The translations under genes and the position numbers were made by a program. 64,000 nt of DNA from Scyliorhinus canicula (Eukaryota). Where the stretch lies: positions 125,925,256 to 125,989,255 of the forward strand of contig NC_052149.1 of NCBI RefSeq assembly GCF_902713615.1, given 5' to 3'. The notes below the pieces were generated by a model. The model worked only from the letters and a program-made list of their open reading frames with translations, did not search any database and was not told the DNA's origin. How positions within the stretch are numbered: the first letter of the stretch is position 1; every line of letters begins with the position of its first letter. This document shows positions 1 to 64,000 of this stretch, piece after piece.

Positions 1-1008
1 AGGAGTTGAATTCTGATCTGCCTGGGGCAGAGTCCACAATTCTCCCACATTCAGATGGATTGAGCGCTGTGTGTCTCTTTTCTTGTTGTTTAATGGGAAT
101 TGAGTTGTTTAAGGGGTAAGTGTGAGCTGTTATTTTAGCATGTGAAATTTAACAGCTAGTATTGTATTCATATTAAACTTTTGTATTGAAATGACCAAAT
201 TCCATTTCTTCATGCAACCACTCCTGGAGGAAATAATTCTTTCCGCAGAGTCTGACAAATAAACTTAAATATTGGATCCAGTTTCAGAGCCGCTGTTGGA
301 GTCGAGTCTGGGATCATTTTAATGGATAAACTAGTTCTCCATCATATCCTTTCAAGTCACTTGGATTAAGTGAGTGGAGATGAGGCCGTAGCAGGGGGAA
401 CGGTCAGGGTGAGAGAGAGGAACGGTTTTATTGGGAACGAGGATATCAAAGGTGGAGGTGAGGGTGAGGTTGGGTAAATCAGTGGCTGCAGAAATGTTGT
501 GGTGATCGGAGGGCCAGAGACAGATAGTTGGCATTTTGAAGGTGCCGTTGGAAGTGAAATGGGGAATAGGTTTTTCCAGGGATGGATACAGAAGGGGGTA
601 GGGTTGGGGTGTGGAAGGGGGATGTGGGTGGGGAGTGATACAAGGACGTGATCAGAGATGGTCTTATCTGTGATTGAAACTATGGGAATAGTGAGACCAC
701 GTGAGGTGGTTTGGTCAAGGGGGAGGTGGGGAATATGGGTTGGAGAATTGTGATTGTGATGATTTAATCCCAGAAACTTTCAGTCTCTTTTCTGATTTGA
801 ATCTTTCAACTCAGATATTCCAGATAAAACTGATCATTTTAAAATGATTGATAATTGTCTTTGAATCCAAGCTTCTGCCAATGTGTCATTGATTGACAGG
901 CCAACTAGCCAATCATGACAATCACTTGCTGAAATGTAGCCAATCAGCTGATGGGGAGGAGGAACATTTCCAAAGCACACACGAGACACAGACTGAATAT
1001 TCTTAATG

Positions 1009-1014
1009 TTTATT
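1009..1014 (-). terminator. Polyadenylation signal AATAAA, cluster 1 light-chain mRNA
   Basis: TTTATT on the plus strand, ~500 nt downstream of the C1 stop; mirrored by AATAAA at 52014-52019 in cluster 2. Confidence 0.75.
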
Positions 1015-1512
1015 ACCTTTTACAGATTTACATTGTCAGAAAAAAGACTTGAATAAACAGCCCAGCCAGAGGAAGCTGGAGAAATTCACAGGGAAAATAT
1101 GGAGATTTTCTCAATGACATGAGAATGCTGTCCTTTTAAATGGTGACTAAACCTTAAATTGTAACTGCAGGGTGAGCAGGAAGGAGGTCTGGTTTTCTGA
1201 AGTAGAGACTTCAGGGGTCACTTTATTTTGGTACAGCTGACAGTCTTCAGCATCTTAGAGAGGTTTTACTTGGCATCATGAGTCTGCACTGTCCCATCAA
1301 ACATTCCCAGGACAAATGCTGCATGGGATTATGTACAGAGTAAATATCCCTCTGCACTGTCCCAAAAACATGTCTTAACCCCTGACCCTCAGTAGTGCCT
1401 CAGTCCCGAGAAGGAGAGAGTTGTAATTCAGTGCTGACAATGACCTTTGCCCTCCCAGCTCACCCCTGTTCTATTTAAAGTTGTGTCTCCTCTGTGGACT
1501 GTCTCTGACACT

Positions 1513-1841
1513 CTACGCACATTCTGATCTCCTGATGCTCTTGCTGAGGGCAGAGGAGAGGCTCACGTGGGTGAGGGCACAGGAGAAGCTGGCGTTGGAC
1601 TCCCAGGCAGAGTCAGAGAGGGTCAGCAGGCTGCTGACACTGTAGGTGTTGTCCGAAGCTCGCAGGTAGTTGCTGGTCTGAACCCCGTCTGAAATGGCTG
1701 CACCATCCTTCTTCCACTCCACCACCAGCTCATCGGGATAGAAGTGATTGGCAAGGCACACCAGGGTGGCAGTGTTCTTGGTCTTGACCTCCTCCAGGGA
1801 GGGGGGCAGCAGGGTGAGTGTGGGTTGTGAATTCTCACGGC
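1513..1841 (-). CDS. IGKC: Ig kappa-type light chain constant exon, cluster 1
   Basis: 329 nt after a polypyrimidine tttcAG acceptor, phase 1. Reads (S)RENSQPTLTLLPPSLEEVKTKNTATLVCLANHFYPDELVVEWKKDG...YSVSSLLTL...FSCALTH...RSECA*. Canonical C1-set Cys/Trp/Cys plus penultimate Cys. Confidence 0.95.
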
Positions 1842-2244
1842 CTGAAAGAGAGGGAAAGGAATTTAAATCTCTACCATTATAAAGGATTTAATCTTCCTGA
1901 CGATTACCTGGGATCAAATCAATGTCAGTGTATGTGTCTGTGCAGATGATCTAGATTGCTGGCAATCCATTCTCGGGAACTTCTTTAACCTGTACCGAAA
2001 AATCCCAACAAGAAAAGAGGCAGTTTTGGACCGTTTTCGCGATTAAATCTGGGCAGGTGGAAGGGGTATCAGTGGAAGAGTATTTGGGTAATTGTGATCA
2101 TAATTCAGTTAGATTTAGAGTAGTTATGGAAAAGGGTAAAGATAAACCAAGAGTAAAAGTTTTAAATTGGGGAAAGGCCACTTTTACAAAACTGGGATTT
2201 GCCAAAATGACTTCTACGTTATTATTATTTATTTTTTCTGTTCG

Positions 2245-4980
2245 GTGAACCCTGGTTCGAATCCCATCACAGCAGATGGCCAAATTTGAATCCAATAAAA
2301 ATTGAATTCAATGTTTAATGATGACCCTGAAATGACTGTTGATTGTTGTAAAAGCCCATCTCGTTCACTAATGTCCTTTTGGGAAAGAAGTCTGCCGTCC
2401 TTACGTGGTCTGGCCTACATGTGATTCCAGGCTAACAACAATTTGGTTGACATCTGGGAAAACACTTCTGAAATGCAGCCACTTAGAGGGCAATTAGGGA
2501 TGGGCAATAACTGCTGGCCCAGAAAATGACACCCACACCAATGAATACATTTAAAAAACAATTCACCCAGCAACGTGGAAAATTGCCCAGGTTTGTCCTG
2601 CACACACCAAACAGGACAAATCCAACCCGGCCGATTACTGCTCCATCAGGCTACTCTCGATCATCAGTAAGGGATGATCAACATTGCTATCAAGTGTCGT
2701 TCAGTCTTGGGGTCACTCAGCTCCTGACCTCATTACAGCCTTGGTTCAAACATGGACAAAAGAGCTGAACTCCAGAGGTGAGGCCAGAGTAACTGCCCTT
2801 TGACATCGAGGCAGCATTTGACCAAGTTTGGCATCAAGGAGCCCGAGCAAAACTGGAGTCAATGGGAATCAGGGGGAAAACTCTCCGCTGGTTGGAGTCA
2901 TACCCAGCACAAAGGAAGATAACTGTGAATATTGGAGGTCAGTCATCTCTGTCCTCGGACATCCACACAATCCCTACAGTGCAGAAAGAGGCCATTTGAC
3001 CCTTTGAGTCGGCACCAGCCCTCCAAACAGTACCGCACCCAGGTCCACTCCCCCGGCCAATCCCCACAGACCAATCTAACCTTTGGATTCTAAGTCACAA
3101 TTTAACCTGGCTAATCCACTTAACCTGAATTTTCTTGGACTGTGGGAGGAAACCGGAGCACCCAAAGAAAACCCATGCAGACAGCGGGAGAACGTGCAAA
3201 ATCCATAAAGTCACCCAAGGTTGGAATCGAACCCATGTCTCCGGCGCTGTGAGGCAGAAGTGCCAACCACTCTGCCACCATGGACATTACTCACGGGTTC
3301 TTCAGGGGAGGCTCCGAGGCTCAACCAGCTTCAGCTGCTTCATGAATGACTTTCTTTCTGTCATGAGGTCAGACGTGGGGATGTTCATTCATGACTGCAC
3401 AATGTTCAGCACAATGTTCAGCACCATTCACAACTCCACAGACACTGAAGCAGACCTTGCCCTATTACAACAAGTCCTGGACAAAACCCCGGTTTGGGCT
3501 GGCAACTGGCAAGTAACATTTGTGCCAGACAATGACCATCTCCAACAAGAGAGAATCTAACCATTAACCCTTCACATTCAAAGGCAGTACCTTCACTAAG
3601 TTCCCGATTATCAGCATCCTGCGGGTTACAATTACCAGAAACTGAACTGGACTAACCATATAAATACTGTGACGACAGGAGCAGGTCAAAGATAAGGAAT
3701 CCTGTGGCAGGTAACTCACCTCCTGACTCCCTAAAGCTTATCCACCATTTACAAGGCACAAGCTGGGAGTGTGATGGAATACTCTCCACTTCCCTGGATG
3801 AGTGCAACTTCAAAAGCACTCAAAGAGCTCAACACCATCCAGGACAAAGAACCCCCACATGATTGGTACCCCACCCACAAACATTCTCTCCCTCCACCAC
3901 TGATGAACAGTGGCAGCCGTCTGTACCATCTACAAGATGCACTGCATGATCTCACCAAGGTTCCTTGGGCAGCAGCTTCCAAACCCACAACCACGACCAT
4001 CTAGAAGGACAAAGGCAGCAGATACATGGGTCGGGATTCTCCAGGAACGTGGCTAAGTGTTGACGCCGGCATAAACACCGGAGTGCTTCACGCCGGCATC
4101 AATGGGTGTCTTGGTCCAGCGATTCTGTATCCCACAGGGAGCCAGCACGGCACTGGACTACTCTGCACTGCTCCAGCTGCCGTACGCAGCTCTGCACTGC
4201 TGGCCGCGGGTCCCTACATACATGTGGCGGCCGCTTCCACGCCAGCACTGCACAACATGGCAGAGCAACACAGCAGACCGGCACGGAAGAAGGTAGGTCC
4301 CCACAAGGTAGGCCCGCCGATGGTGGTCCCCGATCACGGACCTGACCGTCGTGGAGGCCCGATCACGGACCTGGCCGTCGTGGAGGCCCGATCACGGACC
4401 TGGCCGTCGTGGAGGCCCGTCCAGACGACTGATTCCCCCCCGCCCTCCACCAGGACGGCCACTGCAGCCACGACGCCGAGCTCCCGCCGGTTGCAACCAT
4501 ATATGAACCACATCGGCGGGAACTCGGCTGGTCAACCGTGGAGAATCGCCGCGGGGGCCTCTTTCAAAGGTCCCTGACTGGTGTCGCATTGACCGCGCGC
4601 ATGTAACTGCCGCCGAATCTCCGGTCGCTGGAGAATCACGTCCCAGCGTCGGACCCAATCACGGGTCTGAGGCCCCATTCTGCGCCACCGCACCGAGCGC
4701 CATTTAGCCGCGGAGGCTCGGAGAATCCTGGTCTTGGGGCCAGCACTCCCTGGAACTTGGCCACCAAGTCACTAACCATCCTGACTTGGAAACATATTAC
4801 CATTCCTTCATTGTCACGGATTCGAAATCCTGGAACTCCCTTCCTAACAGCACTCTTGGTGTATCTATACCGCAAGGACACCAGCGGATTCAGAAGGCAG
4901 TTCACCACCACCTTCTGAAGGCTATGAAGGATGGGCAATAAACGCTGGTCCAACCAAAAACTCCCACATCACAGAAATAA
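2245..4980 (+). mobile_element. Decayed CR1/L2-clade LINE (with tRNA-SINE-like head) in cluster 1 J-C intron
   Basis: RT fragments (CFMNDFLSVMRSDVGMFIHDCTMF), 3' end with AATAAA near 4937; same family as 19029-22060 and 40535-43880. Interrupted by a V-SINE (~2960-3285) and a GC-rich MITE. Confidence 0.7.
4029..4733. mobile_element. GC-rich non-autonomous DNA transposon (Harbinger-like MITE)
   Basis: Imperfect TIRs GGTCGGGATTCTCC / GGAGAATCCTGGTC; similar to elements at 12477 and 36849. Confidence 0.6.
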
Positions 4981-5614
4981 ATTTCAAAATTGCAAAATGA
5001 ATTTGTGGTAGCAATTAAGAGAAGAAAAAGTTAACTTGTGTGTGGAGTTGGGAGACATGGAGATAGTTCTTAATGAATAATTGACATCAGTTTTCACAAA
5101 TGAGAGAGACAAAGCTGGCAATGGAAGAGTGATAATGTTGTACCGTTGTTTAAAAAGGGAGGAAGGGACAGACTGAGTCATTACTGACCAGTCAGTCTAA
5201 CCTCAGTGGTCGGGAAATTATTGGAAATAATTCTGAGAGAAATTAGAATCATCATTGAGAGAGACACAGTTCGATCAAGGACAGTCAACATGGATTTGTT
5301 TAGGGAAGGTCCTGTCTGACTAACTTGATTGACTTTTTTGAAGAGGGAACGAGGAGTGTTGATGAGGGGAGGGAGTTTGATGTTGACAACATGGGCTTTC
5401 CAAGAACTTTGACAGTTCTCCAACAACAGACGTGTCTGAAAATTAAAAGCTGATGGAATCAAAGGGAAAATTGAAAATTGGATTTCAAATTGGTTCAGTG
5501 TCAGGAGTTAAAGGTTTGCTGTTAAATTGGTTAAATCATTTTGGAATGTTATCTAAACATTTGTAAAGAAGGTTACTACAAATTCAGCACTGAAATGGTT
5601 TCTTTTAATTTCGA

Positions 5615-5822
5615 GTACCCAATTCATATTTTTCCCAATTAAGGGGCTATTTAGCGTGACCAATCCACCTATCCTACACGTCTTCGGGTTGTGGGGGTGA
5701 GACCCACGCAGACACGGAGAGAATGTGCAAACTCCACACGGACAGTGATCCGGGGCCGGGATTAAACCCGGGCACTCAGTGCCATAGGTAGTAGTGCTAA
5801 CCACTGCACCACCATGCCATCT
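5615..5822 (-). mobile_element. HE1-like V-SINE
   Basis: Reverse complement reads GGTGCAGTGGTTAGCACT...GGTTTAATCCCGGCCCCGGATCACTGTCCGTGTGGAGTTTGCACATTCTCTCCGTG (tRNA A/B boxes plus V-domain). Further copies near 2960-3285, 27500-27650, 28710-28880, 42100-42210, 48130-48330, 52590-52830, 54340-54670. Confidence 0.75.
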
Positions 5823-6928
5823 AGCACTGAAATTGCTAATAGTATAAGTTTTTAAAGACACAATGTCCCTTCAAAAGACTGTTAACCGGTCAGGAAGCTC
5901 GAACTATTGATCAGAATTTTTGGGGGAACAGGTTGAACATTAACAAACCACACACAGAGCGGGAGAACTTTATCCCAGAACATTGGAGCAGACTTGGAGC
6001 AACACATTTCACAAAGGATTCTGATCGGAGGTCAGTACAGAAGTTTCTAGATTTAATTTCAAACCCTGCCGCCCAGCACTGGGCTGAGGTCAAGGGTGAG
6101 GCTACAATTAGCCTCAGTGTCCGGGGGTCAGACAGGGTCATTGCTCCTAATAACCCCCTGCTCTTTGGAGGCTGAGAGTGTGCGAACAATGGGCGAGGGT
6201 CAGGATCAGGAATCTCCAAAGTTAAAGAAAGATTTGCATCTCTGTAGCATCTGAACCACCTGATGTTGTCCTCAAATGTTTTGCAGCCAATTGTGCACAG
6301 CAAGATCCAAAACAGCAATGAGTCAATGAGCATTTGGAGGAATTTTGAATCAGGGATAAATATCGGACTGAACTCGACCCAAAGAGAAAGTAACTGAGAG
6401 TCTCCCCAAAAGCCTGGAACACTGAAGCCACTGGATTGTGAGCCCTGCTGGACCTGTTTGTCATCAGAACTTTGCTAAGAGATAAGCAGGGAGTGGAGAG
6501 AGCAGAGTTAAAGCTGGGGGAAGTGGGACCTCGGTGTCTCACTGTGCTGCTGCTGCTGCTGTGATCAGTTATATCAGAGAGTGTGACAGGGAGCCAGAGC
6601 TCACATCAAACTCTGCCCGTGTCTGTCACACGCAGACAGACAGGAGTCTAGTGAGTGATCTCACTCCATGGTCCAGGAATGTGAACACAGTCTGCAAACG
6701 TCCAGATCTCCTCCACACGGTGGGTAAAAGCTGCTTACTTATATCTTGCTGCTTAAAGGGGGGAATGGAACTAAAGAAATACAGCTGGGCACCCTGTTCT
6801 ACAGTGTTCTTCAATGAACCATTTCATTCACTGCAGCTCCCCACTAACACCTTCAACTATTCAGCATTTGTGTTTGAGAAAGTTTCAGTATTGAAAGGGT
6901 TAATAACGGAGGATTGGGGTTTACTTAC

Positions 6929-6963
6929 TCAGTCTGAGCTTGGTTCCTTTACCGAACGTAAGC
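6929..6963 (-). CDS. IGKJ: Ig kappa-type J segment, cluster 1
   Basis: Encodes LTFGKGTKLRL(S) with the FGxG motif, followed by a GTAAGT donor; nucleotide-identical to J2. Confidence 0.95.
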
Positions 6964-7002
6964 CACACTGACAGCTTCCAGTGCAGGGGCTGTACAAGAA
7001 CC
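6964..7002 (+). other. 23-bp-spacer RSS of J1
   Basis: CACACTG (6964-6970), 23 nt spacer, ACAAGAACC (6994-7002); nonamer has one mismatch to consensus. Confidence 0.9.
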
Positions 7003-7358
7003 TCTGCTCTCTGCTTCACTCACTCACTCTCACCCTCTCTCTGTCTCTCACTGTGTCTCTCACTCACTACTGTCTTTCTCTCTCACTCTTTCGCTCGCTC
7101 TGTTTCTCTCAATGTCTCTGTGTTTGTTGGGAGAGTTGAGAATTCTACTTTTCGACAATAAATCTTTCAGCTGCTCTTCATATGTGGACATGGAGAGTAA
7201 GATGGAAACTTGAGGCCTTCAGTGAGCTGTGGACACCACAGGGACTGGAGTGTGTAGTGGACGGTGAGAATCATTTGTTCAGTTTCCTTTTTTGTGTTTA
7301 TTCTCTATTACATAAAACTGGGATGTGTCAGTACAGGAGGTGGGGCTGTGTGTATTGG

Positions 7359-7386
7359 GGTTTTTGTAAGGCTCTGTGTCACTGTG
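7359..7386 (-). other. 12-bp-spacer RSS of V1
   Basis: Consensus CACAGTG + 12 nt + ACAAAAACC on the minus strand. Confidence 0.95.
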
Positions 7387-7684
7387 AGAGGCCAGCTGCT
7401 TCCTTGCTGACAGTAATAATCAGCGACATCCTCATTCTGCACATTGCTGATTTTCAGGGTGTATTGTGTTCCAGATCCACTGCCGGTGAATCGGTCGGAT
7501 ATTCCTGTGAATCGAGTTGCTGCATTGTAGATCAGCAGAGCCGGTTTCTGACCTTCTCGCTGTTGATACCAATGAACATAACTGCTAACAGATTGACTGG
7601 CCGTACAGGTGATGGTCGCAGTCTGGCCCAGGCTCAATGACAACACCGGGGGAGACTGGGTCATGATGATGTCTCCACTGATAC
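7387..7684 (-). CDS. IGKV: Ig kappa-type V exon, cluster 1 (germline, unjoined)
   Basis: 298 nt after an AG acceptor: [42 protein letters not shown]...[10 protein letters not shown]; conserved Cys23, Trp, YYC; V-12/J-23 RSS polarity is kappa-like. Confidence 0.95.
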
Positions 7685-7870
7685 CTGAGGGGTAATAGAG
7701 AAACAGAATGAAGTAAGAACTGTCACAGAAAGAGCCTGTACAATGAGATATTGTTGGAGACACTGACTGTTCCTCTGCTTTCAGCATTTTCCCTTCAATC
7801 ACAAGTCAGTAGAATTGGATTGAAATGGAGAGCAGGAAAATATTCAAGGTGGAAGGAGAGAGATTTGTAC

Positions 7871-7919
7871 CTGCGATGCAGAATGCCAGAGGCCAGATCA
7901 GCTGGATGGCTGAAATCAT
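7871..7919 (-). CDS. IGKV: Leader exon, cluster 1
   Basis: ATG at 7919, MISAIQLIWPLAFCIA(G), GT donor, 186-nt intron to V. Confidence 0.9.
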
Positions 7920-7979
7920 GGTGTCTGCTCCTGTCCCTGTGCCTGGTTACTGATAAACTCTCCCTTCACTGGGCTCTGC

Positions 7980-8075
7980 TTTATAAAGCTGCAGCCTGTG
8001 AGAGTCTGACTGCCCGTTCCTCAGTATGTAAATGGTATGAGGCAGAGACACCACGTCAGCACCTTCACTTCCTCT
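7980..8075 (-). promoter_or_regulatory. V promoter, cluster 1: TATAAA, variant octamer ATTTACAT, Ets/PU.1 box
   Basis: TATAAA (7980-7985), ATTTACAT (8026-8033) and AGAGGAAGTG (8066-8075) on the minus strand; same spacing in cluster 2. Confidence 0.75.
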
Positions 8076-8390
8076 TCTTCTCTCTCACTCACTCCCTCCC
8101 TCAGTATCTGTCCCTCAGTCTCTGCTCTCTCTCTCTCTCTTCCTGTCTCTTTTCTCCTCTGTGTCAGTTTCCCAGTTTCTGCCTCTGACTCTCCCTGTCT
8201 CTGACTGTCTCTATGTATTCTCTTTCCTTTCTCTCTCTCTTTGTCCATCTCTCTCACTCTTTCTTTCTCTCTCTCTCTCTCAGTATCCCTCTATCTCTCT
8301 GTACCATTCTCCATCGTCCTGCAATTCTCCAACTGATCTCTGTAACTGGTGTCATTATTGGAGATTGGAACACTTTAAGTACTTGTGCAG

Positions 8391-9375
8391 CAGTTAAATG
8401 CTTCCCTCTCTCTCTCTGTCACAGTCTGTTCCTCGCTCTCTCTTTCCCACACTCTCCCAGGTGGATCACAGTTAAATGCTTCCCTCTCTCTCTCTGTCAC
8501 AGTCTGCCCCTCGCTCTCTCTTTCCCACACTCTCCCAGGTGGGTCACAGTTAAATGCTTCCCTCTCTCTCTCTCTCTGTCACAGTCTGTTCCTCGCTCTC
8601 TCTTTCCCACACTCTCCCAGGTGGATCACAGTTAAATGCTTCCCTCTCTCTCTCTCTGTCACAGTCTGCCCCTCGCTATCTCTTTCCCACACTTTCCCAG
8701 GTGGATCACAGTTAAATGCTTCCCTCTCTCTCTCGCTCTCTCTGTCACAGTCTGTTCCTCGCTCTCTCTTTCCCACACTCTCCCAGGTGGATCACAGTTA
8801 AATGCTGCCCTCTCTCTCTCTGTCACAGTCTGTTCCTCGCTCTCTCTTTCCCACACTTTCCCAGGTGGATCACAGTTAAAAGCTTCCCCCCCCCCCCCCC
8901 CCCCCCCCTCTCTCTCTATCACAGTCTGCTCCTCGCTCTCTCTTTCCCACACTCTCCCAGGTGGATCACAGTTAAATGCTTCCCTCTCTCTCTCTGTCAC
9001 AGTCCGCTCCTCGCTCTCTCTTTCCCACACTCTCCCAGGTGGATCACAGTTAAATGCTTCCCCCTCTCTCTCTCTGTCACAGTCTGCCCCTCGCTCTCTC
9101 TTTCCCATACTCTCCCAGGTGGATCACAGTTAAATGCTTCCCCCTCTCTCTCTGTCACAGTCTGTTCCTCGCTCTCTCTATCCCACACTCTCCCAGGTGG
9201 ATCACAGTTAAATGCTTCCCTCTCTCTCTCACTCTGTCAGTCTGTTCCTCGCTCTCTCTATCCCACACTCTCCCAGGTGGATCACAGTTAAATGCTTCCC
9301 TCTCTCTCTCTCGGTCACAGTCTGCTCCTCGCTCTCTCTTTCCCACACTCTCCCAGGTGGATCACAGTTAAATGT
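8391..9375. repeat. ~78-bp tandem array (~12.5 copies), CT-rich
   Basis: Unit CAGTTAAATGCTTCCCTCTC...GTCACAGTCTGTTCCTCGCTCTCTCTTTCCCACACTCTCCCAGGTGGATCA; starts at 8391, 8469, 8547, etc. Confidence 0.9.
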
Positions 9376-9814
9376 AGGATAAATCTTCCTCTGCTCTGCG
9401 TCAACAATGGAGGTTAACTCTTGACCCCAGAAGCATATCTTCTGAAGTAAGGCCCCATTTCCCACATTGACCATGCTGCAGCCTTGCTCAGTCAGACTGA
9501 CAGATTATTGTCAGATTAAGGGTAGTTCTGTGCTGTTTGTATATTCTCACTGGGTACTGGTTCAGACACAATATTTAATGAAGGCCCAGCAGAGAGAGGA
9601 GATCCTCACCCCATTAGTGTGAGCTGGAGGGACAGAGACTGAGTCACTGATGCATCCTGTCCATTCAGAGCACATTCAGATCCCTTCCCCCCTCCTTCCC
9701 CTTCTATGGTCAGTCTCTGGGGTCCTGGTGTTTAACTGGGATGAGGGTTGGATAACCACACATTTACAACATAAAGGAACCATCCTCCTTATCGACCATG
9801 GTGTCCATGTCTTA

Positions 9815-9998
9815 ACTGACCCTCCAATCCGGACCAGTTAACATGGGCCTCCTTCCCACTGACCCTCCAATAGGGACCAGTAAACATGGGCCTCCTTCCC
9901 ATTGGACCCTCCAATAGGGACCAGAAAACATGGGCCTCCTTCCCACTGGACCCTCCAATAGGGATCAGTAAACATGGGCCTCCTTCCCACTGGACCTC
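9815..9998. repeat. 43-44-bp tandem repeat (~4 copies)
   Basis: Unit ACATGGGCCTCCTTCCCACTGGACCCTCCAATAGGGACCAGTAA. Confidence 0.8.
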
Positions 9999-10056
9999 CT
10001 CTGAGCTTCAAGTCCACATCCTCTCCATAACGGAGGTCCCTTATTTCCATATCCAC

Positions 10057-10360
10057 TGATGTGACCATCAATTCATGAGACACGTGGTTGGAAGTGAACA
10101 GTGGTTTTAATAGTCTTACAACAGAGGCTGCCTGCGACGTGATGAACTGGCAGGCAGGCTCACGACTGCAAAGCTTTATACTTCCGGTTAGTGGAAGGAG
10201 CCATGGGCGGAACCATGGGCGGAGCCAAGAGTGGAGCCCAGTACAAACTCCTCATCTCTCCCTATGGGCAGAGCCGCGCAACTGCTCGTATACCGAGCTT
10301 ACATGAATACAACACGTCATATAACAACAGTGTGAATTAAGAGGAGTGTGATTCACCACA
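10057..10360 (-). mobile_element. Solo LTR (Gypsy-type)
   Basis: TGATG...CACCACA ends with a 5-bp TSD TCCAC on both sides; same terminal design as the LTRs at 14194/18726. Confidence 0.85.
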
Positions 10361-10589
10361 TCCACAACATTGTCCGTCTCTACACTACATCAGCCCCTTG
10401 AGCACAGAACCCCTTATCCCGGCTTGTCCCGCCTCCTAACTCTATTATTCTGATATCCTCTCCTGGCTTCCTTTATTCACACTCCCCATCCTGTCCCAAA
10501 TGCAGTGGGTCTGTACCCTGTCACGCACAAACTGTTACCCCAGCAGTACCCCTGATCTCACTGACCTATTACCCCTAACCTCATGAAAA

Positions 10590-11530
10590 CATTGAAACAT
10601 AGAAAATAGGTGGAGTGGGCCATTCGGCCCTTCAAGCCTGCACCACCATTCAATATGATCATTGCTGATTATGCAAATTCAGAATTCCACTCCTGCTTTC
10701 TCTCCATACCCCTTGATCCCTTTAGCTGCAAGGGCCACGTCTAGTTCTCTCTTGAATATATCCAACGAACTGAACCCAACAGCTTTCTGTGGTAGAGGAT
10801 TCCACAAGTTCACAACTCTCGGAGAGAAGCAGCTCTTCCTCATATCAGACCTGAATGGCTGCCCCTTATTCTCAGGCTGTGACCCCTTGTTCTGGACGTC
10901 CCGAACATCGGGAACATTCTTCCCACATCCAGCCTGTCCAGTCTCATTAGGATTTATATGTTTCTATGAATTCCCTCTCAGTCTTCTAAACTCCAGTACA
11001 AGCCCAGTCTTTCTTCAGTCCTGCCATCCCGGGAATTAGCCTTCGCTGTACACCCTCAATAGCAAGAATGTCCTTCCTCAAACCAGGAGACCAAAACTGC
11101 ACGCATTACTCAAAGCATGTCCTCACCAAGGTCCTGTATAACTGCAGCAAGGCTTCCCTGCTCCTATACTCAAATAACTTTGCCATGAAGGCCAGCATAC
11201 CATTAGCTTTCCTCACCGCCTGCTGTACCTGCATGCCGACCTTCAGCTACCGTTCCACCATGACATCCAGGTCTCGTTGCATTTCCTCTTTTCCTAAAGT
11301 GCCATCATTCAGAGAGTAATCTGTCTACCTGCTTTTGCCACCGAAGTGCATAATCTCATATTACCCACATTATATTGCATTTGTCAAGTATTTGCCCACT
11401 CAGCCAGCCTGTCTCGGTGACCCTGCAGCCTCTTTGCATTTTCCTCACGGCACACAGTCACCCAGCTTAGTGTTGTCTGCAAATTTAGAGATATTGCATG
11501 CAAATCTTTTGTTAATATCATTAATGTATA
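10590..11530 (-). mobile_element. CR1 LINE 3' fragment
   Basis: Antisense of the CR1 ORF2 C-terminus and 3' UTR; similar to 33200-33900. Confidence 0.7.
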
Positions 11531-11532
11531 TT

Positions 11533-12476
11533 GACCTGTTACCCCTAACCTCACTGACCTGTTACCCCAGACCTCACTGACCTGTTACCCCTAACCTCAC
11601 TGACCTGTTTCCCGGGTGCCTGTGACCTGTTACCCCAGACCTCACTGACCTGTTACCCCTAACCTCACTGACCTGTTTCCCGGGTGCCTGTGACCTGTTA
11701 CCCCAGACCTCACTGACCTGTTACCCCTAACCTCACTGACCTGTTACCCCTAACCTCACTGACCTGTTACCCCTAACCTCACTGACCTGTTACCCCTAAC
11801 CTCACTGACCTGTTACCCCTAACCTCACTGACCTGTTACCCCAGACCTCACTGACCTGTTACCCCAGACCTCACTGACTTGTTACCCCAGACCTCACTGA
11901 CCTGTTACCCCGAACCTCACTGACCTGTTTCCCGGGTGCCTGTGACCTGTTACCCCCTAACCTCACTGACCTGTTACCCCTAACCTCACTGACCTGTTAC
12001 CCCAGACCTCACTGACCTGTTACCCCAGACCTCACTGACTTGTTACCCCTAACCTCACTGACCTGTTTCCCGGGTGCCTGTGACCTGTTACCCCAGACCT
12101 CACTGACCTGTTACCCCTAACCTCACTGACCTGTTACCCCTAACCTCACTGACCTGTTACCCCTAACCTCACTGACCTGTTACCCCTAACCTCACTGACC
12201 TGTTTCCCGGGTGCCTGTGACCTGTTACCCCTAACCTCACTGACCTGTTACCCCTAACCTCACTGACCTGTTACCCCGAACCTCACTGACCTGTTTCCCG
12301 GGTGCCTGTGACCTGTTACCCCAGACCTCACTGACCTGTTACCCCTAAGCTCACTGACCTGTTACCCCAGACCTCACTGACCTGTTACCCCTAACCTCAC
12401 TGACCTGTTACCCCTAACCTCACTGACCTGTTACCCCTAACCTCACTGACCTGTTACCCCTAACCTCACTGACCTG
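11533..12476. repeat. 23-bp tandem array (~40 units), upstream of cluster 1
   Basis: Unit GACCTGTTACCCCTAACCTCACT with variants and an interspersed TTTCCCGGGTGCCTGT variant; inverted homologue at 44345-44892. Confidence 0.9.
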
Positions 12477-13358
12477 GGGCGGAATTATCCGACCCCCCAC
12501 AGGGTCAGGGAATTGCCTGGGGCCGGTGTAAATCCCACCCCCGCCGTGGCCGGAATTCTCTGCCACCCGGGAATCGACAGGGGCGGGAATCACGCCCTGC
12601 CGGTCGGCGGGCCCCCTGCTGCGATTCTTCGGCCCGGGGTGGGCTGAAGTCCCGCCGCTGTCAGGCCTCTCCCGCCGACGTGGTTTAAACCACCTCTGTT
12701 CCGGCGGGATTGGTGGCACGGGCGGGCCCCTGGGGTCTTGTCCAAGTCTGGAGAGTTTGCTAATTTCCTGTCACTTGTACAATTGAAAGGAATATTTTTA
12801 TCAATTTTTATAAATGCAACATTTTTGTAGTTTGAGTGGGCAGATGTTGTGCATTTTTGCAGTGTGTTTTTACTTTCTGGAGACTTTGTATACTGACATG
12901 CATGCTGAAAATGCTTGAGATTAAACTGGGGTCCGGGGGGGCAATCGGACCTCGGGTGTGCCCCCACGGTGGCCTGGCCCGTGATCGGGGCCCACCGATC
13001 GGTGGGCGGGCCTGGGCCGTGGGGGCACTCTTTTTCTTCCGCCACCGCCACGGCCTCCACCATGGAGGAGGCGGAAGAGACACCCTCCACCGCGCATGCG
13101 CCAGTGGTGACGTCAGCGGCCACTGATGCTCCGGCGCATGCGCGGACTCATGCCGACCGGCGAAGGCCTTTCGGCCAGCCCCGATGCCGGGCGGCGTGGC
13201 GCCAAAGGCAGTCAGCGGAGCGGGAGCCACTCTGGCGCGGGCGGAGAATTCCGCACCTTTGGGGAGGCCCGACGCCGGAGTGGTTGGCGCCACTCCGCTA
13301 CGCCGGGACCCCCCCCCCCCCCCCCCCCCGCCCTGCCGGGTAGGGGAGAATTCCGCCC
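12477..13358. mobile_element. GC-rich Harbinger-like MITE inserted into the 23-bp array
   Basis: TIR GGGCGGAATTATCC / GGAGAATTCCGCCC (13/14); flanks CTG/ATG (imperfect 3-bp TSD); array sequence resumes at 13359. Confidence 0.75.
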
Positions 13359-14704
13359 ATGTTTCCCGGGTGCCTGTGACCTATTACCCCAGACCTCACT
13401 GAACTGTAACCCCTTACCTCACTGACCCACAATCTCTGTCCTCCAATTACCTTCATGGAAGCGTCATTCCTCCCTACCCTTGTGTTCTGCTGCAGACTCA
13501 CATTGTCTCCCTCACCCCTCCATCTTCTGACTCTGGTCTCCTGCCCATCGCTGTTTGCTTCATCCCACCATTGGCAGCAGAGCTTTCAGATGCCTAGGGC
13601 CTGCTCTCTGAACTCTGACCTTTAATCTCTCCCCCTCTCCTGGCTTCTCTTTTCTCCATCAAACTCCATCTGTTCACGTCAGCCTTTTATCAATCTTCCT
13701 AAGGTCCCCCCAACCCCTTCCCCGCTACTCTTACTGCCTCTCTGTGAAATATCCTGGGATGTTTTTACACATTAAGGCGCTAGATAAATTCAGGTTGCGA
13801 GTAGATTCCGGGTGAGGACAAAAGTGGACAAAATGGTGATGGATCTTGCAGTCAAATATCCTGCTGAGAGGGTCCAGAATGCCACACACAAAATAGGGAA
13901 GTAGGGTGGAGTTTTAAAAATGTTTCCATTTCTGGGACTTGGGGGTCACGATCCAGAACAGCTTTCATTGCCCATCCCTAATTCTCCTTGGAAAGGTGGT
14001 TGAACCGCTGCAGGCCCTTTGGTGTAGGAACATCCACTGTGCAGTTAGGGAGGGAGTTCCAGGACTTTGACCCAGTGACAGTGAAGGAACGGCGATATAT
14101 TTCCAAGTCAGAATGGTGAGTAACTTGGAGGGAAACTTACAGATGATGATGCTCCACTTATCTGCTGCCCTTGTCTCTCTAGATGTCTCTCTTTGATGTA
14201 CCATCAATCGGACTCGAGTCGTGAAGAAGTTCCAAATATCAGGCTTTAATGAACTAGTTGTGTGCCCGGCAGTCGACTTACAGAGAAAGGCCGACTGTCG
14301 GCTGTTACGGGTTCTTATACCCCGCCTCGTAGGAGGGGCTACCAGCCTCTCGGCCAATCGGCGAGCAGTCACATGACTAGCCTCAGCCACTTGGCAGAGA
14401 GGCACATGACCTGCCTGAGCCAATGGGCAGCGAGTCCTCTGCACCAATGGCAGCACTGCTCTGAGGTAGCATAAACCTCCTAGTCATACCACCACATTCA
14501 CCCCTTGTGGAGAAAGAAGCCGGAGGGGGGGAGAGAGGAGGAGCAAGAAAAGCGGGGGTGGGGGGGGGGTGGGGGGGGTGCGGTTGTGGGGGGGGGGTGG
14601 GGGCGTCGGACTGGTGGTCTGACTAGAGAGAATGAGGTGTACCGGGATATCTGGTGGCTGCCCACTGGCCCGCGACAATGTGCAACAGAACAGCAATACA
14701 CAAT

Positions 14705-17251
14705 TCACTTCTGAACAACGAGGGATAAGCAAAACAAAAAAGAAAGCGAGAAAGAAAGAAAAAAGACGTGCAACTTTGTACGTGGGAACACTGAACAACA
14801 CGAAGAGTCCGATAAAGTCCAGTGGAACGTCAGATCGACTCGATCAGTCTGACGGGCGCCCTCGATGTTCTGCTGGACCGTCGCAGCGGTGCCGGTGACG
14901 TCGGGTCGGTGGTCGTGCGTGACTCCGGGAGCGGCGGTCGTGGTCCTGTGTTCGTACCCCTGGTCGGTGCGAATGGAGCTCTGGCCGGGGGAGGGGTTCC
15001 TGTGCGCTGAGTTGCGGGGGCGCTGGGGGCGCCGGGGCGGTTGAGACTGGAGGGGGGGTGTTGGTGCTGGGGGTTGTGGCCGCACACCGGCGGGTGCCAG
15101 GTCCCGAAGGGAGACCGTGTCCTGCCGACCGTCGGGATACTCCACATACGCGTACTGCGGGTTGGCGTGGAGTAACTGGACTTGTTCCACCAACGGGTCG
15201 GACTTGTGCACCCGCACATGCTTCCGGAGCAAGATGGGCCCGAGGGTGGCCAGCCAGGTCGGGAGCGGGGATCCTGAGGACGACTTCCTAGGGAAAACAA
15301 GAAGACGTTCATGAGGTGTTTGGTTCGTGGCAGTGCAGAGGACAGACCGAATCGAGTGGAGGGCGTCTGGGAGAACCTCTTGCCAGTGGGAGATCGGGAG
15401 ATGTCTGGACCGTAGGGCCAGTAGGACGGTCTTCCAGACCGTACCATTCTCCCGCTCGACCTGACCGTTACCCCGGGGGTTATAACTGGTCGTCCTGCTA
15501 GAGGCGATGCCCCTGCTAAGCAGGAATTGACGCAGTTCGTTGCTCATAAAGGAGGACCCCCGGTCGCTGTGGATGTACGCGGGGTAACCGAACAGGGAGA
15601 AGATGGAGAGGAGGGCCTTGATGACGGTTGTCGTGGTCATGTCGGGGCAGGGGATGGCAAAAGGGAAGCGGGAGTACTCGTCAATCACACTTAGAAAGTA
15701 GATGTTGCGGTTGTTGGATGGGAGGGGACCCTTGAAGTCCATACTAAGACGTTCGAAAGGGCGGGACGCCTTTACCAGATGCGCTTGCTCGGGGCAGTAA
15801 AAGTGCGGCTTGCACTCTGCGCAAATGTGGCAGTCCCTGGTCACGGTCCTGACCTCCTCAATGGAGTAGGGCAGGTTGCGGGTCTTAATGAAGTGGTAGA
15901 AGCGGGTTACCCCTGGGTGGCAGAGGTCCGCGTGGAGGGTGCGGAGGCGGTCAATCTGCGCGCTGGCACAGGTACCGCGGGATAGGGCATCAGGAGGTTC
16001 GTTGAGCTTCCCAGGACGATACAAGATATCGTAGTTGTACGTGGACAACTCGATCCGCCACCGCAATATCTTGTCGTTCTTGATCGTGCCCCTCTGTGCA
16101 TTGTCGAACATAAAGGCCACTGACCGTTGGTCTGTGAGGAGGGTAAACCTCCTGCCGGCCAGATAGTGCCTCCAATGTCGCACAGCTTCAACTATGGCCT
16201 GTGCCTCCTTTTCCACCGAGGAATGGCGGAGTTCGGAAGCGTGGAGGGTCCGGGAGAAGAAGGCCAAGGGTCTGCCCGCTTGGTTCAGGGTGGCCGCCAG
16301 AGCTACATCAGACGCGTCGCTCTCGACCTGGAATGGGAGGGACTCGTCGATAGCACGCATCGTGGCCTTTGCGATATCCGCTTTGATGCGGCTAAAGGCC
16401 TGGCGGGCCTCCATCGACAGGGGAAACGTGTTGGATTGGATGAGGGGGCGGGCTTTGTCGGCGTAGTTGGGGACCCACTGGGCGTAATATGAGAAGAACC
16501 CCAGGCAGCGTTTGAGGGCTTGGCGGGAGTTGGGGAGGGGAAGTTCCATCAGGGGGCGCATGCGTTCGGGGTCGGGGCCTATCACTCCGTTACGCACTAC
16601 GTAGCCGAGGATGGCTAGACGGTCAGTGCGAAACACGCACTTATCTTTATTATATGTGAGGTTAAGGAGTTTTGAGGTTCGGAGGAATTTACGGAGGTTG
16701 GTGTCATGGTCCTGCTGGTCGTGGCCACAGAGGGTGACATTATTGGGATACGGGAAGGTTGCCCGTAAACCGTATTGGTCCACCATTCGGTCCATCTCCC
16801 GTTGGAAGACCGAGACCCCATTTGTGACACCGAATGGAATCCTTAGAAAGTGGTAGAGGCGCCCATCCGCTTCGAACGCAGTGTACTTTCTGTCACTCGC
16901 GCGGATGGAGAGCTGGTGATAGGCGGACTTAAGGTCCACCGTGGAGAAGACTTTGTACTTCGCAATCCTGTTAACCAGATCGGAGATACGGGTGAGAGGA
17001 TACGCGTCCAGCTGCGTAAACCTGTTGATGGTCTGACTGTAGTCAATGACCATCCAGTTTTTCTCCCCAGTCCTAACCAGCAGCACTTGGGCTCGCCAGG
17101 GACTGTTGCTGGCCTCAATGACTCCTTCCTTCAGCAGCCTTTGGACCTCGGACCTGATGAAGGTCCGGTCCTGGGCACTGTATCGTCTGCTCCTAGTGGC
17201 GACGGGCTTGGAATCCGGGGTGAGGTTCGTAAACAAGTAAGGGGGGTCCAC
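14705..17251 (-). pseudogene. Gypsy pol (RT-RNaseH-integrase), RT active site mutated
   Basis: IDYS..INR, DLKSAYHQ, PFG, YPNN at the YxDD position; ESDAS/EKEA/TDQ RNase H; H-H-C-C, DFKGP, SDRG, VEREN integrase. Confidence 0.9.
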
Positions 17252-17460
17252 CTTGAGGGACGCGAGGCTGCAGACAGTAAGGGGGGGAATAGGGCTGCCG
17301 AATTTGAAGGTTAAGCTCTGCAGGTTGCACTGGAAATCCAGTCCTAAAGGTGCCGGTGCGCAGAGACGGGGAAGGACGAGGAGTTTGTAATTTTAAAAAC
17401 CCTCCCCTGGACCGTGAGGTCCGCTACGCAGCAACCGGTGATTTGGACGGAGTGCGAACC

Positions 17461-18702
17461 TCAAGCCAGGGCGATTTTGTGCTTAACCGGGTGAACGTGG
17501 AGCGCGCAGCGTCTTACCGTATCGGGGTGGACAAAACTCTCTGTGCTCCCGGAGTCTAGTAGGCAGCTCGTTTCGTGTCCATTGAGGAAAATTTGCGTAG
17601 TCGCCGTGGAGAGCGTGCGGGGCCGCGATTGGTCCAGTGTCACTGCAGCGAGTCGTGGCAGGAGTTCTGAGTCGTCTTCTCCCGTGGAGTGTTCACCGGT
17701 GGGGTCCTCCATGCTGACCCAAGATGGCGGCGCCCGTCGACTGCACGTGGAGTCGGGGCCCCAGGATGGAGGCACCCGGGGCCCGCACGTGGCGTCAGTG
17801 CCCCAAAATGGTGGCGTCCGTGGGTCATTCGTGGTGGCTGGGAGCGGGGGCAGAGAGGTCTGTGGGCCGCCCGGGGCCTTGGCGGGGGGGGGGGGGGAGT
17901 TATCTGCGGTCGCTGCGCGGAACAGCAGCGACCGACTTGGACTGGCAGACAACAGAGAAGTGGCCCTTTTTACCGCAGCTCTTGCAGACTGCGCAGCGGG
18001 CCGGATAGCGCGGGCGGGGGTGCTTGGCCTGGCCACAGAAATAACAGCGGGGCCCCGTGAACTTATCGGGGCACCCTGCAGCGCAGGCCTGGGGGGGGGG
18101 GGTCGGAATCGGCAGGGGAGAGGGGGTTTGCATGCCACGTTGCCCAAGGGGCTGCCGCGCGGCCGGGGGCACATGCGAGGGCGTTTTCGGTCGGCAACCT
18201 CCAGAGAGGATGCGAGGGTCCGTGCCTCAGTGAGGCTTAAAGTGTCCTTTTCCAGCAGCCGCTGGTGTATTTGAGAAGATTGCATGTCTGCGACGAAGGC
18301 ATCCCGGATTAGCAGTTCAGTGTGTTCTGCCGCAGTAACTTGCGGGCAGACGCAGTTTCTCCCCAGGACAATGAGGGCCCGATAGAATTCATCAAGGGAC
18401 TCACCGGGGAACTGTTGCCTTGTAGCCAGGAGGTGCCGCGCATAGACTTGATTTACAGGCCTGAGAAAATGTCCTTTCAGGAGATCCATGGCTGCGTCAT
18501 AGTCCTGTTCGTCCTCAATCATCGAGTGAACGGCGGTGCCCAAGCACGAGTGGAGGATGTGGAATTTCTGCTCCTTTGTGGGTTGGCTGTCCGTAGTGGT
18601 GAGGTAACTGTTGAAGCACGCCAGCCAATGTTTAAAAGTTGCTGACACGTTTGTAGCATGTGGGCTGATGCGGAGGCAGTCTGGCTTGATCCGAAGCTCC
18701 AT
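17461..18702 (-). pseudogene. Gypsy gag-protease, frameshifted
   Basis: MELRIKPD...FKHWL gag start and LLDSGS protease in one frame, while the zinc knuckles (CYFCGQAKH..., CKSCGKKGHFSVVC) are in another frame (17900-18172). Confidence 0.8.
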
Positions 18703-19028
18703 TTCAAATTTCTAGTTCATTAAATTGATGTGCCATCAATCGGACTCGAGTCGTGAAGAAGTTCCAAATATCAGGCTTTAATTAACTAGTTGTGTGCCCG
18801 GCAGTCGACTTACAGAGAAAGGCCGACTGCTGGCTGTTACGGGTTCTTATACCCCGCCTCGTAGGAGGGGCTACCGGCCTCTCGGCCAATCGGCGAGCAG
18901 TCACATGACTAGCCTCAGCCAATTGGCAGAGAGGTACATGACCTGCCTGAGCCAATGGGCAGCGAGACCTCTGCACCAATGGCAGCACTGCTCTGAGGTA
19001 CCGTAAACCTCCTAGTCATACCACCACA

Positions 19029-22000
19029 GATGGTAGAGGTCATGAGTTTGGAAGGTGTTGCCTGAGTAAACTTGGTGAGTTTCTGCAGGGCATCTTGTAG
19101 ATGGTACACACAGCAGCTACTGTGCGTCGGTGGTGGAGGGAGTGATTGTTTTATGGAAGGGCTGTTAATCAAGCGGCTACTTTGTCCTGGATGGTGTCGA
19201 GCTTCTTGAGTGTTGTTAGAGCTGCACGCACCCAGGCAAGTAGAGAGTATCACACTCCTGACTTGTGCCTTTTGGTATCTCTCACCTCACCTCTGGCATT
19301 CAGCTCTTTTGTCCATGTTTGAACCAAGGCTGTTGTAAATGTCCTTCCTGTTTATTCCTTTACTTCCCATTTCTTTTATTTTTGCTATTACATCTTTAAT
19401 CCATAGATAACTTATGGACCTGTCTCTTTAAGGAAAGTGGCCTGTGCCTTTAATTTGAACAGAAGAATCCAGAAAAGACTGCTGATTGCAGATTGGCCAG
19501 TGTCAGTGATGACTCGATTTGAACGATTTGGCTGGTGGCCAATAAATGACCCCAAAAGGCCGTGTTCTGCCCGGTAACAGGTTGTGCTTGGATCTGTTCC
19601 CACTGAAATGGCTCAGAGACCTAATGTGGTTTCAGTTTCGCGATGGAAGGTGAGAGATAAAACTTATCTTTTTTGCACTTTGTTCCAGAAATAACCACCA
19701 AATTCTCACCAAATGCCCACTTTGGGAATCAGCTCTCGCTGCAGAAAAGGCTGATGTGAAGCCAGGCGCCTGGGCTGGAAAAGCTGTGAGTAAGGTCTAC
19801 TGCTGAACGGCAAAGAAGATAATTGCGAGCTGTAGTTCAGCAACGTTAATCCACACTCATACTGTGAAGAAAGTACATTAAAGAACTCATCATCTGAAGC
19901 AAGGACTCTTATCTTTTGATCTGAAGGCTTATTATTGTAACTCCTTTCCACCCCTCTGTGCTTGTTTGTCTAGTGTGTGTGGGTGGAGGGTGGGACGGTT
20001 AAAGGAGGAGTCCGGTGCTAACATGTCATTAAGCAACTGTGTTTACTGCATATTTCATATTTGTCCTTGTTATAAATAAAAAGTAATTGTGAATAAACTT
20101 ACAAACCTGGTGACTGTAATTATCAGATAGCCAAAGGCCAAATGTTTTGGGTATCTTTATGAGAATTATTGGTTAATTCACTTGTGTTGTGACTCTGGGC
20201 ATGTGGGGCTGGAATTGACCGTGCACTTGCCCAGTGTAACGAGGTCAGGAGCTGAATGACCCTGGCACAACCCAAACTGGGCGTCTGTGAGCAGGTTATT
20301 GTGAAGTAAGTACCACTTGATAGCACTGTTGATGACCCCTTCCATCAATTGACTGATGATTGAGAGTAGACTGATGGGGAGGTAATTGTCCTATTTCTTG
20401 TGGGCTGGATATGCCTGGGCAAGTTTCCACATTGCTGTACTGGAACAGCTTGGCTAGGGGTGCGGCAAGTTCTTGAGCACAAGTCGTCAGTACTATTGCT
20501 GGAATATTTACAGGGCACACAGCCTGTGCAGTATCCAGGGCCTTCAGCCATTTCTTGATATCACGTGGAGTGAATCGAATTGGGTGAAGATTGATATCTG
20601 TGATGCTGCAGACCTCTGGAGGAGACCGAGACGGATCATCCACTCGGCCCTTCTGGCTGAACATTATTGCGAATGTTTGATCCTTGTTTTTTGCACAGAT
20701 GTGCTGAGTTCCCACATCATTAAGGGTGGAGATATTTTGGAACCTCCTCCTCCAGCGGGATGTTTAATTATCCACCACCATTAACAACTGGATGTGGCAG
20801 GACTGTAGAGCTTAAATATGATCCATTGGTTGTGGGATCGCTTAGCTCTGTCTGTCACTTGCTGCGTGTGCTGTTTGGTAGCTTCCCCAGGTTGACACCC
20901 CATTTTTCGGTCTGCCTGGTGCTGCTCCTTGTGTCCTCCTGCACTCTTCATTGAACCAGGGTTGACCCCCTGGGTTGGTGATAATGGTAGAGTGAGGAAT
21001 ATGTTGGGCCTTGAGGTAACAGACTGTGGTTGAATACAATTCTGTTGCTGCTGATGGCCCACAGCATCTCACGGGTGCCCAATCTTGAGTTGCTTGATCC
21101 CTTTGAAGTCTATCCCATTTTGCATGGCAGTAGTGCCACACATGATGCAGGGTTCCTCAATGTGAAGATGGGACTTTATCCCTGCGTGTGGTGGTCACTC
21201 CTACCAATACTGTCATGGACAGATGCATCCGTAGCAGGCAGGTTGGTGAGGATGAGGTCAAGTATGTTTGTCCCTCTTGTTGGTTCCCTCACCACCTGCT
21301 GCAGTCCCAGTCAAGCAGCTATGTCCTTTATGACTCTGGCCAGCTCGGTCTGTGGTGGTACTACTGAGCCACTCTTGGTGATGGACATTGAACGTCCCAC
21401 CCAGAAAACAATTGCCCCATTTCCTCAGTGCTACTTCCAATTAGTGTTCAACATGGTGGAGTTCTGATTCATAAACTGCAGTTGATGGTAACCAGCAGGA
21501 GGTTTCCTTGTCCATGTTTGACCTGGTACCATGAAGCTACATGGAGTCTGGATTCAATGTTGAGGAATCTCAGGGCAATTCCCGACAGTATTACCACTGT
21601 GTCACCACCTCTGCTGGGTCTGTCCTGCCGGTGAGACAGGACATACCCAGGGATGGTGATGGTGGTGTCTGGGACATTATCTGTAAGGTATGATTCTGTG
21701 GGTGTGACTATGTCAGGCTGTTGCTGACTAGTCTGTGGGACAGCTCTCCCAATTCTAACACAAGCCCCCAGATATCAGGAAGGAGGACTTTGCAGGGTCG
21801 ACAGGGCTGGGTTTGCCGTTGTTGTTTCCGGGGTCTATGTCGATGCCGGGAGGTCTGTTCGGTTTCATTCCTTTTAGAATTTTCAGCAGTTTGATACAAC
21901 TGAGTGGCTATTTCAGAGTCAACCACATTGCTGTGGGTCTGGAGTCACATGTAGGCCAGACCAGGTAAGGACGGCAGATTCCCTTCTCTAAAGGACATTA

Positions 22001-22060
22001 GTGAACCAGATGGGTACGTGCGACAATCGACAATGTTTCATGGTCACCATTACTGAGACG
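19029..22060 (-). mobile_element. Decayed CR1/L2-clade LINE (3' end at ~13940-14193, split by the Gypsy)
   Basis: FSQKGRVDDPSR..., LAAPLAKLFQYS fragments; mirror copy at 40535-43880. Confidence 0.7.
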
Positions 22061-22563
22061 AGCTTTTAATTCCAGATTTATTCATTGAATTTAAATTCCA
22101 CCAGCTGCCATGGTGGGATTTGAACCTGTGACCAGAGCATTAGCCTGGGCCTCTGGATTACTAGTCCAGTGACATTACCACTACACCACGGCCTCCCCCA
22201 CATTGTGCTGTGGGGCTCCATGGAACTGTATCCCAGCATGAAGTGTCCCTCAGGAGGGGAGAGGGAATGTTCGGAGCCCTGAGCTCCATTTCCCAGCCCA
22301 GGCATTTTGTCTTCCAACGAATGAATGAGATGCCAATTTGGAGCCAGGTTAGGGACAGTCTCGTGCTGTGGACCCAGGCCTACAAGAGGCAATTGGAGAT
22401 ATCCCTGAAAGGGAAAGATTGGCTGGGTTATGGGGATAGAGAGGGGGAGTGGGACTAATTGGGTAAGTCACAGCATGATGGGCAGAATGGCCTCCTTCTG
22501 TGCTGGAAGATTCGAGGTAGTGGACATGGTTCACAGTTTTCTCCCGTGTCAGTAACAAACATC

Positions 22564-22593
22564 CAGCTGCTCTGAGCCCCTTCTTTCACTTCC
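22564..22593 (-). promoter_or_regulatory. Candidate enhancer core: EICE (GGAAGTGAAA) plus E-box CAGCTG, left arm
   Basis: TTTCACTTCC at 22584-22593 and CAGCTG at 22564-22569, inside a ~98% identical inverted block. Confidence 0.45.
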
Positions 22594-23759
22594 TCTGTTG
22601 GTTACGTTTCAATATTCCGATCTGACAGTTTTGCTGTTATTTTTTACACTGGGGGTTTCTGCTGTGGTCTGAATCTCTAACAATAACTGTCCAATCAGTG
22701 ACAAGAACAGCAGCTAAGAGCAGTCAGGACTGAGGAGCCAGGCTCACTGGGAAACACATTGGGAAGATCAAAGCCATCGTCATCAGCTCCCGATACAAAC
22801 TCCATCCCTCTCCCTGAGCTCTGTCTGCTGCTCAACCAGACTCTTTACAACATTGGCCTCATCTCTCTGTTCCTCCACAATTCCCAGCTTCCCACCATTT
22901 AGAAATGACTCTGATTTCTCTTTCTTTGGTCCAAAGTGGATGATTTCACAGCCCCACATTGATCTCCATCTGCCATTGTCTTCAGTCCCCATCACAATCT
23001 CTGTTCCCCAGACACTGATTCCATTCCTCTCCCTGGGCCTGTCTGACTCTGAACCACACAGTTCACAGCCATGGTGTCCTATTTGACCCTGAGATGACCT
23101 TCCCACCACATTATCCGCTCCATCACTAAGACGGCCTATTTCTCCCTCGGTAACATCGCCCGAGTCCGTCCTGCCTCACATCATCTGCTGCTGAGAATCT
23201 CCTCCATGTCTTTGTTCCCTCTAAACGTGACTATTCCAATGCTGTCCTGGCCGGCCTCACACCTACCACCCTCCGTAAACATCAGCTGATCCAAAACTCT
23301 GCTGCCTGGATCTGAACTCACACCAAATCCCGTTCACCCATCACCCCCTCTGCTCACTGACCTACACTGACTCCCGGTCCAGCAATGCCTCGATTTTAAA
23401 TTCTCATCCTTGTTCTCAAACCCCTCCCTGTCCTCCACCCTCCCTATCTCTGTAACCTCCTCCAAGCTGCCTAACTTAGTGTGGTCAGTAACTTGGATAT
23501 ATGTCTCTCTATTCCTTTATCCAAGTCATTGAGAAATACAGTGAAAAGCTGAGGCTCCAGCTCAGATCCCTGGGGACATCACTATTCACATCTTGCTGAT
23601 TGGAGTACACACACATTATCCCCACTCCCTGTCTCCTACCTCCTAACTAATTCCTTATCCATGGAAAATGATTTCCTCAAATTCCATATGCTTCCAATTT
23701 TATTAACAGTCTCTCATGTGGAACCTTCTCGATTGTCTTCTGGCAATCCATACCAAAGA

Positions 23760-24537
23760 ACAAAGAACAAAGAACAATACAGCACAGGAACAGGCCCTTC
23801 GGCCCTCCAAGCCTGTACCAGTCATGATACCACCTTTGGCCAAAACCCAGCACTTTCTTGTGCCGTATCCCTCTATACCCATCTTATCCATGTATTTGTC
23901 AAGATGCGTTTTGAATGCCGTCAATGTATCTGCTTCCACAACCTTCTCTGGCAGCGAGTTCCAGGCACTCACCACCCTCTGTGTAAAAACCTGCCTCGCA
24001 CATCTCCTCTAAGCTTTGTCCCAAGGACCTTAAATCTATGCCCCCAAGTGACTGTCCCCTCCACCCTGGGAAAGAGTGCCTGCCCATCCACTCTATCCAT
24101 GCCCCTCATAATCTTGTAGACCTCTATCAGGTCTCCCCTCAGTCTCCATCGTTCTAATGAAAGCAGTCCGATTCTGTTCAGCCTCTCCACATAGCTAACA
24201 CCCTCCAGACCAGGCAACATCCTGGTAAACCTCCTCTGCACCCTCTCCAAAGACTCCACATCCTTCTGGTAGTGTGGCGACCAGAATTGTGCGCAATATT
24301 CCAAATGCGGCCTTACCAAGGTTCTATACAACTGTAGCATGACTTCCCAGTCTTTATACTCGATGCCCCGTCCAATGAAGGCAAGCATTCCGTATGCTTT
24401 CTTGACTACCTTGTCCACTTGTGTTGCCACTTTCAAAGATTTGTGGAATTGCACGCCCAGATCTCTCTGACTTTCTATATTCCAAAGTGTTTTGCCATTT
24501 ACTACATATTTCCCCTCTCTGTTAGACTTAGCAAAAT
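23760..24537 (-). mobile_element. CR1 (HER1-like) LINE 3' fragment
   Basis: KAYGMLAFIGRGIEYK...RPHLEYCAQFWSP...LERVQRRFTRMLPG; AAGAAC-type tail repeats near 23756-23776. Confidence 0.85.
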
Positions 24538-24539
24538 GG

Positions 24540-27500
24540 GACTTCCGGTGGCGGCCACGGAGTGAACGGTCGCACATTTGGCAGCTCCCGCTCATGGTGG
24601 TGTTTTTGTGGCTTTTAAGCCGGATTATTGGAGGAATTTTGTAGAGAAAGAGTGTAGAAGCAAGAACAGAAGAAAAGGACCCCTAGGTTATGGAGCTGCA
24701 GCCCAGAGGTCACCGGAGAAAAAGAACGAATCAGGCGATGGTGAGGAGCAGATAACGAGCGTGGAGGTGGCGGACGAACAGGGTCGGAGCTCGTCAGCTC
24801 AGTGGTCGATGGACCAGTTGGTGAGCTTCTTAAATGAGAAGTTCACCCAACAACGGAAGGAGAGTGTGGAGGACCTGGCCTGAGCGGAGGACTCGATCAA
24901 GGCGGTGGTTGACCGCGTGGAGAGCGACCTGGCAGCCCAGGGACAGGCGATCCAGAGGTTGGAGGAGCTGGCGGGGGAGCATGAGGACCAGTCCACCTCG
25001 ATGGCAGCAGAGATTGGGATGCTGCGTGACCAGCAGAAGGGGCTGCTGGAGAAAGTGGAGGGCCTGGAAAATTGTTCTCGGAGGCAGAACATTCGGATCG
25101 TGGGTCTGCCGGAGGGAATCGAAGGATCGGACGCTGCTGCGTATGTGGGGAAGGTGTTGGAGAAGCTGCTTGGACAATGTGCGTTCGACCGGCCTTTGGA
25201 GGTGGATTGGGCCCACAGGGCGCTCATGCGCAAGCCCCAGGGGGGGTGAGCCTCCGAGGGCAATGGTGGCTCGATTACATCGGTTCCTGGACAAGGAACG
25301 CATTATGAGGTTGGCCAGGCCGACGAGGTGATGCACTTGGGAGGAATGTCGAGATCCGGGTGCAGAGCTCGCAAAGCGGAGGGCGAGCTTGAATAAGGTC
25401 AAATCGACTCTGTACAAGAAGGGTATAAAGTTCGGACTACTGTACCAGGCTCGCCTATGGGTGACCTATGGGGCCCGGGAGTTATACTTTGGCTCGGCGG
25501 AGGATGCAGCGGACCTTATGCAGGAGAATAGACTGACATGAGAAGGACTTTGACTGCGGGGAACTGAACTATGCTTTGTAAAACTTTGGATTTGCGCTGT
25601 TCGGACTTATTTTGGGAGTTTTGCTTGTTTCTTTTTGTTTTTTCGGTTCTGTTTGGGGTTAGGCTGGTATATAGCAATTTGTTAAGGGAGGAGGGGTGGG
25701 CCTTTGTGCTCGGACCTTGGGAGGGATTGTTTATTTGTTTTTGCTTCTTTCCTTTGTTTTGACTGTTTGCACTAAGAGCGGGGGGGGGGGGGGAACCAGT
25801 GGGGGGTAAGATGCTAGGTGCCATGGGCGGGGGATGCCAGACTAGCTGGGAGGGTTAATTCACAGAAGCAAAGTGGGGGGTGAGCTCAAGACCGATGTGG
25901 GGGGGGGGGGGGATATGGGAGTGGGAGGGGTTGGGGTTGGGGGCTAGACTGCTGACTGGAAGGGAACTTTTGGGATGGAGGAGTGTTGCTACTTTTATTA
26001 TCGAACCACAAGCAGCGAGTGTGTTTCTTGTATTGACCAAATGACCACACAACCAGAATGTTAGTTCAAAAGACGGTTTATTATTAAACACAAGACTTAT
26101 CTCTATGTGCAATGATACACGTGGCTACGTATTAAACTACACCTATCAACTAAGATGACCTTTATTTAACTCCTGGATGACCGGCTCTGTGCGGGTAGAT
26201 GGGGCCTTCATCTGAGTCCCCACGTGTGTCGGCTGGAAATTGTCAGGTTTGTCTCGGCAGCGGCTCGTCTCTCTCAGGTAGCGATCGCGGGTCTTGAACT
26301 TGGCTGGTTGTTATTCTGCAGTTGGTGTGGGCACAGGCCGGTCTCAAAAGAGACCGATCTCTAGTTGCACAGGGCTTCTTATCCTTCTCCTTTTTCATGC
26401 CCTTTGGGCGGTACTAACTCAGGATCCAATGGATCGATAGGGTCTCGATCACTCTAATCGATACTGGCCAATTAGGGGCGGGCACCTTGATGGCTGGGCA
26501 GGTCCTAGTTACCATTGTCCCAAGTACATATGTCTTTCCAAATAAAGGGAAGCGGACCCGGTGAGTCTGCGAGTGTTGCTATTCCTTAACTTGAGTCTAT
26601 TGTCCTGGGGAAATTGGTGATTGACCTTTAACAGGTGCAGGTTTCAGTCCGGTCTGGTTTTCCTTTGCTCAATACACAGGGCTGTGTACTGTCTGTGGCC
26701 CAACTTGACTACAATTTCCATTATCCTTTGTGGGCGGCCATTTTAGATGGCCACAGGAGGAGAAGGGTTGATGGCGGTGGTTGCCTGAGGGAAGGTTGGG
26801 GGAGGTCTGGGACATGGCTGAGGACTGGCCAAGGAGAGGTTATGATTGATCGGCGGGGGAGGGCGCGGGTGCCCCCCAACCATGCTGGTCACATGGAACC
26901 TTTGTGGACTGAATGGGCCAGTCATAAGGGCCCGTGTGTTCAAGCACTACTTGAGGCAACTGTAGGCGGACGTGGCCATGTTGCAGGAGACATATTTGAA
27001 GGTGGGAGACCAGATTAGTTTGAGGAAGGGATGGGTCAGGCGGGTGTTCCATTCGGGTTAGACTTTGAGACGAGAGGGGCGGCGATCCTGATCAATAAAC
27101 GGGTGGCATTTGAGGCGGGGAAGATAGAGGCGGACCCAAGGGTAGATTTATTATGGTTAGTGGGAAATTGGAGGGAATGGCTGTGGATCCCGGACCTGGG
27201 TTCACATCCACTGATTATGGGGGGAGACTTTAACACGGTCCTGGATCCGAGCCTGGATAGGTCGAATCCCAGGTCTGGAAAGGTATCAGCTATGGCAAAG
27301 GAGCTGTGGGGGTTTATGGAGCGCATGGGGGTGTGTGGATCCATGGAGATTTGGGAGGCCAAGGAGTAAGGAGATTTCATTCTACTCCCATGTTCACAAG
27401 GTGTATTCCCGGATAGACTGCTTTGTGTTGGACAAACGCTGCTGGCTGAGGTGGTGGATGCTGAATATTCAGCAATAGTGGTGTCAGACAGGGCAGCAGC

Positions 27501-30500
27501 CTCACGGAGCCGAGGTCCCAGGTTCAATCCCGGCTCTGGGTCACTGTCTGTGTGAAGTTTGCACATTCTCCCCGTGTTTGTGTGAGTTTCACCCCCACAA
27601 CCCAAAGATGTGCAGGGTAAAATTAATTGGGTACACTAAATTTAAAAAAAAAGTAGTGGTGTCAGACTATGCCATGCGTACTGGGTAGAGCTGCAAGTGA
27701 GCAAAGGAAGGCCCAGCGGCCGCAATGGAGGTTAGATGTGGGGCTGTAGCGGAGGAGGAGGTGAGGGAGGCCATTCGGGGATACATAAGGATCAATGATA
27801 TGGTTGAGGGACTCGGCGGGGGTGGTTTGCGAGGCACTGAAGGCGTTTATTAGGGGGGGATTCATCTCGATTCGGGCCCATAAGGAGTAGGCTTAGCAGG
27901 CGGAGCTGGACAGGCTGGTAGGCAAAATTTTACAGGTGGACAGGAGGTATGTGGAGTCTCCGGATGACAGGCTTCTGAAGGAACGTCAGAGACTGCAGCT
28001 GGAATTTGGGCTCCTGTCCACAGGTAAGGCGGAGGGACAGCTGAGGAGGGTGTATGAATATGGGGAAATACCAGCAGGATGCTGGCCCACCAGCTAAGGT
28101 AACAGGAGGCGGTGAGAGACATTGGGAAAGAAAAGGATACAGGGCGGAAGTTGGTTGTGGATCCGGCGGGGGTGAATGATGCGTGTTGGGAATTTTACAG
28201 TAAATTGTATAAATCGGAACCCCCCAGCTGGGGAGGAGGGGATGAAGCGATTCCTGGGGGGACTGGAGTTACTGAGGATAGATGAGGAGTTGGTGGAGGA
28301 TTTGGGAGCCCCAATTGGCCTTGGGGAGGTTATAGACGGGGTAAAGCTCCGGGACCCGACGGATACCCGGTTGAGTTTTATGAAAAGTTTTCCGGGTTGC
28401 TGGGTCTGCCCGTGGTAAAGGCTTTTAATGAGTCCAAGGAGTTGGGAGTGCTCCCCGCTACGTTATCGCAGGCACCAATTTCCCTTATTCTGAAGCAGGA
28501 TAAGGATCCAGAGAGTTGTGAGTCGTAAAGGACGTTCTTCCTTCTGAATGTGGATGCGAAATTGCTGGCAAAGATCTTGGCCATGTGCTTAGAGGATTGT
28601 GTTCAGGGGGTAATTTTTTTTTTAGAGAAATACAGCACAGAACAGGCCCTTCAGCCCACGATGTTGCGCCGAACTTTTGTCCTAGGTTAATCATAGAATT
28701 TTGGACAATTTTTCATGGCCAATCCACCCAACCTGCACATCTTTGGACTGTGGGAGGAAACCGGAGTACCCGGAGGAAACCCACGCAGTCACGGGGAGGA
28801 TGTGCAGACTCCACACAGACAGTGACCCAAGTCGAAATCGAACTTCGGACCCTGGAGCTGTGAAGCAATTGTGCTATCCACAATGCTACCGTGCTGCCCT
28901 TAAGAAGTTAACCTACACTCCCTTATTCTACCCTAATCCAAGTACCTATAGGGGGGGACCAGGCGGGATTTGCGAAGGGACGACACCTGACGTCCAACAT
29001 TAGACGGCTCCTAAACGTGATAATGATGCCAGCGGAGGGGCGCGAGGTCAAGGTGGTGGTGGCCATGGATGCAGAAAAGGTCTTTGATCGGGTGGAGGGT
29101 AGGTGCCTGGGGGATGTCCTGGGAAGATTTGGGTTCAGGAAGGGATTTGTGGACTGGACCCAGTTGCTATATCAGGCATCGGTGGCGGCTGTAAGGGCCG
29201 ACTGGGGTCAGCTTCATAAGTTAAATTTGGGCAGGGTGATTGAACAAATGAATGGTGACTTCCGCAGGTGGGACGTGCTCCCGCTGTCATTGGCGGCGAG
29301 GGTACAGACTGTACAGATGACAGTCCTCCCAAAATTGCTGTTTGTGTTTCAGTGTTTTCCAATCTTCATTCCTAAGGCATTTTTTAGGAAGGTGAATGTG
29401 GCGATCTCGGGTTTTATATGGGTAGGGAAAGCCCCGAGGGTGAAGAAGGTCTTGAGATGGGGGGGGGCGGGGAGGGGGGCTTGGCCCATCCGAACTTTAT
29501 TAATTACTACAGGGCGGCTAATATATCGATGGTTAGGCAGTGACGTCGTGGGGAAGGGCGAGTAGAGACGGCACCTTGTAAGGGCACGAGTCTGGAGGCT
29601 CTGTTAACGGTACGTCTGCCATTCTCGCTGGCTCGGTACTCCACAAGCCCAGTGGTGGTGGCAGCCCTGAGGGTGTGGGGGCAATGGAGGCAGCACATGA
29701 GACTGGAGGGGGCGTCGGTGTGCTCACTGATCTGTGATAATCACCGGTTTGCTCCGGGGGCGCTGGACAGGGGCTTTGGGAGGTGGAAGCAGGCAGGGAT
29801 TGAGAGATTTGGGGATCTCTTCATTGAGGAGGGTTTCCCGAGCCTGGAGGAGCTAGAGGAGGAGTTTGAGTCGCCGGGTGGGAAAGGACTTCGGTACCTG
29901 GAGGTATGGGACTTTGTCCGGAGTCAGGTTCCAAGCTTCCCTCGCCTCCCTCTAAGGGGACTACAGGATAAGTGATGTCTAGAACAAGGGTTGAGGAGGG
30001 GAGGGTCTCGGACATATATAAGGAATTGATGGAGTGGGAAGGGGTCCCAATCGGGGAGGTGAAAAGGAAGTGGGAGGAAGAGCTGGGAGGGGAGTTGGAA
30101 GTTGGACTATGGGAGAAGGCCCTGAGGAGAATCAATGTATCCTCGTTGTGTGCCAGGCTTAGCCTGATCCAGTTCAAAGTGGTCCACAGGCTGATATGAC
30201 TGTGGCCCTGATGAGTAGGTTTTTAGAGGAGGTGGAGGATAGATGTGGGCGGTACGGGGGATGCCCTGCAAATCATGTACATATGTGCCCGAGGCTGAGG
30301 GGATTTTGGCAGGGATTCGTGGATGTCATGTCAGAGGTCCTGGAAGGGAGGGTGACTCCGAGTCCAGAGGTGGCAATATTTGGAGTGTCAGATGATGCGG
30401 GAGCCCAGGGTGGGAGAGAGGCCGATATTTTGGTCTTTGCCTCCCTGGTGGCCCGGAGATGGATTTTGCTGGGATGGAGGGACTCGGAGCCTCCGAAGTC

Positions 30501-30588
30501 GGGGTGTGGGTCAGTGACATAGCAGGGTTTCTCAGGCTGGAGAAGAATAAGTTCACCTTAAGGGGTTCAGTACAGGAATTCGCTTGGA
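24540..30588 (+). mobile_element. Near full-length degenerate L1-clade LINE
   Basis: ORF1 motif LENCSRRQNIRIVGLPEGIEG (24905-25249); APE endonuclease remnants (VTWN..., ILINKRVAF, MGGDFN); RT and C-terminal remnants to the gap. Many stops and frameshifts. Confidence 0.85.
25984..26755 (-). mobile_element. 772-bp solo LTR (ERV-like) inside the L1
   Basis: TG...CA ends with GGAG duplicated on both flanks; AATAAA on the minus strand near 26097. Confidence 0.7.
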
Positions 30589-31088
30589 NNNNNNNNNNNN
30601 NNNNNNNNNNNNNNNNNNNNNNNNNNNNNNNNNNNNNNNNNNNNNNNNNNNNNNNNNNNNNNNNNNNNNNNNNNNNNNNNNNNNNNNNNNNNNNNNNNNN
30701 NNNNNNNNNNNNNNNNNNNNNNNNNNNNNNNNNNNNNNNNNNNNNNNNNNNNNNNNNNNNNNNNNNNNNNNNNNNNNNNNNNNNNNNNNNNNNNNNNNNN
30801 NNNNNNNNNNNNNNNNNNNNNNNNNNNNNNNNNNNNNNNNNNNNNNNNNNNNNNNNNNNNNNNNNNNNNNNNNNNNNNNNNNNNNNNNNNNNNNNNNNNN
30901 NNNNNNNNNNNNNNNNNNNNNNNNNNNNNNNNNNNNNNNNNNNNNNNNNNNNNNNNNNNNNNNNNNNNNNNNNNNNNNNNNNNNNNNNNNNNNNNNNNNN
31001 NNNNNNNNNNNNNNNNNNNNNNNNNNNNNNNNNNNNNNNNNNNNNNNNNNNNNNNNNNNNNNNNNNNNNNNNNNNNNNNNNNNNNNNN
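30589..31088. other. Assembly gap (500 N)
   Basis: Run of exactly 500 N; true length and orientation of the join unknown. Confidence 1.
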
Positions 31089-34000
31089 ACGATCTGGTAA
31101 ACCGCCTGCATGTCCTTAAGGGTCAGGTAATTGCACAGCAACAGCATAGAGATTGGACCAAACTGACTGGAAATGATACCCCAGAACTACCGACACCAGG
31201 GGATAGGGTCATGGTCAAACTCATGGCAGGTAAAAAGGGACTAGGGGTTCGATGGGAGGGACCCGATGTAGTAATCATTGCTGGACAAGCATGCGCCTTA
31301 ATAGACGAGAAACCCAGTCCGCGGTGGCGGCATTGGGCACAATTGAAACCTTCCCCTCATGGGTCATCCCATAGTCACAAGGATTGAGAGAACCCTCTGA
31401 TGGTTCGGCGAACCTACGGAGCAGAGGGTAGCCATGGCATTGCCAGCTGCTGCACTTGTGATAGGAATGATCTGGATTTGTAGATGGGCAACCAGAGTGG
31501 CTGAGGATATGGGACTAAGGCACGGAGAGGATTATACGAGGAAGGAGGTGATGCGAATGATATAATACTAATTGAGCGGCGGTAGGTGTTTGTTTATACC
31601 CACAGGATTCTATTGCTAACACACTTTGGGGACCCCACTGCATCTCTGGTTCCAGCCATCACATTGACCCGCCTCGCCATAGACACGGAAGGAGCCGGAC
31701 ATTGCTGAAACACAAACCAATGACCGCATGTATACTAATGTCACGTGGATACGCCGGGCTGCTGTAAATGTTATGAGGGATACAAAGGGGAGGTGTGGTG
31801 TAGGTTTATATTACGACGAGACTCAGGACGTATGCACAAACGGGATTCTTTACGTTCTTGCGGGGCAGCTAATACAAATTACTTGCAATTCCGAAATACC
31901 TGGGCCCTATATCAGATGGGAACCCAGGATCAAGGGAATTACAGGTGTTATGGAAAGCTGGGAGACAGGACCTTTGCCCCCAGGCAAGATGACAATTGTT
32001 TTTTAAAATGACCGATCAGAAAACGTTAAATGCCCTCGATGGCCCAAATCGCCCTATTGTGAAATATAAAGTAATAGGGGACCGTCTGGAAATTCACTGT
32101 ATGGATCCCTGCCAGGCACATAACCGTACTGAAAATCATGAGATGATATGTGATAGATCAACAGCTTTGTATCAGGGAAGTGAGGTAGGCAGTCAGCAGC
32201 ACAGGAGCCCGAGAATCGGGTGGGATATTGTCTGAAGCAAGGACCCCATCGGATAAGAGTGGGGACCAGGCCGAAGCCTACCACCACCACTGTGATGCGA
32301 GCTCCCGCTCGGTTACAACCACGAGTCCAAGGACAACCCCCAAGCCCGAATGTGATGAACATATCACAAGCCACACTATGGGACATGGGTTAGTTCTGAC
32401 CCCCACTGATGAATCAGTGATGAAAGTACCCGGATATGAACATGTAAAAGTTATGATTAATCTGACCAGCCTACATTTACCAGCCTATTGCTGTGGGCAA
32501 GGATTGTTTGTAGCCTTGGAGGGGGAGATTTTGGGTGGGATTGGATTGAAAACACATAAGCGACAACGGAGAGACCTAGTGGAACTAGTAGTTGGAGGAT
32601 ATGGGCAGGAGTTTTGACTGTCAACGCCCTTGACATTGCAGAGAGAAGTGAAGAGATTGAGGTTATGAAAGGGCAATTGAGAGCTGCAGTTAAGGATATA
32701 TACCAGGATGCCGGAATGGCTACAGACCTTAGCCAGCAGGTCAATCAGCTTGTGTGGAAGGCACTTGAAACAGTTGTTGCCATATCAGACAACAATTAAT
32801 GAGTTACGTTGTATAACAACTATACAAAACGAGGCATTGTGTGTGAATTGCCTGGGTACAATGTTGTTCTAACCAATGCATCTGAGTCTATTGCCATTGG
32901 CTATCATGAACTGACTCCATAGAGGGAAGTGTCCATCGTGGAAGCAGATGACCTCAAGCGAACTGACGATGACCAACGGATTCACCGAAACGTCCAGAAG
33001 CCACTTCCACGCATTCCACGCTTGCGGCCTGACTGGGAAGGACTTAAGAAGGAGGCAACGCAGGTTGACCACCTCTGGAAAACAAGGAGCAGGAGCTCAT
33101 TAAGACTCACGCCGAGAAGGCTGAGGAACTGTTTAAATCACAGAACATTTTCTCTGAAATATGGAATTGGGGACTGAATATCAATATCCATCCATGGATA
33201 CATAAGAACATAAGAACATAATAACGAGGAGCAGGAGTAGGCCATATGGCCCCTTGAGCCTGCTCCGCCATTCAATGAGATCATGGCTGATCTTTTGTGG
33301 ACTTAGCACCACTTTCCGGCCCAAACACCATAACCCTTAATCCCTTTATTCTTCAAAAAAAATCTATCTTTATCTTACAAAACATTTAATGAAGGAGCCT
33401 CAATTGCTTCACTGGGCAAGGAATTCCATAGATTCACAACCCTTTGGGTGAAGAAGTTCCTCCTAAACTCAGTCCTAAATCTACTTCTCCTTATTTTGAG
33501 GCTATGCCCCCAGTTCTGCTTTCACCCGCCAGTGGAAACAACCTGCCCGCATCTATCCTATCTATTCCCTTCATAATTTTATATGTTTCTATAAGATCCC
33601 CCCTCATCCTTCTAAATTCCAACGAGTACAAACCCAGTCTACTCAATCTCTCCTCGTAATCCAACCCCTTCAGCTCTGGGATTAACCTAGTGAATCTCCT
33701 CTGCACACCCTCCAGTGCCAGTACGTCCTTTCTCAGGTAAGGAGACCAAACTGAACCAATACTCCAGGTGTGGCCTCACTAACACCTTATACAATTGCAG
33801 CATAACCTCCCTAGGCTTAAACTCCATTCCTCTAGCAATGAAGGACAAAATTCCATTTGCCTTCTTAATCACCTGTTGCACCTGTAAAACAACTTTGTGC
33901 GACTCATGCACTAGCACACCCAGGTCTCTGCACAGCAGCATGCTTTAATATTTTATCATTTAAATAATAATCCCTTTTGTTGTTATTCCCACCAAAATGG

Positions 34001-36850
34001 ATAACCTCACATTTGTCAACATTGTATTCCAGCTGCCAGACCCTAGCCCATTCACTTAACCTATCCAAATCCCTCTGCAGACTTCCGGTATCCTCTGCAC
34101 TTTTTCCTTTACCACTCATCTTAGTGTCATCTGCAAACTTGGACACATTGCCCTTGGTCCCCAACTCCAAATCATCAATGTAAATTGTGAACAATTGTGG
34201 GCCCAACACTGACCCCTGAGGGACACCACTAGCTACTGATTGCCAACCAGAGAAACACCCATTAATCCCCACTCTTTGCTTTCTATTAATTAACCAATCC
34301 TCTATCCATGCTACTACTTTACCCTTAATGCCATGCATCTTTATCTTATGCAGCAACCTTTTGTGTGGCACCTTGTCAAAGGCTTTCTGGAAATCCAGAT
34401 ATACCACATCCATTGGCTCCCCGTTATCTACCGCTCTGGTAATGTCCTCAAAAAATTCCACTAAATTAGTTAGGCACGACCTGCCCTTTATGAACCCATG
34501 CTGCGTCTGCCCAATGGGATATTTTCCATCCAAATGCCTCGCTATTTCTTCCTTGATGATAGATTCCAGCATCTTCCCTACTGCCGAAGTTAAGTTCACT
34601 AGTCTATCATTACCCGCTTTCTGCCTACCTCCTTTTTTAAACAGTGGTGTCACGTTTGCTAATTTCCAATCCGCCAGGACCGTCCCAGAGTCTAGTGAAT
34701 TTTGGTAAATTATCACCAATGCATTTGCAATTTCCCTAGCCATCTCTTTTAGCACTCTGGGATGCATTCCATCAGGGCCAGGAGACTTTTCTACCTTTAG
34801 CCCCATTAGCTTGCTCATCACTACCTCCTTAGTGATAACAATCATCTCAAGGTCCTCACCTGTCATAGCCTCATTTCTATCAGTCGCTGGCATGTTATTT
34901 GTGTCTTCCACTGTGAAGACCGACCCAAAAAACCTGTTCAGTTCTTCAGCCATTTCCTCATCTCTCATTATTAAACCTCCCTTCTCATCCTCTGAAGGAC
35001 CAATATTTACCTTAGCCACTCTTTTTTGTTTTATATATTTGTAGAAACTTTTATTATCTGTTTTTATATTCTGAGCAGGTTTACTCTCATAATCTATCTT
35101 ACTCTTCTTTATAGCTTTTTAAGTAGCTTTCTGTTGCCCCCTAAAGATTTCTCAGTCCTCTAGTCTCCCACTAATCTTTGCCACTTTGTATGCTTTTTCT
35201 TTCAATTTGATACTCTCCCTTATTTCCTTAGATATCCACGGTCGATTTTCCCTCTTTCTACCGTCCTTCCTTTTTGTTGGTATAAACCTTTGCTGAGCAC
35301 TGTGAAAAGTCACTTGGAAGGTTCTCCGCTGTTCCTCAACTGTTTCACCATAAAGTCTTTGCTCCCAGTCTACCTCAGCTAGCTCTTCTCTCATCCTATT
35401 GTAATCTTCTTTGTTTAAGCACAAAACACGAGTGTTTGATTTTACCTTCTCACCCTCCATTTGTATTTTAAATTCCACCATATTGTGATTGCTCCTTCCG
35501 AGATGATCCCTAACTATGAGATCATTAATCAATCCTGTCTCATTACACAGGACCAGATCTAGGACCGCTTGTTCCCTTCTAGGATCCATTACATACTGTT
35601 CTAGGAAACTATCGCGGATACATTCTATAAACTCCTCCTCAAGGCTGCCTTGACCGACCTGGTTAAACTAATCGACATGTAGATTAAAATCCCCCATGAT
35701 AACTGCTGTACTATTTCTACATGCATCAGTTATTTCTTTGTTTATTACCTGCCCCACCATAATGTTACTATTTGCTGGCCTATAGACTACTCCTATCAGT
35801 GACTTTTTCGCCTTACTATTCTTGATTTCCACCCAAATGGATTCAACCTTCTCCTCCATAGCACCGATGCCATCCCTTACTATTGCCCGGATGTCATCCT
35901 TAAATAACAGAGCAACACCACCTGCCTTACCATCCACTCTGTCCTTCCGAATAGTTTGATACCCTCGGATATTTAACTCCCAGTCTTGACCATCCTTTAA
36001 CCATGTTTCAGTAATGGCCACTAAATCATAGTCATTCACGATGATTTGCGCCATCAACTCAATTACCTTCTTCCGAATACTACGAGCATTCAGGTAAAGT
36101 ACATTTATGTTGGCTTTAATACCTCTGTTTTGAATCTTAACACCTCAATCAGTAATGTATAACTATATTGCATGTTGTTGTAATTCTGCTGCTGTTTATA
36201 TTGCTTGTCTTTTTTATTACGCTCTGTTGCCTCAGAAACTGCATTTTGAAATGGCGGAAAGACAGTCGTTTGCTAAATAAAAAGGAACTGTTACAGCTCT
36301 TACCTGTTGAGCATTCCACACCTAGGCTTGAATCCAACAAGTTCAGTATGTCCATTCAATGGTCTATTCTTGGGCTAGCCAAGCACCAAAAGGGGTATTG
36401 AAGGGTGTGTCCAGAGATGAGACCTCTTAAACTGAATAGCTATGATGACACTAGAGTAGCTCTACATAAGTTTGTTTATTAAGGATTGAGATTAATCATA
36501 GAAAGTATACCCAGTAACCAGTATTAACCATTAAACCTGTATTTTAGGACAGAGCAGTGATAATCATGTAAACTCTGGCTATAAGCAGTGGCCACAATGC
36601 ATGATGGGATTTACACTAACTAACTTGCCCATGTTTTTGAGACACACGGGTTGTGTGGTCAGCAGATTACATAGTGGTCTGAGTAAACATGTTTTATCAG
36701 TGGCCCCAGTATCCTGCAGTAAATCCATTGCAGTAAAGAGGATACCAGTTCTAGTAACCTGCCCCGAGATGGACAATGAGTGGACAGGATCTGACTGCGA
36801 TATCAGGATGGGAATGTCCGGGAAAAATAACGTTAAAATGGACACAGGAG
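31089..36850 (+). mobile_element. Endogenous retrovirus remnant: integrase C-terminus, degenerate env split by a CR1, start of 3' LTR
   Basis: IN tail (PGDRVMVK...WEGP...RWRHWAQLKP); hydrophobic leader at 31434; RQRR|DLVELVVGGYG at 32561; TM anchor VVVILLLFILLVFFITLCCL-R..KWRK at 36168-36401; AAAAGGGG PPT followed by TG at 36399. Confidence 0.7.
33196..36110 (-). mobile_element. CR1 LINE with endonuclease and RT (ORF2 fragmented)
   Basis: ORFs 35668-36057 (AITETWL, GDFN) and 33904-35019 (KSPGPDG, QHGF, DFQKAFD, GVPQGSVLGP, FADDTK); CATAAGAA tail repeats. Confidence 0.9.
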
Positions 36851-37405
36851 CCGGGATTCTCCCCTACCCAGCGGGGCGGGGGTCCCGGTGTGATGGAGTG
36901 GCATGAACCACTTCGGCGTCGGGCCGCCCCAAAGGTGCGGAAGTCTCCGCACCTTTAGGGGCCACGCCCTAACATTGAGGGGCTAGGCCCGCGCCGGAGT
37001 GGTTGGCGCTCCACCGGCTGGCGTGGACGGTCTTTGGCTGAAGGGACTTTGCCAGCCGGCAAAAGACCGCACATGCGCCGGAGCGTCAGCGGCTGCTGAC
37101 GTCATCCCCGCACATCCGCAGGTGAGGGGGTCACTTCTGCCTCCGCCATGGTGAAGACTATGGTGAAGGCGGAAGGAAACGAGTGCCCCCACTCCACTGG
37201 CCCGCCCGCCGATCGGTGGGCCCTGATCGCGGGCCAGGCCACTGTGGGGGCACCCCCCGGGGCCAGATCGCCCGGCGCCCCCCCCAGGATCCAGGACCCC
37301 AGAGCCTGCCCACGCGGCCTGCCCCTGCTGGTAAGGTAGGCTTGATCTACGCCGGGAGAGGCTTGACAGCAGTGGGACTTCGGCCCTTCACAGGCCAGAG
37401 AATCG

Positions 37406-37436
<31 letters not shown>

Positions 37437-37568
37437 CTGACTGGCGCGGAGCGATTCCTGCCCCCACCGAATCTCCGGTGCCGGAGAATTCGGGACACGG
37501 CGGAGCGGGATTGACGCCGGCCCCCTGCGATTCTCTGACCCGGCGGGGGGGGGCGGAGAATCTCACCC
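36849..37568. mobile_element. GC-rich Harbinger-like MITE
   Basis: TIR ...CGGGATTCTCC / GGAGAATCTCACCC; flanked by a 3-bp duplication (CAG or AGG register); homologous to 12477-13358. Confidence 0.7.
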
Positions 37569-37805
37569 AGGATCTTGGTAAACAACAGGTGACAGAATGG
37601 GGTTCAATCATGAGCTGATTACAATTTTACTGGACAGCTTGGATTGGAGCAACACACACGGGGCTTTACCACAACAGTGGGCATACCCATGGTGCAGGAG
37701 GCCATCGATTACACACACGGGATTCACCAGGATAGTGGGCGTCCCCATGGGGCAGTGTTCCATCGACGACACACACGAGGCTTTGTAGGCATTGTATATT
37801 GAAAC

Positions 37806-38490
37806 TGTGATTGTGACGTGTGATGTATCTGTGTACACAGACTGGATTGTGAAGTGTGATGTACCTGTGTACACAGACTGGATTGTGAATTGTGATGTAT
37901 CTGTGTACACAGACTGGATTGTGAAGTGTGATGTACCTGTGTACACAGACTGGATTGTGAAGTATGATGTACCTGTGTACACAGACTGGATTGTGAATTG
38001 TGATGTATCTGTGTACACAGACTGGATTGTGAAGTGTGATGTACCTGTGTACACAGACTGGATTGTGAAGTGTGATGTACCTGTGCACACATACTGGATT
38101 ATGAAGTGTGATGTACCTGTGTACACGGACTAGATTGTGAAGTGAGATGTACCTGTGTACACAGACTGGATTGTGAAGTGTGATGTACCTGTGCACACAG
38201 CCCTGATTGTGAAGTGTGATGTACCTGTGTACACAGCCTGGATTATGAAGTGTGATGTACCTGTGTACACGGACTGGATTGTGACGTGTGATGTACCTGT
38301 GTACAGACTGGATTGTGAAGTGTGATGTACCTGTGTACACAGACTGGATTGTGAAGTGTGATGTACCTGTGCACACAGACTGGATTGTGACGTGTGATGT
38401 ATCTGTGTACACAGACTGGATTGTGAAGTGTGATGTATCTGTGTACACAGACTGGATTGTGAAGTGTGATGTATCTGTGTATACATATTG
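37806..38490. repeat. 36-bp tandem array (~19 copies)
   Basis: Unit GTGTACACAGACTGGATTGTGAAGTGTGATGTACCT. Confidence 0.9.
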
Positions 38491-39685
38491 AACCATGAAG
38501 TGTGTTGCTGCTGTGTACAAAGATTGGATTGTGAAATGCATACTCACTGGAAAGGAATATTTTGTGCCAAAATAAAACTCACTGATTATCATCTGAATAA
38601 ATATTTTATTGTTGTTTTAAATGGATCTTTATACTTTGTCTGTTCGGAAATTCAGAGGGAGAGATGGAACTCAGGTCGTTACATTCTTCACTAAATATTC
38701 TTTCAGCTCCTTAATGAGAGCCCTGGAGCTGGAAAGGGAAACAGAGAAAGACATCTTTTCAAGAAGCTCATGTACACAATGTCCATTGTCCATTACCCAC
38801 TAATGACACTCCGTCTACATTCAACTCATTGTTTAAACTCCAGCCCACCTCCTGTTCCTATCCATATGTTTCAGTCAGGGAGCCAGATATGTCTAGCAGT
38901 GCAGGAGGAGGCCATTCAGCCCCTCGGGTCTGTGCTAGCTGTTTAATAGAGTCATTCACAACTAACATCTCAGTTTAATGTCTGTTATGGGGAAGTGACT
39001 GTAATCTGTGATTAGACACAAAATGAGTGAGAAATATGAACTGATCCGAGAGAGTCAGCATGGATTTAAAAAGGGTCAGACATGGTTCACTAACATGGTT
39101 ACATTTGTTAACGAGGTCACTAATGTGGCAGATATGGGAATGTCTGTGAATGTTATTTATTTCCAGAAGACATTCTAGAAGGTTCCACATGAGAGGCTGT
39201 TTGAGGAGATCTTTTTCCAAGGATAAAGAATTGGTTAAGATGTCAGAAACAGGGAATGGGGATAATGTCTGTGTGTTCCAAGCTTAAGTCTCAGCTTCTC
39301 ATTCTATTTATCAATGACTTGGATGAAAGAATAGATAACACGATTACTGACCAAAGAAAGAGAAATCAGAGTCTTTTCTAAATGGTGGGAAGCTGGGAAT
39401 TGTGGAGGAACAGAGAGATGAGGCCAATGTTGTAAAGAGTCTGGTTGAGCAGCAGACAGCTCAGGGAGAGGGATGGAGTTTGTATCGGGAGCTGAAGACG
39501 ATGGCTTTGATCTTCCCAATGTGTTTCCCAGTGAGCCTGGCTCCTCAGTCCTGACTGCTCTTAGCTGCTGTTCTTTTCACTGATTGGACAGTTATTGTTA
39601 GAGATTCAGACCACAGCAGAAACCCCCAGTGTAAAAAATAACAGCAAAGACTGTCAGATCGGAAGATTGAAACGTAACCAACAGA

Positions 39686-39715
39686 GGAAGTGAAAGAAGG
39701 GGCTCAGAGCAGCTG
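39686..39715 (+). promoter_or_regulatory. Candidate enhancer core: EICE plus E-box, right arm
   Basis: GGAAGTGAAA at 39686-39695 (context AGAGGAAGTGAAAG) and CAGCTG at 39710-39715. Confidence 0.45.
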
Positions 39716-40182
39716 GATGTTTGTTACTGACACGGGAGAAAACTGTGAACCGTGTCCACTACCTCGAATCTTCCAGCACAGAAGAAGGCCATTCTGCCCA
39801 TCGTGCTGTGATTTACCCAATTAGTCCCACTCCCCCTCTCTATCCCCATAACCCAGCAAATCTTTCCCTTTCAGGGATATCTCCAATTGCCTCTTGTAGA
39901 CCTGGGTCCACAGCACGAGACTGTCCCTAACCTGGCTCCAAATTGGCATCTCATTCATTCATTGGAAGACAAAATGCCTGGGCTGGGAAATGGAGCTCAG
40001 GGCTCCGAACATTCCCTCTCCCCTCCTGAGGGACACTTCATGCTGGGATACAGTTCCATGGAGCCCCACAGCACAATGTGGGGGAGGCCGTGGTGTAGTG
40101 GTAATGTCACTGGACTAGTAATCCAGAGGCCCAGGCTAATGCTCTGGTCACAGGTTCAAATCCCACCATGGCAGCTGGTGGA

Positions 40183-40533
40183 CACACAGAATGACCAGTA
40201 AGCACACAGAACACAGCAGCCAATCATCAGACAGGACACGACCACTATAAAGCCAGAGGGCACCAGTTTTCCCGCTCTCTCGGGATCCAGCCTCTGAGAC
40301 AGTCAGAGCTCATGAGCATAACCTGTGCAATCACCATGTGGTAGTCAGTTAGTCTGGTCAGGCTAGCATCAGGTCTCCAGTCAAGTCAGCATAGTGTCAA
40401 CCCACAGTTGAACATGTATAATAGTTTAGATGTTAAATAAAATCGTGTTGCATCTCATCAAGTGTTGGAAGTCTGTCTCTCGCTACACTGCATCAAACGC
40501 AGTCCACATTGACCCGGCCTGTCCAACACATCA
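40183..40533 (+). mobile_element. LTR fragment specific to the right arm
   Basis: CCAAT, TATAAA, AATAAA, ends ...AACACATCA; replaces ~70 bp present in the left arm; layout resembles 55682-56103. Confidence 0.6.
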
Positions 40534-40534
40534 G

Positions 40535-43500
40535 AAACCATTGTCGATTGTCGTAACATACCCGTCTGGTTCACTAATGTCCTTTAGGGAAGGGAATCTG
40601 CCGTCCTTACCTGGTCTGGCCTACATGTGACTCCAGACCCACAGCAATGTGGTTGACTCTGAAATAGCCACTCAGTTGTATCAAACCGCTGAAAATTCTA
40701 AAAGGAATGAAACCGAACAGACCACCCGACATCGACATAGACCCCGGAAACAACAACGGCAAACCCAGCCCTGTCGACCCTGCAAAGGCCTCCTTCCTGA
40801 TATCTGGGGACATGTGTCAGAATTGGGGGAGCTGTCCCACTGACTGGTCAGACACAGTCATACTTTCAGAATTATGCCTCACAGATAATGCGCGCAATTC
40901 TCCGGAAACATTTCAAAGTGTTAGCGAGCGGGAATTGCTGCAAAGTTCCCGGCTCTCAGCCCAGCGAGCCGGCAACTCTATTCCGCGTTAATTGGTCCAT
41001 TGACGAGGCCTCACGGATTTCTTGTCTCAAATAAAGGCTCGCCAGCTGATTCAACGATACCACGTTCGCTAACCCCCCACTCACAAAGTCGAACAGCACT
41101 TCACCCCTCCATCACCCCCCCCCCCCCCCCCCCCCCCCCCCCACACCCCCCTCTCCCACCACTGTGAACCATGCTTGTAGCTAACGATGCCCTCTCTGTG
41201 TCTCCTCAGGAAAAGCTCTCCCATAACCATCGGGAGAGTGCCCAGACTGGTGGACATAAGAATCGTCACCTCTTTGAGGAGCAGGCCCTGGATGTGACGG
41301 TGTAGCCGAGGACAGAATAGTCACCCACACGGAGGCTGGCGGATGCTGCTGATGTGAGGGACCACCAGAATCCACCCAGGGACCTGTCAAACGTGAGTTA
41401 TTATTCCCTTACTGACTGGTCCATCCCTCCCACTGACCACATGTCCATTCTCCCGCAAGTCCTCCAGCCGACGGCACCAGCCCTTCCCGTGAGGCCTCCT
41501 CTCCTGACTCCGAGCAGAACACCTCAGAGGAGATCTCCAAGGATACAACCTTTATAATTGTGTCACAGCTGTCATCTCCCCCTCCACCAGTGCAGATACA
41601 CACACCTCGGTGGAAAACCCATCCCCAGCCGAGGGTCCCTCAACCCCCTCTTTGCCTGTGAGTAACGATGGCTACTCACCTCCTCAGCTCCCCACAGAAG
41701 CCCTTCCGCCAGGTTCACCATTTTAAATGGAGTATTAATCGGCGTCAGCATGACCACTTGCTGGGGAGGCGGCTGAATGATGGGAGGCCGTTGGATATGG
41801 GGTCGCTCCCGTTAATTGTATGGAAATGGGGCTTACGTGGTGATAATTGGTTTCTTGCCGCGCTACGGCGAGATCCTGATTTGGCCTATGGGAGCGGCCG
41901 GTTACATCGCAAACTGTTTAGCACCTGGCACGGATCTCATTTTGTCCTCTCCCGCTGTTCACCGGCCTTGTTTGAACGAGAGCGCAAAGAGGCTGGAGAA
42001 TTGTGGCCAACGTCCCAGATAATATCACCATTCCCTGGGTATGTCCTGTCTCACCAGCAGGACAGACTCAGCAGAGGTGGGGGCAAAGTGGTATACTGTC
42101 GGGAGGAGAATGTGCAAACTCCACACAGACAGTGACCCAGGGCCGGGATTCGAACCCGGGTCCTCAGCGCCGTAGGCAGCAATGCTAACCACTGTGCCAC
42201 CGTGCTGCCCCGGGACAAACATACTTGGCCTCATCCTCAACAATCTGCATTCCACAGATACATCTGTCCATGACAGTATCGGTAGGAGTGACCACCACAC
42301 AGTCCTTGTGGAGACAAAGATCCATCTTCATATTGAGGACACACTCTATTCTGTTGTGTGGCACTACCACAGTGCTAAATGGGATAGATTCAGAACAGAT
42401 CTAGTAACTCAATACTGGGCATCCATGAGGTGGTGTGGGTCATCAGCAGCAGCAGAATTGGACTGGACCACCATCTGCAACCTCATGACTCTGCATATCT
42501 CCCACTCTACCATTATCACTGAGCCAGGGGTGCAACCCTGGTTTAATGAAGAGTGCAGGAGAGCACGCCAGGAACAACACCAGGCAATCTGGTGCATTAC
42601 AACACAGGACTACTTGTGTATCAAACAGCGCTTTCAGCTAGTGACAGACAGCTAAACGATCCCACAACCAATGGATAAGATCTAAGCTCTGCAGTCCTGC
42701 CACATCCAGCTGTGAATGCTGATGGACAATTAAACAACTCACTGGAGGAGGAGGCTCCACAAATATCCTCATCCTCAATGATGGAAGAACCCAGTGCATT
42801 CGTACTAAAGACAAGGCGGAAGCATTCACAACAATCTTCAGCCAGAAGGGCCGAGTGGATGATCCATCTCGGTCTCCTCCTGAGGTCTCCATATCACAGA
42901 TGTCAGTCTTCAGCCAATACGATTCACTCCACGTGATATTAATAAACGGCTGAAGGCACTGGATACTCAAAGCCTATGGGCCCTGACAATATTCCAGCAA
43001 TAGTATTGAAGACTTGTGCTCCAGAACTTGCTGCACCCCTAGCAAGGCAGCATTTGACCGAGTCTGGCATCAAGGAGCCCAAGCTAAACTGGAGTCAATG
43101 AGAATTGGGGGCAAAACCATCCGCTGGTTGGTCTCATACACGGCACAAAGGAAGATGGTTGCTGTAGTTGGAGGTCAATCATCTCAGCTTCAGGACATAA
43201 CTGCAGGAGTTGCTCAGGGTAGTGTCCAAAGCCCAACCATCTTCAGCTGCTTCATCAATGACCTCCCTTCCATCATAAGGTCAGAAGTGGGGATGTTTGC
43301 GGATGATTGCACAATGTTCAGCACCATTCACGACTCCTCAGATAATGAAGCAGTCCTTGTCCAAGTGCAGTAAGACTGGACAGTATCCAGAGTTGATTTG
43401 ACAAGTGGTAAGTAACATTAACACCACAGAAATGCCAGGCAATGTCCATCTCCAACAAGAGAGAATCCAACCATTGCCTCGTGACATTCAATGAATTGTG

Positions 43501-43880
43501 TACCATCATTGAATCCCCCATTATTAACATCCTGGGAGTTTACCATGAACCAGATACTGAACTGGGCGAGCCACATAAATAGCAAAGTCATCATAGTCCC
43601 AGATGACCATAGGCTGCTTTCCCCTTAGACAGGGAGATCTGGCTGGTGGTGATTTAACCTGAGGGACACCACACCTCAGGCGAGCGACAAGGTTCAGAAT
43701 TCAGGATCAAAATGCAGGAATGCCCTCCCTAACAGCACTGTGGGTGTACCTACGACTCAGGGTCTGTAGCGGTTCAAGAAGGCAGCTCATCACCACATCC
43801 GCTGGGGCAATTAGGGATGGGCAATAAATGCTGATCCAGCCAGTGACACCCACATCACATGAATGGATACATTAAAAAAA
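40535..43880 (+). mobile_element. Decayed CR1/L2-clade LINE (mirror of the left-arm copy), containing a Harbinger-like fragment at ~40925-42000
   Basis: KAAFDRVWHQG, CFINDLPSIIRSEVGMFADDCTMF; after an AG acceptor at ~41210 the insert reads EKLSHNHRESAQTGG, like the end of Harbinger Myb/SANT domains. Confidence 0.65.
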
Positions 43881-44344
43881 TCTAACATCAGCCTCTTCCC
43901 CATTCTGTTTGGGGCAGTTTGAACCCTTTCATCAGGATATTTGACTGAAGGAGCCATCACTACTTTGTCTAATTCTGTCCCCAAACAAAATCCCCACACA
44001 AAATGAATTTAATTAGTGCCTTAATGTACAAAACATCCCAGGATGTTACGCAGAGCGGCAGTAAGAGGAGCGGGGGAGTTGGGGGTATTTAAGGAAGGTT
44101 AATCGAAGGCTTGGATTGAAGGAAGGAGTTTGATGGGGTGGAGTGACCTGGAGAGGGGGAGGGTTTAAGGGTGAGAGTTCAGAGATCAGGCCCTAGGCAT
44201 CTGAAGGCTCTGCTGTCAATGGTGGGATGAAGGAAGTAGCGATGGGCAGGAGACCAGAGTCAGAGGATGGAAGGGTGAGGGAGGGAATGTGAGTCTGCAG
44301 CAGGATGCAGAGGTAGGGAGGAGTGAGGCCATGGAGGGAATTGG

Positions 44345-44892
44345 AGGTCAGTAAGGTCAGGGGTAAGAGGTCAGTGAGGTTAGGGGCAATAGATCAGTGA
44401 GTTCAAAGGTAACAGGTCAGTGAGATCAGGGCTAACAGATAAGTGATGTAGGGAATAACAGGTCAGTGAGGTCAGAATTAACAGGTCAGTGAGGTCAGAA
44501 TTAACAGGTCAGTGAGGTCAGATTTAACAGGTCAGTGAGGTCAGAATTAACAGGTCAGTGAGGTCAGAATTAACATGTCAGTGAGGTCAGATTTAACAGG
44601 TCAGTGAGGTCAGAATTAACAGGTCAGTGAGGTCAGGGGTAACAGATTAGTGATGTAGGGAATAACAGGTCAGTGAGGTCAGAATTAACAGGTCAGTGAG
44701 GTCAGAATTAACAGGTCAGTGAGGTCAGGGGTAAAAGGTCAGTGAGGTCAGGGGTACCAGCTCAGTGAGGTCAGAATTAACAGGCCAGTGAGTTCAGAAT
44801 TAACAGGTCAGTGAGGTCAGAATTAACAGGTCAGTGAGGTCAGGGGTAACAGATCAGTGAGGTCAGAATTACCAGGTCAGTGAGGTCAGGGG
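44345..44892. repeat. 23-bp tandem array ~1 kb upstream of the cluster 2 promoter
   Basis: Unit ACAGGTCAGTGAGGTCAGAATTA; inverted homologue of 11533-12476. Confidence 0.9.
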
Positions 44893-45740
44893 AGTTCTGG
44901 AATGGCACTTGGGGTGCGAATCTTCGGCCTGTTGTGCTCTCGCTTGAGCTCATCCATCTTTGAGGAAGTCAGAAGGAGGAAAAAGGGGAAGCTGTAGATG
45001 TGATGTACACGGAATTCCAAAAGGTATTTGGTCAGGTGCCACACAAAATGTTACTGCACAAGATATGGGGCTGGATTCTTCGCCGCAAGGTCGCCATGGG
45101 TGGGACGCGGACCCTGTAAAGGTCCTTTGACCTCGGGCGGAATGTCCGGTTACCGGGTGGGTGTGGCTGGAGAATCCCGCCCATGATCCCATGGTATACA
45201 GTGTAATATCTGAATATGGATGTTGGATTTTTTGGTTAACAGAAATCAGGGAGTGGGGTAAATGCTTTGTTATGCGTTGGCAAGCTGCAACTACAGATCA
45301 CGTTAGTCTGCAGGTCCAGCAAGTGATCAGGAAGGGAAATGGAATGTTGGTGTTTATTATAAGAGGAACAGAAAATAAAAACAGGGACATTTTACTGCAG
45401 CTGTACAGGGATAAAAGTCCAGAAGAACGAGACATGATCTCCAATAAAGATATCCTGAGGGGACTAATAGATTGAATGAGATTGTTCCCTCCTCTCAGGT
45501 AGAGGGAGATGAAAACACAAAGGAACAAATAGAGAAATAAAGTGAGGGAGAAAGAGAGATAAAATCAGGGTGAAAGAGAGAGACAGAGAGAGAGTCTGAG
45601 GGACAGGTATCAATGGAGGGAGAGAGGGGGGAGAACAAGCAGATACAGTGAGGCAGGAAGAACAAGACAGAGAGACAGAGAGAGAGGGGGAGAGACAGAA
45701 ACTGAGGGACTGATACTGAGGGAGGGAGTGAGAGAGAAGA

Positions 45741-45836
45741 AGAGGAAGTGAAGGTGCTGACGTGGTGTCTCTGCCTCATACCATTTACATACTGAGGAAC
45801 GGGCTGTCAGACTCTCACAGGCTGCAGCTTTATAAA
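45741..45836 (+). promoter_or_regulatory. V promoter, cluster 2
   Basis: AGAGGAAGTG 45741-45750, TGACGT 45758-45763, ATTTACAT 45783-45790, TATAAA 45831-45836. Confidence 0.75.
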
Positions 45837-45896
45837 GCAGAGCCCAGTGAAGGGAGAGTTTATCAGTAACCAGGCACAGGGACAGGAGCAGACACC

Positions 45897-45945
45897 ATGG
45901 TTTCAGCCATCCAGCTGATCTGGCCTCTGGCATTCTGCATCGCAG
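45897..45945 (+). CDS. IGKV: Leader exon, cluster 2
   Basis: MVSAIQLIWPLAFCIA(G), Kozak-like ACCATGG, GT donor at 45946. Confidence 0.9.
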
Positions 45946-46131
45946 GTACAAATCTCTCTCCTTCCACCTTGAATATTTTCCTGCTCTCCATTTCAATCCA
46001 ATTCTACTGACTTGTGATTGAAGGGAAAATGCTGAAAGCAGAGGAACAGTCAGTGTCTCCAACAATATCTCATTGTACAGGCTCTTTCTGTGACAGTTCT
46101 TACTTCACTCTGTTTCTCTATTACCCCTTAG

Positions 46132-46429
46132 GTATCAGTGGAGACATCATCATGACCCAGTCTCCCCCGGTGTTGTCATTGAGCCTGGGCCAGACCGCAA
46201 CCATCAGCTGTACGGCCAGTCAATCTGTCAGCAATTATGTTAATTGGTATCAACAGCGAGAAGGTCAGAAACCGGCTCTGCTGATCTACCGGGCAACAAC
46301 CCGGTTCACAGGAATATCCGACCGATTCACCGGCAGTGGGTCTGGAACACGATTCACCCTGACAATCAGCAATGTACAGAATGAGGATGTCGCTGATTAT
46401 TACTGTCAGCAAGGTTACAGCAACCCCTA
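46132..46429 (+). CDS. IGKV: Ig kappa-type V exon, cluster 2 (germline, unjoined)
   Basis: 298 nt: [38 protein letters not shown]...[10 protein letters not shown]. Confidence 0.95.
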
Positions 46430-46457
46430 CACAGTGATACAGAGCCTTACAAAAACC
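46430..46457 (+). other. 12-bp-spacer RSS of V2
   Basis: CACAGTG ATACAGAGCCTT ACAAAAACC (consensus heptamer and nonamer). Confidence 0.95.
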
Positions 46458-46798
46458 TCAATATCCACAGCACCACCTCCTCTCCTGACACTAAGCACAG
46501 TTTTATATAATATATGAACAGTTTTATATAAACACAAGAAAGGAACCTGAACACATTATTTTCACCGTCCACTACACACTCCAGTCACTGAAGGCCTCAG
46601 GTTTTTTATTCTCCATGTCCACGTATGAAGAGCAGCTGAAGGATTTATCATTCAAAATTAGACTTTTCAAATCTCCCAACAAAACACAGAGACATTGAGA
46701 GAAACAGAGAGTGAGAAAGAGTGAGAGAGAAAGACATGAGTGAGTGAGAGACAGAGAGAGACAGAGGGTGAGAGTGAGTGAGTGAAGCAGAGAGCAGA

Positions 46799-46837
46799 GG
46801 TTTTTGTACAGCCCCTGCACTGGAAGCTGTCAGTGTG
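46799..46837 (-). other. 23-bp-spacer RSS of J2
   Basis: GGTTTTTGT + 23 nt + CAGTGTG (heptamer CACACTG, consensus nonamer). Confidence 0.92.
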
Positions 46838-46872
46838 GCTTACGTTCGGTAAAGGAACCAAGCTCAGACTGA
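46838..46872 (+). CDS. IGKJ: Ig kappa-type J segment, cluster 2
   Basis: LTFGKGTKLRL(S), GTAAGT donor at 46873. Confidence 0.95.
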
Positions 46873-49800
46873 GTAAGTAAACCCCAATCCTCCGTTATTA
46901 ACCCTTTCAATACTGAAACTTTCTCAAACACAAATGCTGAATAGTTGAAGGTGTTAGTGAGGAGCTGCAGTGAATGAAAAGGTTCATTGAAGAACACTGT
47001 GTAGAACAGGGTGCCCAGCTGTATTTCTTTAGTTCCATTCCCCCCCTTTAAGCAGCAAGATATAAGTAAGCAGCTTTTACCCACCGTGTGGAGGAGATCT
47101 GGACGTTTGCAGACTGTGTTCACATTCCTGGACCATGGAGTGAAATCACTCACTAGACTCCTGTCAGTCTGCGTGTGACAGACACGGGCAGAGTTTGATG
47201 TGAGCTCTGGCTCCCTGTCACACTCTCTGATATAACTGATCACAGCAGCAGCAGCAGCACAGTGAGACACCGAGGTCCCACTTCCCCCAGCTTTAACTCT
47301 GCTCTCTCCACTCCCTGCTTATCTCTTAGCAAAGTTCTGATGACAAACAGGTCCAGCAGGGCTCACAATCCAGTGGCTTCAGTGTTCCAGGCTTTTGGGG
47401 AGACTCTCAGTTACTTTCTCTTTGGGTCGAGTTCAGTCCGATATTTATTCCTGATCCAATATTCCTGAAAATCCCTGGAGATATTTTTATTGTTTGATGT
47501 GATGTGTGATCTCTGGCTGAGCCAGCATTTATTGCCCATCCCTAATTGCCCTTGAACTGAGTGTCTTGCTCGGCCATTCCAGAGGACATTTCAGAGTCAA
47601 CACATTACTGCGGATCTGGAGTCACTTGTAGGCCGGACAAGGTCAGGATGGCAGGTTCCCACTTCAGACACACACATCCCATAAATTAAGTTTAAAAAAT
47701 GGCCCAAACTCCACTTTCCTGTCGGTCCCCATAACCCTTGACCCTCGTCAATCAAAAATCTGTCGAACTCAGCCTGGAATATATTCAATGTCCCAGCATG
47801 CACTGCTCTCTGGGAAAGAGAATTCCAAAAACTAACGACCCTCTGAGAGAAGAAATTCCTCCTCATCTCCACCTTAAATGGAGATCCCTTATTTTTAAAC
47901 TGTATCCACTAATTCTCGATTCCCCACGAGGGGGAAACATTCTCTCAGCATCCACCCTGTCAAGCTCTCTCGGAATCTTATATGTTTCAATAAGATCACC
48001 TCTCATTCTGCAATGAGTACAGATCCAACCAGCTCAACCTTTCCTCATCAGACATTCCATTCCTCAGTGGAATCAGTGGTTACGGGGATAGGGTGCAGGA
48101 GTGGTCCTGAGTAGGGTGCTCTTTCGAGGGCTGCATGGTGGCACAGTGGTTAGCACTGCTGCCTCACGGCGCCAAGGTCCCAGGTACGATCCCGGCTCTG
48201 GGTCACTGTCCGTGTGGAGGTTGCGCATTCTCCCTTTGTTTGCGTGAGTTCCACCCCCACAACCCCAAAATGTACAGGGTAGGTGGATTGGCCACACCAA
48301 ATTGCCTCTTAATTGGAAAAAATGAATTTGGTTTGATAAATTTATTTAATAAAAAAAGAAAATGTAGGGTGCTCTTTCCACTCAATGGGCCGAATGGCCT
48401 CCTTCTGCACTGTAAATTCTATGATTCTATGAGACCAAACCTTTCCCCAGTACACACGGTGTAGTCTCCCCAATGTGCTGTATAGATGGAGCAAGGCTTC
48501 CCTACTTTTATACTCCATCCCCCTTCAGTGGAATCAGCCCAGTGAACCTTCTCTGAACTGCTTCCAATGTCGGAATATCCATCCTTAAGTAAGGAGACCA
48601 ACACTGTGCCCAGTACTCACGGTGTAGTCTCCCCAATGTACTGTATCGATGGAACAAGACTTCCCTACTTTTATACTCCATCCCCCTTGTAATAAAGGAC
48701 AACATTCCATTGACCTTCCTCATCACTTGCTGTACCTGCAGGTTAACGTTCTGTGATTCATACACAAGGACACCCAGATCCCTCTGTACCACAGCTTTCT
48801 GCAGTCTCTCTCCATGTCAATAATATTCTGCTTTTCTATTCTTCCTAATAAAGTGGACAAGCTCACATTTCCCCACATTATACTCCATCTGTCAAATGTT
48901 CTCCCCACTCACTGAACCTATCACTATCCCTTTTCAGACTCTGTATCCTCCTCACAACTTGCTTTCCTACCTATCATTTTATCATCAGCAAATTTAGATA
49001 CAATACTCTCATTGCCTTCATCCAGCTCATTAATATAGATTGGAGAGTTAAAACCCCAAACAACAGCCATCTTCCTTTGTGCTGGGTATGACTCCAACCA
49101 GCGGAGAGTTTCCCCCTGATTCCCATTGACTCCAGTTTTGCTCAGGCTCCTTGATACCAAACTTGGTCAAATGCTGCCTCGAGGTCAAAGGGCAGTTACT
49201 CTGGCCTCACCGCTGGAGTTCAGCTCTTTTGTCCATGTTTGAACCAAGGCTATAATGAGGTCAGGAGCTGTGTGACCCTGGCAGATCCTTAACTGAGCGT
49301 CAGTGAGCAGGTTATTGCTGAGTAAGTGCTACTTGATAACACTGTCATTAACAACACCAATCATTTTGCTGATGATCGCGAGATGACTGATCGACAGTAA
49401 TTGTCCGGATTGGGTTTGTCCAGCTTTTTGTGAACAGGTCACACCTGGGTAACTGGTCGATGCCAGTTATGTATCTAAACTGGAACAGCTTGGCTGGGGG
49501 GTGTGACCTGGACACAAGACCACCAGAAATAGGGGCCGGATTTCTCCAGTGTTGCTATTCAATTATCCCACCAGCAGCACATCACCGCCAGCGGGTTTCA
49601 CAGCGGCATCGGGTGGTTGCTGTGGCAAATCCCATTGACAATCGACGGACAGATATAATCCTGCCGCCAGAGATTGGCACGCAGCCAATAATCACGCAGC
49701 TGGTGAACCGATGTTCCCGCACAGGAGCAAGGATAGATTATTCTGACCCCTGGACACAGAGGCTAATCGTAATCTCACTCTTGACCTGAGCCCAGGGCTG

Positions 49801-51186
49801 GGCAGCAAGGTTTGAAGTGAAATCTAGAACCTTCTACACTGGCAGCCAATCAGTATCCTTTGTGAAGTGTGTTGATCCACGTCTGCTCCAACGTTCTGGG
49901 ATAAATTACTCCGGTTCTGTGTGTGATCTGAGGTTTGTTAATGTTCAACCTGTTCCCCCAGAAATACTGATCAACAGTTTGAGCATCCTGATAGTTTAAT
50001 AGGATTAAATGGGACACTGCATCTTTAAATACTCTCACTATTAACCATTTCAGTGCTGAATTTGTAGTGAACTTCTTTACAAATGTCTAAGTAACATTCC
50101 AAAATGATTTAATAAGCTTAACATCAAACCTTTACCTTCTGACTCTGAACCAATTTGAAATCCAATTTGTCACTTTCCCTTGGATTCCATCAGCTTTTAA
50201 TTTCCAAACCCGTCTGTCATTGGAAACTTGGCAAAATCCTTGGAAAACCCATGTTGTCAACATTAAACTCACTCCCGTCATCAACCCTCCTCGTTCCCTC
50301 CTCATCAAATTCAAAATCGCTCCCTCAGCCTATCCCTTCCTCCCTTTTTAAACAATGGTACAACATTATCATCCACCAGTCCTCTGACACCAAGCCTGTA
50401 GTCAGAGAGGATTGGAAAATAATGGTCAGAGCCTCCGCTATTTCTTCCCTTCCTTCCCTTAGCAGCCTGGGATACATTTCACCCGGGCCTGGGGGTATCA
50501 CCCCTTTCAAAGCTGATAAACACGTTAATATCTCCTCTCTCACTATCTTTATCACATCCAATATTTCACAATTCTCCTCCTCCTGAACTCCAATGTCTGC
50601 TTTGTCCCTCTCATTGGTTAAAGCTGATGTAAATTATTCATTAAGAACCAACTCCATGTTTTCTACCTCCACACACAAGTTACATTTTGCTCTCTAATTG
50701 GTCCCACTCATTCATTAGTTATCCTCTCACAATGTCCCTCACTAATGCTTTGTGTGAACATATTTATTCTGAACTCTCTCTACCTCCAGCTTGAATATCC
50801 TCCCTCTGCTCTGTCACTGTTTCCTGTCCATTTTGGCAAATCCCAGTTTCGGAAAATTGCCCTTTCCCCAATTTAAAACTTTTCCTCTTGGTCTATCTTT
50901 ACCCTTTTCCATAACTACTCTAAATCTAACTGAATTATAATCACTATTACCCAAATACTCTCCCACTGATACCCCTTCTCCTGCCCAGATTCAATCTCTA
51001 AAACTGTCCAAAACTGCTCCTTCTCTTGTTGGGATTGTTCTGTACTGGTTAGAAAGGTTGCTCAGAATGGATTGTCAGAATTCCAGAACATCTATATATT
51101 GACACATGTCTTGATTCCAGTTAATATTTGGGAAGCTGAAATCCTTTATAATGGCAGCGATTAAAATTCCTTCTCTTCTCTTTCAG

Positions 51187-51515
51187 GCCGTGAGAATTCA
51201 CAACCCACACTGACCCTGCTGCCCCCCTCCCTGGAGGAGGTCAAGACCAAGAACACTGCCACCCTGGTGTGCCTTGCCAATCACTTCTATCCCGATGAGC
51301 TGGTGGTGGAGTGGAAGAAGGATGGTGCAGCCATTTCGGACGGGGTTCAGACCAGCAACTACCTGCGAGCTTCGGACAACACCTACAGCGTCAGCAGCCT
51401 GCTGACCCTCTCTGGCTCTGCCTGGGAGTCCAACGCCCGCTTCTCCTGTGCCCTCACCCACGTGAGCCTCTCCTCTGCCCTCAGCAAGAGCATCAGGAGA
51501 TCAGAATGTGTGTAG
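51187..51515 (+). CDS. IGKC: Ig kappa-type constant exon, cluster 2
   Basis: 329 nt after tttcAG; 6 nt differences from C1; ends RSECV*. Confidence 0.95.
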
Positions 51516-52013
51516 AGTGTTAGAGACAGTCCACAGAGGAGACACAACTTTAAATAGAACAGGGGTGAGCTGGGAGGGCAAAGGTCATTGTCAGCACTGA
51601 ATTACAACCTTCTCGGGACTGAGTCTGAGACACTTCTGAGGGTCAGGGGTTAAGACATGTTTTTGGGACAGTGCAGAGGGATATTTACTCTGCATGTAAT
51701 CCCATGCAGCATTTGTCCTGGGAATGTTTGATGGGACAGTGCAGACTCGTGATGCCAAGTAAAACCTCTCTAAGATGCTGAAGACTGTCAGCTGTACCAA
51801 AATAACGTGACCCCTGAAATCTCTGCTTCAGGAAACCAGACCTCCTTCCTGCTCACCCTGCAGTTACAATTTAAGGTTTAGTCACCATTTAAATGGACAG
51901 CATTCTCATGTCATTGAGAAAATCTCCATATTTTCCCTGTGAATTTCTCCAGCTTCCTCTGGCTGGGCTGTTTATTCAAGTCTTTTTTCTGACAATGTAA
52001 ATCTGTAAAAGGT

Positions 52014-52019
52014 AATAAA
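52014..52019 (+). terminator. Polyadenylation signal AATAAA, cluster 2
   Basis: Homologous in position to 1009-1014. Confidence 0.75.
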
Positions 52020-52205
52020 CATTAAGAATATTCAGTCTGTGTCTCGTGTGTGCTTTGGAAATGTCCCTCCTCCCCATCAGCTGATTGGCTGCATTTCAGC
52101 AAGTGATTGTCATGATTGGCTGGTTGGCCTGTCAATCAATGACACATTAGCAGAAGATTGGATTCAAAGACAATTATCAATCATTTTTAAATGATCTGTT
52201 TTATT

Positions 52206-52473
52206 TGTTTTGTGAGGGTCACAAAGAATCCAGCACGAGTTGAAGGATAGAAAGAAATAACATTTATTTACAATAACATATATACACAACAGCAGCAGCA
52301 ACTCCCTTGCTGCTCACTCCTCTCTAGCTGGTTCCAAACTGGCCAGCTTTATTTATGCAGCGAATCTGCTTATGATTTCTGCCCCAACCCCCTCATTGGG
52401 GAATCTCATACTCCCAAAGGATTGTGGGATTGCCATTAGTCCCCAGCCAGTGGGAAGCAGGCATGTTATAACA
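52206..52473 (-). mobile_element. Solo-LTR-like insertion absent from the cluster 1 mirror
   Basis: TGTT...AACA ends; the left arm is uninterrupted here (~820-830); TSD imperfect. Confidence 0.55.
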
Positions 52474-55400
52474 ATCTGGAATCTCTGAGTTTACAAGATT
52501 CAAATCAGAAAAGAGACTGAAAGTTGCTGGGATCAAATCATCACAATCACAATTCTCCAACCCATATTCCCCACCTCCCCCTTCTCCCATATTCTTCCTG
52601 TGTTTGTGTGGGTTTTCTTTGGGTGCTCCAGTTCCCCCACAGTCCAAAGATGTGCAGGTTAGGTGGATTGGCCATGCTAAATTGCCCTCAGTGTCCAAAA
52701 AGGTTAGGCGGGGTTACTGGGTTACGAAGATAGGGTAGAGGCATGGGCTTGGGTGGGGTGCTCTTTCCAAGGGCCAGTGCGGACTCGATGGGCTGAATGG
52801 CCTCCTTCTGCATTGTAAATTCTACGAATTCTATGAAGTTTATGAATTGTATATGACCTTACCACCTCACGTGGTCTCACTACTCCCAGTGTTTCAATCA
52901 CAGATAAGACCATCGCTGATCACTTCCTTATATCACTCCCCACCCACATACCCCTTCCACACCCCAACCCTACCCCCTTTCTGTATCCATCCCTGGAAAA
53001 ACCTATTCCCCAATTCACTTCCAACGACACTTTCAAAATCCCAACTATCTGTCTCTGGCCCTCCGATCACCACAACATTTCTGCAGAGACTGATTTACTC
53101 AGGGAGCAATGTAACTGGGAATGAACAGGCTCCTGTTTTGGGTGTGTTTAGTGGGGTGTTTCCCGGAGCCTGCAGTGCTGAAAATGATCCCGTTATTAAC
53201 CGGGATTCTGGGATATTTGGGCCTTGGTGAGGAAGGAGCCTCCGAGGCCGCACTGACATCCACTTCCTGCGAACTGAGCCCGTCAGTGCAGGGAGAGAAC
53301 AGGGGGTGATCTTTAAATGCTGCCCCCATCCCTCAACTCCCAACACGGCCTCCGGATTCCCCAAATTACCGATTAGGGGGTTCTCGACCCACCCCCATCC
53401 ACCCGGCAAAGGCAGGGAATGCTCGGGGCCTGATCCCAGGCTCGGACAGCCTGCTGCCCGGGCAGCATGGCAGTGCCAGCCTGACACCCTGGCAGTGCTC
53501 ATGCCATACTGGTCGTGACCCATGGACATCTTGACAGGGCCAGTGTGGCATTGCCAGGGTGACCAGATGGCATTGCCAGAGTCACCTGGTGGCACTGCCA
53601 GCATGCCAGGCTAGCACTGCTAAGCTGTCTCCAACACCCTCCACCATCCCAGAGATACTCACCTTGGCGGGGCACCTTAGTGAAGAAGCCCCTGGGACAC
53701 TTTCTGGTGCCACCACACACATGCTCCAGTACAGCAGGTGGAGGTAGGAACTCCCGAGGGAGCGGAGGGTCGGAGGCTGGGCCGGCCCCAGGGACTAGCT
53801 GCCATCCAGAAGGGTGTTGGGGTTCTGGAATGGACAGTCCCATCGATTGTGGTGATGCAGTCGCAGATTCAGCGACTACATGAGGGGTTGTTGGTGAGTA
53901 TCCAGCACCTGCAGGAGAAGGTGGAGGAATCCAACCGTGTGCAGGAGCAGGAGGTGGTGCTGCCATGGTGACACCCAGGTCCGCAGTGGAGGCCTTGGGG
54001 CGAGGGTTTCAGCCCTGGATCAGCATGTCCAAGGCTTGGGGCACACTCTGCGGCCGCTGGCCTAGGCCCAGTACAAGGCTGTCCCCTCACAGGCAGCAAT
54101 GTGCCAGACACTGCTGGACAGTGCAGTCACAGCGGGCAGAACAGGGCAGCACCACACTACCTGGGACAGTCGAACAGCAGCCGGGTCCATCCAGACCCAT
54201 TTGCCCCAGAAGATGGCCAGCAAAGGGGACCCAGGTCACAGAGTAGGAATCACAGCGGGCTGCCTCCACTCCTGATCCACCTGGAGGTAGCATTAGGACC
54301 TGTAAGGACAGAAAATTAGAAAGCAGTTTTCACAGAATCACAGTATTTACAGTGCAGAAGGCCATTCAGCCCACCGAGTCTGCACCGGCCCTTGGAAAGA
54401 TCACCCTACCTAAGCCCACACCTCCACCCTATCCCTGTAACCCCACTTGACCTTACCTGTTTTGGATACTAAGGGCAATTTAATAAATATCGCCAATTCA
54501 CCTACCCCTGCACATCTTTGAACTGTGGGAGGAAACCGGAGCACCCGGAGGAAACCCACACAGAAAAGCGGAGAATGTGCAGACTCCGCACAGACAGTGA
54601 CCCAGCCGGGAATCAAACGTGGGACCCTGGCGCTGTGAAGCCATTGTGCTAACCACTATGCTACCGTGTTCCCTTATGTTGGCATGGGTTCAGGGCACAG
54701 TTTAGTGATGGGGGCTAGGGCCCAATCTGTATATTTGTTGTCACATTAAACACCTGTTCACACTGTTACAACCTGCCTTGGTGCTCTGTCGGATGGGTGT
54801 GAGGGGTGGGCTGGTCTGGGCTGGCCAGATAGGGTGCGTGGGGCAGGGGAAATGGACGGTTGTTGGGGGTTGGCTTGGCTGAAAGGCCACAGTTCAGAAA
54901 GCGCTCACCGCTCCGGTGTCCCATTCCCCCGCCACCCACAACTACCACCGTCCCAACCTCCGCCACATCAATGATTTGATGGGACTGTGTGATGGATTGT
55001 CCAGCTCGCAGGCAGGGATCACCCAGGTGGAAAGTGCTATTGTGGCAGGAGTCAGACATTGTCAAACGATGCGGAGCACCAGAGCTCATTGCTGAGCGGG
55101 CTGTCATCATCCTCCGTCCCATTGACCAGACCCGCTGTTACTGCCAACCAGGGTCTGCATCCCGTAGTGTGGCAGGAATGTATCATAGAGGATGTTGTGG
55201 GCGGGCGAGTGGCCAGGAGGCGGGGCGGGGTGTGTGGGGGGCATTGTGGTGTCTGTGCCCTTGGTCAGACACCGTTAGTCGGTGAATCTGGAGGTGATCA
55301 GAGCGTCCCGTGTACATTGGCCCTTGTGCACACATTGTAGGGCCTCCAGTGCCTGCCCAGGCCCTATGCCCTGCCTGTCTCGCCCTCCCCTACATCCTCC

Positions 55401-55681
55401 TCATCAGAGGAGACCGGATGTTCATCCTCTTCTGCCAGCACATTGCCCCTCTGCTGCGTGATGTTGTGGAGGGTACAGCAGGCCACCATAATGCGGGCGA
55501 CCCTCTGGGGACCAAACTGAAGGGCCCCTCCGGAGTGGTCCAGGCACCTGAACCACATCTTCAGGAGGCCGAAGCACCGCTCGGTCACACTCCTGGTCGC
55601 TACATGGGCGTTGTTGTAGAGGGTCTCCACGTGATCAGCCACAGCCGCAGTAGATAACCCCTATCACCCAGAAGCAAACCC

Positions 55682-56103
55682 TGTCATAATATGCACCCAT
55701 GCATATCATGATGCAAAAGCAGGCAGTGACAGACACCAAGGTGAGCCAATCAACATACAGAACAAAACACAACCAATCACCAGACAGAACACCAGAGGGT
55801 GGCGTCCAACTATAAAACACACGAGGCATCAGCACTCTGCCTCTTTCCACTGGTGACAACTGTAGTGACAGTCAGGGTGTCCAAATCATTCAACACCTTC
55901 TACATGTGGATCAGAGGTAGCCTGGTCTATATAGTTAGTGTTAGTTTACTTCGAGTAGTAGAGAGTCAACCCACAGGCAGCTGTGCGCTTCGTTACTGAA
56001 GTTCAATAAATCTTATTGAACCAACAACTATGTTTGGTGTATGCTTTATCGTTTATCTGCATCATGTTGCAGTCTGTGTTATACCAGGGTGAATAACACA
56101 ACA
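55682..56103 (+). mobile_element. Solo LTR in the transposase
   Basis: TGT...ACA ends, 5-bp TSD AACCC, CCAAT/TATAAA/AATAAA inside. Confidence 0.85.
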
Positions 56104-56162
56104 AACCCCTCAGCTGGGGGGGGGCATCTTGAACATGTCAGGAATCATCGAGTGTGCCAGGA

Positions 56163-59100
56163 TGAAAGAGTTGTGCACACTGCCCGGGTATTGGGCACAG
56201 TTGTTTATGATTCAGGCTTTGTGCACACTGCCCGGGTATTGGGCACAGTTGTGTATGATGAAGACGTTGTGCACACTGCCCGGGCATTGGGCACAGTTGT
56301 TTATGATGAAGGTGTTGTGCACACTGCCCGGGTATTGGGCACAGTTGTTTATGATGAAGGAGTTGTGCACACTGCCCGGATATTGGGAACATTTGTGTAT
56401 GATGAAGGCGTTGTGCACACTGCCCGGGTATTGGGCACAGTTGTTTATGATGAAGACGTTGTGCACACTGCCCGGGTATTGGGCACAGTTGTGTATGATG
56501 AAGGAGCTGTGCACACTGCCCGTGTATTGGGCACAGTTGTGTATGATGAAGGTGTTGTGCACACTGCCCGGGTATTGGGCACAGTTGTTTATAGTGAAGG
56601 TATTGTGCACACTGCCCGGGTATTGGGCACAGATGGTTATGATGAAGACGTTGTGCACACTGCCCGGGTATTGGGCACAGTTGTTTATGATGAAGACATT
56701 GTGCACACTGCCCGGGTATTGGGCACAGTTGTGTATGATGAAGGAGCTGTGCACACTGCCCGTGTATTGGGCACAGTTGTGTATGATGAAGGTGTTGTGC
56801 ACACTGCCCGGGTATTGGGCACTGCTGTTTATGATGAAGACGTTGTGCACACTGCCCGGGTATTGGGCACAGTTGTTTATGATGAAGACGTTGTGCACAC
56901 TGCCAGGGTATTGGGCACAGTTGTGTATGATGAAGTCGTTGTGCACACTGCCCGGGTATTGGGCACAGTGGTGTATGATGAAGACGTTGTGCATACTGCC
57001 CGGGTATTGGGCACAGTTGTGTATGATGAAGACGTTGTGCACACTGCCCGGGTATTGGGCACAGTTGTGTATGATGAAGACATTGTGCACACTGCCCGGG
57101 TATTGGGCACAGTTGTGTATGATGAAGACATTGTGCACACTGCCCGGGTATTGGGCAAAGTTGTGTATGATGAAGGCTTTGTGCACACTGCCCGGGTATT
57201 AGGCACAGTTGTGTATGATGAAGGCGTTGTGCACACTGCCCGGGTATTGGGCACAGTTGTGTATGATGAAGACGTTGTGCACACTGACCGGGTATTGGGC
57301 ACAGTTGTGTATGATGAAGACGTGCACACTGCCCGGGTATTGGGCACAGTTGTGTTTGATGAAGACGTTGTGCACACTGCCCGGGTATTGGGCACAGTTG
57401 TGAATGATGAAGGCGTTCTGCACACAGCCCGGGTATTGGGCACAGTTGTGTGTGATGAAGACATTGTGCACACTGCCCGGGTATTGGGCACAGTTGTGTA
57501 TGATGAAGGAGTTGTGCACACTGTCCGGGTATTGGGCACAGTTGTTTATGATGAAGGCGTTGTGCACACTGCCCGGGTATTGGGCACAGTTGTGTCTGAT
57601 GAAGACGTTGTGCACACTGCCCGGGTATTGGGCACAGTTGTTTATGATGAAGACGTTGTGCACACTGCCCGGCTATTGGGCACAGTTGTGTATGATGAAG
57701 GTGTTGTGCACACTGCCCGGGTATTGGGCACAGTTGTGTATGATGAAGGCGTTGTGCACACTGCCCGGGTATTGGGCACAGTTGTTTATGATGAAGGCGT
57801 TGTGCACACTGCCCGGGTATTGGGCACAGTTGTTTATGATGAAGACGTTGTGCACACTGCCCGGGTATTGGGCACAGTTGTGTATGATGAAGGAGCTGTG
57901 GACACTGCCCGTGTATTGGGCACAGTTGTTTATGGTGAAGGTATTGTGCACACTGCCCGGGTATTGGGCACAGTTGTTTATGATGAAGACGTTGTGCACA
58001 CTGCCCGGGTATTGGGCACAGTTGTTTATGATGAAGACGTTGTGCACACTGCCCGGGTATTGGGCACAGTTGTGTATGATGAAGGGGTTGTGCACACTGC
58101 CCGGGTATTGGGCACAGTTGTGTATGATGAAGACGTTGTGCACACTGCCCGGGTATTGGGCACAGTTGTTTATGATGAAGGCTTTGTGCACACTGCCCGG
58201 GTATTGGGCACAGTTGTTTATGATTAAGGCTTTGTGCACTCTGCCCGGGTATTGGGCACAGTTGTGTATGATGAAGACGTTGTGCACACTTCCCGGGTAT
58301 TGGGAACAGTTGTGTATGATGAAGACGTTGTGCACACTGCCCGGGTATTGGGCACAGTTGTGTATGATGAACGAGTTGTGCACACTGCCCGGGTATTGGG
58401 AACAGTTGTGTATGATGAAGGCGTTGTGCACACTGCCCGGGTATTGGGCACAGTTGTGTATGATGAAGGAGCTGTGCACACTGCCCGTGTATTGGGCACA
58501 GTTGTGTCTGCTGAAGGTATTGTGCACACTGCCCGGGTATTGGGCACAGTTGTTTATGGTGAAGGTATTGTGCACACTGCCCGGGTATTGGGCACAGTTG
58601 TTTATGATGAAGACGTTGTGCACACTGCCCGGGTATTGGGCACAGTTGTTTATGGTGAAGGTATTGTGCACACTGCCCGGGTATTGGGCACAGTTGTTTA
58701 TGATGAAGACGTTGTGCACACTGCCCGGGTATTGGGCACAGTTGTGTATGGGGAAGGCTTTGTGCACACTGCCCGGGTATTGGGCACAGTTGTTTATGAT
58801 GAAGACGTTGGGCACACTGCCCGGGTATTGGGCACAGTTGTTTATGATGAAGACGTTGTGCACACTGCCCGGGTATTGGGCACAGTTGTGTATGATGAAG
58901 ACATTGTGCACAATGCCCGGGTATTGGGCACAGTTGTGTATGATGAAGGCATTGTGCACACTGCCCGGGTATTGGGCACAGTTGTTTATGATGAAGACGT
59001 TGGGCACACTGCCCGGGTATTGGGCACAGTTGTTTATGATGAAGATGTTGTGCACACTGCCCGGGTATTGGGCACAGTTGTGTATGATGAAGACGTTGTG

Positions 59101-61296
59101 CACACTGCCCGGGTATTGGGCACAGTTGTGTATGATGAAGACGTTGTGCACACTGCCCGGGTATTGGGCACAGTTGTTTATGATGAAGACGTTGTGCACA
59201 CTGCCCGGGTATTGGGCACAGTTGTGTATGATGAAGACGTTGTGCACACTGCCCGGGTATTGGGCACAGTTGTGTATGATGAAGACGTTGTGCACACTGC
59301 CAGGGTATTGGGCACAGTTGTGTATGATGAAGACGTTGTGCACACTGCCCGGGTATTGGGAACAGTTGTGTATGATGAAGACGTTGTGCACACTGCCCGG
59401 GTATTGGGCACAGTTGTTTATGATGAAGGCTTTGTGCACACTGCCCGGGTATTGGGCACAGTTGTTTATGATGAAGGCGTTGTGCACACTGCCCGGGTAT
59501 TGGGCACAGTTGTGTATGATTAAGGCTTTGTGCACACTGCCCGGGTATTGGGCACAGTTGTTTATGATGTAGGTGTTGTGCACACTGCCCGGGTATTGGG
59601 CACAGTTGTGTATGATGAAGGTGTTGTGCACACTGCCCGGGTATTGGGCACAGTTGTTTATGATGAAGGTGTTGTGCACACTGCCCGGGTATTGGGCACA
59701 GTTGTGTATGATGAAGACGTTGTGCACACTGCCCGGGTATTGGGCACAGTTGTGTATGATGAAGGTGTTGTGCACACTGCCCGGGTATTGGGCACAGTTG
59801 TGTATGATGAAGACGTTGTGCACACTGCCCGGGTATTGGGCACAGTTGTTTATGATGAAGGAGTTGTGCACACTGCCCGGGTATTGGGCACAGTTGTTTA
59901 TGATGAAGACGTTGTGCACACTGCCCGGGTATTGGGCACAGTTGTGTATGATGAAGGCGTTGTGCACACTGCCCGGGTATTGGGCACAGTTGTGTATGAT
60001 GAAGACGTCGTGCACACTGCCCGTTTATTGGGCACAGTTGTCTATGATGAAGACGTTGTGCACACTGCCCGGGTATTGGGCACAGTTGTGTATGATGAAG
60101 ACGTTGTGCACACTTCCCGGGTATTGGGCACAGTTGTGTATGATGAAGACGTTGTGCACACTGCCCGGGTATTGGGAACAGTTGTGTATGATGAAGACGT
60201 TGTGCACACTGCCCGGGTATTGGGCACAGTTGTTTATGATGAAGGCTTTGTGCACACTGCCCGGGTATTGGGCACAGTTGTTTATGATGAAGGCGTTGTG
60301 CACACTGCCCGGGTATTGGGCACAGTTGTGTATGATTAAGGCTTTGTGCACACTGCCCGGGTATTGGGCACAGTTGTTTATGATGTAGGTGTTGTGCACA
60401 CTGCCCGGGTATTGGGCACAGTTGTGTATGATGAAGGTGTTGTGCACACTGCCCGGGTATTGGGCACAGTTGTTTATGATGAAGGTGTTGTGCACACTGC
60501 CCGGGTATTGGGCACAGTTGTGTATGATGACGACGTTGTGCACACTGCCCGGGTTTTGGGCACAGTTGTGTATGATGAAGGTGTTGTGCACACTGCCCGG
60601 GTATTGGGCACAGTTGTGTATGATGAAGACGTTGTGCACACTGCCCGGGTATTGGGCACAGTTGTTTATGATGAAGGAGTTGTGCACACTGCCCGGGTAT
60701 TGGGCACAGTTGTTTATGATGAAGACGTTGTGCACACTGCCCGGGTATTGGGCACAGTTGTGTATGATGAAGGCGTTGTGCACACTGCCCGGGTATTGGG
60801 CACAGTTGTGTATGATGAAGACGTCGTGCACACTGCCCGTTTATTGGGCACAGTTGTCTATGATGAAGACGTTGTGCACACTGCCCGGGTATTGGGCACA
60901 GTTGTGTATGATGAAGACGTTGTGCACACTTCCCGGGTATTGGGCACAGTTGTGTATGATGAAGACGTTGTGCACACTGCCCGGGTATTGGGCACAGTTG
61001 TGTATGATGAAGGCGTTGTGCACACTGCCTGTGTTTTGGGCCCAGTTGTGTATGATGAAGGCTTTGTGCACACTGCCCGGGTATTGGGCACAGTTGTGTA
61101 TGATGAAGGCGTTGTGCACACTGCCCGGGTATTGGGCACAGTTGTTTATGATGAAGGCTTTGTGCACACTGCCCGGGATTGGGCACAGTTGTGTCTGATG
61201 AAGGCGTTGTGCACACTGCCCGGGTATTGGGCACCGTTGTGTATGATGAAGGCTTTGTGCACACTGCCCGGGTATTGGGCACAGTTGTGTGTGATG
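56163..61296. repeat. 48-bp minisatellite/satellite, ~107 copies
   Basis: Unit GATGAAGACGTTGTGCACACTGCCCGGGTATTGGGCACAGTTGTGTAT; gives 16-aa periodic ORFs. Confidence 0.97.
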
Positions 61297-62111
61297 CTCA
61301 GCTGATGGTTACACGCCAGCTGCATGGTCATCGAGTGGAACCCCTTACGATTTGTGTAGAGCGGCCTGTCATCTGCAAATGTTCGCAGGAGGACATGCAC
61401 CCCGTTGATCTCTCCTTGACCCGGGGTATCCCGGCGATGTATCGTGGTGGGCACGGGCCACATTGAAATGGATATATTGTGGCTTCTGGGAAGATAGGGC
61501 CTCCGTGACAACGCGGATGTACCTTTGCACCGAGCTCTGTGAGATCCCAGACTGGATCCCACTCATCGCCTGGAAGGACCCCATGGCGTAAAGGTTCAGG
61601 GCGACCGTCACGTTGACGACCACTGGGAGCGGGTGTCCTCTCCTATTGATGGTGCCGGGAGCATCATGATCTGGCAGATATTCCGCACTGTCCCCTGATC
61701 AGTCGGAGACTTCGACAGCATACCCGGTCCGGCATGTCCTCGAATGTCAGGCGCTGCCGGTACACATGAGGCCTCATGTGGCACCTCCTTTGCACCTCCT
61801 CCTCTTCCTCCTCCTCGGCCTGTTGTGTGGCCAGCACTCCATCCTTGGGTTTGGATTTGTTTTATTGTCACGTGTACCGAGGTACAGTGAAACGTATTGT
61901 TCTGCGCACAGTCCAGACAGATCATTCCATACATGAAAAATAACATAGGCCATACATAAATACACAATGTAAATACATAGCCACAAGCATCGAGTGAAGC
62001 ATACAGGAGTGTAGTACTACTCAGTCGAGAAGATGTGTGATGAGATCAGATCAGTCCATAAGAGGGTCATTCAGGAGTCGGGTAACAGCGGGGAAGAAGC
62101 TGTTTTTGAAC

Positions 62112-62328
62112 CCAGTAAGAAGTCTTACAACACCAGGTTAAAGTCCAACAGGTTTGTTTCAAATCACTAGCTTTCGGAGCACTGCTCCTTCATCAGGTGA
62201 TTCACTTGAGGAAGGAGCAGTGCTCAGAAAGCTAGTGATTCAAAACAAACCTGTTGGACTTTAACCTGGTGTTGTAAGACTTCTTACTGTGCTCACCCCA
62301 GTCCAACGCCGGCATTTCCACATCATGG
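62112..62328. mobile_element. Penelope-like palindromic insertion
   Basis: Near-perfect inverted repeat 62113-62289; flanked by an 11-bp duplication GTTTTTGAACC. Confidence 0.7.
62164..62200 (-). ncRNA. Minimal type I hammerhead ribozyme motif
   Basis: Minus strand TCAC-CTGATGA-A-GGAGC.AGT.GCTCC-GAA-AGCT-A-GTGA: stem I TCAC/GTGA, core CUGAUGA and GAAA, stem II, palindromic AGCT stem III. Confidence 0.75.
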
Positions 62329-62840
62329 TTTTTGAACCTGTTAGTGCGTGTTCTCAGACTTTTGTATCTCCTGGTCGATGGAAGAAGTGGGAAGAGTGAG
62401 TAAGCTGGGTGGGAGGGGTCTTTGATTATGCTGCCCGCTTTCCCAATGCAGTGGGAGGCGTAGACAGAGTCAGTGGATGGGAGGTGGGTTTGTGTAATGG
62501 ACTGGGCTGTGTTCACGACTCTGTAGATTCTTACGGTGTTGGGCCGAGCAGTTGCCACACCAGGCTGTGATGCTGCCAGATAGGATGCTTACTATGGTGC
62601 CTCTGTAAAAATTGGGAAGAGTTAATGTGGATATGCCAAATTTCCTTTGTTTCCTGAGAACGTATAGGCACTGTTGTGCTTTCTTGGTCACAGCCTCGAC
62701 ATTGGTGGACAAGGACAGCTTATTGGTGATGTGCACACCTAGGAATTTGAAACTGTTAACCATCTCGGCACCATCTCCACCTCTACACCATTGATGCAGA
62801 CAGGGGTGTGTATGATACTGCACTTCCTGAAGTCAATGAC

Positions 62841-63140
62841 TGATGGAACCATCAATTCACCAGACACGTGTTTCCGATATGAATCTAGGCTTTAATCAAC
62901 TTACTTCAGAGCCAGCCTGTTACCCGTTGATGAACTCTTAGTGAACCCAGGCTGACTCTGGACAAGGGTATTTATACAGCTGCACTAGGAGGAGGAGTCA
63001 TGGGCGGAGCCAAGGGTTGAGCCCAGTACAAGTTCCTGAGTACTCCCAGCGCTACTCCTCCTAGTGGTAGGATAGCGCTACTGCGCTTACAAAGACAGTG
63101 TGAATTAACATATATACATCTATATATTACATTCACCACA
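62841..63140 (-). mobile_element. Solo LTR (Gypsy-type)
   Basis: TGATG...CACCACA, 5-bp TSD ATGAC; related to 10057-10360. Confidence 0.85.
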
Positions 63141-64000
63141 ATGACCAACTCTTCAGTTTCGCTGACATTGAGGGAGAGATTGTTGTCATTGCACCAGTCC
63201 ACGAGGTTCTCTATCTCCCTCCTGTACTCTGACTCATCACTGTTCAAGATCCGACCCACTATGGTTGTGTCATCAGCAAACCTGGACATGGAGTTGGAGC
63301 CAAACTTTGCCACGCAGTCGTGTGTGTATAGGAAATATAGTAGGGGGCTAGGTACGCAGCTTTAGAGGGCCCAGGTATTGAGGACAATCGTGCAGCCCCC
63401 CCAACCCCCACCAGCAGTAGAACCGGCATCGAAGAGGTGGCGCCTCTCCGGGTCCGAACCCCTCTCTCTCCCTCATCGGCCACGATGCCTGTTTCACGAT
63501 TGTTAAAAGCACAAGTGAACCTCGCAGTCGGGAACTCCCCCCGATGGAGGCGGAGAATCGCGGAGTCCTGGAGAATACCGGGTCAGGCACGCTGATATGC
63601 CAATGCCATTTTCTCTAAGTGAGGAATGGAACACAATGACGCTGCTGTCGAGGCCCTGGAGAATTGCCATTTTGTGTGAAACCGGCGCGCGCCATGATTT
63701 CAGAGTCAAAACAGATTCCCCACCGAATTGCATTTTGCGATTTTGGTGTTGGCCGACAGAGAAACCCGCCCAACATCTGTCCTTCCTGCAGTAACTGACT
63801 GCTTAACTAATAATGCAATGCCTCCTCCTCATTTACCCCCGCCCCTGTCTCGCCTGAAGATTTTATATCAGCTGCCAATCCTGCCCCTCCCTCAACCACA
63901 TCTCCGTGATGGCAACTATATCACAATTCCACTGGCTGGATTCTCCGCCGGCGGATGCTTCATTTTGCCGGCAGCCCGGAGGTTTCCCAACGGTGTGGGG

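Follow-up and report, generated by a model that had tools for sequence, protein, structure and literature searches.

A low-copy core with an Ets-IRF site in a homogenised block upstream of two shark kappa light-chain clusters: a candidate enhancer

The locus analysed here bears on the question of how each of many small V-J-C clusters gets switched on while the others are kept off. The literature searched contained no description of an enhancer that drives transcription of shark immunoglobulin clusters. The window, which is the whole 64,000-nt stretch of Scyliorhinus canicula DNA analysed, contains two kappa light-chain clusters (V-J-C) in head-to-head arrangement, as seen from their V and C open reading frames (ORFs). 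The translated V and C ORFs matched shark kappa light chains with identities up to 87%, and the matched gene models came from five shark species, namely Chiloscyllium punctatum, Scyliorhinus torazame, Cetorhinus maximus, Heterodontus francisci, and Hemiscyllium ocellatum. The two clusters form the arms of an old inverted duplication, in which neutral sequence has diverged to 70-87% identity; the arms are collinear, yet their alignable length is only 7.8 kb. A Gypsy element is present in arm 1 alone, with LTRs (14193-14492 and 18725-19024) that are 97% identical to each other. An assembly artefact, that is, a false inverted duplicate, was ruled out, since many insertions distinguish the arms. 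Contigs from an independent run break at 22701/22702 and 22820/22821, which are sites of difference between the arms, and such breaks would be expected if both variants exist. The V promoters of the two clusters share the same elements:

7974-8075, minus strand: V-kappa promoter of cluster 1, with TATA at 7987-7974, octamer-like ATTTACAT, and AGAGGAAGTGAA at 8075-8064, ahead of a leader ATG at 7919
45741-45842, plus strand: V-kappa promoter of cluster 2, with the elements of cluster 1 and TATA at 45829

Upstream of both promoters lies a shared block, whose copies in the two arms are as follows:

21675-22931, no strand: arm-1 copy, 97-100% identical to arm 2 in 100-nt windows, excluding the site of the arm-2 insert (21975-22100)
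39349-40890, no strand: arm-2 copy, matching in reverse complement, with its core at about 39488-39759
40183-40535, no strand: insert present in arm 2 only, about 350 nt that replace about 60-75 nt of a SINE in the alignment

The initial annotation had described 21700-22931 as near-identical to the reverse complement of 39349-40860, and the alignment bears this out, with 98.3% identity over the inner 836 nt (22097-22931 against 40182-39349) and 95.0% over 318 nt further out (21724-22039 against 40851-40534). A more sensitive chain extended the start of the match to 21675/40890, and the high-identity island proper covers about 21790-22931 in arm 1. The arm-2 insert is younger than the last homogenisation. 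Likewise, the three differences counted earlier in a 180-nt core were recovered in 22500-22680 (22527, 22614, and one indel near 22630), and the adjoining shared LINE, put at about 75-85% identity, gave 79.4% (20453-21274 against 43043-42212). To the right of the block, 577 nt are unique to arm 1, after which homology resumes at low identity (23508-23562 against 39335-39281, 83.6%; 23600-23755 against 39281-39151, 70.5%). The homologous DNA flanking the block is thus 79-84% identical on the left and 70-84% on the right, and this diverged homology on both sides makes the block a true high-identity island, with the structure of a gene-conversion island, i.e., a high-identity tract inside more diverged homologous flanks. 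Only four patches in the window reach 97-100% between the arms:

921-1820: C exon and 3' flank
6432-7031: J and about 500 nt of intron
7632-8130: leader and promoter
the shared block: the only such island outside gene parts

Gene conversion between the arms has held the block and the three other patches at this level.

Regarding its make-up, the block is a patchwork of transposon pieces around a core of about 270 nt, with SINE and LINE debris accounting for about three quarters of its 1.2 kb:

21720-22200, minus strand: tRNA-derived SINE, with a tRNA-like head at 22106-22192 (ARAGORN match) and a body extending leftwards
22215-22515, plus strand: 5'-truncated LINE, comprising the translated end of ORF2 (...GYGDREGEWD, stop) and a 3' tail
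22520-22790, minus strand (the kappa-sense strand in arm 1): unassigned low-copy core and candidate regulatory module, with no LINE signal by nhmmer or tblastx and baseline depth
22791-23100, minus strand: piece of a LINE reverse transcriptase from its C-terminal region (nhmmer E=1.7e-10 for 22975-22861)

Further copies of the SINE were located in the window at 2283-2456 and 47581-47660. The LINE carrying the ORF2 end weakly resembles a LINE copy at 33.3 kb (tblastx and nhmmer), while its 3' tail matches 48385-48419 and 52787-52822. The reverse transcriptase fragment matched LINE copies at 11.3, 34.0, and 48.8 kb in tblastx, with a short RGMEF match extending to 22791, and the high arm-to-arm identity stops within this fragment, at 22931. 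Rfam returned zero families across the whole window.

The core stood apart from these pieces in copy number. Summed contig depth reached 27,000-140,000 in the SINE bins (21770-22163) and was also raised in the bins of the LINE tail (22164-22557), so that 21770-22557 as a whole, at 1,300-140,000, behaves as a dispersed repeat of many copies. In contrast, the bins of 22558-22951 gave 21, 20, 24, and 119, and across 22527 and 22614 the core was recovered as one contig per run in all four public runs at a likeness of at least 80%. The dispersed-repeat explanation, which the initial annotation had named as one that would refute its enhancer reading, is thus not borne out for the core at this likeness; the depth measure sees only copies of at least 80% identity, and a transposon with divergence above 20% could escape it. 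Beyond the two arms, no additional copy of the core was present in the window, and neither nhmmer with all filters off nor tblastx against a tiny database gave a significant LINE signal in 22520-22790. By these searches, the core appears as the sole non-transposon sequence of the island. The earlier statement that the block core could be assigned to no transposon therefore holds for the central 270-340 nt, and the remaining three quarters or so of the block are SINE and LINE. Words of 31 letters from the locus were contained at 55-69% in organisms B and C, which implies relatives about 1% diverged and is uninformative on deep conservation.

Within the core, the motif search identified four elements, with their counterparts in arm 2:

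22564-22569, no strand: E-box CAGCTG (CASSTG type), 14 nt from the Ets-IRF composite element (EICE)
22584-22593, minus strand: EICE GGAAGTGAAA, inside AGAGGAAGTGAAAG, an exact GGAAnnGAAA
22663-22668, plus strand: RUNX/CBF core TGTGGT
22691-22698, plus strand: CCAATCAG, on the kappa-sense strand the Y-box CTGATTGG, with CCAAT at 22691
39686-39695, plus strand: arm-2 EICE GGAAGTGAAA, with E-box at 39710-39715, RUNX at 39610-39615, and Y-box at 39580-39587

On the kappa-sense strand the order is Y-box/CCAAT, RUNX, EICE, and then CAGCTG 14 nt on; the four motifs have the same orientation relative to both clusters, and the 14-nt spacing between E-box and EICE is found in both copies. The positions of the EICE in the two arms, the E-box 14 nt off, and the CCAAT box agree with those first annotated. 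From the EICE, the TATA box of cluster 2 (45829) is 6.1 kb away and that of cluster 1 (7987) 14.6 kb, or about 9.7 kb after subtraction of the Gypsy element, close to the 6 and 10 kb given before; the block is therefore located 5' of both V promoters and not downstream of a C gene. The motif set was picked after the fact and its members are short and common: GGAAnnGAAA occurs five times in the window against 2.74 expected, which is near chance (15 of 100 shuffles reached five), and CAGCTG, TGTGGT, and CCAAT occur at 0.58, 0.67, and 4.2 per kb. The motif search turned up neither an NF-kB nor a MEF2 site. A metagenome scan for an EICE followed after 9-17 nt by CAGCTG returned 49 loci, none of which shared more than this pattern with the core, as expected of chance matches. 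The idea that the core is what remains of a V promoter was also rejected, as the likeness is confined to one 12-mer within GA-rich sequence, with no wider similarity.

These observations suggest that the core may be a cluster-associated upstream cis-regulatory module, i.e., a candidate enhancer 5' of the V promoter, a reading to which we give a little less than an even chance. Cooperative binding of GGAAGTGAAA would involve an Ets factor of the PU.1/Spi-B type together with IRF4/8, an E protein would occupy CAGCTG 14 nt downstream of the EICE, and RUNX and NF-Y would use the upstream sites of the core; jointly, the bound factors would make the cluster accessible in B cells to germline transcription, rearrangement, and expression, and the transposon flanks would be passengers within the conversion tract. 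This candidate enhancer is supported by the coincidence of the other three 97-100% islands with functional gene parts, and by the low-copy core, the shared motif orientation, and the parallels with published light-chain enhancers. Against it stands the identity of the SINE and LINE parts, which equals that of the core, and decayed LINE sequence may extend into the core from the right, on an alignment short of significance. Because the SINE part is as identical as the core (zero differences between the arms in the SINE head at 22100-22317), the identity reflects a gene-conversion tract and not constraint on the core or its motifs alone; six arm differences fall within the core and none within the motifs, an outcome expected by chance about half the time. 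Of the proposal that a 5' enhancer was duplicated and kept homogeneous with each cluster, the sharply bounded 97-100% island stands, while selection on the motifs gives way to a conversion tract. The words "with each cluster" apply to this one pair and overstate the case as a general rule, since the depth gives no sign of another copy with at least 80% identity, and one module per cluster is seen for this pair only. A broader idea is that the core of about 270 nt might act as the upstream enhancer of kappa clusters in sharks generally, with one copy for every cluster and conservation across shark orders; we judge it possible, though rather less likely than not.

The same tract could also have arisen with no regulatory role at all, as a stretch of the old duplication that was homogenised recently by chance or maintains itself, in which case the motifs would be coincidental. 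We regard this neutral explanation as a quite possible one, if short of probable. Conversion needs homology, so such a stretch could keep itself homogenised, and across the SINE and LINE parts the identity stays level or even rises, as the unchanged 22100-22317 segment illustrates; moreover, the right edge coincides with the 577-nt indel, which would halt a conversion tract, and the near-chance frequency of the EICE and the shortness of every motif fit coincidence. However, over 4 kb of non-functional DNA that can be aligned has drifted to 70-87%, the other three islands fall on functional gene parts, and the core is the only non-transposon sequence there.

Two further readings concern the nature of the core itself. 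It could be a very old, decayed transposon, co-opted or not, for example the rest of the minus-strand LINE that adjoins it, and it does occupy the exact place of that element's 3' continuation, where LINE similarity is traceable to about 22791 through the RGMEF match. A MAFFT alignment with three LINE copies gave about 45-50% identity further in, which is not significant and, being gapped, is the level of unrelated DNA. The low depth is compatible with this origin, as the proven LINE fragment at 22861-23100 is likewise at baseline depth, but nhmmer and tblastx found no significant LINE signal in 22520-22790 and the window holds no second copy elsewhere, so we consider it unlikely. Even less likely, in our assessment, is a promoter of a sterile or non-coding transcript, or a boundary element marking the edge of the cluster domain, in place of an enhancer. 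The CCAAT/Y-box about 100 nt from the Ets-IRF site would suit it, and two runs guessed to be RNA have contigs spanning the core (21972-22804 and 22422-22886), which contain neither a splice joint nor a transcript end. In these runs the depth of the core relative to the right flank was 4.6-fold and 5.9-fold, compared to 1.25-2.0 in DNA-like runs, although the kinds of library were guessed and expression cannot be ranked from contig depth. At the core itself there is no TATA box, ORF, CpG island, or Rfam family, and a Pfam search of the ORFs in the spacer between the blocks returned reverse transcriptase only, leaving no gene for the core to serve as promoter.

When compared to known systems, the candidate enhancer resembles the light-chain enhancers of mammals and birds in its motifs. 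The light-chain enhancers of mouse, human, and chicken require composite PU.1-IRF4 sites beside E-boxes (PMC10602925; PMC3972084), and the chicken 3'Core unites E-box, CBF (RUNX), and PU.1 sites (PMC3972084). Like mouse E-lambda 3-1/2-4, human and chicken Ig-lambda, and the kappa 3' enhancer, the shark core has an exact GGAAnnGAAA with a CASSTG E-box a few turns away, near a light-chain gene. The mouse lambda-B element presumably has the same 10-mer as GGAAGTGAAA, and we take the spacing of EICE and E-box in the kappa 3' enhancer to be similar to that of the core. In contrast, the shark core lies 5' of V (6-14.6 kb) instead of 3' of C, lacks an NF-kB or MEF2 site, and, if it is an enhancer, would occur as one copy per small V-J-C cluster and not as one per large locus; the likeness is in motifs only, and homology by descent is not claimed. 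Cluster-type light-chain loci are also found in the Atlantic cod, a teleost, with enhancers in the CL-VL intergenic regions and each cluster thought to carry its own. The V-J-C cluster organisation is alike in cod and shark, whereas the teleost elements, compared here by description, are downstream of CL. As to the binding site, PU.1:IRF4 bound GGAA-NT-GAAA-N in vitro when N1 or N3 was G, and BLIMP1, too, prefers the form GT-GAAA-G (PMC13307996). The GT-GAAA-G in the GGAAGTGAAAG site fits BLIMP1 as well, and the candidate site could therefore repress.

With its exact Ets-IRF site, E-box, and RUNX site kept between twin clusters, the core is a concrete candidate target for the question of cluster activation. 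If a per-cluster enhancer across shark orders were true, it would be the first immunoglobulin enhancer defined in cartilaginous fish, and the light-chain enhancer logic of PU.1/IRF plus E-box would predate the split between cartilaginous and bony vertebrates. If the block is a conversion island only, the locus still illustrates clearly how inverted, paired immunoglobulin clusters can evolve in concert patch by patch. It shows the same sharp steps between 97-100% and 70-87% in collinear arms as duplicated immunoglobulin genes and palindrome arms under concerted evolution, and its islands likewise cover promoter and leader, J, and the C exon. It differs in that one island lies 6-14 kb from any exon and consists mostly of transposon debris around the core.

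The positions of the V, C and J segments and of the promoters show that the window holds two kappa V-J-C clusters arranged head to head, one in each arm of the inverted duplication. The V open reading frame of cluster 1 matches proteins annotated as 'immunoglobulin kappa light chain-like' from five shark species, with identities of up to 87%, and the two arms are collinear, positions 471 to 22931 corresponding to 53101 down to 39349. The main landmarks are the following:

1513-1838, minus strand: C domain open reading frame
~6930-6968, minus strand: J of cluster 1
7308-7802, minus strand: kappa-type V domain open reading frame
7919: leader ATG of cluster 1
7987-7974, minus strand: TATA of the cluster 1 promoter
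14193-14492 and 18725-19024: LTRs of the Gypsy element of arm 1
45829, plus strand: TATA of cluster 2
46838-46874, plus strand: J twin in cluster 2

The initial annotation had described a near-identical inverted block upstream of both clusters, and every statement of observation in it was borne out and could be sharpened. Arm 1 matches arm 2 at 95.0% identity between 21724-22039 and 40851-40534, and at 98.3% over 836 nt between 22097-22931 and 40182-39349, while the adjoining shared LINE is, as had been noted, less alike (79.4% between arms). In arm 2 only, an insert of approximately 350 nt (40183-40535) takes the place of 60-75 nt of the shared SINE and is younger than the latest homogenisation of the block. 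Past 22931, homology restarts at 70-84% (23508-23755 versus 39335-39151) after 577 nt present in arm 1 only (22932-23507). The palindrome arms therefore extend past the block, which is a high-identity island with diverged homology on both sides; this resumed homology is a point new to the present analysis. Within the block, the following elements were recognised:

21720-22200, minus strand: tRNA-derived SINE (ARAGORN tRNA-like head, contig depth)
22215-22515, plus strand: LINE end with the ORF2 C-terminus, stop codon and 3' tail (translation, weak LINE matches, tail matches elsewhere in the window, raised depth)
22861-23100, minus strand: LINE reverse transcriptase C-terminal-region fragment (nhmmer E=1.7e-10; tblastx to three other copies)

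The tRNA-like head of the SINE was placed by ARAGORN at 22106-22192, with its twin at 40087-40173, and the SINE region reached a summed contig depth of 27,000-140,000 in four public runs. One short match suggests that the reverse transcriptase fragment may extend to 22791. With high confidence, the block is three-quarters transposon debris surrounding a ~270-nt unique core.

Neither a second copy of this core (~22520-22790) within the window nor a LINE signal in it was found, even with filters off for the latter. Its summed depth in the four runs was 21, 20, 24 and 119 at a likeness of at least 80%, similar to neighbouring low-copy bins (~4.5-120); in each run a single contig spanned 22527 and 22614 at this threshold, and the depth data showed no additional copy down to 80% identity. 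At this similarity, therefore, the core is no dispersed repeat. It might still be transposon sequence that has diverged beyond 20%, since the proven old LINE fragment adjoining it is likewise at baseline depth.

When arm identity was scored in 100-nt windows, only four places reached 97-100%, the other alignable DNA of the arms being at 70-87%:

921-1820: C exon and 3' flank
6432-7031: J and ~500 nt of the following intron
7632-8130: leader and promoter
~21790-22931: the block

In total, 7.8 kb could be aligned, from 22.5 and 13.8 kb, with large stretches lacking an alignment. The Gypsy element is confined to arm 1 and its LTRs differ by 3%, a greater divergence than the 1.7% that separates the two blocks. 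It follows that the duplication is old and that arm-to-arm gene conversion produced the islands. We regard the block, with high confidence, as one such conversion island within this old, inverted kappa cluster pair. Between the twin clusters, leader with promoter and J with proximal intron are 98-100% identical. The roughly 500 nt of J-C intron straight after J (6432-6930 / 46.87-47.37 kb) are also at 98-100% between arms. The V exon (7332-7631 versus 46.1-46.4 kb) is the least alike gene part, at 84-94%, which fits V diversification or conversion from other clusters.

The public runs, analysed as contigs only, bear on the agreement between copies. At 22318, 22527 and 22614, the contigs of four runs, each from a different study, read T, C and C, the arm-2 state; in other individuals the copies thus resemble each other still more closely than in the assembly, and the arm-1 reference letters at these sites are private variants or assembly errors. 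Contigs of one run (X1) are interrupted at 22701/22702 and 22820/22821, sites of arm difference, which is what two real copies would give. The best-matching runs come from one organism and from two relatives at a divergence of about 1%, and these relatives give no information on deep conservation.

The composite element GGAAGTGAAA was found in both block copies where the initial annotation had put it (22584-22593, minus strand; 39686-39695, plus strand), together with CAGCTG 14 nt away and a CCAAT box. The distances to the promoters also held: 6.1 kb for cluster 2 and 14.6 kb for cluster 1, or 9.7 kb without the Gypsy element. In both copies, the order along kappa transcription is:

CTGATTGG: Y-box, inverted CCAAT
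ACCACA: RUNX
GAGGAAGTGAAAG: Ets-IRF composite
CAGCTG: E-box, 14 nt past GAGGAAGTGAAAG in kappa sense

Composite PU.1-IRF4 sites adjoining E-boxes are essential to mouse, human and chicken light-chain enhancers, and a second chicken element unites E-box, CBF and PU.1 sites (PMC10602925; PMC3972084); the core likewise pairs GAGGAAGTGAAAG with CAGCTG. In vitro, PU.1:IRF4 binds GGAA-NT-GAAA-N sites in which either variable position is G, and GT-GAAA-G is also the form preferred by BLIMP1 (PMC13307996). The best single reading, which we hold tentatively and at slightly under even chances, is that the core would act as an upstream enhancer through PU.1/IRF, E2A and RUNX. A serious rival, itself a real if lesser possibility, is that the island arose by neutral conversion and carries its motifs by chance.

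In statistical terms, the motifs carry little weight. The window contains five composite patterns where 2.74 would be expected, the remaining motifs have frequencies of 0.6-4 per kb, and the combination at one of three independent composite sites has an estimated probability of ~0.01, before any correction for how freely the motifs were chosen. None of the six arm differences in the core falls on a motif, an outcome that chance gives about half the time, and a motif-pattern scan of metagenome contigs returned chance hits only. Nor is the core an identity maximum within the block: 22100-22317 (SINE head and LINE) shows no differences between arms, 22318-22527 shows seven, and 22528-22931 shows four substitutions and two indels. 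This distribution shows the near-identity to be the mark of a conversion tract rather than of selection on motifs. What speaks for function is the company of the block: each of the other three islands covers a gene part of known or suspected importance, and within the fourth only the core is not transposon DNA. In two runs guessed to be RNA, contigs across the core were deeper than the right-flank contigs by factors of 4.6 and 5.9, against 1.25-2.0 in DNA-like runs; this is only a hint of transcription, because the library kinds are guessed and contig depth is no basis for ranking expression.

An exact GGAAGTGAAA occurs a third time at 550-559 (plus strand), some 1 kb past the cluster 1 C exon in DNA that is G-rich and repeat-like, and is not kept in its arm-2 counterpart. 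The 12-mer AGAGGAAGTGAA of the core recurs in both V-kappa promoters (8064-8075, minus strand; 45741-45752, plus strand), where it precedes the TATA by ~75-90 nt and keeps the sense orientation that it has in the core; the GA-rich surroundings of these copies make a chance match likelier than in random DNA. A 500-N assembly gap (30589-31088) comes within some 50 nt of the geometric midpoint (31140) of the 16.4 kb that separate the blocks, probably by coincidence, since the two halves of this spacer show no inverted homology past the first 250 nt. Finally, a reference-matching piece of ~200 nt at 19800-20000 reached a depth of ~12,000 in a run guessed to be RNA (X16) versus ~170-1,150 in a DNA-like one (X6), and probably represents either a repeat with strong expression or a transcript end; AATAAA-like signals occur at ~20075-20100.

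Follow-up and report, generated by a model that had tools for sequence, protein, structure and literature searches.

The window analysed here, a stretch of 64,000 nucleotides from Scyliorhinus canicula, contains a tandem array that is probably a non-functional minisatellite, produced when a coding segment of 48 bp was multiplied head to tail within a copy of a PIF/Harbinger transposase that had already lost its activity. The content of the array is solely the 16 codons holding the PGSVH(D) motif of that transposase, and the two halves of the interrupted gene are found in register on its two sides. The mechanism is already known from a CACTA tnp2 fragment that has given rise to a satellite (PMC7320549), and the catshark array illustrates it cleanly, though as an ordinary case.

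The array and its founder segment

Tandem Repeats Finder reports a single array at 56161-61296, with a period of 48, 107.1 copies, 93% matches, no indels and a score of 8690. Tiling of the minus strand from 61289 to 56158 yields 105 units of 48 bp, together with unit 3 (47 bp) and unit 83 (45 bp), in agreement with the original prediction, which had described a 5-kb array of some 107 copies of a 48-bp unit. The consensus of the unit is CACAACTGTGCCCAATACCCGGGCAGTGTGCACAACG[C/T]CTTCATCATA, which translates as HNCAQYPGSVHN[A/V]FII; read in the phase of its origin, the unit is [T/I]HNCAQYPGSVHNxFI, with CATC bordering it on both sides. A 30-mer core of the unit, searched at up to three mismatches, gives 105 matches, all of which lie within the array (shuffles expect 0), and no 48-bp unit is found outside the array elsewhere in the 64-kb window. 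There are 51 distinct unit types, the variants that units share being grouped in local blocks.

At its junctions the array is continuous with the native gene. The sequence on one flank ends in ...NRKGFHSMTMQLACNHQLSIT, and on the other flank PGSVHNSFILAHSMIPDMF is followed by LLGDRGY, both in register with the native reading, and no foreign sequence is present at either side in the assembly sequence (Table 1). These flank translations had been proposed at the outset, as had the identity of the unit with the 16-codon PGSxHD segment and the intactness of its native flanks, and all of them are confirmed, the unit being exactly the PGSVH(D) stretch. With head-to-tail units of 10-100 bp, a total length of 0.5-30 kb and a defined locus, the array (5.13 kb per assembly) falls within the definition of a minisatellite. 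The proposal that it records the birth of a satellite thus stands as regards its origin from TE coding DNA, and is to be narrowed as regards its scale, which is that of a minisatellite, 5 kb at one verified locus, and not yet that of a satellite in the classical sense, the hallmark of which is a high abundance in the genome, in long arrays that mostly occupy several loci or heterochromatin. It has to be noted that the array length and the internal 816-bp duplication described below are taken from the assembly, and that the read-derived data are short Logan contigs, which are unable to span or count a 48-bp repeat.

The short palindromes GTGCAC and CCCGGG, to which attention had also been drawn, are both found within the unit, and no unusual single-strand fold goes with them: the single-stranded DNA of three units has a folding energy of -20 kcal/mol (z = -1.34), with 19 of 200 shuffles folding equally well, and hairpin-driven slippage was rejected. 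A CpG-island-like state was likewise rejected, the observed/expected ratio of the array being 0.54 vs a range of 0.27-0.75 in the window.

Table 1. Features of the array, its host transposase copy and the adjoining elements (positions counted from the first nucleotide of the window)
Feature	Position	Strand	Basis and remarks
LINE 3' part, its tail next to the Harbinger copy, which is truncated at its 5' side	61861..64000	-	RVT_1 and ALKBH8_N matches
N-terminal part of decayed Harbinger/PIF transposase, to ...CNHQLSI(T)	61297..61860	-	tblastn with P0003; frameshifts and stops
48-bp tandem array, 107 units	56158..61289	-	Own tiling and Tandem Repeats Finder; each unit encodes HNCAQYPGSVHN(A/V)FII
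Units 8-24, first copy of 17-unit (816-bp) internal duplication	60139..60954	-	Unit-type strings match units 25-41 save for unit 16 vs unit 33
Unit 10, variant DNCAQ*TGSVHDVFII, GAC at D2 codon	60811..60858	-	Duplicate is unit 27 at 59995-60042
Units 25-41, second copy of 816-bp duplication	59323..60138	-	Unit-type strings
Native transposase continuation past last unit (AHSMIPDMFKMPPP...)	56109..56157	-	P0003 aa 249-285 on 56211-56101; frameshift in run of nine C
Solo LTR, 422 bp (TG...CA), inserted in transposase	55682..56103	-	5-bp target-site duplication GGGTT at 56104-56108 and 55677-55681
C-terminal transposase part (LLLGDRGY..., then YNNAHVATRSVTERCFGLLKMWFRCL...LHNI)	55367..55681	-	DDE_Tnp_4 41.5 bits, profile positions 103-158

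The transposase copy that hosts the array

The host of the array is a PIF/Harbinger (DDE_Tnp_4) transposase. When the array and the 422-bp solo LTR are set aside, residues 74-376 of the reference P0003, a 420-aa catshark "putative nuclease HARBI1", are colinear on the copy, the aligned pieces being 53-67% identical. On the left side, tblastn places aa 74-110 on 61792-61682, aa 130-266 from 61629 and aa 208-266 on 61418-61242; every unit of the array aligns at aa 249-266, the unit itself corresponding to aa 251-266; and on the right side aa 249-285, 284-307 and 308-376 are matched, the last at 67% identity. Because the P0003 alignment stops at aa 285 on one side of the LTR and resumes at aa 284 on the other, the insertion of this LTR removed no coding sequence, and no further copies of this 422-bp element are present in the window. 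Two pieces exceed the Pfam gathering cut-off for DDE_Tnp_4 (24.8 bits), namely 61242-61562 with 27.0 bits and 55367-55660 with 41.5 bits, and the piece 56113-56211, which spans profile positions 45-69, is by itself below the threshold. The original prediction of a continuous Harbinger alignment after removal of the array and LTR is thereby borne out, both by the in-order match to a full-length HARBI1-like transposase and by the profile search.

The nearest named relatives are three proteins of Scyliorhinus torazame annotated as "putative nuclease HARBI1" (XP_072327009.1, XP_072351254.1 and XP_072369032.1), and the host shares with HARBI1-like proteins the motif order (D/N)G.H, NRKG.HS, YPGSVH(D/N), LLGDRGY and YN..H..TR..E..FG.LK..FRCL. 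It differs from them in being a pseudogene, with both catalytic Asp residues replaced by Asn, with frameshifts, stops and a deletion, and furthermore in carrying a solo LTR and the 5.1-kb array and in being cut short on its 5' side by a LINE. A short deletion and a frameshift follow WLIT in the C-terminal part, and the boundary of the LINE tail (61851-61861) is characterized by tail-type loose ends and very high contig depth. The positions of the DDE triad we take to be the D in DG.H, the D in PGS.HD and the E in E..FG.LK. The first catalytic Asp reads Asn in the copy (EINGVHV, GAG ATC AAC GGG..., with AAC at 61404-61406), the second (D2) reads N at both edges of the array and in nearly every unit between them, and the E is kept in VTERCFG, in the C-terminal part. 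The triad is not intact, and the copy is a dead member of the family and not an active transposase. Whole PIF/Harbinger elements are characterized by terminal inverted repeats with a 3-bp TWA target duplication and by a second, Myb/SANT-like gene; in the present copy the LINE cuts off the 5' side at about 61861, and no Pfam match was obtained for the five downstream ORFs (53.7-55.3 kb) in which a Myb/SANT partner gene was looked for.

Further insight into the family comes from short Logan contigs of public runs, which were compared with the left junction and three units; one of the runs, X4, was sampled independently from the same species. In the family contigs the D2 codon, as placed on unit 2, is GAC in 21-61% of the depth (T>C at 61208, with 661/3188 in run X1, 1112/3044 in X4 and 9469/15539 in X10), which supports both GAC (Asp) as the ancestral codon of the family and the CpG decay from Asp to Asn originally suggested. 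The two units that read GAC within the array had been noted as well, and both are present (Table 1). They are spaced exactly 816 bp apart and represent one variant, bearing four further changes, that was copied by the 816-bp duplication, rather than two ancestral retentions. A loose end before 61247 in X4, with the reverse complement GCCTGGCACACTCGGTGATTCCTGGCATGT, is the ...LAHSVIPGM continuation of a native single-unit paralog. The letter of the window at 61298, beside the left junction, is found in no contig of any of the four runs, and the left junction of the locus itself is therefore taken from the assembly.

Birth, growth and alternative explanations

AG-CATC stands immediately before the amplified segment (ACA CAC AAC ... 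TTC ATC) and TT-CATC forms its end, so that a 4-nt CATC microhomology is present at its borders, which taken by itself is weak evidence. In the model that we favor, the first duplication would have occurred by replication slippage or microhomology-mediated misalignment between these two CATC sites, 48 bp apart, following which unequal sister-chromatid exchange, or slippage between copies, would have expanded the array to about 107 units. Visible traces that point to such growth are the near-perfect duplication of 816 bp (17 units) and, on a smaller scale, several local repetitions of unit types. The type strings of units 8-24 and 25-41 are identical save for unit 16 vs unit 33, which are 2 nt apart, and the two copies of the block are 99.75% identical; save for this single 17-unit duplication, no lag with a lower unit-to-unit distance, as expected of a regular higher-order repeat, is found. 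Outside the four hypervariable sites, divergence amounts to 1.1-1.3 changes per unit at the edges vs 0.2-0.5 at the center. The Asp codon probably became Asn (CAC-GAC to CAC-AAC, a CpG transition) before the amplification started, since GAC is missing from the two edge units and from nearly every inner unit. The amplification may have taken place at the present locus, or in an ancestral copy that was later duplicated together with its flanks.

A related possibility, which we regard as unlikely though by no means negligible, is that the array was born elsewhere, in another Harbinger copy or an ancestral segment, and arrived by segmental duplication or in-trans mobilisation, the unit then being a small dispersed repeat family. 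A C1-set exon at 51267-51515 places the window within an immunoglobulin light-chain locus, and shark light-chain loci are built from duplicated clusters. Moreover, a 78-nt contig of run X13 (record 17), which stems from organism C and carries another species label, spans, with 3 mismatches, the boundary between two units, and small shares of the array words are found in organisms B, C and D. This is countered by the contig depth in X1, a rough measure, where the unit (~1650-2900) does not rise above the neighboring transposase bins (~2650-5700), and the unit is therefore not much commoner than the Harbinger family itself. The larger array-word shares of 0.28-0.38 in the runs of organism A were rejected as proof of a tandem state, as up to 18 of the 48 word positions could come from one native unit. 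The bridging contigs, which are also present in X1 (records 1-2), bear in addition on the suspicion that the array is largely an artefact, in which a short true tandem repeat was inflated or misarranged by the assembler. Such an artefact could be argued from an array length that is given by the assembly, from the 99.75% identity of the 816-bp block copies and from an excess of transversions among the distinct variants (17 transitions vs 39 transversions) that is unusual for vertebrate germline mutation. It is nevertheless rendered improbable by those junction-bridging contigs, one of them under another species label, by the presence of the main unit variants in the short-read contigs of the independent sample X4 and by the diversity of unit types, with the variants that they share in local blocks. 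Assemblers, furthermore, usually collapse tandem arrays of this kind rather than expand them.

It could also be argued that the array is functional, either by encoding a repeat protein or, from its place 4.6 kb downstream of the constant exon of the light chain, in a regulatory or structural role, given that one shifted frame is stop-free through all 1710 array codons, that 104 of the 107 units retain the CpG in CCCGGG and that a C-kappa-like exon is nearby. A stop-free shifted frame is, however, allowed by chance (rough estimate ~0.14), and the CpG observed/expected ratio lies within that covered by other TE-rich stretches in the window. As coding sequence the array is without constraint, because its variant alleles are even over codon positions 1, 2 and 3 (18, 19 and 19, respectively), stops are present in five units (10, 27, 76, 86 and 106) and the native frame is broken in unit 3 by the deletion of 1 bp. 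A query of 19 stop-free units (304 aa) against 5.8 billion protein clusters returned 3541 word-sharing candidates, none of which reached E <= 0.001 as a protein bearing these repeats. A function of either kind is thus very improbable, and the reading of a non-functional minisatellite, amplified within a dead Harbinger copy, is retained in what follows.

Relation to known transposon-derived repeats

The closest known counterpart is the CficCl-61-40 satellite of Chenopodium (Belyayev et al. 2020, PMC7320549), the seed of which, ~40 bp long, comes from the tnp2 transposase domain of the CACTA-like transposon Jozin. In both cases a 40-48 bp fragment of the transposase coding sequence of a DNA transposon serves as the start monomer and the array adjoins the parental transposase; as in the Jozin type, the catshark monomer is homologous to a coding fragment of the transposase, from which the array directly sets out. 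The two differ in that CficCl-61-40 belongs to a plant and to the CACTA superfamily and ranks first in abundance among the satellite families of its genome, with many loci, whereas the catshark array belongs to a shark and to PIF/Harbinger and occupies one verified 5-kb locus with both gene halves in register. More generally, TE-derived tandem repeats include the LINE ORF2-derived PROsat and Pvc20 and gag-derived arrays (reviewed in PMC9659126 and PMC6947457), as well as the Ogre 3'UTR repeats (PMC7004042) and Tetris (PMC4079207), and in these, as in the catshark, an internal TE segment has been tandemly amplified and may act as a seed of satellite DNA. Their growth is generally ascribed to unequal exchange or slippage (PMC9659126, PMC6947457). 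Most of the recorded cases derive from noncoding or already repetitive parts, such as TIRs, LTRs and UTRs, and the word "Harbinger" is absent from the text of the review that states this (PMC9659126).

The accepted view, in which TE fragments, transposase coding ones included, seed minisatellites and satellites, is left unchanged by the catshark array. Greater interest would attach to it only if Harbinger coding DNA repeatedly seeds arrays genome-wide in sharks. The unit-to-unit junction of the same 48-mer under another species label suggests, tentatively, that the catshark Harbinger transposase coding sequence is a recurrent seed of tandem arrays, a reading that we consider possible but doubtful. 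If the PGSVH(D) unit has been amplified independently in several copies, or is carried by array-bearing elements, the system would be a live animal counterpart of Jozin in Chenopodium, and would also suggest a motif-specific or lineage-specific propensity for slippage. In most tandem repeats, decay of the founder sequence and of its flanks has made the origin illegible; in the catshark array the 16-codon founder, both native flanks, the microhomology probably used in the first duplication and a later growth step of 17 units can still be read, which makes the array a good textbook-style example. The array lies 4.6 kb downstream of the C-kappa-like light-chain constant exon, and would make a handy VNTR marker beside a shark immunoglobulin light-chain gene.

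A tandem array inside a decayed Harbinger transposase

A single tandem array with a period of 48 bp was delineated by Tandem Repeats Finder at 56161-61296 (107.1 copies, 93% matches, indels 0, score 8690), and tiling of the minus strand resolved it, as assembled, into 107 units, the first starting at 61289 and the last ending at 56158, which bears out the tandem array described in the original prediction. Its description as a satellite holds for the tandem arrangement, but the scale at this locus is that of a minisatellite; no structural role was detectable for the short palindromes within the unit. A length of 48 bp is found in 105 of the 107 units; unit 3 is one base short (47 bp) and unit 83 lacks one codon (45 bp). 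The consensus unit translates as HNCAQYPGSVHN(A/V)FII. At up to 3 mismatches, a 30-nt core of the unit gives 105 matches, all within the array, where shuffled sequences lead one to expect 0, and no further copy of the unit or of the flanking transposase pieces was found in the 64-kb window.

On the minus strand, the flanks of the array are pieces of a PIF/Harbinger transposase, and the flanking peptides quoted beforehand are present there exactly as given. The piece immediately upstream of and entering the array matches Pfam DDE_Tnp_4 over profile positions 10-58 (27.0 bits) and the C-terminal piece over positions 103-158 (41.5 bits), both above the gathering score, while the 33-aa piece directly after the array spans positions 45-69. 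A protein search among 1.84 billion representatives with the 65 aa ending in the first unit returned 346 matches at E <= 0.001, with the Harbinger-type protein P0001 at the top by E-value and the best three full-size matches (P0002, P0003 and P0004) annotated as "putative nuclease HARBI1" of Scyliorhinus torazame. When the window was searched by tblastn with the 420-aa P0003, the matches formed a strictly colinear series across it, so that the sequence with the array removed aligns continuously to a Harbinger transposase, as had been anticipated.

Matches of the transposase P0003 in the window
P0003 residues	Window position	Strand	Method and remarks
74-110	61792-61682	-	tblastn
130 onward	from 61629	-	tblastn
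208-266	61418-61242	-	tblastn
249-266	array units, each a separate match	-	tblastn; 52 HSPs, nearly all these residues
249-285	56211-56101	-	tblastn
284-307	55680-55615	-	tblastn
308-376	55633-55427	-	tblastn

The transposase gene is dead. It carries Asn at both catalytic Asp positions and several stops, its reading frame changes near 61434, a separate frameshift lies in the nine consecutive C that follow DMFKM, a short deletion follows WLIT, and a LINE tail truncates its 5' side at ~61861. Between P0003 residues 285 and 284 lie 422 bp (55682-56103) that start with TG, end with CA and are flanked by the 5-bp direct repeat GGGTT (56104-56108 and 55677-55681); this insert is a solo LTR, and no coding sequence was lost on its insertion.

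Origin of the unit and its catalytic codon

The native reading around the amplified segment is QLSI, followed by T HNCAQYPGSVHN S FI and then LAHSMIPDMF. Direct reading of both array junctions revealed no foreign sequence at either, and together with the colinear match to P0003 this supports the proposed birth of the array from transposase coding sequence; that a 48-bp coding segment was multiplied in tandem is, in our judgment, probable. AG-CATC stands directly before the segment (ACA CAC AAC ... TTC ATC), whose own last bases are TT-CATC, so that a 4-nt microhomology bounds it. The first duplication might accordingly be pictured as arising where the two CATC sites slipped or misaligned, a suggestion that draws on four nucleotides and is weak on its own. 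In the phase of origin, the first codon reads ATA in 102 of the 107 units and is still ACA in one.

At both catalytic positions, the first (D1) in the EINGVHV motif and the second (D2) in the amplified PGSVH(D) motif, the Asn codon AAC is preceded by C (ATC|AAC and CAC|AAC, respectively), which identifies the change from GAC to AAC as a CpG transition. The contigs of the Harbinger family in public runs, placed on the left array junction, allowed the first base of D2 to be read at unit 2 (61208), where a coding-strand G accounts for 661 of a depth of 3188 in run X1, 1112 of 3044 in X4 (an independent sample of the same species), 9469 of 15539 in X10 (organism B) and 34.6 of 91.4 in X13 (organism C), indicating that GAC is frequent across the family and predominates in one related species. 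GAC was also read at the D1 codon (61406) in one X10 contig, and the earlier proposal of CpG decay thus holds.

The two GAC units noted earlier (10 and 27) do exist; they are identical, lie exactly 816 bp apart and share four other changes each, including a stop. They belong to two blocks, units 8-24 (60139-60954) and units 25-41 (59323-60138), in which the unit types follow in the same order and whose 816-bp sequences differ at 2 nt. The pair reflects a single recent duplication of 17 units, the kind of trace that unequal exchange would be expected to leave. A reading of units 10 and 27 as two survivors of the ancestral GAC, or as two events, is thereby ruled out, a single variant having been copied with the 816-bp block. 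As GAC is absent from both edge units, the founder unit was most likely already AAC.

Divergence of the array and evidence from contigs

Among the 51 distinct unit types, no lag other than that of the 17-unit duplication shows a reduced unit-to-unit distance, and the array therefore has no regular higher-order repeat. Units diverge from the consensus by 4.4% on average across all sites and by 1.7% without four hypervariable sites (position 1 and positions 36-38, with a CpG at 36-37), and the edges diverge more than the centre. Distinct variant alleles are spread evenly over codon positions 1, 2 and 3 (18, 19 and 19), units 10, 27, 76, 86 and 106 contain stops, and the native frame is lost almost immediately through a 1-bp deletion in unit 3, all of which indicates that the array evolves as non-coding DNA. 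That it is "in frame" is a plain consequence of 48 being 16 x 3.

The distinct alleles of the array (56158-61289) comprise 17 transitions versus 39 transversions, an excess that persists among variants common to several units (5 versus 11), with C>A and G>T changes frequent, a pattern not usual in vertebrate germline mutation. Within CCCGGG the CpG is retained in 104 of the 107 units, the other CpG (positions 36-37) being heavily mutated. After the deletion in unit 3, the shifted frame, with unit phase QLCPIPGQCAQRLHHT, is stop-free across all 1710 array codons on the minus strand, which chance allows (P about 0.14, a rough estimate), and gene predictors could call a protein there.

The read evidence consists of Logan contigs, and the length of the array and the 816-bp duplication rest on the assembly. 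The Harbinger family is high-copy in the contigs of organisms A, B and C, and some of its paralogs carry just one unit. In X4, a loose end ahead of 61247, written in coding orientation, is GCCTGGCACACTCGGTGATTCCTGGCATGT, the native LAHSVIPGM continuation following immediately on one unit. Two X1 records (1 and 2) lie inside the array and span unit boundaries, and record 17 of X13 (78 nt, 61207-61284, 3 mismatches) crosses the boundary of units 1 and 2 and extends 35 nt or more to either side of it. Contig depth over the unit does not exceed that of neighbouring transposase bins, and the unit is therefore unlikely to be a major satellite. At the array edge, the plus-strand T at 61298 occurs in no contig of the four runs, all of which have G or A; the T is private to this sequence or else a base error, and the left junction of this locus accordingly rests on the assembly.

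Precedents and neighbouring elements

Tandem repeats derived from transposable elements are well documented (PMC9659126, PMC6947457), with TIRs, LTRs and UTRs reviewed as their main sources and ORF-derived cases also given; the word "Harbinger" is absent from the text of PMC9659126. The nearest precedent is the Chenopodium satellite CficCl-61-40, the start monomer of which, ~40 bp long, comes from the tnp2 transposase domain of Jozin, a CACTA-like element (PMC7320549), and which likewise stems from a transposase coding fragment. A literature search found no paper on Harbinger-derived arrays, nor on such arrays in sharks. The present array is a highly legible yet conceptually ordinary case of its kind. 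In P0007 and P0001, predicted Harbinger-type transposases from other genomes, the catalytic core from DG.H to (P)G..HD lies within a two-copy tandem duplication, which measures roughly 65 aa in the former and far exceeds 100 aa in the latter; tandem duplication within this domain thus occurs beyond this locus.

An ORF at 51267-51515 (+), ending in SIRRSECV and containing an immunoglobulin C1-set domain (Pfam, E = 1e-16), is an Ig light-chain constant exon, which places the array ~4.6 kb downstream of it. In the upstream LINE, an insertion at ~62870-63135 (-) interrupts the reverse-transcriptase ORF between ETEELVI and DFRKCS. It starts with TG, ends with CA and has the direct repeat GTCAT on both sides; it looks like a second solo LTR, unrelated in sequence to the one within the Harbinger copy. 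The LINE tail carries a further insertion at ~62112-62327 (-), flanked by repeated GGTTCAAAAAC, which contains a near-perfect palindrome with arms of ~80 nt (AGTAAGAAGTCTTACAACACCAGGTTAAAGTCCAACAGG... and its complement) and is possibly a foldback or MITE-like element. A tRNA-derived, SINE-like insertion (GGTAGCATAGTGGTTAGCACAATGGCTTCACAGCGCCAGGGTCCC...) lies at ~54330-54680 (-), downstream of the transposase remnant, and Tandem Repeats Finder reports a 22-bp repeat of 2.5 copies at 53546-53601.
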